Shown here: positions 1 to 64,000 of the stretch, in pieces
Position numbering within the stretch: the first letter of the stretch is position 1
Layout of the letters: each line of letters opens with the position of its first letter
Source: Eledone cirrhosa
Taxonomy: Eukaryota
Direction of reading: 5' to 3'
Assembly (NCBI GenBank): GCA_964016885.1
Contig: OZ024742.1
Coordinates: forward strand, 256,742,001 to 256,806,000
DNA length: 64,000 bases
The notes under the pieces: generated by a model
Databases searched by the model: none
The model's input: only the letters and a program-made list of their open reading frames with translations
What the model was told of the DNA's origin: nothing
Translations under genes and position numbers: made by a program

Positions 1-13874: not shown

Positions 13875-14055
13875 TTTGGCACAAGGCCAGCAATTATCCC
13901 AGTGTATTATTGGTACTTTATTTTATCGACCTTGTAATGATGAAAGGCAAAGTTAACCTCGGCGAGATTTAAAATCTGAAGGTAAAATGCCGCAACTTTC
14001 TGCTGCAACGCTTGGCGTCAGACCTTCTACAGATACTGGCAATCCACCGCCCTTG
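13875..14055 (-). mobile_element. Octopus-type SINE remnant; related decayed copies near 29330, 29735, 31225, 32725, 55465
   Basis: ggtactttattttatcgacc..gatgaaaggcaaagttaacctcggcg; reverse complements (gttcaaat..ctttgtctttc..gataaaataaagta) recur; recognised from memory. Confidence 0.55.
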
Positions 14056-14654
14056 ATACATTATCGGCTAAGTTGAAGATCATACTATTAAATTTGGCTA
14101 TACTACTCATTTGATTTCTTAAATTTAAAGAGTGAGAAATCGACAAAACTCAATACATATTTAAAATGAATTCCATAGAGCATAACACATGCTCTATTTA
14201 CACAATCTATGAATCTTATTTTATTCTTTTAAATATGTGAAGCGTATATAATCAGAAACCTACATACATTTCTGAACAGCTTGATATATATATATGTGAA
14301 ATCGTTGAAATCCAATTATAAAATCCACACAATAATAATAGCTTTAGAAAATCGCCTAAAATTCATTTAGAAGGCAGAAAAATCTACAGAGAATTGAAAT
14401 ATCTATCTATTTAATTTTTGTCGTGCACGTAATACTCAGCTGCCACGTATTGTAGTGGTTATGCACTTGACCGAAGCTTAAAAGTTACACATTGTGATAT
14501 TCAGTAGTGGCTGCTTACAACTCGTGTCTAAGTGTCGTTAACGAGATTGTCTAACATTATCAATGCTGTAGCGATTGTGTCATTGAACTTTTACGTTTTG
14601 AATCTTAAAATCGGGAAATCATACGAACGCAATAATAATACAATACATCGCAAG

Positions 14655-14775
<121 letters not shown>

Positions 14776-17700
14776 AGAAATTGGAATAAATGCTCTGAAA
14801 TAGCGATATATATGTGAATTTAGACATAGAATATTCGAAAATATTCTGTATGTTTATAATAAACATTTTGAAGACCTAATCGCTATAGAATAGAATACGT
14901 CACGTATTACAATTAGATTCTCGATAAAAGCAAGGGAAGTAATCTACGCGTTTCATTCTTGTTAGAAATCTTCAGGACTACATATCCAGTGCTTTTATCG
15001 AGAATGACACAGCTAGAGACTTATAGAATACTTAGCTGTGTACAGGAACTGGTTTGAAAGAGCGGTTGCCGGTCCGGCAGAAATTAGAAATTGGAATAAA
15101 TGCTCTGAAATAGCGATATATATGTGAATATAGACATAGAATATTCGAAAATATTCTGTATGTTTATAATAAACATTTTGAAGACCTAATCGCTATAGAA
15201 TAGAATACGTCACGTATTACAATTAGATTCTCGATAAAAGCAAGGGAAGTAATCTACGCGTTTCATTCTTGTTAGAAATCTTCAGGACTACATATCCAGT
15301 GCTTTTATCGAGAATGACACAGCTAGAGACTTATAGAATACTTAGCTGTGTACAGGAACTGGTTTGAAAGAGCGGTTGCCGGTCCGGCAGAAATTAGAAA
15401 TTGGAATAAATGCTCTGAAATAGCGATATATATGTGAATATAGACATAGAATATTCGAAAATATTCTGTATGTTTATAATAAACATTTTGAAGACCTAAT
15501 CGCTATAGAATAGAATACGTCACGTATTACAATTAGATTCTCGATAAAAGCAAGGGAAGTAATCTACGCGTTTCATTCTTGTTAGAAATCTTCAGGACTA
15601 CATATCCAGTGCTTTTATCGAGAATGACACAGCTAGAGACTTATAGAATACTTAGCTGTGTACAGGAACTGGTTTGAAAGAGCGGTTGCCGGTCCGGCAG
15701 AAATTAGAAATTGGAATAAATGCTCTGAAATAGCGATATATATGTGAATATAGACATAGAATATTCGAAAATATTCTGTATGTTTATAATAAACATTTTG
15801 AAGACCTAATCGCTATAGAATAGAATACGTCACGTATTACAATTAGATTCTCGATAAAAGCAAGGGAAGTAATCTACGCGTTTCATTCTTGTTAGAAATC
15901 TTCAGGACTACATATCCAGTGCTTTTATCGAGAATGACACAGCTAGAGACTTATAGAATACTTAGCTGTGTACAGGAACTGGTTTGAAAGAGCGGTTGCC
16001 GGTCCGGCAGAAATTAGAAATTGGAATAAATGCTCTGAAATAGCGATATATATGTGAATATAGACATAGAATATTCGAAAATATTCTGTATGTTTATAAT
16101 AAACATTTTGAAGACCTAATCGCTATAGAATAGAATACGTCACGTATTACAATTAGATTCTCGATAAAAGCAAGGGAAGTAATCTACGCGTTTCATTCTT
16201 GTTAGAAATCTTCAGGACTACATATCCAGTGCTTTTATCGAGAATGGCACAGCTAGAGACTTATAGAATACTTAGCTGTGTACAGGAACTGGTTTGAAAG
16301 AGCGGTTGCCGGTCCGGCAGAAATTAGAAATTGGAATAAATGGTCTGAAATAGCGATATATATGTGAATATAGACATAGAATATTCGAAAATATTCTGTA
16401 TGTTTATAATAAACATTTTGAAGACCTAATCGCTATAGAATAGAATACGTCACGTATTACAATTAGATTCTCGATAAAAGCAAGGGAAGTAATCTACGCG
16501 TTTCATTCTTGTTAGAAATCTTCAGGACTACATATCCAGTGCTTTTATCGAGAATGACACAGCTAGAGACTTATAGAATACTTAGCTGTGTACAGGAACT
16601 GGTTTGAAAGAGCGGTTGCCGGTCCGGCAGAAATTAGAAATTGGAATAAATGCTCTGAAATAGCGATATATATGTGAATATAGACATAGAATATTCGAAA
16701 ATATTCTGTATGTTTATAATAAACATTTTGAAGACCTAATCGCTATAGAATAGAATACGTCACGTATTACAATTAGATTCTCGATAAAAGCAAGGGAAGT
16801 AATCTACGCGTTTCATTCTTGTTAGAAATCTTCAGGACTACATATCCAGTGCTTTTATCGAGAATGACACAGCTAGAGACTTATAGAATACTTAGCTGTG
16901 TACAGGAACTGGAATTTCTGCCGGACCGGCAACCGCTCTTTCAAACCAGTTCCTGTACACAGCTAAGTATTCTATAAGTCTCTAGCTGTGTCATTCTCGA
17001 TAAAAGCACTGGATATGTAGTCCTGAAGATTTCTAACAAGAATGAAACGCGTAGATTACTTCCCTTGCTTTTATCGAGAATCTAATTGTAATACGTGACG
17101 TATTCTATTCTATAGCGATTAGGTCTTCAAAATGTTTATTATAAACATACAGAATATTTTCGAATATTCTATGTCTATATTCACATATATATCGCTATTT
17201 CAGAGCATTTATTCCAATTTCTAATTTCTGCCGGACCGGCAACCGCTCTTTCAAACCAGTTCCTGTACACAGCTAAGTATTCTATAAGTCTCTAGCTGTG
17301 TCATTCTCGATAAAAGCACTGGATATGTAGTCCTGAAGATTTCTAACAAGAATGAAACGCGTAGATTACTTCCCTTGCTTTTATCGAGAATCTAATTGTA
17401 ATACGTGACGTATTCTATTCTATAGCGATTAGGTCTTCAAAATGTTTATTATAAACATACAGAATATTTTCGAATATTCTATGTCTATATTCACATATAT
17501 ATCGCTATTTCAGAGCATTTATTCCAATTTCTAATTTCTGCCGGACCGGCAACCGCTCTTTCAAACCAGTTCCTGTACACAGCTAAGTATTCTATAAGTC
17601 TCTAGCTGTGTCATTCTCGATAAAAGCACTGGATATGTAGTCCTGAAGATTTCTAACAAGAATGAAACGCGTAGATTACTTCCCTTGCTTTTATCGAGAA

Positions 17701-17799
17701 TCTAATTGTAATACGTGACGTATTCTATTCTATAGCGATTAGGTCTTCAAAATGTTTACTATAAACATACAGAATATTTTCGAATATTCTATGTCTATA

Positions 17800-17803
<4 letters not shown>
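14776..17803. repeat. 310-bp tandem array (about 6.9 units plus about 2.9 inverted units), one HHR per unit: candidate non-LTR retrozyme
   Basis: Unit starts at 14776, 15086, 15396, 15706, 16016, 16326, 16636; inversion at 16912/16913; (AT)n on both sides. Confidence 0.95.
17017..17059 (+). ncRNA. Minimal type I HHR of the 310-bp unit (also 17327, 17637 on +; 14939-14981 + n*310 on -)
   Basis: gtagtc-CTGAAGA-tttct aaca agaat-GAAAC-gc-GTA-gattac; palindromic stem III ACGCGT. Confidence 0.9.
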
Positions 17804-17894
<91 letters not shown>

Positions 17895-17906
17895 GTACAT
17901 ATGTAC

Positions 17907-17937
<31 letters not shown>

Positions 17938-17940
17938 TAT

Positions 17941-20060
17941 AAAGAATGAATAATAACAGGTACTCATCATAAAAAGGTAATTTATTCCGTGTGCTTACAA
18001 ATGATTCCACGGTGGTACTACAGCCTATTTATGCTATGTGCAAATTTACAACTATTTGCAGAGCTCAAATATCCAATGCTGTGACCACTGTATCCTCAGA
18101 GTAGAATGGTTAAAATGTACAATGTAAATACCCTTAAGTGGGGTGGTTTGAGAAGATAGAGTAGAAAGGGAAGAGAGAAAAGTAGGGGAGAGGGAGAGAG
18201 AGAAAGATATGCAGGTGTTGGAGAAATAGGAGAGAGTGGTTTGTAGATATCTTAATCAAAATGTTATGGTAGGGGTTTTATTATACTGGTTACTTTTGAA
18301 GAGATGCGTTGATAGTTAAGGTCGGAATTATTTATTTCCCCTGAGGGCAGGTTCATAGATGTGGAGAGGGAGGGAGGTAGGCCAAAGGCGAGAGAGAGAG
18401 TGTAATGGATGTAGAGAGAGAGACATAGAGAGGGGACAGACGAAGTCGATGTGGTGAGTGAACTTTGGGTTCGTAGCAATAATCTGCGAATTGCACTGAG
18501 ATACCATTTATAGTGATAAGCAGTGTATTGTCTTCTAGTGTGGGGGAAGAAAAGGTGGTTAGCTAGAGAGCGATGTTATAGTTACGGGTTCGAATGTTAA
18601 GTTATATTATAGTGAGAGAACTTCGCTTTTAATTTGTCGTTGCAGTATAATTATCGTGCAGTGGAGTATGATAGTCTAATAGTTTTAGAGTTCAGAATTT
18701 TGCTGTATTTATGGAAACTAGGGAAATGTTTGTTTATTAACTTAAAGAATGAAAGAGATAGACTATCATACTCCACGGCACCAAACCTTGAAGCATACAT
18801 AAAAAAACTCAACTTAAAGCAATTAAACAACACTACAAAACAAAATATTTTAGTAACAGGAGGGCAGAACGTAATATCTTCCTCCCAACCACTAAATGGG
18901 AGACGGGTATTATACAATCCACCTGTACTGCTATCACAACCTATCAATGGTATACTCGCTACCCACAACGTAGAATGTAACTGCCATCTACCTGAAAGAT
19001 GTCCATTGAAGAATGAATGCCTAAAATCCAACATTGTTTACCAATGTACGGTTGAATCGAACGACCAGAAATGGTATTATATCGGACTACCACCACCTCT
19101 TTTAAATCTCGCTGGTACCGTCATCGATTCTCAATTAAACATCCTAATCACCATTTTGTGACCACGCTCGCCAACAAGACCTGGCAACTCGGTGAACGCA
19201 ACCAACAGATCACCTTAAAATGGGATATACTTTCCAGCGCAACTGCATATCGGAGTGGATTGGAGTACTGTAGGTTATGTAACCTTGAACTCTTTTACAT
19301 ATTAAAATCCAAAATCAAACTACTTAACGATAGAATTGAACGATCATTATACTGCAACCACAAACTAAAAGCTAAACTCTCTCACTATAAAATAACTTAA
19401 CATTCGAACACGTAACTATAACATCGCTCTCTAGTTAACCACCTTTTCTTCCCCCACAGTACAAGGCAATACACTGCTTATCACTATAAATAGTAACTCA
19501 GTGCAATTCGCAGATTACTACTACGAACCCAAAGTTCACTCACCACATATACTTCGTCTGTCCCCTCTCTATCTCTCTCTCTCTACATCCATTACACTCT
19601 CTCTCTCTCGCCTTTGTCCTACCCCCCTCCCTCTCCACATCTGTAAACCTGCCCTCTGGGGCAATAAATAATTCCGACCATAACTATCAACGCATCTTTC
19701 CAAAAGGAACCGGTATAATAAAACCCCTACCATAACATTTTGATTAAGATATCTACAAACCACTCTCTCCTATTTCTCCAACCCCTGCATATCTTTCTCT
19801 CTCTCTCCCTCTCCCCTACTTTTCTCTCTACTTTTCTACTCTATCTTCTCCAACAACCCCACTTAAGGGTATTTACATTGTACAGTTTAACCATTCTACT
19901 CTGAGGATACAGTGGTCACAGCATTGGATATTTGAGATCTGCAAATAGTTGTAAATTTGCACATAGCATAACTAGGCTGTAGTACCACCGTGGAAACATT
20001 TGTAAGCACACGGAATAAATTACCTTTTTATGATGTCTACCTGTTATTATTCATTCTTTA
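17941..20060 (+). mobile_element. 5'-truncated Naiad-like PLE: GIY-YIG fragment (about 18760-19400, frameshifted), 3' pLTR, and inverted pLTR copy (17941-18690)
   Basis: CNCHLPERCPLKNEC, IVYQC..YYIG, FKSRWYRH, CRLCNLE, CNH; long inverted repeat. Confidence 0.85.
19896..20009 (+). ncRNA. HHR with extended stem II in PLE pLTR
   Basis: CTGAGGA-tacagtggt...accaccgtg-GAAAC-attt-GTA-agcac; stem I weak; the inverted copy has GAATC. Confidence 0.55.
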
Positions 20061-21022
20061 TAAACACTCCGTAATACAGAAGGATCAGGAATTAAGTTTC
20101 TTCAACAATTCTTCCATAACTCGTAGAGTAACCTCTCACCGAACGTCAACCATATCCAGTGTAGTAATTAACCATTACTACATCTAGGATAATCCTATAC
20201 CTAAATATATATATATATATATATGTATTTATTAAAATAACAGATTAAAGTTTAAGCAAAGAATCGCTGCTTTCACCCTTAACGGGATCTTCTGAAACTA
20301 ACAAAGTCAATCTGTAAACGCACAAGTGGATATTTAAAAAAACGTTGCAACCGGAGGAAGACAGGTAGACGATACTTTGGTTCGTGGAAACGCTCCCTGG
20401 CAAATAACGGGAAAAAACGAATATAATACGTCATTAATAGGAGCGGTGAAAAACAATTACGCGCAAAGACAGAACCACGTTTATGCTATAAAAGAGGTCG
20501 TAGACTAATGTTCCCTTAGGTGGTTTATAGAGACGTTCTCTGGCAATGAAACGAAGATAATATGTCATATGTGGAGCGTGGAGAACAATTGCACGCAAAG
20601 ATAAACCACGTAAATTGTACAGCAGAAGTCGTAGTCTAAAATTCTAACTAGGAGACCGAATGAATCTCCGCTTCAGAGTTAAGAACAAAGTAAATAAATA
20701 CGATACAGAGGTAATAGAAATTAAATAAATACATGCACGCATACAAATATGTACATACACAAGCATACACGAAAACACTTACCATAGGTATACAAAACCA
20801 CGCACATATAAATATGTGTGTTTGTGTGTGCGTGTATACAAATAAATAAATAATTAAATAAACGTATATAAATAAATAAATACATATATAACAAGCGTAC
20901 GCACATATCTACATGTAAATATATATATATATATATATATTCATATGTATATATATATATATATATATATATTCATATGTATATATATATATATATATAT
21001 TCATATGTATATATATATATTC

Positions 21023-21129
<107 letters not shown>

Positions 21130-21187
21130 CATATGTATTTATATATATATATATATGTATTTATATATATATATATATATATGTATT

Positions 21188-21303
<116 letters not shown>

Positions 21304-21329
21304 TATTTATATATATATATATATATATG

Positions 21330-21380
<51 letters not shown>

Positions 21381-21385
21381 GTATT

Positions 21386-21416
<31 letters not shown>

Positions 21417-21417
21417 G

Positions 21418-21454
<37 letters not shown>

Positions 21455-21464
21455 GTATTTATAT

Positions 21465-23112
21465 ATGTGCGTTTTTCACCGCTAGTTGACTCCTTTGCCG
21501 CCAGGATAAAACTCGTTGACGACGTAAACTCCATTCCACTTATTCTAGTAGGCTTTTATATTTATATGTGAGCTGATAGAGTACTGTCTAAGGATTTACA
21601 GAAACCCATGAAGCTAGATTTAACACCTTTCTAGTGGGTCCGGGTATGATTTTACATTCATTTAAATTATTGACGTATTGTTTTATTGATATTTTTTATC
21701 TGTTTGGCCCGAATCTTCCTTTATCGATTTTAATTCGTATGGTTGATTGTAGACTTGTTCTATATGTGACGGTATTTTAACGATAGTTATAGCTCTGATT
21801 CATCTGAATTATTGAGCCCTCTGCCGCTCATATCGGATTTCGTTTTTCGTTAACTCGTGCGCCGATTTTTCGATACTCGATCTTTCTAATATATTTAGCT
21901 CTGGACATAGCTATCCACCAGTTAATTTTATTGCTCATATTTTGTCGATTCTATTGAGTGATGAATAGCTTTTGTTTTATTTTAACATGTCTATTGAGCA
22001 CTCTAATTCGATATGTGTATTTCCACATTCACTCGAATTATTTTCGCGGATATAGGGGTCATCTCCCTTGTCTAATGCCATGTGCGTTTTTCACCGCTAG
22101 TTGACTCCTTTGCCGCCAGGATAAAACTCGTTGACGACGTAAACTCCATTCCACTTATTCTAGTAGGCTTTTATATTTATATGTGAGCTGATAGAGTACT
22201 GTCTAAGGATTTACAGAAACCCATGAAGCTAGATTTAACACCTTTCTAGTGGGTCCGGGTATGATTTTACATTCATTTAAATTATTGACGTATTGTTTTA
22301 TTGATATTTTTTATCTGTTTGGCCCGAATCTTCCTTTATCGATTTTAATTCGTATGGTTGATTGTAGACTTGTTCTATATGTGACGGTATTTTAACGATA
22401 GTTATAGCTCTGATTCATCTGAATTATTGAGCCCTCTGCCGCTCATATCGGATTTCGTTTTTCGTTAACTCGTGCGCCGATTTTTCGATACTCGATCTTT
22501 CTAATATATTTAGCTCTGGACATAGCTATCCACCAGTTAATTTTATTGCTCATATTTTGTCGATTCTATTGAGTGATGAATAGCTTTTGTTTTATTTTAA
22601 CATGTCTATTGAGCACTCTAATTCGATATGTGTATTTCCACATTCACTCGAATTATTTTCGCGGATATAGGGGTCATCTCCCTTGTCTAATGCCATGTGC
22701 GTTTTTCACCGCTAGTTGACTCCTTTGCCGCCAGGATAAAACTCGTTGACGACGTAAACTCCATTCCACTTATTCTAGTAGGCTTTTATATTTATATGTG
22801 AGCTGATAGAGTACTGTCTAAGGATTTACAGAAACCCATGAAGCTAGATTTAACACCTTTCTAGTGGGTCCGGGTATGATTTTACATTCATTTAAATTAT
22901 TGACGTATTGTTTTATTGATATTTTTTATCTGTTTGGCCCGAATCTTCCTTTATCGATTTTAAATCGTATGGTTGATTGTAGACTTGTTCTATATGTGAC
23001 GGTATTTTAACGATAGTTATAGCTCTGATTCATCTGAATTATTGAGCCCTCTGCCGCTCATATCGGATTTCGTTTTTCGTTAACTCGTGCGCCGATTTTT
23101 CGATACTCGATC

Positions 23113-23120
<8 letters not shown>
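21465..23120 (+). repeat. 615-bp tandem array (about 2.7 units), one variant HHR per unit
   Basis: Unit starts at 21465, 22080, 22695; flanked by (AT)n. Confidence 0.95.
21511..21645 (+). ncRNA. Type I HHR with variant core UUGACGA and long stems II/III (also 22126, 22741)
   Basis: actcg-TTGACGA-c-gtaaactcc..ggatttac-a-GAAAC-cca..ctaga..tctag-tgg-GTC-cgggt. Confidence 0.7.
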
Positions 23121-23150
<30 letters not shown>

Positions 23151-23151
23151 G

Positions 23152-23230
<79 letters not shown>

Positions 23231-23368
23231 TAGAAAGTGAGGTTTTTTTTTAAAAAATGAAAAATAACCGAGGTGTCCTACACGAGTGAAAGTATAAAGA
23301 AAAAGAGATGAAATCGAAAATGCAACTGAAGTCTTATTTTTATTAAAAATATATATATTTATTTTGTT

Positions 23369-23406
23369 CCTTTACCGGTTTCGCAGTTCTTCTGCTTTTC
23401 AAAAGG
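23369..23406 (-). ncRNA. Minimal HHR, U3-A8 variant, in a dispersed repeat of about 200 bp (second copy 33830-34045)
   Basis: cctt-TTGAAAA-gcag aagaa ctgc-GAAAC-cg-GTA-aagg; all three stems pair. Confidence 0.75.
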
Positions 23407-23470
23407 TGAGTTGAGATGGAGGGTCTGTGGTTTTTATATACATATGTATTTATATATATATATATATATA

Positions 23471-25358
23471 TAAACGGAAAAAATGAAACGATATTTCATT
23501 TCCCACACTTAGTACGGCTGTTACTTAAATATAATTATGTACACGTACATACATATATGTATACCGACGTACAGTAGTATGTATATATATATATATATAC
23601 ATACATGCACACATATATATATGCCCGTATGGATTCACCGAACATTTATTATAATGCTCGGTGTGTTTGTAAACAAACATACCGTATTAAGCCGTAGTGT
23701 CTAGCAACCACCGTTGCTCGTTTGTTCAACACTGACAAAGGAACGCTGTACTAGTTTCAAGCTTGTTAGCTATCGTCAGCAACGTATACCTTCCTGCCAG
23801 ATTGTTGAACGTATATACTTACCTTATGCATATTAACGGCTGAGTAGCCCAATTTGCATATCGAGTGGGTTAATCGGCCGGGTGCACCGAAAACGATAAA
23901 CGGAAAAAATGAAACGATATTTCATTTCCCACTCTTACTACGGCTGTTACTTAAATATAAGTATGTACACGTACATACATATATGTATACCGACGTACAG
24001 TAGTATGTATATATATATATATATACATACATGCACACATATATATATGCCCGTATGGATTCACCGAACATTTATTATAATGCTCGGTGTGTTTGTAAAC
24101 AAACATACCGTATTAAGCCGTAGTGTCTAGCAACCACCGTTGCTCGTTTGTTCAACACTGACAAAGGAACGCTGTACTAGTTTCAAGCTTGTTAGCTATC
24201 GTCAGCAACGTATACCTTCCTGCCAGATTGTTGAACGTATATACTTACCTTATGCATATTAACGGCTGAGTAGCCCAATTTGCATATCGAGTGGGTTAAT
24301 CGGCCGGGTGCACCGAAAACGATAAACGGAAAAAAATGAAACGATATTTCATTTCCCACTGTTAGTACGGCTGTTACTTAAATATAAGTATGTACATGTA
24401 CATACATATATGTATACCGACGTACAGTAGTATGTATATATATATATACATACATGCACACATATATATATGCACGTATGGATTCACCGAACATTTATTA
24501 TAATGCTCGGTGTGTTTGTAAACAAACATCCCGTATTAAGCCATAGTGTCTAGCAACCACCGTTGCTCGTTTGTTCAACACTGACAAAGGAACGCTGTAC
24601 TAGTTTCAAGCTTGTTAGCTATCGTCAGCAACGTATACCTTCCTGCCAGATTGTTGAACGTATATACTTACCTCATGCATATTAACGGCTGAGTAGCCCA
24701 ATTTGCATATCGAGTGGGTTAATCGGCCGGGTGCACCGAAAACGATAAACGGAAAAAATGAAACGATATTTCATTTCCCACTCTTAGTACGGCTGTTACT
24801 TAAATATAAGTATGTACACGTACATACATATATGTATACCGACGTACAGTAGTATGTATATATATATATACATACATGCACACATATATATATGCACGTA
24901 TGGATTCACCGAACATTTATTATAATGCTCGGTGTGTTTGTAAATATCGTTTCATTTTTTCCGTTTATCGTTTTCGGTGCACCCGGCCGATTAACCGGCA
25001 CTTACTTAAATGTAAGTATGTGTGTATACGTACATACATATATGTATACAGTCGTACAGTAGCATGCATATATATATATATATATATACATACAGGTACA
25101 CATACATATATGCACGTATCAGTTTAGCAGACGCTTATTATAACGCCGCTTTGTTCGTTTGTAAACAAACTGAACAGCCTGAATTTTTATGCCGTACGGT
25201 GCTAAGGCAACCACGTCACCTTTTTGTTCAACACTGACACAGGAACGATGTACTAGTTTGAAGCTTGTTAGCTATCATCAGCACCGTATACCCATCTGCC
25301 AGATAGTTGAACGTTCGAAAGTATATAGCTCACTCAATATGCAAATTATGTGTACCTG

Positions 25359-25436
<78 letters not shown>

Positions 25437-25545
25437 TGCTACTGTACGTCTGTATACATATATGTATGTACGTATACACACATACTTACATTTAAGTAAG
25501 TGCCGTATAAGAGTGAGAAATGAAATTTCGTTTTCATTTTTTTTT
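23471..25545 (-). repeat. About 425-bp tandem array (about 3.5 units), short inversion, then a diverged subfamily copy; one HHR per unit
   Basis: aaacggaaaaaatgaaacgatat at about 23472, 23898, 24325, 24748; inversion at about 24944-24995; diverged copy 24996-25340 and inverted 25435-25545. Confidence 0.9.
23744..23784 (-). ncRNA. Minimal type I HHR of the 425-bp unit (also 24170, 24593; mutated copy near 25245)
   Basis: cgttg-CTGACGA-tagct aaca agctt-GAAAC-ta-GTA-cagcg; palindromic stem III ACTAGT. Confidence 0.9.
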
Positions 25546-25565
25546 CAACTATATATATATAAATA

Positions 25566-26666
25566 TATGTATTCCACATTTTCCCGAATATTTTTCGCGG
25601 ATATAGAGGTTATCTCCCTTGCTGAATTCCATGTGCGTTTTCAGCTGAGGTTGTGCTTTTTCATTCGTTCGGACAAAAGCTCGTTGATAAAGTAATTCCT
25701 GTCGTTGATAAAGTAATTCCTATAAGTCTTATATTTTTTATGTGGGCTGATAGTGGGCGGTTTAAGGATTTACAGAAACCCAAGAAGCTAGATTTATCAT
25801 CTTTCTAGCGGGTCCGGGTAAGCTTTTTACATTCTTATGATTTATTGATTTATTGATATTTTATCTGAGTGACCCGAATCTTCCAGATCGTAATTTTTCG
25901 GTCGTATGGTTGATTTTAGACATGATCTATGTGTGTTGGTATTTTAACGATAGTTATAGCTCTGATTTATCTGAATTATTGAGCCCTCTGCCACTCACAT
26001 CAAATTTTGTTTATCGTGAACTCGTGCGCCGATTTTTCGATACTCGATTATTCTACTATATTTAGCTCTAGACTTAGCTATTGACCAGTTAATTTCATCG
26101 TTCATTTTTTGTCGATTCTATTGAATGATGAATAGCTCTTGTTTATTTTAACATGTCTATTCAGCACTCTTATTCTATATGTGATTTTCCACATTTTCCC
26201 GAATATTTTTCGCGGATATAGAGGTTATCTCCCTTGCTGAATTCCATGTGCGTTTTCAGCTGAGGTTGTGCTTTTTTATTCGTTCGGACAAAAGCTCGTT
26301 GATAAAGAAATTCCTGTCCGCTGCTCCCTAGAAGTCTTATATTTTTTATGTGGGCTGATAGTGGGCGGTTTAAGGATTTACAGAAACCCAAGAAGCTAGA
26401 TTTACCATCTTTCTAGCGGGTCCCGGTAAGCTTTTTACATTCTTATGATTTATTGATTTATTGATATTTTATCTGAGTGACCCGAATCTTCCAGATCGTA
26501 ATTTTTCGGTCGTATGGTTGATTTTAGACATGATCTATGTGTGTTGGTATTTTAACGATAGTTATAGCTCTGATTTATCTGAATTATTGAGCCCTCTGCC
26601 ACTCACATCGAATTTTGTTTATTGTGAACTAGTGCGCCGATTTTTCGATACTCGATTATTCTACTA
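25566..26666 (+). repeat. Diverged subfamily of the 615-bp repeat (about 1.8 units); HHR core UUGAUAA at 25679-25819 and 26294-26427
   Basis: Collinear with 21465-23120; gctcg-TTGATAA-a-gtaattcc..ggatttac-a-GAAAC-cc..gctaga..tctagc-gg-GTC-cgggt. Confidence 0.85.
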
Positions 26667-26692
26667 TATATATATATATATATAAATATATG

Positions 26693-26724
<32 letters not shown>

Positions 26725-26902
26725 AATATATGTATATATATATATGTATATATAAATATATGTATATATATAAATATATGTATATATATATATATATATA
26801 AATATATGTATATATATAAATATATGTGTATATATATGTATATATATAAATATATGTATATATATATATATAAGTATATGTATATATATGTATATATATA
26901 TG

Positions 26903-26947
<45 letters not shown>

Positions 26948-26960
26948 GTATATATATATG

Positions 26961-27011
<51 letters not shown>

Positions 27012-27017
27012 GTATAA

Positions 27018-27058
<41 letters not shown>

Positions 27059-27112
27059 TAAGTATATGTATATATATGTATATATATATGTATATATATG
27101 TATATATATATG

Positions 27113-27246
<134 letters not shown>

Positions 27247-27509
27247 TGTATATATTTATATATATATATTCATGTTGAAAGTTCGTATTTCTAAAGAAAT
27301 ACGGGATGTTTATGGATACACGTTTAGAAAGCCCAAGATATGCAAAATGTGGGAGTTATCTCCCTCTGGTGGTGTCCGTCAGAAGCGAGGGGGCAACCAT
27401 CAATGTATTTCGAACCTAACTGATCCTTATGAGGACGACCCTCCCACATTTGCATCTTCTTTACTTAAAAACAGGCGAGTATATATAGTGTTCACCTCTC
27501 TCTCTCTCT

Positions 27510-27570
<61 letters not shown>

Positions 27571-28423
27571 GCCAAATCCTTATGAACAGTTTATCTAGAG
27601 AGTGAGAAGCGCAAACCATATCTATGGCATCATTTGAATTTAACGTTCAATAATCCGGAAGAAATTACCTAAAGCATTTGTTGCGCTCCTGTATGAATCT
27701 GCCAAGTGCTTTCAAGCGTCATCTAGTGGTTAATTACCGGCAATTGTGTCACTAAAAGATTAAGTAGTTCTTCGCACGATCATAAGTTCCTGAGGTCGGT
27801 TCCCAGCGGTGCGTTTTCTCTTTGAGCAGGACATTCTACTTTCACGTTGGTCTACTTATCTCAGCTGAGAAAAAAATGTTATTTTTGTAATTGAATCTGT
27901 CAACTTGTTTCTTCGCACACTTTATCCTACTGGGAACTAAATCAGGGAAACTACCTTTACTAAAAAGGTTAACTACATTCGTGTTACTTTCATGAGTAGG
28001 TTTTTCCGTCCTTCATGAAATTGGATCTCTCATCGTTTAAACCGACGGATATCCAACATTTATTCAAAATGATCTAGAATATTTTTTTAATGAAGCATTA
28101 TTGATGTTTCGAAATCTTCCCTTGATTTCTAATGCTCATAAGACACGGATCTGAATATTCTATAAACTGAAATCTTATAACGAGTTATTTCTTTCAAAGG
28201 GAATCTATGTTTTATTTAGTTGATAAAAGTTCATTTAATTATTAAACTCTATACAGTATAATAAAACTTCTAATACACACACACACACACACACCCAGGC
28301 ACACACACTTACACACACACATATATATATATCCATGTCACATGCACATGGATATATATATGTGTATCATATATATATATATACACACACACACACTCAC
28401 ACACACATATATATGCGTGTGTT

Positions 28424-28470
<47 letters not shown>

Positions 28471-28576
28471 TAACACACGCATATATATGTGTGTTTGAGT
28501 GTGTATGTTTGTGTGTATATATATATATATATACACAAACACACACACTCAAACACACATATATATGCGTGTGTTA

Positions 28577-28614
<38 letters not shown>

Positions 28615-28617
28615 CAC

Positions 28618-28706
<89 letters not shown>

Positions 28707-31700
28707 ATACACATATATATCTCCATGTGCAGACGACATGATGCACTGTTTAAGAAGCTCGCTTCGTAATCATTAGGTCAGTGAGACAATCCATGCCTCG
28801 TTGGTGAAAGTAGGTGGACGTGTACTGCTTGGAATCCCATTGGATGTACTGCACTTGAAATTCGAACAAATGGCACGTATCGTGTAAACCGATGTTGGTC
28901 ATTTCCGTTTCAACATATATGAATGCGATGGAACGCCGAAGTTATCGACGATGAGTGATCCAGTCGTTCGAACAACGGAATGACTTGCTCCTGTTATGAA
29001 CGTGTAATTGACTGAGCATTTCACAGATACGTGTAATATTACCGTAACCCTTAAAGAGATTCATTGGGACACTGGATGTAAAATCGCTGCCTCTTTGAAT
29101 TATCGTTACAATACTTTTCCGTCAGCTGAGTGGACCAGAGTACTGAGAAATGAACGACACATCACGCTAACTAATAAGACATTGTATTTAAAACATTCAA
29201 AATGCATCTGAATAAACAATCTATATAACATTATAATGGCTATTAACTTGAAGCCATTAGAGTATATCATTTTATATTATATATGATGAGGACGGTGGAT
29301 TGGCCGTATTGTCAGATCATCGGGCGCATTTTGATTTCAAATTCCGTAAATCTTAGCTTTACTTTTCATTATTGTGTGGTTGATAAAATAAAGCATCACT
29401 AACATACTAGGGTTGACTTAATACATTTTCACATTCCTTTCAAATTGCTGGCCAAATGTAGAAACAATTAGGATAGGTATGACAGATTTTCCGTCGGATT
29501 TTGGCGGTAAGCATTTTGTGGACGAATTGACTGATAGAATATCACACTCATTATATTAAAACGCAAGTGAGTAATTTGTCCATCATTACTGTACACTTAA
29601 TGTGAATTCCCGAGCGAAATCATGAATACAACATTTATAAAAAGGCTGGCCTGCAGCATTACATATACAATCTATCAATTATCAAAGGGTAAATTTCCAG
29701 AATTATTTGCGTCTTATGTTATGGCTTCTTACATTCTTAGTTCAAATCCTGCCAAAGTGAGCTTTGTCTTTCGTACTTACGGATCGATAAAATAAAGTAA
29801 CGCGGAAACGTCTATTTAATCGACTTTCTTCTCCATTTATATTGCTTCTGTAGTGGTAAGGTAGACTCTGCTATAGTATATGTGGTTGAGTATTCAAAAG
29901 CTATTTCAAAAAAAGACGAATGCCAATGCAAATCAGCCCAACTTTAGTGTAATCAATCGAACATAGATTCCGTTTATCTAATTCCACTGATAATTTGATT
30001 GACAATAACAATATCAACTAAGGCAATACTCGGTTACATTAGAATTCAATTGCCTTAGAATAGGCGCAGTGAGACTGAAACCAAACCACGGGATTGCGAC
30101 GCGAAGCTACTTTACCACAAAGCCATGCTTGCGTCAGTTATATACGATGATATATAAGTGATGACTTAATCATACTCTGCACTATCATTGTAAGAGTTTT
30201 TATATTAAATTTGTTCATACCTTGAAGTAAACATATTTCAAAGTTAAACGTGAACACAGTTCTTGCTTGGAGGCAAAGATTTGGAATTAAATGCTACTGT
30301 GTCTGCCCAAGGCATTCAGTATATCTGTAAGGATGAATACTCGAACTGCCAACTATATATATCCATTGAAAGAAATATGACTGCAGGGCCTTAGTAACGT
30401 ATTATATAGCATATACGTGTGGTTCCTTAATGGAACCTCGGTCATTAATTGTTCATATTATCGGCATATAGTTTTGGATGTAAATCTGTTGGGGAGATAG
30501 TATCAAAAGTGTCTGATTGTTAAATATAGTACACGTAAATTTATATTTAAGTTTCAAACATACATCCTATGGATTCACGTACAATGAGTATGATCATATT
30601 TTGATTGGATCAACATTATCAGCATCTACGTTCAAGAAGACGTGAAAGAGAGAGAGCGAGAGAATACATTCGCTTAGAATTTGTAATGACACCTGATACA
30701 TGGTCACTGAAAGAATGGAATGCGAAGTTAACCTCAAGGAGAATTGAACTTTCTAATACTTCGGCACAGCCCGTCTTCCCTCATGGATTATTAGTGACGA
30801 TAAACTATGGGTTTAACAAGATCTATAGTGTTTTGTAATAACTTTATCAAAGTCCATATAAATTTACGAGCAATTCTTCCTGCACCACTAGTTCGTGTTC
30901 ACCCTTAATTCGCTCTGAAACACTGATTTATGGTGATCCAGAGATTAATCGGTTGCGTAATTTCCCTTTTTTACCAATAGTTTATGAATTAGCCAATCCC
31001 TGGTGTAATTTATGCCTGGTCTTTAAAATTTTAGTTATTTGCGAATAAATTTCATCCAACCAATCCTTGTGATTGCGTGTCTTGAATCATGAAATATTAA
31101 ATGAAATTATATAAATGCATTTGAAATCCACTCACGACTCACCAGAAAACATAGAGGAATCGGAAGATTCGATTCGTTACAACGTCCAGTAGAATGTTTT
31201 CCGGTATTTTTTCTAGCTTTCTGTGCTCTGAATTCAATTCCAACCGAGGTCAAAATTCAATGTTCAACTTTTTAAGGTCGACGAATAAAGTAATAAATTT
31301 AGATCTGGATCTGATTTCCTTCTATATTACTTTTATTTCCGCTTTCTCCTTGATTCCCCCTTACGTTTATTCAGACATTGTTTGGGTTGGATTTTGTTAT
31401 GTTTGAATGTGCCTCTGACTACATAAGAAAATCACAGGTCGTGGATTGATGGTCATGCCACATAAGGAGGCACAACATCTCTACTGAGGGAAACAGATAT
31501 TACCTTCTACTGATTTGCAATATTTTTGTCATTTAAATCCTGCATTGTTGAACTCGGAGGGTTTAGATGACTAAGCACAGAGAACAAAAATGCATTGGGT
31601 GGAGTTAGGGGTGGTGTTTACTTTAAGAAGCTGGTGGGGTTTACTATCAGAAGCCGTTAAGAAATCGTACACAATTAATTGAGACAATGGCAATTTTGCA

Positions 31701-32831
31701 TATCATCTACCGGAATATATATCAAAGCAAAAACAATTATAGTAGATGAAGACGCCAGGATTGAAATCAGAGCACAGTAACTAAAACAAATTTGTGTTCC
31801 AGCTAATTATAAATACATGTCACCTCATACTATGTAAGGAGTTTTGGATAGTATTAGTACAATACTATTCGTGTTAAATCACTGACATTGCAAACATTGC
31901 TATTATTATATATAAACAAAGGCTCTTTTGGTGTAGTATTAAATATGTACAGGAGCATGGCTCAAGGTTTAGAAAGTCGCAATCATTAGGTTCCCGGCTG
32001 ATACCCATTAAGTGACATGTTGGTCAAGAAACATTTACCTTAGCCTACTATCGAATCATCCCTTGTGAAGGAAATTGAATAGAACGAAATTATTTGTAAG
32101 CCCATCAGGTAGACTGGAATTCTATTTCAGAGGCGGGAGCCATGTTACACACTGTCTCAAACCGAAACTCCATGGGAATCATATTAAGTTAACTATTGTT
32201 TATTGAAAGCTAAGCCACATGCATGTTAATCTTATAAGCGGGCTGTTCCGTTGATGAAATAAGTAGAGTATCCGCCATCAAAATTCTGGGGGGATCATTC
32301 CCTTAAATACAATAGTACATGTCCATTGTGTAATGAAGGAGCTGTCTCTCCTATACCTGCTTGGGTGAACAGCGAAGTACAAAAAATTGACTAAATGAAT
32401 TTGAGGTAGAAATCATATTTGGATGCTAAGTGGACTATTGAAACGTGAAATTGAACGTATAAACTTACATTTGTGAGCCGAACACCTGAAGCTCTATGCC
32501 ACGGGATTTCACAAACAACCACGTATATTTTTAACTAACCGATAGTTCCTCCTTAGGTTTGGTAGCAAACGAATTCATATCACTGGCCGTTTCGTGTTTT
32601 AAGAAATGCTCGCTTCGTCAATTCACACATGAAATAAAATTAATACAATTTGAATATTGAAACGAGTGAGGAGAATCAATATTATGGTAAATAAAATGTT
32701 TCATAACATTCGTTCATATTTTCAGCGCCCTGAGTTCAAATCTCATCGACATCCAATGCGATACGTGAAATTCCAAACAAATACTGAGGTCAAATTAACT
32801 CTTTTCGATGATTTCGCTTTCTAAGATGTTT

Positions 32832-32940
<109 letters not shown>

Positions 32941-33275
32941 TTCTCTCTCGCTCGCTCTTTCCCTATCTATCTATCTATCTGAATAAATTACATCACCAGT
33001 ATCCATGACTGACGTCGTACAGACTGGAGCTTGAATAAAAATAATGCCCAGGACACGCCGCTACAACGACGGCTTACGTCTCAGAATCGCAGATACCTAA
33101 AAATAAGATACGTTTTAAGAAATAGTCAATAGCCAGAGATCTATATTGCAAGCAAAATATTGCCTCATCACATGATATATATCATTGAAATATATATCGA
33201 TTAGTTTATACTTCAGATAGTTTTCAGTAATAAAATTAAATCAAGACTAAATGTTTGTAATTGTTGAGACGCTAT

Positions 33276-33336
<61 letters not shown>

Positions 33337-33762
33337 TATATATATATGTCTGTGTGTGTGTATGTTGTGTGTGTGACAATGTCAGAGCAGGCTACAGCCT
33401 GTTACTGGTAGCATGTAGTCCTGCACAGAGGGCTTCAAGGTTGAATGGCCTGCTTCCGCACCAGACCGTGAACTTGTGAGGAGTTTAGTTGGAAACCTGG
33501 CAGCATAAAATAACAAAAACAAGAGTTGTTAAGATAGTGGGTGAATCCCTCAGAATCAATGGCCATTCCCCACAACAAGAGTTTATATAGCATCAATAAC
33601 CCGCAATTGATGAATATAGTTACACCACTGAGATGTACAAGACCAAAGAGAAAGCGGTGGAGGTTAACCAGGGAGAGGTTCCTGCAACAAGAGTGAGAAA
33701 GTCCTGCAATATATCGGATTCGATTGACACACGACTACACACACAGCCATTTAATATATATA

Positions 33763-33837
<75 letters not shown>

Positions 33838-34068
33838 GTGACCTTTTTTGTTTTTTTTTACAAAATGAAAAATAACCGAAGTGTCCTACACGAGTGAAAG
33901 TATCAAGAAAAAAAGATGAAATCGAAAATGCAACTGGAGTCTTATTTTTTTTTTTAAATATATATATTTATTTGGTTCCTTTACCGGTATCGCAGTTCCT
34001 CTGCTTTTCAAAAGTAGAGTTGAGATGGAGGGTCTGTGGTTTTTATATTTATATATATAAATGTATAT

Positions 34069-34134
<66 letters not shown>

Positions 34135-34898
34135 TAAACATGGGTGAAGGCACCTGGCATAGATTCTAGGATGTTCCACTGCTGATGTTCGGAATGTTGT
34201 GAGGTTCATTCACAGGAGGGAGTTATTTTCTTGAGCTTGATACTTAATTCCACGTTGCATCAGTCCACTCGACTGTAAAAACGGGTTGTATCTGCAGTTC
34301 AATTTTACAGCCTAAATAACACTGTCACACTGAGTCTCAGCGAAGTTTGTGTTAATGGAATTCGTATTTGTAGATTTCCCCGACATTGCCAGCAAAAGTT
34401 GCGTTTAATCAACAAACCAACACCCTCATCATTGGAACCGACTGAGTTCCAAAAGATATTGCAAGCAATATATTTCTCCATAACATGAAATATATCGTTG
34501 AGATATTTATCGATTTTTTATACATTTCAATAATAAAATTAAATCGTTTCATTCCGGACTAGAATTGTTGGTATTGGTGTGTGGCTATCATATATATTAT
34601 ATCTATGGTGGACGGGCTTCATTCGGTTTCGAAGATGAGTGTTCTTGTTGTTCGACCAAATGAGCAGTCTGCTTGTGAAAATATCGCATAATATCACATA
34701 CATTCTCCTGCGTATCTCCAGAGCAAATGGTTCTAAGGGTGGACAACAGAATGAATGTGCAGTCGCAAGGTTTATGGTATGGAGTGATATACGGCAATTG
34801 ATTGCAGTACACATCAATAATATTGGTGCATAGAACAATGGATTATTTAAATAATTCACCTTGTCTCACTCTTTCATTGTTTAACAATACAGGCACAT

Positions 34899-34980
<82 letters not shown>

Positions 34981-35062
34981 TATAATCAAAGTTTAGCAAA
35001 TAGTGAAAAAGTTTTAAAACAAATTTTAAAAGGTTTACTGTACCTATATATATATATATATA

Positions 35063-35508
35063 TAACGAAGGAAATGTGGTAAGGAACCAGGTGGACCACA
35101 ACGCACCAAAGTACTCAATACTTAGGGTAGTAGAGTGGGTAATAGGAACGAGTAGGACCCCGACGGCTGAGCTCAAGCCGTTTCGACGGCTAATTCTGGA
35201 CTAAAAGAATTAGTCCAGAATTAGCCGTCGAAACGGGTTGAGCTCAGCCGTCGGGGTCCTACTCGTTCCTATATATTTATATATATATATATATATAACA
35301 AAGGAATTGTCGTAAGTAACCAAATGGACCATAACGCACCAGACTACTCTATACTTAGGGTAGGTAGTAGAGTGGGAAATAGGAAAATATATGACACCGA
35401 CGGCAGAGCTCAAGCCGTTTCGACGCCTATTTCAGGGGACTGAAATTTCACGTCCTGAAATAGCCGTCGAAACGGCTTGAGCTCTGCCGTCGGGGTCATA
35501 CTTTTTCC

Positions 35509-35510
<2 letters not shown>
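35063..35510. repeat. Two adjacent related fold-back palindromic elements containing the 3' half of an HHR
   Basis: Palindromes 35142-35272 and about 35380-35510; GAAAC-ggc ttgagctc(a/t) gcc-GTC-ggggtc. Confidence 0.7.
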
Positions 35511-35540
<30 letters not shown>

Positions 35541-35553
35541 CACATATATATAC

Positions 35554-35584
<31 letters not shown>

Positions 35585-35657
35585 TATGTATGTGTATAAT
35601 ATATTATATATATACGTATATTATCCACATACATATATATATACATATATATATGTA

Positions 35658-35793
<136 letters not shown>

Positions 35794-36974
35794 AGTTAAG
35801 CAATAAATGGAATTACGGCCAACACAAACAGAATAGAGAAAATATTTTATTCGAAGATATATAATTTTTGCTGCAGACCATTTCGAATAACAAACTCTTC
35901 AATGCTTTGTATTGTGGGTTTGGTAGGCACAATCAAGTGGTTGGGAATTGTGTGGTGTTGACCGAAATTCTGCTGTTAATAGATGCTGTTAATATGCCGT
36001 TAATGAAAATCACACGGCCCACTGCCACAATATTTATTTGTACTAAATTCAAAGTGATTATACCTTGGCCGAAACCCAGCGTAGTGTGACGGCCAATAAA
36101 ATTATAAAAAAGTAATGAAGAGTTGGGATGAATGTCGTGTTAAATAAATGAAGGAAAATAAATTATGAAAAATATATTAAGAGTAAATATAAATATCAAT
36201 ATACATATATAATGGCTATAAACTTATTTTCATTGTTTCGTTTAAACAATTGTTTAAGGGTGGGTAGATACCACTTGTATGTGTATGTTTCTATTACGAA
36301 AAAATGTCAACAACCATACACTGACTTTCCCTAGCGACTGGCTTAAAGACCGTCCTTATCCCAGCAATGTAAAAGAAATGTTATAACACACCATGTGTAT
36401 TCATATATTGAAGAGGAGGATGTTAATTAATTTATTAATTCCAAGTACTGAAGGAATGGAAACAAACTTTGTCGTCTTGTGTGTAATTTGTAAAGTCATT
36501 AGACTGTCAGTCGGGTTTGTAATGCATACCAAATATGTTTTAATAGCAGTAATGCTAATGAATTATGAGGTGAGGGATAAAAAATGCTAGGTAAAATTAA
36601 ATTGAAATAAATTAAATTAGTAGCTAGTTTTGGGTCTTATAGTTCGCTCAGTATTAAATTACACGTGGAATATAATACAATTATATACTATAAAACAAAA
36701 TATTAAACTATAGAAATCTAAAGAAAAATAAGGTTTAGATCAAAAGTAAATTTTACATTGCGTATCATGAATATCCCTTTGTTGTTATAATACAAGATAA
36801 CTACATAGAATGTTAAATTATGATTGAATTACGGGGGTGGGGTAGTTAAATATAGTAAATAAGTAAAAGAGGTAGCGAAATGGAATTAATGAACGATAAC
36901 GATTAAAACATAGTTGGAGCTATTGCAAGTAAAGTATTCGGGCTTGCATCAGCACACATGAAATAGAGCTGATC

Positions 36975-38545
<1,571 letters not shown>

Positions 38546-39484
38546 TATTTTGAAAGCCAGCATTATGTAACGCTGGCAGTCAGAATTTGGTTGGGTTAAG
38601 TTATTTTAGACGTATTATAAAATAAATGTTAGTGTATGCCTGTATTGTGTCGATGGTCAGGATCTAACCAGCCAAAACATCGGCCATGATCTCGATATGT
38701 TCATGAAATATCTTATATCCACACCTAGTAGACTACAGTTAAAATGTATTACTCAATTGTGTCAATTTCAATCTAATCTCATACACACAAAGGCTTTAAT
38801 ACGAAACAATTTAGATAGTTAGATACATCAACAAAAAGACTCGTCACTCAATCACAGTCTTTATGAATTTAATAGCTAGTATAAGTATGCAAAGCACAAA
38901 CTTGCCTTCTATTAAGAATATCGTTGATAGAGCAACATTCTACTACACTAACACCGTAGCTAATAACAGATTTATGGAACATATACTGTGCCCATTCACC
39001 TACACACTACTACTAGACATAAGAGAAATAGAGATAAATGATATAGTTTGCACACATTCCCTTCATCAATATGAAGGCATATTTAGGAAAGAAATTCATA
39101 GCAATTATTCACACACACACACACACATACACACACAGACATATATATTCTTGTCTGTCCCTTCGTTTCCCTTTAACGCTTTCTATATCTTGGCATATTC
39201 TGCTCACTCGGAACTCCTTCATGTTTGAAAGAACATAGCATGAATATTAGAAAATGGAGTGAATTTAAGCTGAAGATCAATCTAAATACCTCAGTGAAAA
39301 TCTGAAAGAAATGGTCAGAGGAACAATTGTACCTAAATGTCATGTCTTTTTATCTAATAAAGTTATCTATCTCTTAATACATACAGAGAATACATGCATA
39401 GACATTAACATATACATACACACACTCCCATGTATATATATAAAGATAGATATGTGTGGTGGGTGTATATATATATATATATAC

Positions 39485-39534
<50 letters not shown>

Positions 39535-39681
39535 ATAGATATGTGTGGGGGGTGTGTATATATATACATGGATAAGAAATGATTTTAAGTAAGTATCTAT
39601 TGTTAAATCTGCAAATTTTACTTTGATGTAAACAATAATAAAGGCTCATTATATTTGTCCAAATTATCTGGTAAATTTGGC

Positions 39682-39724
<43 letters not shown>

Positions 39725-40204
39725 GTAATAATAACAACAATAAAGAAGGAGAATCAATGGTAGTCAGGGAGACCACAAGGAATTTCTGAATATTCCTGTG
39801 AGAAAAAGGCAGCTGCATTTTCGTTAAGTATAGAACAGTAATTCAAATATTTGCAATTAGAGGCGGAATCCAATTCTAGGATTTGCACATATTTTTTTCT
39901 TCTTCTTCTCCTTTTTTTCATCTTTATTACTTGAAATAATGTTATTATGGGAATATCGAATTCACAAGGACTAAGCACCACAAGTTATTATAGTTAAAAT
40001 AATGTTATTGATTAAGAATTATTGGAAATTATACATGTATGATACATGTATAAATGTGTATCTAGGTACGTGTATATGTATGGATACGCACGCACACGCA
40101 CACAGACACATATATAAATTCATATTTATATGTATATTCATTTTTATATATAGAAATTGATATTCACACTTTTTCAAACATATATATATATATATATAAA
40201 TGTG

Positions 40205-40275
<71 letters not shown>

Positions 40276-40501
40276 AGAGAGAGAAAGAGTGATTGAGAGA
40301 GAGAGAGAGAGAGTGTGTGAGAGAGAGAGAGAGAGAGAGGGGGGGACAGACATACAGACAGAAAGGAAATACTCAACAGATTTCAGTGAGTTGCCAACCG
40401 TACACATGTGTATGAATCTGCGGGTCAGAATTTCTGGATCTGGTTATTGTATTGCAAATTTGGTTGATACACCCAAGAGTTCGACCAGTTAGCCCACATG
40501 A

Positions 40502-40546
<45 letters not shown>

Positions 40547-40712
40547 ACCCACTCTCACTAAGCATGCAACTAATACTATTTATAACTTGTACTCCTGCGT
40601 AGTCTGTATTTTTATTGTATTCTGAACTATATATATATACAATAGAAAAGGAGGGAACATAATAATAGTACCACTGATGATGCTGCAGATGTGCAACGAA
40701 ATATCTTTGATA

Positions 40713-40780
<68 letters not shown>

Positions 40781-40980
40781 TTTTAACCGTTGGTCAATCA
40801 ATGATAAACGGTGATTGCCAAATAAATTAACTATGGAGATATAACAAATACAGAAACGAAAACCAACCAAACAGTAAGTGTGTCCTGTTATTATTTCTGG
40901 CAATTTTATCACAACAATATGACTCTCCCCAAGTATAACAATATATATATATATATATATAAGTATGTATCATTTTTTCC

Positions 40981-41069
<89 letters not shown>

Positions 41070-41543
41070 AATATTAGTAAAGGTAAGTAAGGTTCCATAC
41101 AAAACAGTGGATATAGAGAAAAGGTGAAGTTGGAAATAGCACGGAAAATATATTTACGGGTCTGTTTTTCTTGTTTTTATCTTTTCTTTGATTCCTCAAA
41201 GTGACAATGTTGAAAATATAACATTATTGAAAAAATGAGAAGTACAATTCTTTTTAAAAAAAGGTGTAATTTATGATGTATATAAAATATTACCAGATTC
41301 GATGTATTATCAAAATTCATCTTATCAAATGTTGAATATTGAAATATAATTAAAAACAATTAATAGGAGTTAAAAACTGAAAAATAAAGATTTAAAATAA
41401 ACATTAAATGTTGGAGTAAGGTTTCTTCGATTCCTCTTGCTCAAAATTTGGTTGGAGAATGAGTTCATGGGTTGATGGATTTTTTTTTTAAAAAGAAAAA
41501 CAGACATTTAAACATATTTTCCGTTCTATTTCCAATTTCACCT

Positions 41544-41624
<81 letters not shown>

Positions 41625-41654
41625 CTGGGGATCGATTTGTTATTGATTATGCGA

Positions 41655-41768
41655 TACCAGCTGATGAAGCCGCATAAGCCGATTGTGCAATGGCCATAAT
41701 ATATGCAGACGGATGGTGCAGTGCACCTTACTGCTGCATTAGTGCGGCAGAAACACGAGTCGGGGTAC
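41655..41768 (+). ncRNA. HHR with long branched stem II
   Basis: tacc-ag-CTGATGA-a-gccgca...tgcggc-a-GAAAC-acga-GTC-ggggta; stem I partly mismatched. Confidence 0.6.
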
Positions 41769-41912
41769 CATTATAAGCACATGTCTTACGTGTGTTGTGT
41801 TGAAACAAATAACTATATGTATACTCTGGGAATGTATCTTACAATGCCCATTAAGTACGCTGATATACAACCGGTACAGGCATTGATAAATATGCTGGGT
41901 CCGTCAACTGCT

Positions 41913-41993
<81 letters not shown>

Positions 41994-42004
41994 TATATAT
42001 GTAC

Positions 42005-42036
<32 letters not shown>

Positions 42037-43186
42037 ATTATATATACACACATATATACATATATATATATACATAAATAAATATATTATCGGAGAAAGA
42101 TTTTTAGCGATACTCCGGCCAAATCCCAACTCACTCAACAAACATTAGGAAGTAAGTGAGTATATTCCTAATTAAACGTTCGGGGTGCTAACTAATTGTA
42201 TTGTGTGGAAAATTGGCTGTATTATTTCATGAGATATATCGAATATATCTCTTCCCAGACGGACTTCTCGTTTCATTGTAAGATTGCTACAATTTGGGTG
42301 AAATTATACCAATTATACCAATTTAAGCTTGTATAAGATCAACAGATACTTATTCAAGTGGGCTCTTATAATTCTTCAGTGACTGTCCAATAATACTAAT
42401 ATTGCTAATCATATCAACATCTGTATTTAGCGATAATGACCATTAGTTCTTGAGGTAGCTGATAGCTTGCTATTCTAGCAGTTCTAAAGAAATTCTCAAA
42501 CTGATTCAAAAATGACGAAGAATATTACCTCCAAAAAACAATACATGCGCAGGACAAGGAATTTTAAAAGGAATTCAGGCCACGTGCTAGAACTCAATTG
42601 GAATTTGAAAAAATATCCATGTGTGTACATCGTTTGATGACACACATAGATATTTTCTCGGGCAAAATAACAGAATGAGATACAAGAAACAATCAATATT
42701 CATATATCAAGCAATAAACAAAGATTATAGACACCATATATTTTTCCGTGGGTACTTAATACCTACAGGAATATGTATATCATTTATCTGTATTCTCCTT
42801 AATGTTGAGAAAAAAATGTTGTATCATGCTGCTCTTTCTAGTAACAGGAAATATCAACGAGTCTATAGTACCCGCTTTTCTTACGGCCTATTTGTGTGGG
42901 GGTCATTTTAACGGCTTGATTCATTCACAGGGCAGAAAGCGATACATCTACTTACTGGGATTTATATCTAGTAAGTTTGAAAAAGCTAACTGAAGAGCTA
43001 TATCTTTCCATTGGAAATTCTTTGAATTTCCAATCATTTGATAAGCGAAACCGTCGGTCATGGCAATAGAAGAGGTACAAATTTAAATCGTATTTTAACT
43101 TATGTAAAAGATTGTTTAATGCCTACTCGTTCCGCTCATATATATATATAAATTAGACAATTATCAAAGTTGTGTGCAAATCAATT

Positions 43187-43238
43187 AATAGCTGACAATC
43201 GTTTCTTCCAAACTTTCGTTTGGAATCATCGGAGCATT
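43187..43238 (-). ncRNA. HHR (U4C decayed core) downstream of the Naiad-like fragment
   Basis: aatgct-CCGATGA-ttccaaac gaaa gtttggaa-GAAAC-gatt-GTC-agctatt. Confidence 0.7.
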
Positions 43239-43499
43239 ATCAATGTTTGTAGATATAAATAACCTCCTATTCAACTGAATCATCATATAGATAGATAGAT
43301 ATATATTGATGTTGTAACTAACAAGGTTGAGAAGAAAGCCTTAGGCAAGTTCGTAGAGACGTTTAGATTGAAAGGGGGATTGAAGAAGGTATTAGTTCTT
43401 CTATTTTCGTATTTTGTCATGTATTTTTAGGTATTTGTATTCCTGTTCATATTACTATTGTGGTGTTTACTTTGGTGCGTGTTAAGTTTGATATTACCT

Positions 43500-44960
43500 T
43501 TCGTATTACAGTTATAGTGGCTAGTACTTTTATTATTTTTCCCCATGGCCATATTGTGAGAAATAATGTTGTAACTATGTGATTTTATAGGTAGGAATTC
43601 AATCCCATACTTATGTCCTGATTTAGCTAAGGCCTCATTATAGTATTGGGAATTATTGTTAAATATGGTTTCGTTATATGATAGATTAGAAATTCTATTA
43701 GATATTCCTTTAGTAATTTAGTTTAATGTAGATTTAGGGTGGTTAGAGTTGCTAATCACATGAATTAGTTTTTCGTTTGGTTTATGAAAGGGTGTGTATA
43801 TTTTAGAGCCCAGGCAAAGGGTATCATCAAGGAAGTTAACGTGTTTAGTGTTTTTATCTAAGGTGATACTTAAGTTGACGTTTTTGAAACTGTTGTGTAA
43901 TTGTTTCCTAGTTTTTTCTATATTAAATTTGTTATAGTCTATAAGCCTGGGCGGCGTGCAATAGCTTGAGATCGGTGTGGAAGTCGGACCTTCGTAAAGA
44001 CCTGAAAATCCGCCTCTTCATTGCTGTAGTGGAGTCTGTGCTGCTGTACGGGTCTGGGACTTGGACACTGACCAACAAACTCACTCAGATGGTGGATGGG
44101 TGCTACACGAGAATGCTGAGGATGGCTCTGAAAATTAATCAGTATACACTGAGGATGAAAAACTCAGAGCCCTATGGGAGCCTCCCAAAAGTCAGCTCAA
44201 AAGTGACATAGAGGAGACTGAGGTTAGCTGGACATCCTCACCGACATCTACATTTGACATTGCACTGGAAGAGGAAGACCAGGGTTAACGTATGTTTATG
44301 CCCTAAGAACAGACACTGGTCTGTTGGAGACGCAGGACATGGCAGCGATAATGAGCGACAGAGACCGCTGGAGAGAACTCGTCCATGGATCTCAGCAATT
44401 TTACCCGACCTAGAATAGTCTATAAGGAGTAGTGCATAATCGGGGTATAAACCACCATTGAGGTAGGGTAGGTTCTTATGAATTTCATTCAGTAGATATG
44501 GGCCCACCAAATCAGTGACATGCGCCGAACGACTAGATCCCATATTTATGTCAAAGTTGTTATGCATATCCTTGCGGGTCCATAATTGATCTTCAAATGT
44601 AATTATGGTTTTTCGGGGCGCAAGTATGACATCAATTTGGGATCTAGTCAGGTCACTATTGTTCATGGCCATAATTAAACCATATTTTATAGGATAGCGG
44701 AAATAGAGGTGTAGTATGAATTGATATCAAATTGTATAAATTGATGTTCTTACATTGAGCTATTTTTCTTACTGGTAATAAGGTAGTAGGAAATTACTGA
44801 TTTTTCCTGATTATAGTTATTTATAGTATATACATAACTATAAATAATATTATTATTATTATTAACTGCTCCATATAGTTGAGCTAACATACATTAAATT
44901 ACCAGTATGCTTATCATTGTTCCTTTCTACTATTTCTTTTTATATATTTATAAACTTGTC
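43500..44960 (-). mobile_element. Degenerate Naiad-like PLE RT fragment interrupted by an RTE insertion
   Basis: NFDINMGS..TDLVGPYLL..NGGLYPD; frame resumes as NIEKTRKQLH..VNFLD left of the insertion. Confidence 0.75.
43946..44414 (+). mobile_element. 5'-truncated RTE-like LINE with a 12-bp TSD
   Basis: KIRLFIAVVESVLLYGSGTW..DGCYTRMLR, RLRLAGH; atagtctataag at 43934-43945 and 44415-44426. Confidence 0.85.
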
Positions 44961-44979
44961 TGTTACTTTTCTACATCCG

Positions 44980-45017
<38 letters not shown>

Positions 45018-45162
45018 ATAATAATAAATTTGAAGAATAAAATCCAAAGAGGGCTCGATAAGGCTAAATATATATCAAATATATAATAACCGTAGAGCAA
45101 ATATTTACCAAAATAACAGATTAAAGTTTAAGCAAAGAATCACTGCTTTCACCCTTAATCTG

Positions 45163-45259
<97 letters not shown>

Positions 45260-45260
<1 letters not shown>

Positions 45261-45612
45261 GTGGAAAAGTAAGGTACCAGAGAATAGACCGTTAAAACAT
45301 GTTTATTTAAAACAGCACTTACGTACGTTTCGCCCGGTTGGGCTTCTCAAGGGCATAGATAACCAAAAGTGTTCCTTACATTGCTCGGAAAGTGTTTTGG
45401 GGGTTAAATTCACGTGAAGGTTCATTGATCGCTATTTTTGCTAGCAATGAATCTTGACGTGTATTTGACCCTAAAAACTCTTTCCGAGCAATATAAGGAA
45501 CACTTTTGATTATTTATGCCTTTGAGAAGCCCAACCGGGCGAAACGTACGTAGGTGCTGTTTTAAATAAACATGTTCTAACGGTCTATTCTCCGATTTCT
45601 TACGTTTCCACG
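45260..45612. repeat. Imperfect palindrome of about 350 bp with two opposed U3-A8 HHRs; family of 11850-11965
   Basis: TTGAGAA-gccc aacc gggc-GAAAC-gtac-GTA at about 45522-45552 (+) and about 45320-45350 (-). Confidence 0.75.
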
Positions 45613-45772
45613 TGCTTACGCTCTGCTAAATCTCAAGCCCACTAAATATTAACACTTCGAATATTTAATACTGCCGGCACTAGTATCAAGCACCTTTGGC
45701 ATACGCTACTTGGCAAATAACTATATGTATCACTTATCCTCTCCTTTTTTTCTCTCTCTTGATACGTAAATA

Positions 45773-45847
<75 letters not shown>

Positions 45848-46511
45848 AACATCGTTTTGGATTTATTTTGCAATTTCTTATCTGAAAACGTGAGTTGAAA
45901 AAATATTGTTATGATTTGGAGGGTCATAATGATTATAAAAACACACGCACCTGACGGGTTTTCATTTTATTTATTATGAATTTCCGACTGGTTGGTTGCT
46001 TCTATAACCAGATCGTTGTTTATATATTGTCAAAGTTCTTTGGCCACACATTCTATGACCTCCTCATTTACGATGTTTTTATGTTGTGTCTCTCCATTGT
46101 TCTGTACTACTTGTGTTTGTGTGTTGTGTTTTGCGTGCTCAGTTCCCCCATGCGTTACGTGGCGGGGAGGGCGGTCGTGTGAATATCGAACCAAACAACC
46201 AACCGGAAATTTATAATAAATTGAAATTGAAACGAATAGGTGCGTGTGATTTTATTGGCAATATGTATAACAAAGTATGACAATACATACACTCACACAC
46301 ACTTATATATATATTTCGTTTCTGAATTTGTTTAGCAAGATTTTTATCTGAAAACGTGTGTTGAAACCGATATTGTTACACTTTGGGAGGGTCATGTTGC
46401 CAATAAGCAACACACGCACCAGTTGCTTTCACTTCAATTTATTATAATAAATTGAAGTGAAAGCAACTGGTGCATGTGTTTCTTATTGGCAACATGACCC
46501 TCCCAAAGTAT

Positions 46512-46650
<139 letters not shown>

Positions 46651-46829
46651 ATATATATATGTATATATATATATATATATCCATTAGAGGTTTCACAGCT
46701 CTTATGCTTTTCAAAAGTAAAATTGAGATGGAGGGTTTGTGGTTTGTCTCGCATATGTTTCTTATTCGAATGTTCTTTCTGCCTCGAATTGCTCTTTCTT
46801 TTTAATTAATCATTTAAAAAGACACAAAT

Positions 46830-47440
46830 AGTGAAACTAACATCTACTACAAACTACCAGATTCTAAACATTAGCTGCTATTCACCTGCAGCTATACAAA
46901 GCACAGGAAGACGAGCATCCCTTTTAATCTAGCAAGAATTATTTGCACAATTGTCTCCAATTATGAAACATGGCGAAAAAGACTTTAAGAATTAAAGGAA
47001 ATTATTCTCGAAAGACAGTACCCACCGCTATTATTAGATAATGGAATAGAAAGGGCTAAATCAATAGATATTGAAGGATTCCGGAATCTGAAAGAAACTC
47101 AAGGTAATCCAATATTGTATCATATATCTTTATACACAACCCAAGATATACGGAAGCATACAGCATTATTCACAAGAACATCCAACTATTGAAACAAGAC
47201 CCAAGAATGATATATGCACTTTAAATACACAAAATACTCAAAAGCAAAATACAACTTAAATCACTGAAAACATTACGCACCAATTGCCAATTTACCCACC
47301 ACAAAACCAAAATAAATTGTCAAAAAATATGGTCGGAATTTGCACACCTGTCATTGAAGGCACAATGTATATATTTAAATCAGGACAACGTTTTTTGTAG
47401 AATATCATTTCACTTGCTCATCAAAATTTCTACTACACCA
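46830..47440 (+). pseudogene. Decayed Neptune-like PLE fragment between inverted pLTR pieces (about 46685-46800 and 48000-48105)
   Basis: TNIYYK..DSKH, IPFNLARIICTIVSN, YPPLLLDNGIERA, homologous to the 6662-8533 ORF; many stops. Confidence 0.75.
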
Positions 47441-48164
47441 TTTCCATTTCTACTAATAGATTCAATCTTATTTCAATTATCAAGATGATAAATCGCTTTG
47501 ATACTTACACACAAATGAAATAAATATATTTCTCTTTTCTACCTGCCTATATCAATGCCGCCACCACCAGTATCAACACAAACATTCAATTTATTTCAAT
47601 AGAAAGTCTGAATTTTGACACCTCAGCTCGATATCAGCCATACTCACTAAACCAGAACTATTTCTCCCCCTCCCATTTCTTGACCATTATCCGTTGTTTG
47701 GCACAAAACATTCTATGACAAACCTACCTATATTATATGGCCAATCATATGACCGGGACCGACAATTAGAATGGCAATAAAGAACCCTCAAATATTAAGT
47801 GAAGCGAACTTTGATATACTTATTAACGTGAAACTCGTCAACCAACCAAATTTCACAATAAAAAAAACAACCATTTGAACCAAATTTTTTAAGGCATATA
47901 CAATAAGAACTTTGAACCACGAACTGACGCGAAATGTATTGTAATTGTTCGCGTGACAGTCATCAACCAACAAAACTACTTTTTTTACAAAACCAGCAAT
48001 TCGAGCACATAAAACAGAAAGAACTTTCGAACAGATGCAAGATAAACTGCAAACCTCCCATTTCAATTTTACTTTTGAAAGCATGAGAACTATGAAACCT
48101 GTAAAGGCAATAAATAAATATGCTTAAACAGAATCCAGATGCATTTTTCATTTCCTCTCCTCAT

Positions 48165-48500
48165 ATATATATATATAGTGAAATAAGATAACAAGGACGA
48201 TTAGTTACTCCTTCATTACGTTTATTGGTTGGTGACGCGCGTTTCGCCACTGATAAACTCAAGGTTCGATCTGTATCGATCTGACCCGACTCTGTAACCC
48301 GTGACTCGGCAGATCCCTTGTAATATAAATGGAAAAATGAATATACATGCACATTACAAAGTGTCTGAAGAGCCGCGGATTACAGAGTCGAGTCAGATCG
48401 ATACAGATCGAAGCTTGAGCTGATCAGTGGCGAAACGCAAGCCAGCAACCAATACACGTAACGAAGGATTAACCAATCTTCCTTGTTATCGTATATTACT
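48165..48500. repeat. Inverted repeat pair with a long-stem-II HHR (48361-48445, +); relative at 49195-49282
   Basis: CTGAAGA-gccgc...gtggc-GAAAC; the inverted arm keeps GAAAC-gcgc-GTC. Confidence 0.65.
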
Positions 48501-48600
48501 ATAATGCACTCTGTCCAGCTCTACACCACGACACTGAAGTGAACCTAAACATTGAGTGCTCACCCGAGTGAACCTACAGTAACTCCAAGGTACACTCGCT

Positions 48601-48661
<61 letters not shown>

Positions 48662-48725
48662 TTCATTCATAAGTATATATATGCATATATACATGCACAC
48701 CTACTTATATATATATCTATATATA

Positions 48726-48808
<83 letters not shown>

Positions 48809-49115
48809 CTGCCAGATATTTACACAAAAAATAACATCAATGCACATATGCAGTACAAACATTGAAACTTACATTCAATCACACATATGAATCCACTACC
48901 ACATACCCCACGAATGTATGCATAATATACACAAATGTGATACTTTCAACAATATGCCTTTCAAAAAGCAAACACGTTCAATCATATACCAATAATATAA
49001 ACACTAATACACACACACTTCAAATTGCGTACGTCGAACATAAAAAGGGTGAAACAGATAAGATCCTTGTACCTCTGGTTGTTGTATCCTAGAACTACAT
49101 ATATATATGAACAAA

Positions 49116-49155
<40 letters not shown>

Positions 49156-49280
49156 AAATGGATGAGGTGTTAAAATTCCATTACAGTTATTGTGGTGTGA
49201 TGCGCGTTTTGCGTTTGATCAGCTCAATGTTCAATCTGTATCGATCAGGACCTACTCTATAATCAAACGCTCGTCGGAGG

Positions 49281-49348
<68 letters not shown>

Positions 49349-49399
49349 TATACATATATATATACATATATATACATATATATATATATATATAGAATC

Positions 49400-49752
49400 A
49401 TAAAAGCGAAGTAGTTTCAGATGTTAAAGTCCTTTAGTGATAATGCTGTGATACATATTTCAATGACGACAGTAGCCACATGCTTCGGTGTCCCAGTGCC
49501 GTGACATCATCAGACAGCTTCTTACATAATAAGGTTATGTTTCCGAGGCAATCCAATTGGAATCGACAAGGGAAACGGACAAAGCGTGTGCTCTTGAATC
49601 GTTCACCCGTTCACTTGTGAGTCCTAATTCAGCCCCACCAGTCTGCGCAAGCCAAAGCCTGAAGGAAGTTGACCCATCGACTACCCCAAATTTCTACATA
49701 ACCTGCCTAGGTAGGTCCCCCGTCTCAACCAGACCAGTCTGTAATATGACAC
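49400..49752 (-). repeat. Dispersed repeat (second copy about 54330-54690) with a decayed HHR
   Basis: aaagcgaagtagtttcagatgttaaagtcc.. in both copies; minus strand CTGATGA-tgtc..gaca-cc-GAAGC. Confidence 0.7.
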
Positions 49753-50781
49753 CGTTATAGTTTACTGCTAGTTGCCCTGCCAGTGGCAGTCGGCCGAAAA
49801 TATAGTGGTGGTGGGAGAGTATGAGTTTCAATAGGTCCCAATACTACCCCTAAATTATGCTTGGACAAAAGAATTGACCATCACCCGCTAGGAGAATATA
49901 TACCTATTTCTAGGTATTATGATTTCACAGTGGAAATTATGATAGAGGATTAGAAATTTAAAAAAAAATTACAAGTTATTATCTTGATTGAAGTAAGTAA
50001 AATATGTACATATAATAACTAATAAATAAAATAACTAATAAATAGGGAAATGTTTAAATTATAGTAAGAAATTTTGAAAGTGGGATCAATATTACAGATA
50101 TATTGAACGATAGTACCGTACAGTAGAATGGAGGGTAAATTACAGTATGAAACGTAGTAATTAGGCAAATACATAGTTAATATTTCTATCACATGAATCA
50201 AATAAAAAAAAAATATATAAAATACAAAAAATACATAGATGCAAAATCTGATAGTAGATATATATGAGAAATATATACGAGGAAGGTAAACTGTATTGGA
50301 AATGAGGGTATAATTGGTTTAAATGATTGTCAATTTTGTCCATGTAATGTGCATATAAAAATTCGTTATCTGGTAAAGTGAGGGAGCTTCCGTTCAAGGC
50401 CTCTGTGAAAATGCAATTTGCTGCAGGAAAATAGGGGTTTATCGTTGTTTCTAGTTCCGCGTATTTATCCTGTCGAAAGTTAGTTCATAATTTTATGTCC
50501 GTCCAGTAGCAGGGATTTCCAGTGTGGGTAATCAATCCCCATAGTAGAGGGAATTTCCAGGTGTAGCTGATGGCAGGTTCCTCTCTTCTCCGTTATAGTT
50601 TACTGCTAGTTGCCCTGCCAGTGGCAGTCAGCCAAAAACCTAAAGGTGGTGTGAGAGTATGAGTTTCAATAGGTCCCACTACTACCCCTAAATTATGCTT
50701 GGAGAAAAGAATTGACCATCACCCGCTAAGAGAATATATACTTATTTCTAGGTATTATGGTTTCACAGTGGAAATTATGAT
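49752..50781. repeat. Direct repeats of about 190 bp (49752-49942, 50591-50781), pLTR-like
   Basis: ccgttatagtttactgctagttgccctgccagtggcagtc...gtggaaattatgat occurs twice. Confidence 0.8.
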
Positions 50782-50783
50782 TA

Positions 50784-50854
<71 letters not shown>

Positions 50855-50857
<3 letters not shown>

Positions 50858-53011
50858 TTTGCTGTGGAAAAATGTTTGGAGATGATCATTGAGAGTGAGG
50901 TGGAGTTCTGCGACGTCGACACAGACGAACTGGGCCTCCTACTCAGACTTACCTACCACACTGACTACCTAGACAGCCATGACCTTAGATGTTTCTGCCC
51001 TAGTAGACCCATAAGAGGTAGACCCCCCCATCGTAATCTCAATGGGAAAAAAGACTCCCATGGGAAGGTGGATTAGGTGGACCAAAGCTATACGTACCTC
51101 CCAAAACAATGATCAGGTAAGAAAAATGGTCGCACATGCAATAGGGGCTAGTATCAAAACTACCCTCCAGGGCCACATATTCAAGTTCAACGAGAAGATC
51201 TACACCCAAAATGAGGGAGCAGCCATTGGCTTCAGCATAGCTGGTGATGCTGCCAACCTTTTTATGGTATGGTGGGAAAGGAGACTTAAATATCTCCTTA
51301 ATGAGAGCTCCATAGACCCATCATGTACTCTCGTTATGTAGACGATATCAATATAGTTATAAGAACATCCCCACTAGAGAGCACTAACAAGTTTGATTTA
51401 GAACGTAGCACAATGGAAAGCATCCAGCAGATAGCTAATTCCATACACCAGAGTATAACTGTAACTATCGACTACCCTTCCAAACACCCTAACAATAGAC
51501 TACCTGTATTAGACACGGAACTCTGGATTAACACTATAGACGAGAGAGCACAAATCCTCCACTCACACTATGCTAAACCCATGGCCTCCAAATACCTGAT
51601 ACTCAAAAACTCAGCAATGTCCAGTAGTGGTAAGTTTAATATTCTGATCGCAGATTTGGTACCAGTGATGAAGAATGTGTCCCACATGTGCGACCCAACA
51701 GAAATGGAAAGACACATCCAACACTTCATCAACCGCATGCAGTTATCTGGCTACAACAAAAGAGAAAAAAGTCAGAGTATACGAAGGAGCCATGGAGAAG
51801 TATAAGACCCTCATAGAACAGGACATGAAAGGAATTTTCCCATTATACAGGAGCAAATCATGGAATAGCTTAGATAGGGCTAGACATAAGATAGTGAAAG
51901 CCACCTCATGGTACGACAACCAGAGATACCAGAGTGTCATGTTTGTGGACGCTACCCCTGGAGGGAAATTAGCTAACCAGTGTAGAAAGGCCCTGAGAAA
52001 GACCCACTTAAAGATTAAGGTGGTAGAAAAGCCAGGAACCACCATAAAATCCCTGATCAGCAAAACCTACCCTTTTAAGAAAACCTACTGTACTAATAGG
52101 AAATGTATCATATGTAAGGTAAACTCCCGGATAAACTGTAAAACTAGAAACGTAGTCTACAGCATAAGATGTACAGAGGGTACTTGCAGAAACATGACAA
52201 CGACATACATAGGCGAGACAGCTCGTAGCATAGGTGAAAGGATAGACCAACACTGGTGGGAACTAAAAGGACGAAAAAACGGCTCAGTACTATACGAACA
52301 TGCTAGACAACAACACGACGGAAACATTGACAACATAGAAATTAGAATAATATCTAAACATAGAAATGACCCAGCAGATAGGCAAATCAGAGAGGCCAGT
52401 GAAATAGAACTTAGAAGGCCAAGACTAAACAGAAAGAATGAATGGAATAACAACAACACCCAAACAAACAACACTGACCTAAGAGAAGTATAAATAAATA
52501 AATAGATAAATAAATAAATAAATAAATACATACACAAGCACAATAACAACAAACACATATAAACACACACTAGTAAACATAGAATACATTAACCAATACA
52601 CAGTCACCCAATCACGAACACACAGCAAACAAAACACTATACACACACACAAACGCATGCGCAAAGAAGACAAAATAAAATAAACAAAAAAACAAATTAA
52701 TAAATAAATATCTAAACAGACTAAATAAAGATGGCGTAGACATACAATGTAACGGGAGGAAACAATAGCACCACTGACGTTGTTGCAGATGTGCAACGAA
52801 AGAACTTCGAGAAACTATATATATGTGTTTGTGTCTATATTGTATCTGTATTATTTTTGACCGTTGGTCAGTCAATGGCAACATTGAGGACGGAATATAT
52901 TAGATAACCGATATAAAAGACACAGAGCGAAAAGCGAAAACCAACCAAACAGTGAGTGTGTTCTGTTATTAATTCTGGCAATATTACACAAATATGACCC
53001 TCCCCAAGTAT

Positions 53012-53016
<5 letters not shown>
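50855..53016 (+). mobile_element. 5'-truncated, frameshifted PLE (Neptune/Nematis-like) with 3' pLTR, between (AT)n tracts
   Basis: YTQNEGAAIG, YSRYVDDINI, LPVLD, CTNRKCIIC, NVVYSIRC..YIGETAR..ER..H; pLTR 52740-53016 similar to 40640-40945. Confidence 0.9.
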
Positions 53017-53088
<72 letters not shown>

Positions 53089-53232
53089 GAGTTTATGCTG
53101 GTTGTATACCAACACCTCAGTATGCAGACTGGAGCACTCGACGAAGTGCGCAGGTAGGTTTGGTTACTCCGGAGTAGTGTAAAATAAAGTTAAATAAAAG
53201 TCAAATGATTAAAATTTAGCTTCGTTTATTAC

Positions 53233-53284
53233 TGCTATATATATTTCAGTGACAACCATCTTTGGCTGTGACCTCTTCAGGCAG
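53233..53284 (-). ncRNA. Type I HHR with (AT) palindromic stem III
   Basis: ctgc-CTGAAGA-ggtcacagcc aaagat ggttgtcact-GAAA-tatat-ATA-gcag. Confidence 0.75.
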
Positions 53285-55914
53285 TTTGAATTAGTTTGGT
53301 ATAGACAAGTACATATGTTGTTTAGGTGTATAATATTGTCAATACTCTGATATGCCCAGTTCCTTGTTGGGTTATTATTTCACTGAGGAACTGGAGTCAT
53401 ATGAATTCAAACAAACCAATTTCAGTGTCAAAGGTCCTCTTCTCCTCTCATTGGTGAGTTATTAGAATATTCCTCATTCTAAGTGTTGTTATTGTTGGAG
53501 TTATCTTAACAAATTTATAAAATGGTAGAAGGGACAAGGTGTTAAAGGAACAAAATAACAAAAAAAGTGTCAAACTTCCCATTGGTCAGTTCTGAGAGCA
53601 TTCCTCAGTCAGAAGTCTTTACGATTCTTTCTTGGGTGAGGCTCCCTGTAGTGTTTTTGCTTGCTATTGTTCAGTACATTTGACCTCTACCATTATTTTG
53701 GTAGTTTTGTTGGTGTTGTGGTCAGCTTATATCTTGCTGCTGCTAACAATTTAGAAGTATCCAGTGTGTGTTTTTTCTTCATCCCTCCTGCCACCATCAT
53801 AGTAGTGGTGGTGGTGGGTGGGGGTTATTCCATGTATATGAAGAAATATCAGGCAATAAATGAAGAAAACAGAAAGTAAATAAATAATATAATAAAATAA
53901 TTAATATAATTTGTATAATTTGAAAATAAATAAATTAATAGAGAATAAAGAATAAATGAAAAATTGGTGAAAAAGTAATGAAAATGAATATGGAGAAGTG
54001 AGAAATAATGTAGGATAAAGTGTGTGTGTGCTATAACCAATCATGAGGTCAGAATATGTTGGATATATTGGTATGAGACAAGATGTTAAGATGAGATAAT
54101 CAAACTAAATGTGTTTGTATTATAATCAATCTCAACTTAAAAATAAATATAAGGTGATACAGTGAAAGGGCAGAAAACAAATAACAAATTAATAAAGAGA
54201 AATCAAGATTTAAGATTGGAATTTGAAAATCAAAATTCTAGTAAATTAAAAACTGAAATATATAAACGAAGCTACATTTTAATCATTTGACTTTTATTTT
54301 TAACTATATATATATATATATATATAATAAGAAAGCGAAGTAGTTTCAGATGTTAAAGTCCTTTAATAATAATGCTGTGATACATATTTCAATGACAACA
54401 GTGGCCACACGGTTCGCTGCGCCCAGTGCCGTAACATCATCAGACAGCTTGTTACATAATAAGGTTATGTTTCCGAGGCAATCCAAATTGCATCGACATG
54501 GGAACGGACAAAGCATGTGCTCTTGAATCCTTCACCCGTTCCCTTGTGAGTCCCAATTTACCTCCACCGTTCTGCGCAGGCGCAAGTCCGAAGGAAGTTG
54601 ACCATCAACTACCGCAGAGTTCTACGAAACTCGCTTAGACATGTCCCCCTCTCAACCAAACAATGACCTCATTCAGGCCTGTAATATGACAGTCCATATA
54701 GAGCTGGCATGCACAGCAAATTAGGAAATACTAATAAAAATGACTTAATCGGCTAAACGTAGCTTCATCGGGGAGATAAATTATCCCCTTCGGAACACGT
54801 CGGTGCTAGCGTACAGTCTTGTTTTCAAGTCACAATTTCCTTCGTAATCGGTTTCCTTCTATATGTCGTTGGGTTTAACTAATTCAGCTGTTTATCTGCA
54901 GGCAATGAGCCCTGAAGGTTAGCATTTTGTGCTCTATATTTATGCAGATTATACATTTAGATAACAAACCAACAGAAATTAAATATAAATTACATAAACC
55001 TTAGAACATTTGCCACCCATTTGTCCAATGTCTTCAATTTATCGCAGTGATTAATTGTTAGTACAGTGTTAAATAAACTCTCTAACTAGAATTGATTAAA
55101 TCCGTGTCTTGAATATATTAGTAACTTAACTAGTGAATAATTGCTTTACACATACTTTGATTTTTTTCATTCTCATTTTTAAGTATATTTTTATCTTTTT
55201 ACTTGCTCTTAATTCTATCAGTCTATGCAATTAATAGTATTAAGCATAAGCACTGTTGAATTTTAATTGGTGCACACATAAAATATACAATAAACGCAAT
55301 ATATATCACAAATAGTTATATGTACCCACGAGCGAAAAGAACAACTACTGGCTCATAATCGATTTCCATACTAAAAGTGTGCTCCTCTGATATAAATTGT
55401 CAACACGCACATGTAGCACATTAGCCCGTTATATTAAAACTATTGATGTTTGTTATGGCTCTCGGTGCTCTTAGTTCAAAATCTTTCGTGGTCAAATTTG
55501 AATTTGTCCTGAAATAAATTATTAGCACAGTGTGCTGAACACAAACCAACAGCCATCGTAGGAAATTAAAATATGCCAAAAATAATACACTTGAATGAGT
55601 TTTGTTAGAGTGTACTCTATGATGTTTTTCCTATTAATGATAGTATCAAAATTGTTTCTCTCATTACTCAGAAAGCTTCGTAACTAATTTTCTTTTCATA
55701 AACAAACACACGCGTGTACATAGAATCCATCCTTCTTACACTACTGTTATGTGCATCTGTTCTCTCCCTATTCTACCTTTCCTGAAGAAGGAGTTCCGTC
55801 CAAAAGGTTGACTTATTCTCCACTACACCAAGCGAGAACGTCATATAACTGTAATATTGCCTCCTGTGCTTTGTTTGTTTCATTTATTAATTATTTATAT
55901 ACATAAATACATAC

Positions 55915-55951
<37 letters not shown>

Positions 55952-56249
55952 ACATGAGAAGAAAGAAGAATACTGCGTGGTTTGTACATGGGTTACATAT
56001 GATAAAAATAGTCATTCGTCAGTGATTTTACAACCATCATTGGTATTTCATCGCATATGTGTGTGTGTGTGTGTGTCTGTGTGTGTGTGTGCATGCGCGC
56101 GCGCGTGTGTATATGTCTGTATGTGTGTGTGTGTGTGTTGGGATGGGTGTGTGTGTGTATGTGTGTGTGATATAATAAATACGGAGACCAAAATCAGGAA
56201 TTCCTCTAATAGGCTGAATGGAGAATTTTTTGCTGAAACTTAAATCTGT

Positions 56250-56300
<51 letters not shown>

Positions 56301-58116
56301 TTTTCAGGGTGACTCTTTATCACCGCTTTTACTCTGCATCGCACTTATACCATTAAGTAAAATGCTCAATGAAACAAAACATGGATATAGAGTCTATGAC
56401 AAAACCATTAATCACCTGTTCTACATGGATGACCTGAAACTATTTGCAAAAAATGATGAACAATTGCAAGGGCTATTATCCACTGTGAAGCAGTTCAGTG
56501 ATGACATTAAAATGGAGTTTGGACTGGATAAATGCGCCAAAGCAACGTTCACCAGAGGAAAGCTGCTGAAGAGTTCAGACATTAATCTTGATCGGAGGAA
56601 CGTGATAAGAGAGCTTGATCAAGAACAAACTTACAAATATCTAGGTGTTTGTGAAGGAGACGGAATCAAGCACTCGACAATGAGGGAAAGGATAAGGAAG
56701 GAATGTTACCGCAGAGTCAGAGCAATCTTAAGAACGGAATTGAATGCAAGGAATAGGATCGATGCCATAAACACGCTTGCCATACCAGTAGTAACCTACA
56801 GTTACAATGTCATCAACTGGTCAAGCACAGAGATCCGTAGGCTCGATACAAAAATCCGAAAATTCTTAACCATGCACAGAATGCATCACCCTAAGGCAGA
56901 CATAGATAGAATATATCTCCCTAGGAAAGAAGGAGGACGTGGGTTAATCCAGTTAGACATTGCGTTGAAAACTGCAACAATTGGATTATCCACATATCTA
57001 AGGGAATCACATGATTGGATGATCAAACTCGTTTTGAAACACGAAAGCACCAAAAGATCATATTCCATTACAAAAGATGCACAAAGATACAGTAATGGAC
57101 TACAAATTTCAGAAGTCCCATTTACTGCTGAAATGGAAAACACAGAAAAAGCAAAGCAGGTAAAAGTAACTGCAAAGAAAGAACTGCTACAGAAACTGGC
57201 TAAGAAATGGCAAGAAAAGCCTCTGTATGGAAAATACCCAGAGCGAGCTAACAATCCTGATGTTGACAAAACTTTAACCCATCAGTGGTTGGCATCCTCT
57301 GGACTGAAATCGGAGACTGAAGGACTGATTATATCCGCACAAGATCAGTGTCTGCCAACAAAAAATTACCAAGCCAACATAATAAAAAATGGGTGCAGCC
57401 CATTATGCCGTGTATGCAAAAAACAACCAGAGACCATTGACCATATAATTTCAATGTGCAGTCCTATAGCTCCAACCGAATACCTAAACAGGCATGACAG
57501 AGCTGCACAATACATACATTGGATAATGTGTAAGCATTTTGACCTGCCCCATCAAAAGAATTGGTGGGAGCATCAACCACCTCCCATACTTGAAAAAGAT
57601 CACATCTCAATCTTGTGGAACTTTAGCATCCAAACAGACCGAAAAATAGATGCAAATAGACCTGATATAATATTGAAGGACTTCAAAAAGAGGGTATGCC
57701 TGCTAATTGATATGTCTGTTCCCTATAGACAAGAATGTATCTATAAAAACATTTGAAAAATTGAGCAAGTATAAGGACCTGGAGATAGAAATTGGAAAAA
57801 TGTGGAAATTGAGAACTAAAACAATACCAGTGGTTGTAGGCGCTCTGGGAATGATACCTAAAGGGTCTAAGGATTACTTATCGCAAATCCCAGGAAACCC
57901 GCGTATAGGAGAAATACAAAAGATAGTACTAATGGGAACTGCCCATATACTAAGGAAGATTCTGTCAATATAAGTACATCACAAGTCTAAACACTAAAGA
58001 TGCATGTGTGAGTATGTATGTTCTTTCTTGAACATGGCGGATCTTGATGTCTCTTGAGGTCACTGGTAGTGACTTGGTGATAATTCGTATGAACATAAAG
58101 CAAGATAAATGCAACT

Positions 58117-58117
<1 letters not shown>
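56301..58117 (+). mobile_element. R4/Dong-like non-LTR retrotransposon, 5'-truncated, inserted in (TAA)n
   Basis: FQGDSLSP, HLFYMDDLK, GGRGL, CRVC..ETIDHIISMC, RHD, RPDII..IDMSVP, KYKDL (restriction-like endonuclease); frameshift near 57722. Confidence 0.9.
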
Positions 58118-58171
<54 letters not shown>

Positions 58172-58174
58172 TAA

Positions 58175-59430
58175 AAAATTCTTAACCATGCACAGAATGC
58201 ATCACCCTAAGGCAGATATAGTTAGAATATATCTCCCTAGAAAGGAAGGAGGACGTGGGTTAATCCAGTTAGACATTGCGTTGAAAACTGCAACAATTGG
58301 ATTATCTACATATCTAAGGGAATCACATGATTGGATGATCAAACTCGTTTTGAAACACGAAAGCATCAAAAGATCATATTCCATTACAAAAGATGCACAA
58401 AGATACAGTAATGGACTACACATTTCAGAAGTCCCATTTACTGCTGAAATGGAAAACGCAGAAAAAGCAAAGCAGGTAAAAGTAACTGCAAAGAAAGAAC
58501 TGCTACAGAAACTGGCTAAGAAATGGCAAGAAAAGCCTCTGTATGGAAAATACCCAGAAAGAGCTAACAATCCTGATGTTGACAAAACTTTAACCCATCA
58601 GTGGTTGGCATCCTCTGGACTGAAATCGGAGACTGAAGGACTGATTATATCAGCACAAGATCAGTGTCTGCCAACAAAAAATTACCAACCCAACATAATA
58701 AAAAATGGATGCAGCCCATTATGCGTGTATGCAAAAAACAACCAGAGACCATTGAACATATAATTTCAATGTGCAGTCCTATAGCTCCAACCGAATACCT
58801 AAACAGGCATGACAGAGCTGCACAATACATACATTGGATAATGTGTAAGCATTTTGACCTACCCCATCAAAGAATTGGTGGGAGCATCAACCACCTCACA
58901 TACTTGAAGAAGATCACATCTCAATCTTGTGGAAATTTAGCATCCAAACAGACCGAAAAATAGATGCAAAAAGACCTAATATAATATTGAAGGACTTTAA
59001 AAAGAGGGTATGCCTGCTAATTGATATGTCTGTTCCAATAGACAAGAATGTATCTATAAAAACATTTGAAAAATTGAGCAAGTATAGGGACCTGGAGATA
59101 GAAATTGGAAAAATGTGGAAATTGAGAACTAAAACAATACCAGTGGTTGTAGGCGCTCTGGGAATGATACCTAAGGGGTCTAATGATTATTTATCGCAAA
59201 TCCCAGGAAACCCGCGTATAGGAAAAATACAAAAGATAGTACTAATGGGAACTGCCCATATACTAAGGAAGATTATGTCAATATAAGTACATCACAAGTC
59301 TAAACACTAAAGATGCATGTGTGAGTATGTATGTTCTTTCTTGAACATGGCGGACCTTGTTGTCTCTTGAGGTCACTGGTTGTGACTTGGTGATAACTCG
59401 TATGAACATAAAGCAAGATAAATGCAACTG
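58175..59430 (+). mobile_element. Second, shorter R4/Dong-like copy in tandem
   Basis: Highly similar to about 56860-58117; own frameshifts; bounded by (TAA)n. Confidence 0.9.
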
Positions 59431-59446
59431 TAATAATAATAATAAT

Positions 59447-62400
59447 GTTTTCTTTATTAACCACAAGGGTTTATATAAAGTAGACATTAAGGACAGTACA
59501 GGACAATGCAGGACGGTACAAATGGGCATTTCTGCGTGTAAAAAAAACAGAGGTTGTAATAAAATAACAAAGAAAAATTCCCCAATAGGGGGGAGACTTC
59601 CGAGGGACATTTGTGGAGAAAGCCCATTAAAAGACCACAGTGACCCTGACCACCAGGGCAAGTGCCCTCTCCCAGTTTTCCACCTTTAATTTACAGACAC
59701 ATACTCAGAGTAGGCCCATTCACTCGGGCCATACTTGCTTCTTTCACCCATCTTTCAACAAAATGCTGGGAAGAGAGCATTTCCCTCTCTACCCTGATTT
59801 TCCTTTTCAAAAGAATTTGAAAAAGTTAATCAGGGCATCACCGAAGTAGTAAGTGCTCGTCTTCATCCCTTTCAAACGTGTCCACCATACTATCTCTTTC
59901 GTCATGGCTATCAGACAGATAAAAACTGCCTGCCCTTCCCGGCTAAAGGAAGAGGGCGGGGAAATCCTTACAATGGACTCAGCTGATAGCCGGGTCCGCC
60001 CTACACGTGACAGCAGGTGTTCGACATAAACCCACGAGTCAGCACTGCTCGGACAATGGACGAGTGCGTGCTGGACGGTTTCGTCGCCCTGCGCGCATCT
60101 CGGACATGCCCGGCTGACGGCACCTCCATGCCTGTAGAGTTTATCCCGAACTGGCAAAGCTCCCCGGTAGCACTGCCAGGCCAGTGATTTCTGGAAGTTG
60201 TCCATAGGCCCCGGCCCGAAAGTCCGTCCGAAGAGATTGGCTAGTTGATTTTCGTCGACGTCTAGAGTTTCTTCAAGTACGTCATCGCTCTTCCCCTCCA
60301 CTAATCCTCTATAGAACGCCAAGGTGGAGTTTCCACGGATCACATTGCCCGATTGATCGAGGGCTGTGAGAGCCTGAAGACATTCCAGTCTTTAAGCGTT
60401 TCCTCTCGGTCTTCGCTTGACACAGGACTGCAGCTCTGTCAAGGAGACGAGCTGGGGAAAGACGTGTCTAGCATATGGCGACCACACCTGTTCACCGTCG
60501 AGGAAGAGGTGGAGATGTCGTAGCATGAGTGCGTGTCTGCGCATCATCAGCCACGGCATGCCCAGCCCTCCACGTAGCGGGTGTTGACAGCAGATGGACC
60601 TCCTGACCATCGGAGCGCGAGCCTTCCACAAAAAGCGAAAGAGCAAACGCTCCAGCGCAGTTAGGACGGTCTTGGGACAAGGAACGACGGTCAGGCGGTA
60701 GTAGATGACGGACGCGATGTACGCGTTAGCCATCTCCGCTCGACCTTTCAGGGATAGCTTCCTCTCCGCCCCTCTCTGGGTGAGAGAAGCGGATAGCTTC
60801 CTCTCCGCCCCTCTCTGGGTGAGAGAAGCCACCCTGCTCGTCACCTCGTCCCAGTTATTGTCCGTCTGGAGGTCCGGACCGAACCAGACCCCTAGCAATT
60901 TAACGGGTCCGTCCGTCAAGCGCCCGACGACGCTGTTGGACGGCATGGACCTGCCTCTCCAGGTACCGAACTGCAGGCCCACTGACTTTTCCTGGTTGAT
61001 CATTGCTCCTGTCACCGCTTCGTATTCTCTTAGTGTAGTGCCGATCACCTCGATGTGTTTGGCGTTCGACACCACTACGGTGACATCGTCCGCATATGCT
61101 GACATGGATCTTCCGCATCCTAGTTCGCACGGGACCCCACTCAACGTCTCCAGTTTGTGCAGTAATGGCTCGAGAGTCAATACGTACAAGAGGGACGAGA
61201 GGGGACATCCGTGGCGGACCGAGCGCATGATGTTGAACGGTTCCGAAAGGTGACCGTTCACTCTCACCACAGAGCAGATGTCGCTGTGCATGGCAGCGAT
61301 CCACCCTCTGAAGACGGACCCAAATCCAGCCGCCTTCTGGACTGCCGCTAGGTAACGATGGTCGACCCTATCGAAAGCTTTCGACTGATCTAAATTGATC
61401 AAGGACTCACCCGTGCCAGGTTGCCTAGCTACTCTCTCTACAATGTATCGCGTGAGGTGGAGGTTGTCGTGGATGGATCTGTCGGGAATGGCGCATGTCT
61501 GCGCCACTCCCACCAGACCACCAACGACATGCGCCAACCTCTTTGCTAGCACCTTGGCCAAAATCTTGAACTCTGTGTTCAGCAGAGTTATGGGCCTGAA
61601 ATTATCTATGATATCCCCATTGTTCAGATCCTTTCTCAGCAGCGCCACCGCTCCTCGGCTCACAGAGCTGGGAATTCTCCCGTTCTGTTGCCAGTTGCAG
61701 TTGACGTCCGCCCAGAGGCCCCCGAACAAGTCTGGCATTTGTACGTATAGTTCATAGGGTAGACTATCCAAACCAGGCGATTTACCCTTTGTGCGGCCCA
61801 TCATTTCCTCCCGTACTTCAGCGGCTGTTATCGGCTTTTCGCAACACTCCGCCTCAGTGGCCGAGAGCCGCGGAAGTCCGTCGAGGTAATCACTAAAGTC
61901 CATCCCTCGGTCCGGCCCGCCACTGCCCCCGAACAGCTGTGCGAAGTGTCGCTGAAAAGCTTCACACATTTGCCCGGGATCGAGTAGCATGCGCCCGTCG
62001 TGGTCCACTAAATACCGGATCGTGGCTTTGTTGCCACGACGCGCCTCCGCCACTTGGGCCCATTGAACGGCTTTCGTCCCCTCGTGTCTGAGAGCACGCA
62101 CCCCAACTCGGACAACGCAGTCTTCGTGCTTTGTATTGAAGAATTGGTCAAGGGCCAATTTCGCCGCAAGTACGTCGGTAGCGATGCCTTTGCTAAGCGC
62201 CTCGTCTAATTTTCTAACTAATTCTCCCTCTGCTCTATTTTTCTCTGTGGCTACAGCTTTACTAAACCTAATGGACTCTATTCTAATTGCGCTTTTCAGA
62301 GCAAACCACCACTTGTTGTTGACGATGGCCCCCGTCAACGCCTGCTTAACTAGTTCGCTAATCCGGTCTCTGTAGGCCTTGCGCGCTGGTAAGTACGCGT

Positions 62401-62645
62401 TTAGCTTCCAGTAGCCGGGTCCTCGTCAATGAAGCCTATCTAAGTCAAGCACACACATCACGAATTTGTGGTCCGTGTAGCTGACTATATAGAATTGTGG
62501 ACAGCATATGCTAGACCTATCTATTTCCCTACAAAATACTCTATCTAGATATGATCTGGATGACCCTATGCGATTAGTCTAAGTCCACATTGGCACATCC
62601 GGGAAATCCAATCGGTACCTGTCAGACAGTTCAAAACCTGTCAGA
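59447..62645 (-). mobile_element. Tx1/L1-clade LINE ORF2, 5'-truncated and degenerate
   Basis: End of APE domain (SYLDR, TDH), GKSPGLD.LPYELY, FRPITLLN, LDQSKAFDRVDH, GCPLS, AYADD, CPRC..ETVQHALVHC; AATAAA at the 3' end. Confidence 0.9.
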
Positions 62646-62735
62646 GGTTTACGCTAGCAGTAAACCTCTTCAAATGAAGTCGATGTTTATTACGGTAGGT
62701 CGAATATATTTATCTATAAAACTGTTTACATTGTA

Positions 62736-62800
62736 TTTTGTCTGATGAAGGCATAGCATATTGTTAATATGATATCCCCGAAATATATATAATGAAATAA
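62736..62800 (+). ncRNA. Type I HHR
   Basis: tttgt-CTGATGA-agg..catatt gtt aatatg..ccc-GAAA-tatat-ATA-atgaa. Confidence 0.65.
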
Positions 62801-62927
62801 ATATGGTTTTATAAATATAGTTTTCCATTTATTTAATATTGTAAATATACTCCAAATATTTGTCGAGTGCTTTTATATCAGTTATAAATATTTACTAGTT
62901 GTAACCCAACAATTTTAAATATAACTT

Positions 62928-62989
<62 letters not shown>

Positions 62990-63077
62990 GTAGGAGGTAA
63001 GTTTTATTGTAGAACAATAAACCAATGTAAATATCGGATAAGTAGCACTGAACAGTACACCTGTTTGTGTGTGAGTG

Positions 63078-63147
<70 letters not shown>

Positions 63148-64000
63148 ATATCCCCTTCCTTCCTTTTATACATACAAAAAATCACACAAACACACACGGA
63201 TATTGTGTGACAGAGGATGGACAGAAGTTGGTCAAATTCATATACATGTGAATCGAGTTCCACTGAAGCAGTTAGAGAAGTTCAAGTGATGCAGTAATGC
63301 GCCAGCTTCAGCATTCAGTAGTCAAATGGGAGGTAGGTGTAATAGCCAAACTCTCTGTCTTCCTAGTATTGCTACCGACCCGTAACTAGGGTCATGAATC
63401 TTCGGTAATGACCGAAAGAATACGATTTCAGATACAAGTGGCCGACATGGGGTTCCTCCGATGCGCATTTAGATTATTGTTACACGATAAAGTGCATATC
63501 TTAGAGATGAGAGAGTCACTGCAGATAGAGCCAATACTTCTCCGCATTGAGAGATTAACAGCACCTATGCTATGGGCATGGGGTTAGAATGTCCCAGGAA
63601 ACATCCGCTGAACAAATTTTAGAGGCAACACCAACCGGCAGGAGACTCAGACTTAGACCCTGACCAAGATAATTGTATAATATCCATGAGCTTGTCTGGT
63701 CACGGTTTGGGAACCAGATGGATTAGTTAGAGAAGTTTGCTTCTGACAGAATCGCTGGAAGAAGTATTTGAGGAGGACTCTGCCTCCACGACCCTCTAAG
63801 AAATAAATAGGCGAAGAAGAAGATATTATCAATTTAATTTTCAATTTCCTTATCATAACTATATGCATATTTTGGTATAATACCAATATGCACATTATAT
63901 GGTGGCAGAAAACTACTCGAAGGGTGGTTCTTTTGCTTGTGTAAATAAATATTACAGAAGCCGATACACAATAATCATTAGTAAGAGATAAATAAAAATA

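Follow-up and report, generated by a model that had tools for sequence, protein, structure and literature searches.

The 3-kb array at positions 14776-17803 of the window, that is, of the whole 64,000-nt stretch of Eledone cirrhosa DNA analysed here, is one of more than 1,000 young insertions of a 310-nt repeat, and it carries a Penelope-type insertion footprint. We consider it probable that the array is a young, single insertion of a retrozyme made by a Penelope-like reverse transcriptase (RT)/endonuclease, with both DNA ends priming on one RNA, which was probably circular. The head-to-head layout, the pairing of two kinds of outer end (A and B), the single haplotype per locus and the random, unique junctions are established by direct observation.

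Structure of the array in the window

With window positions 16913-17222, read in the ribozyme sense, taken as the reference unit U, the array comprises a total of 9.8 units of 310 nt, arranged as head-to-head arms between two (AT)n runs (Table 1). The preliminary description had matched the outer end of the left arm to the start of the right arm, and this contiguity is exact, the left end ...CCAATTTCT being U310 and the right arm opening at U1. The 7-bp ambiguity that had been allowed at this point (U304-310, U1-7) is resolved by CC before one copy and GCC after the other. The right end had been placed at the internal ATATATAT of the unit, and indeed the match is exact up to U271, followed by a C/T mismatch at 17804 and by U273-280, which equal (AT)n. 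The units of the array differ by only four scattered substitutions, each in a single unit, and the junction is blunt (overlap 0) and occurs once genome-wide. The head-to-head layout in the window is confirmed as real and lies far above chance.

Table 1 Features of the array and its AT-rich target in the window (U, position in the 310-nt reference unit)
Feature	Position in window	Strand	Remark
Left (AT)n target microsatellite	14657-14775		TRF, period 2, 59.5 copies
Left arm, 6.89 units, U34 (junction) to U310 (outer end), 2137 bp	14776-16912	-	Putatively B-primed
39-nt 'tail', U272-310, site A to site B	14776-14814	-	This end only
Site B outer end, U306-310	14776-14780	-	Main end in the family U306, secondary end U310/311
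Head-to-head junction, U34 / U1	16912-16913		Blunt
Right arm, 2.87 units, U1 to U271	16913-17803	+	Putatively A-primed
Site A outer end, U268-280	17800-17812	+	ATATATAT of unit runs into target
Right (AT)n target microsatellite	17804-17941		TRF
Type-I hammerhead motif nearest the junction, left arm	16799-16841	-	Motif and stems read from sequence
Six further left-arm hammerhead motifs	310-bp steps, down to 14939-14981	-	
Type-I hammerhead motif U105-147, right arm	17017-17059	+	Predicted cut after 17053 (U141)
Further right-arm hammerhead motifs	17327-17369; 17637-17679	+	

Nature of the 310-nt unit

The unit is 310 nt long, has about 35% GC and is repeated in tandem, and its size and low GC content fit the criterion for metazoan non-LTR retrozymes (~170-400 nt). 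A descriptor of core and three stems found, at U105-147, a 6-bp stem I, CUGAAGA (the CUGANGA pattern), stem II, GAAA and a 2-bp palindromic stem III, a layout equal to that of the metazoan type-I hammerhead. This architecture is described in PMC4209133, in whose account motifs with a short stem III cleave within multimers as dimers and leave monomer circles uncut. Rfam gave no hammerhead match, the window yielding nothing at the gathering threshold and chance-level or AT-driven matches up to E 10, and the hammerhead label is therefore based on the motif and on how it varies. The fold of the unit is stronger than that of shuffled sequences (z -5.2). None of 25 array-fixed variants touches the 12 invariant bases of the hammerhead core; in stems I and II, four fixed substitutions keep or restore pairs and two fixed variants each insert 1 nt into stem I, whereas predicted pairs elsewhere in the unit are broken by four fixed substitutions. 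The array contains no stop-free frame of at least 120 codons, no LTR architecture and no RT or GIY-YIG ORF, so that the element is non-autonomous. Judged from its sequence, the 310-nt repeat is best read as a non-LTR retrozyme with predicted self-cleavage after U141. Metazoan non-LTR retrozymes, as portrayed in PMC7229834 and 10.64898/2026.07.22.740005, likewise consist of non-coding, low-GC tandem units of ~300 nt with a type-I hammerhead.

Paired outer ends and the Penelope-like footprint

The 3.0-Gb genome contains 15,034 exact hammerhead 3' cores, 1,051 exact U306 ends and 1,262 exact ends at U271/280, together with 75 ends at U310/311, whose AT register is shifted by one base relative to the U306 ends. 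Sample 1, drawn from 150 of 226 matches listed and biased toward the haplotype of the window, consists of 38 loci (30 two-armed, 7 one-armed and 1 gapped). Sample 2 is the first 60 of the 1,051 B ends (53 two-armed, 3 one-armed, 2 gapped and 2 beyond the retrieved span), and sample 3 the first 40 of the 75 loci with a U310/311 end like that of the window (37 two-armed, 2 one-armed and 1 too long). Every two-armed locus in samples 1-3 is head-to-head.

Outer ends were scored as site A at U255-282, mostly 271 or 280, and as site B at U300-315, mostly 306; two outer ends of sample 3 were read through a short extra segment. One A end was paired with one B end in 115 of 116 resolved two-armed loci (27/28, 52/52 and 36/36 in samples 1-3), the exception being L033, whose partner end is not A. 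Neither A+A nor B+B loci were found among the 116, where samples 2 and 3, being chosen by their B end, test B+B alone. The gap from A to B has a family mode of 35 nt (271 versus 306) and measures 39 nt in the window, and the resulting tail is present at one end only. The outer ends adjoin alternating AT, with 164 of 175 matching at least 8 of 10 bases, and the independent runs X1 and X4 likewise contain loose ends of types A and B on (AT)n.

Penelope-like insertions with an inverted, 5'-truncated copy and a 30-40-bp tail at one end were described by Craig et al. (2021; PMC8557442), and the origin of such inverted, tailed insertions is termed undefined in the pertinent passages of that paper. 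According to the corresponding parts of Frangieh et al. (2024; PMC11167929), the tail maps to two internal RT start sites, both strands are cut and extended, and a dimer is predicted. The distance between A and B in the retrozyme matches this tail in length. The retrozyme array shares with Penelope-like insertions, as these papers present them, the inverted arm, the tail at one end, the AT-rich or microsatellite target and the two RT start sites; an inverted copy was found in 53/60 and 37/40 of the B-anchored loci. In contrast to Penelope-like insertions, the array has no ORF and each of its arms is a multimer of a single small unit, and in the retrozyme family the one-A-one-B rule and the same-template origin can be counted at each locus. 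Moreover, PAc starts without homology in the account of PMC11167929, whereas site A of the retrozyme pairs with its target.

Junctions between the arms

In all, 111 simple junctions entered the test set; those of the window and of L033 were set aside, as were seven that contain an extra segment (L060, L068, L091, L230, L234, L241 and L258). Recurrent junctions were not found among the 111. The 79 simple junctions of samples 1 and 2 include 55 without insert and 24 with inserts of 1-33 nt, and the insert-free ones have a mean microhomology of 2.3 nt, compared with 0.76 nt by chance. The two cDNA ends were presumably united by end-joining.

We regard it as next to inconceivable that the inversion is a fold-back chimera or an assembly artefact. 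For an artefact speaks that no bridging read and no listed contig from runs X1, X2, X4, X5, X6, X20 and X21 spans 16912/16913, though these runs probably stem from other individuals and so provide no test. Against it, the layout recurs in most loci (30/38, 53/60 and 37/40) with different and unique flanks and with the A+B rule held, and the junctions are not mirror-symmetric, the arms of the window meeting at U34 and U1. Fold-back symmetry was rejected across the family as well, with mirror-like junctions (within 20 nt) in 15/111 compared with 14.7 expected. The rule-bound ends and the non-mirror junctions together make an artefact unlikely. In the assembly, the left flank is matched in full once, by the locus itself, and no empty allele is present; both flanks are (AT)n.

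Relation to L1 twin priming

The contiguity of U310 and U1 had been taken in the preliminary description as a signature of twin priming of the L1 type, a claim that the other loci do not bear out, since breakpoint relations at the 111 simple junctions are random. In the geometry of the window, the A-arm start equals B-end+1 in 0/110 other junctions (0.35 expected), lies within 5 nt of it in 3/110 (3.9 expected) and within 20 nt in 9/110 (14.6 expected). In the opposite geometry, that of the B-arm start relative to A-end+1, 1 of 108 junctions is exact, 6 lie within 5 nt and 20 within 20 nt (0.35, 3.8 and 14.3 expected). Among the two-armed loci of sample 3, which share the extended B end of the window, the partner start lies within 5 nt in 0/37 (1.3 expected). 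Whether outer-end and junction positions coincide at other arrays had been suggested as a check: the outer ends do fall at the fixed A and B sites, and the junctions are unrelated to the other primer. At about 2/310 per locus, chance alone should produce a few exact contiguities in a family of more than 1,000 loci, and the contiguity in the window is such a coincidence, unfit as evidence for twin priming.

For L1 inversion junctions, the relevant part of 10.1101/2024.08.27.596794 gives deletions with a median of 14.5 bp and duplications with a median of 22 bp. L1 junctions thus typically lie ~15-22 bp from the internal primer, and since no such relation is seen here, the L1 signature is absent. 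B-arm stops at U262-292 are enriched (19/111 versus 11.1 expected, p=0.014), an excess that was noticed post hoc and has the geometry opposite to that of the window; it gives a weak hint that one RT was sometimes blocked at the other primer. The 5' ends of the arrays are slightly non-uniform overall (p=0.02).

L1-type twin priming on one linear multimer, in which the junction would mark where the first cDNA met the internal primer, is accordingly very improbable. The exact U310/U1 contiguity in the window, the pairing of site A with the target and the weak post hoc excess of B-arm stops at U262-292 would suit it. However, contiguity is absent family-wide, with no exact case in 110 and with 9/110 and 20/108 within 20 nt against about 14.4 expected, it is absent from the window's own end class (0/37), there is no poly(A), the priming sites are both fixed, and the stop excess has the wrong geometry for the window. 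As far as twin priming is set out in PMC2837659 and 10.1101/2024.08.27.596794, L1 likewise has two DNA ends on one RNA, an inversion, microhomology at the joint and correlated arm lengths. In L1, by that account, poly(A) serves as first primer and the second is internal and variable, whereas the retrozyme has no poly(A) and two fixed sites; unlike in L1, the retrozyme junction is unrelated to the other primer and the arms overlap across many unit copies. That two DNA ends prime on the same RNA is indicated indirectly for the retrozyme by haplotype concordance in 38/40 loci (see below). The preliminary interpretation is partly supported: the retrozyme resembles twin priming in that two DNA ends would copy one RNA, yet the features that would place it with L1 are lacking.

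One template per locus

The 40 loci of sample 2 in which both arms are long enough carry at least 19 haplotypes, and the haplotypes of the two arms agree in 38 of them, compared with a permutation mean of 4.2 and a maximum of 12 in 20,000. Variants unique to one locus are present in both arms in 14/14 cases. The haplotype of the window was seen in 1/55 in the unselected sample 2, yet it is carried by all units of the window. It is this concordance, and not the contiguity, that supports a single event for the window. Thus, one insertion event with two primers on one RNA sequence, as proposed at the outset, is supported by the haplotypes and the fixed ends, and so is priming at the internal AT run. 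The accompanying idea that RT copied a multimer or circled about 10 times stands as far as the multimer or the rolling is concerned; instead of a single RT, two cDNAs of about 7 and 3 rounds are indicated. Two haplotypes within one locus were observed at L091 and L119, and in each arm of L119 it is the outer two units that deviate from all the inner ones. A template switch or gene conversion may lie behind these mixed haplotypes.

Each new variant is fixed in every unit of its locus, which suggests a bottleneck of one unit. Arm lengths fit an exponential distribution (KS p=0.22), 87% of arms exceed one unit (within a span limit of 7.5 kb), the longest arms reach at least 24 units, and arm length on one side of a locus correlates with that on the other (rho 0.40, p=0.004, n=51). 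In 837 passes through U141/142, among which two overlapping loci are counted twice, there were 7 substitutions compared with 5.3 expected, and indels at U138-146 numbered 0. Had the RT jumped repeatedly on a cut monomer, scars at the ribozyme cut site would be expected, and the absence of such indels counts against this. Nor are 5' ends enriched at the cut site (5/222 versus 5.0 expected). Run X2 yielded a closed contig of 310+30 nt and run X6 one of 340 nt, either of which could derive from a circle or from tandem DNA.

A rather unlikely alternative keeps the same two-site, Penelope-type priming and replaces the circle by a linear read-through multimer transcribed from a homogeneous donor, or by two RNAs ('dual priming'). 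Transcripts of homogeneous donor arrays would yield one haplotype, unprocessed RNA was the main in vitro substrate of a Poseidon element in the experiments of PMC11167929 that bear on this point, and L091 and L119 suggest that template switches occur. On the other hand, the 40 loci carry at least 19 haplotypes, with each haplotype fixed throughout its units, and this requires the one-unit bottleneck; donor junctions recur in 0/111 loci; short-stem-III hammerheads in multimers would be cut as dimers, sparing monomer circles, if the account in PMC4209133 applies; and arms extend to 24 units or more. A single, probably circular, template is preferred.

Variation within the arrays bears on a further proposal, that a short inverted insertion was amplified later in place by unequal crossing-over or slippage, as in the 'local amplification' of Li et al. 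(2026), the model stated in 10.64898/2026.07.22.740005. Several long arrays, for example L053, L081 and L104, contain variants shared by subsets of units, as this model would have it. These variants imply that some long arrays were duplicated internally after insertion or mis-assembled, and owing to such change the present copy number need not equal the number of RT rounds. However, singletons outnumber subset-shared variants by 104 to 17, divergence is ~0.05% and independent of length (rho -0.05), the window carries singletons only, and tandem expansion must begin from more than one unit per arm. We therefore consider amplification in place improbable as the origin of the arrays, and favour copying of one template at insertion.

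Candidate enzyme partners

The genome contains intact RT-GIY-YIG ORFs in a 784-aa family and a 758-aa family. The 758-aa family (20 loci) has a hammerhead core and stem II that resemble those of the unit, and it forms inverted arms in (AT)n with two end sites separated by 68 nt, one used at 4 and the other at 3 of the 20 loci. It was rejected as partner, as its ends match neither A nor B and only the hammerhead core and a short motif are common to it and the unit. The 758-aa ORF has no Pfam RT match and no solved relative, and its class is assigned from other comparisons. The 784-aa family was rejected too, its 30 loci having no hammerhead by pattern and no homology to the unit. An autonomous element with these A/B ends was not found among these two RT-GIY-YIG families.

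Both families have relatives in the window. Positions 1-3548 hold a Penelope-like element with a frameshifted minus-strand ORF and a hammerhead at ~2275-2325, the core of which is similar to that of the 310-nt unit. The element also has an inverted pLTR copy, which ends at 3548 in (AT)n, and intact 758-aa copies are present elsewhere in the genome. Positions 6662-8740 carry a 692-aa RT frame whose family has many intact 784-aa RT-GIY-YIG copies. A head-to-head Penelope-like fragment, one arm of which has a longer end, adjoins the right (AT)n of the array at 17942-20202.

Proposed mechanism and its implications

What we infer for the priming, the circle, the Penelope enzyme and the joining pathway is as follows. 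A Penelope-like RT/endonuclease would cut the (AT)n run, and both DNA ends would likely prime cDNA on the same RNA, probably a circle. For one end, synthesis would begin at site A (U~271-280), where AT base pairing would help. For the other it would begin at site B (U~306-313); as the pairing there is 1-2 nt, this start is likely set by the protein. Each RT would then roll round the circle to a random stop, after ~2.9 and ~6.9 rounds in the window. Finally, the two cDNA ends were likely end-joined, which would leave the arms head to head and one end with a tail of 35-39 nt.

More tentatively, and with rather less confidence, Penelope retrotransposition may be two-ended and asymmetric by design, with one dimer, one RNA, both strands cut and two simultaneous cDNAs started at fixed sites; on a ribozyme circle this would amount to double rolling-circle reverse transcription, writing inverted satellite arrays in one step. 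If so, it would be a third mode of integration besides LINE target-primed reverse transcription and LTR integration, and a route of viroid-like circles into animal genomes.

Elements of this proposal have precedents. Rolling reverse transcription of retrozyme circles into tandem cDNA was proposed by Cervera and de la Pena (2020) in the text of PMC7229834 that concerns mobilisation, and a Penelope partner for retrozymes has been suggested there and in corresponding parts of 10.64898/2026.07.22.740005. In the latter, Li, Clavereau and Pollet (2026) tie retrozymes to Penelope pLTRs by phylogeny and, for tandem arrays, favour local amplification. The mobilisation of animal retrozymes is presented as proposed, not demonstrated, in the pertinent sections of PMC7229834 and Li et al. 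(2026). The head-to-head arms, the fixed paired ends and the evidence for one template are described here; they do not appear in the available text of PMC7229834, where 'inverted' occurs 0 times, or in the main text of Li et al. (2026) as far as it was covered. Paired A/B ends or one-template evidence in retrozymes were not found in the literature within our scope; subscription papers and supplements, including Fig. S9 of PMC7229834, Fig. S2 of PMC11167929 and the bioRxiv supplements, lie beyond that scope and may bear on novelty. With more than 1,000 natural products that are nearly identical, the family lets a simple rule be counted (one template, an A end and a B end per locus), and its 310-nt unit, on which both start sites are mapped, would be a suitable substrate for an in vitro test.

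Related and neighbouring sequences

A sister family (L064:8350-9260; also L146, L106, L043 and L047) has ~74% identity to U210-43, which includes the hairpin and sites A and B, and differs in the sequence of the ribozyme region; it is also two-armed in (AT)n. Conservation of U210-43 suggests a putative conserved module for protein recognition. In the window, positions 23470-25500 contain a second retrozyme-like family in (AT)n, with 3.5 copies of a 426-nt unit, a minus-strand type-I hammerhead motif and a short inverted cap (~55 nt) at 24945, followed by a diverged copy. About a dozen further families with type-I hammerhead motifs, many as inverted pairs, were seen in ~1 Mb of flanks (loci L031-L157 and the window).

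At least 65% of the words of window positions 16636-16945 are present in twenty runs (X1-X20) with 17 organism codes. A near-identical unit occurs in runs of organisms A, B and D, in B and D as one 340-nt contig; close relatives, contamination and horizontal spread are candidate readings of the unit in the runs of other organisms. Elsewhere in the window, positions 13910-14000 resemble the tail of cephalopod SINEs, and positions 56218-59286 and 59807-62425 carry LINE-type RT frames with Pfam RVT_1 matches.

Follow-up and report, generated by a model that had tools for sequence, protein, structure and literature searches.

Two insertions of one repeat family in the window

The window, a 64,000-nt stretch of Eledone cirrhosa contig OZ024742.1, contains between positions 21465 and 26666 two separate insertions of one family with units of 604–624 nt (Table 1). 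A first-pass annotation had treated this span as a single 615-bp repeat; the period was correct, but the span consists of two insertions, separated by a 426-bp repeat family that is unrelated to them. In the array of subfamily A, a single base sets unit 3 apart from units 1 and 2, which match each other exactly. Subfamily B shares 84% identity with subfamily A (505/599 aligned bases).

Each insertion carries copies of a variant type I hammerhead motif. The stem I actcg/cgggt, the core UUGACGA, the GAAA, the GUC sites (cuts after 21640 and 25814), the helix II closed by gtaaactcc/ggatttac, and the long helix III had all been described beforehand and were recovered at the same places. Subfamily B does contain the core UUGAUAA attributed to it (copy B1), but its helices are not kept throughout, as stem I and pair 10.2–11.2 are broken in copy B2. 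The minimum-energy fold was the three-way junction for the A copy and B1, but not for B2, and the helix II of B1 carries a 21-nt duplication. The folding energy of the motif was unremarkable (z −0.78 for A and 0.09 for B1), and a relaxed type I descriptor gave 1 match in 1000 shuffled units. Visual inspection for elements of a putative loop 1–loop 2 tertiary contact suggested a possible distal stem I, and helix II showed a conserved loop rich in purines. Rfam gave 0 matches at E ≤10 in 21465–23120, so the standard models miss the motif, as had been expected; over the window, no hammerhead was present among the 150 of 272 matches listed.

Table 1. Coordinates of features in and around the two insertions
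Feature	Position	Strand	Description
(TA)n tract	20905..21466	.	5' junction of the A insertion
Subfamily A insertion	21465..23118	+	2.7 head-to-tail 615-bp units, 5'-truncated; stops at the fixed 3' end of the family
Variant type I hammerhead, A copy 1	21511..21645	+	predicted cut after C17 at 21640
A copy 1, core			G2.1 21515; U3–A9 21516–21522; G8 at 21521; extra C 21523
A copy 1, arms			helix II 21524–21599; extra A 21600; GAAA 21601–21604; then helix III
Zone +9..+19 after predicted cut	21649..21659	+	start of 17/100 genomic insertions
Internal ATATAT	21889..21894	+	directly after the fixed 3' end of the family, ~245–248 nt downstream of the cut; putative priming site
Hammerhead, A copy 2	22126..22260	+	predicted cut after 22255
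Hammerhead, A copy 3	22741..22875	+	predicted cut after 22870
(TA)n tract	23119..23230	.	3' end of the A insertion
Unrelated 426-bp repeat family	23470–25542		between the A and B insertions
Subfamily B insertion	about 25563..26663	+	~1.8 units; fixed 3' end as in A
Hammerhead B1	25679..25819	+	core UUGAUAA (U3-A8); predicted cut after 25814
Hammerhead B2, decayed	26294..26427	+	stem I and pair 10.2–11.2 broken; site after 26422
(TA)n tract	26665..27269	.	3' end of the B insertion

Genomic copies and conservation of the hammerhead

The unit belongs to a dispersed non-coding family with at least 2,839 insertions in the genome, 2,839 exact 3' termini running into TA having been found versus 0 controls. 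The insertions lack LTRs, share a common 3' end at (TA)n (one end position in 18 of the 20 arrays scored), and are variably truncated at the 5' end, where 71 of the 92 resolved junctions also touch TATA. Target-site duplications were not discernible in the TA tracts, the 8–11-nt matches at 5/92 junctions being chance-like. Insertions longer than one unit made up 42 of 100, and the head-to-tail arrays are each of one haplotype, their units agreeing with one another. The GC content of the monomers, as delimited by the cut sites (604–624 nt), is 0.35–0.37. As in retrozymes, tandem non-coding units each carry a type I hammerhead and are dispersed in the manner of retrotransposition without LTRs. 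Partial tandems, 5' truncation, and microsatellite targeting are likewise features of Penelope derivatives; the inverted 5'-truncated arm that is frequent in such derivatives occurred in 1/100 insertions, compared with 32/50 and 22/50 in two canonical control families.

Core bases were counted in 56 copies selected solely by their 3' terminus. The family consensus comprises UUGANRA, an extra base, G10.1-C11.1, an extra A, and GAAA, with a helix II of ~75 nt and a helix III of ~34 nt. U4, G5, A6, A9, G12, A13, A14, A15.1, and C17 were each present in 56/56 copies and U16.1 in 55/56, N7 was free (T22/G16/C9/A9), and position 8 was always a purine (A34/G22), opposite U3 in 56/56. The earlier description of the core gave its bases correctly but missed both the extra base after A9 and the extra A between C11.1 and G12 (56/56). 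Because 62% of 214 downstream columns were likewise at least 98% conserved in these copies, the invariance of the core is, on its own, modest evidence. In keeping with type I, three helices surround the core, stem I is open, and the catalytic core bases are present; what was not found is CUGANGA in its canonical form, uninterrupted by inserted bases and with C3 paired to G8.

Covariation is seen in helix II and in the distal part of helix III; in stem I just one side varies, and the proximal part of helix III is nearly invariant, in part because the search pattern fixed it. In an alignment of 32 copies built from sequence only, 84.8% of cells paired, compared with 78.1% after shuffling and no more than 41% after sliding, and 17 of 37 pairs had changed on both sides. 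These counts take no account of relatedness, and the same sequences served to draw the structure. A pattern that merely forbade the window's U-A at pair 10.2–11.2 gave 557 matches versus 1 control, and C-G occupied this pair in 29 of the 30 copies fetched from those matches. The median identity across units carrying the conserved motif was 71%. Covariation of the helices and conservation of the core across genomic copies, the absence of which had been set in advance, alongside a lack of cleavage at GUC, as refuting the first-pass annotation, were both present. The annotation was borne out in so far as the tandem, retrozyme-like unit holds a type I hammerhead of non-canonical form whose helices covary and which Rfam misses. 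We are nearly certain that a hammerhead-derived fold is under selection. All three helices reached a probability of >0.5 in only 10/32 copies, which counts against the working retrozyme favored below.

Within the family, position 8 has changed from A to G or back no fewer than five times, and both directions are represented. A was found there in 11/18 A-type arrays and in 4/4 outside runs; judged from these sequences, the G8 of the window's A copy is a recent derived change from A8. The proposal that U3-A8 "restores" the 3–8 pair therefore has the order wrong. A C3.A8 subfamily (A8 in 70/71 C3 matches) has also spread, and this too counts against a working retrozyme, since C3.A8 breaks the 3–8 pair.

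Two further candidates were rejected: a short-helix-II ancestor, for which the 12 matches (versus 4 controls) were deletions or chance, and a second or scrambled hammerhead, the second CUGAUGA in the unit being, by eye, not conserved across subfamilies. A relaxed helix III pattern gave 619 matches versus 200 controls; of the 15 loci fetched, 5 belonged to the family and the remaining 10 were other repeats or fragments of ORFs. A metagenome scan yielded 120 pattern matches, of which 80 with flanks were compared with the covariance model and 0 passed (best E 0.42).

Insertion ends and the proposed copying of the unit

Seventeen of 100 insertions start +9..+19 after the predicted cut, where 1.1 are expected (P 4e−15), and the next best 13-nt window holds 4 of the 5' ends. 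The pattern persists among sites of TA/AT overlap, with 12/25 insertions starting in this zone, and one array (L319) starts precisely at the predicted cut. According to the accessible text of Eickbush (2013), R2 5' junctions follow the ribozyme cut site. The pile-up is likely a cleavage footprint, but one that the positive controls do not validate: no footprint was present after the canonical cut sites of a 310-bp family (0/50) or a 426-bp family (0/49), whose minimal hammerheads may cut poorly.

We consider it quite probable that the 615-bp unit is a non-LTR retrozyme with a predicted GUC self-cut, copied by a borrowed, probably Penelope-type, reverse transcriptase. Among the parts of this explanation, self-cleavage at GUC, as predicted from the modeled fold, is held with good confidence; a circular RNA intermediate appears reasonably probable; and for the partner, we lean toward a Penelope-like element. 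A tandem copy would be transcribed and its RNA cut once per unit, probably by the motif acting as a monomer, given its long and stable helix III, and some of the 615-nt monomers would be ligated to circles. The endonuclease of the partner would nick (TA)n, and the resulting DNA end would prime reverse transcription on the internal AUAUAU. On linear cut RNA, the enzyme would run off near the 5' end and leave stubs of ~230 bp; on circular RNA, it would continue round and produce arrays. One variant common to two of the three units of the window's A array counts against this explanation, since one pass round one circle fails to account for it. The consensus fold of the whole unit was weak, its alignment having taken in flanks. 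The z-scores of circular monomers (sense −1.4 to −5.3, antisense −0.7 to −3.5) are only suggestive, because just 12 shuffles were made for each. One sequencing run (X15) gave one 158-nt contig on the unit together with short pieces; the loose ends lack C, so the run is probably converted DNA, not RNA.

In the fetched loci, no collinear RT/EN ORF was found upstream, and a unit-like terminal repeat was found neither beside ORFs in these loci nor in 30 copies of one autonomous family, the one family that the autonomous-partner comparison covered in depth. The window's abundant RT/GIY-YIG family (784-aa open frames) has a 3' UTR unrelated to the unit. The mobilizer of a cleaving retrozyme could instead be a (TA)n-targeting LINE or Penelope clade that leaves no inverted arms and is not the partner of the neighboring minimal-hammerhead retrozymes. 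This alternative shares everything with the favored explanation except the partner. We regard it as unlikely but not negligible: it would account for the scarcity of inverted arms relative to control families in the same genome and with the same target, and for the lack of similarity to the 3' end of the window's RT/GIY-YIG element, whereas the style of the hammerhead (extra base after A9, U3 variants) fits Penelope terminal repeats, (TA)n is preferred by Octopus Naiads in the accessible text of PMC8557442, and an inverted arm does exist, the sole one, in L058.

The other alternatives dispense with cleavage. A hammerhead relic that no longer cuts might be kept as a protein-binding or polymerase-pausing structure, with arrays arising from long uncut transcripts and the pile-up marking a stall. 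The two inserted core bases and the spread of both C3.A8 and U3.G8 lineages would suit such a relic, as would the 1/9 predicted Xenopus retrozymes that showed cleavage in the accessible text of Li et al. (2026); the pile-up, moreover, leaves 9–19 nt between itself and the cut and ends close to the 3' edge of the possible distal stem I, a displacement that we count against the favored explanation. Nevertheless, every catalytic base and C17 are fixed while N7 drifts, and a 5'-end peak of similar size is seen at none of the unit's other hairpins. Ends in the zone are also concentrated on the first pass (17/86, versus 2/41 on later passes; Fisher P 0.033), as expected of an RNA that physically ends there, although the fewer later stops could also reflect unfolding once the first pass is complete. 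We therefore find a relic improbable. Still less credible is a SINE-like repeat with an internal start just after the motif, in which the pile-up would mark a promoter and the hammerhead would be incidental. The sequence TCATT/TTACATT at +13..+24, which we take to be initiator-like, is compatible with this idea, but several ends (L331, L316, and L398) lie at +9..+12 and so precede both candidate starts, 69/100 insertions reach beyond the +9..+19 zone, and the motif is conserved across units that have otherwise diverged. Satellite DNA spread by recombination, with the hammerhead as a chance fold, would explain the near-identical units in arrays and the non-significant folding z-scores. It is at odds with the rarity of descriptor matches in shuffled units and with the helix covariation, and it is effectively refuted by how the insertions end, with a fixed 3' end, truncated 5' ends, and TA targets at thousands of sites.

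Beyond the working retrozyme itself, we tentatively raise the possibility, which we think rather less than even, of a distinct, long-lived, monomer-acting retrozyme lineage, in which a conserved domain on the 75-nt helix II buffers a relaxed core and the reverse transcriptase leaves no inverted arms. If so, the 3–8 pair would be free to be U-A, U.G, or even C.A, the reverse transcriptase would differ from the partner of the dimer-dependent minimal hammerheads, and the 5'-end pile-up would be a germline fossil record of cleavage that scores ribozyme activity from DNA alone.

Implications and comparison with known systems

Searches that are limited by size and based on CUGANGA miss families of thousands of copies. 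This family presents a natural allelic series at the 3–8 tertiary pair (U-A, U.G, C.A) in one propagating lineage, and its insertion ends offer a testable handle on whether retrozyme hammerheads cut in vivo. The same ends bear on how retrozyme RNA is primed and copied, that is, on AUAUAU priming and on run-off versus rolling round a circle. None of the papers listed on octopus hammerhead ribozymes describes this family, and we found no literature on hammerheads with a long stem II in retrotransposons or on C3U with G8A.

The first-pass annotation had proposed a new large class, but the unit lies within published ranges: in the accessible texts, vertebrate retrozyme consensus lengths are 51–972 bp, the ray-finned fish mean being 650 (Li, Clavereau and Pollet 2026, bioRxiv 10.64898/2026.07.22.740005), and metazoan non-LTR retrozymes measure 150 to >1000 nt (Cervera and de la Pena 2020, PMC7229834). 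As far as these texts describe them, metazoan non-LTR retrozymes resemble the family in their non-coding head-to-tail units with one type I hammerhead each, low GC, absence of LTRs, occurrence as monomers to multimers, and unit length. They differ in having CUGANGA in place of UUGANRA with two inserted bases; the helix II of ~75 nt and helix III of ~34 nt also set the family apart, and the fixed TA end, the 5' pile-up, and the lack of inverted arms were not found described for them there. Expression, cleavage, and circles have been shown for published metazoan retrozymes; for the family they are predictions.

Naiad Penelope-like elements share with the family (TA)n targeting, 5' truncation, partial tandems, and the absence of a canonical hammerhead, but they encode protein and often carry inverted 5' copies (Craig et al. 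2021, PMC8557442, accessible text). Among known variants, U3-A8 covariation has been described, as have core insertions that are tolerated and a 10.1–11.1 pair with a mismatch (Perreault et al. 2011, PMC3088659); the A between 11.1 and G12 and the repeated A/G switching at position 8 were not found in the accessible part of that paper.

In its core, the family resembles Penelope terminal-repeat hammerheads, whose signature is an extra base between 9 and 10.1 with G10.1-C11.1 (Cervera and de la Pena 2014, PMC4209133, accessible text); both share the extra base after A9, G10.1-C11.1, and a short proximal stem I. Both cores already occur in the alignment of that paper, U3-A8 in S. mansoni rows 3 and 4 and U3.G8 in Saccoglossus row 1, and AGAAA appears in 1/56 rows of its extracted PDF text (row 29, which from the row order would be the Cotesia bracovirus element). 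The metazoan motifs described there have a helix II of 7–8 bp, hardly any helix III, and a requirement for dimers; in fungal and protist motifs helix III is large, and these act as monomers (PMC4209133, same text). Relative to the metazoan motifs, the family has a five-fold longer helix II, a stable helix III, all the oddities together, and no attached ORF. Precedents for the unit size, for U3-A8, for U3.G8, and for the extra bases exist singly in the accessible publications. The family is neither a new ribozyme class nor a new size class; since the predicted cut lies just upstream of where many copies start, it is likely a functional variant of animal retrozymes already known.

Genomic setting and fold of the 615-bp repeat

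The window is AT-rich and packed with (TA)n tracts. Among the relatives listed for a retroelement protein of the window, the one of highest identity was an Octopus sequence (65% identity across 55% of the query), which makes an octopod host likely. The two insertions of the 615-bp family, A and B, are separated by an unrelated 426-bp repeat. The 310-bp array consists of 6.9 minus-strand units back to back with 2.9 plus-strand units; exact 3' termini numbered 1,178 genome-wide for this family and 425 for the 426-bp family.

Features located in the window (RT, reverse transcriptase)
Feature	Position	Strand	Remarks
Penelope-type RT/GIY-YIG open frame, 692 aa	6662-8740	minus	Abundant family; 784-aa frames elsewhere
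310-bp retrozyme-like array	14776-17812	minus and plus	Canonical minimal hammerhead CUGAAGA, GUA site
Insertion A, 615-bp family	21465-23118		2.7 units
426-bp retrozyme-like family	23470-25542	minus	Minimal CUGACGA hammerhead with a GUA site; a short piece in inverted orientation, plus older fragments
Insertion B, 615-bp family	about 25563-26663		84% identical to A
Diverged dimer, 237-239 bp	35045-35536		Flanked by TA tracts
Fragments of a second Penelope-type element	51015-52840, 40661-40740		Related stub at 40661
Two decayed non-LTR retrotransposons	56218-59286, 59807-62425		One a tandem RT element with (TAA)n tracts ahead, which we take to resemble R4/Dong; the other a GC-rich RT element, minus strand

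Every hammerhead element named by the first-pass annotation was found in place in the 615-bp family, and the three-way junction was the minimum-energy fold for A and for B1 (one of the hammerhead copies of B); folding energy, taken alone, was unremarkable. With a relaxed type I descriptor, 18 matches were obtained in the window, of which 4 lie in the 615-bp family, 10 and 3 in the 310-bp and 426-bp arrays, respectively, and 1 elsewhere; the same descriptor matched 1/1000 shuffled units. An Rfam search of the 615-bp array returned no match, bearing out the expectation that standard descriptors would miss this motif. By eye, an internal loop of helix II that is rich in purines (window 21550-21580 and an alignment of family copies) is kept across subfamilies; it may form tandem G.A pairs and is a candidate tertiary or protein contact.

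Genome-wide searches yielded 3,694 matches to the hammerhead motif, 7,317 to a motif downstream of it, and 2,839 to the exact 3'-terminus pattern, with 0 matches in each reversed control. Monomers measured 604-624 nt from one cut site to the next (37 distinct monomers), and the median identity of 30 representative units, some of them including flank, was 71%. At least half of the sampled family words were present in public runs with five organism labels from five studies. Three loci (L297, L152, and L299) represent a subfamily with units of ~572-580 bp, in which about 30-40 nt downstream of the cut site are missing; at L299, the entire hammerhead is deleted.

Core conservation, helix covariation, and the 3-8 pair

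The core was assessed in the first 100 insertions listed, picked by 3' terminus alone as a guard against circularity; 56 of these extend beyond the hammerhead motif, and the core counts rest on those 56. U3, U4, G5, A6, A9, G10.1, G12, A13, A14, A15.1, and C17 were present in all of them, and G2.1, C11.1, and U16.1 in 55, while N7 (T22/G16/C9/A9) and position 8 (A34/G22) varied. All 56 carry an extra A separating C11.1 from G12, and a base is inserted after A9 (A46/C9/G1). Because 62% of the 214 columns downstream of the motif are likewise ≥98% conserved, the persuasive pattern is a free N7 within a fixed core, not invariance. A pattern only barring U and A at pair 10.2-11.2 recovered 557 diverged copies versus 1 control, and this pair was C-G in 29 of the 30 fetched.

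When 32 copies were aligned by sequence only, 84.8% of cells paired, versus 78.1% when shuffled and at most 41% when slid, and 17/37 pairs showed two-sided change, in counts that ignore relatedness. Covariation across genomic copies was seen in helix II and distal helix III and not in stem I, where variation was one-sided. An alignment of 44 distinct copies fitted to the model, which leans to structure and ignores relatedness, gave the same outcome. All three helices reached a probability >0.5 in only 10 of the 32 single copies, many of them old and mutated.

On a tree built with positions 7-9a taken out, position 8 changed six times, at least five of these forced by supported branches, and the window haplotype (G8) nested among A8 copies otherwise identical to it. 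The 18 A-type arrays comprised 11 with A8 and 7 with G8, and contigs from 4/4 outside sequencing runs had A at 22136. These results indicate that U3 pairs with either purine and that the window G8 is recent yet still spreading; for this copy, the order of change is the opposite of that implied by the earlier proposal that A8 restores the 3-8 pair. Searching for relatives with C3 yielded 71 matches versus 4 controls, 70 of them with A8: a lineage carrying a C.A mismatch at 3-8 has spread as well. Either catalysis is less well supported in consequence, or the core is buffered by the long arm.

Insertion ends and proposed copying

The 3' end was common to 18/20 scored A arrays, whereas the 5' ends were scattered. 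This fixed end lies 241-248 nt downstream of the cut. It passes into (TA)n at the point at which ATATAT or CTATAT follows within the unit; nicked (TA)n would prime on this internal site. TATA was touched by 71 of 92 resolved 5' junctions. Insertions exceeded one unit in 42/100 cases and two units in 12/24 A-type and 2/76 other cases. Units of an array carry that array's haplotype, as predicted for a circular template, although the same pattern could arise from source arrays that were already homogeneous or from subsequent conversion; one variant in the window array is present in two of three units.

The 5' start fell 9-19 nt after the predicted cut in 17/100 insertions, versus 1.1 expected (P = 4e-15; best other interval, 4). 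Termination in this zone occurred in 17/86 first passes and 2/41 later passes (P = 0.033), and one array (L319) starts exactly at the cut. TA microhomology was rejected as the source of the pile-up: when only TA/AT-overlap sites were considered, 12/25 starts still fell in the zone, which contains no overlap site of 3 nt. We read the pile-up as probable run-off at a ribozyme-cut RNA 5' end, by analogy with R2 (Eickbush 2013). Against this reading, the zone also coincides with the boundary of a putative distal stem I. No starts fell in this zone in the two control families with canonical minimal hammerheads (0/50 and 0/49); their helix III region is 4 nt, a type reported in Cervera 2014 (PMC4209133) to cut poorly, so they neither confirm nor refute the footprint.

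Probable Penelope links and known retrozymes

Inverted 5' arms occurred in 32/50 (310-bp) and 22/50 (426-bp) control insertions versus 1/100 in the 615-bp family, 8 of these 100 not being followed to the 5' end. The fetched loci held no ORF collinear with the 615-bp family. The 3' UTR of the abundant RT/GIY-YIG family is unrelated to the 615-bp unit, lacks a recognisable core of a hammerhead, and terminates close to TA. The second Penelope-type element has a minimal hammerhead-like motif at its 3' end, right before (TA)n. Six loci (L049, L107, L142, L435, L450, and L493) carry a TA-inserted repeat of no sequence relation to the 615-bp family, with CUGAYGAC, a canonical C3-G8 core, a helix II of 40-50 nt, a GUU site, an A ahead of GAAA as in the 615-bp motif, and a helix III that is minimal and palindromic. 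Both core insertions, together with a long helix II, thus recur in this genome and tie the 615-bp motif to Penelope-type minimal hammerheads.

In the literature searched, with Lunse 2017 outside its scope, no paper was found on this combination of features. Individually, Cervera 2014 includes an extra base after A9 in the consensus, U3-A8 and U3.G8 rows, and AGAAA in 1/56 rows, and U3-A8 is described by Perreault 2011 (PMC3088659). The 615-bp hammerhead is not one of the permuted forms described by Eckert 2023; we regard it as a new structural variant, failing the canonical-core test. Craig 2021 (PMC8557442) describes Naiads that target (TA)n and are without canonical hammerheads. In animals, non-LTR retrozymes consist of non-coding units arrayed in tandem; they bear type I hammerheads and are expressed as circular RNA (Cervera 2020, PMC7229834). 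Since they already reach 972 bp (Li 2026, bioRxiv 10.64898/2026.07.22.740005), the suggested new large class does not stand. The same study proposes their origin from Penelope terminal repeats; for the 615-bp family, Penelope parentage is likely, with one hallmark missing. The family works like a non-LTR retrozyme and, by testable features, is one.
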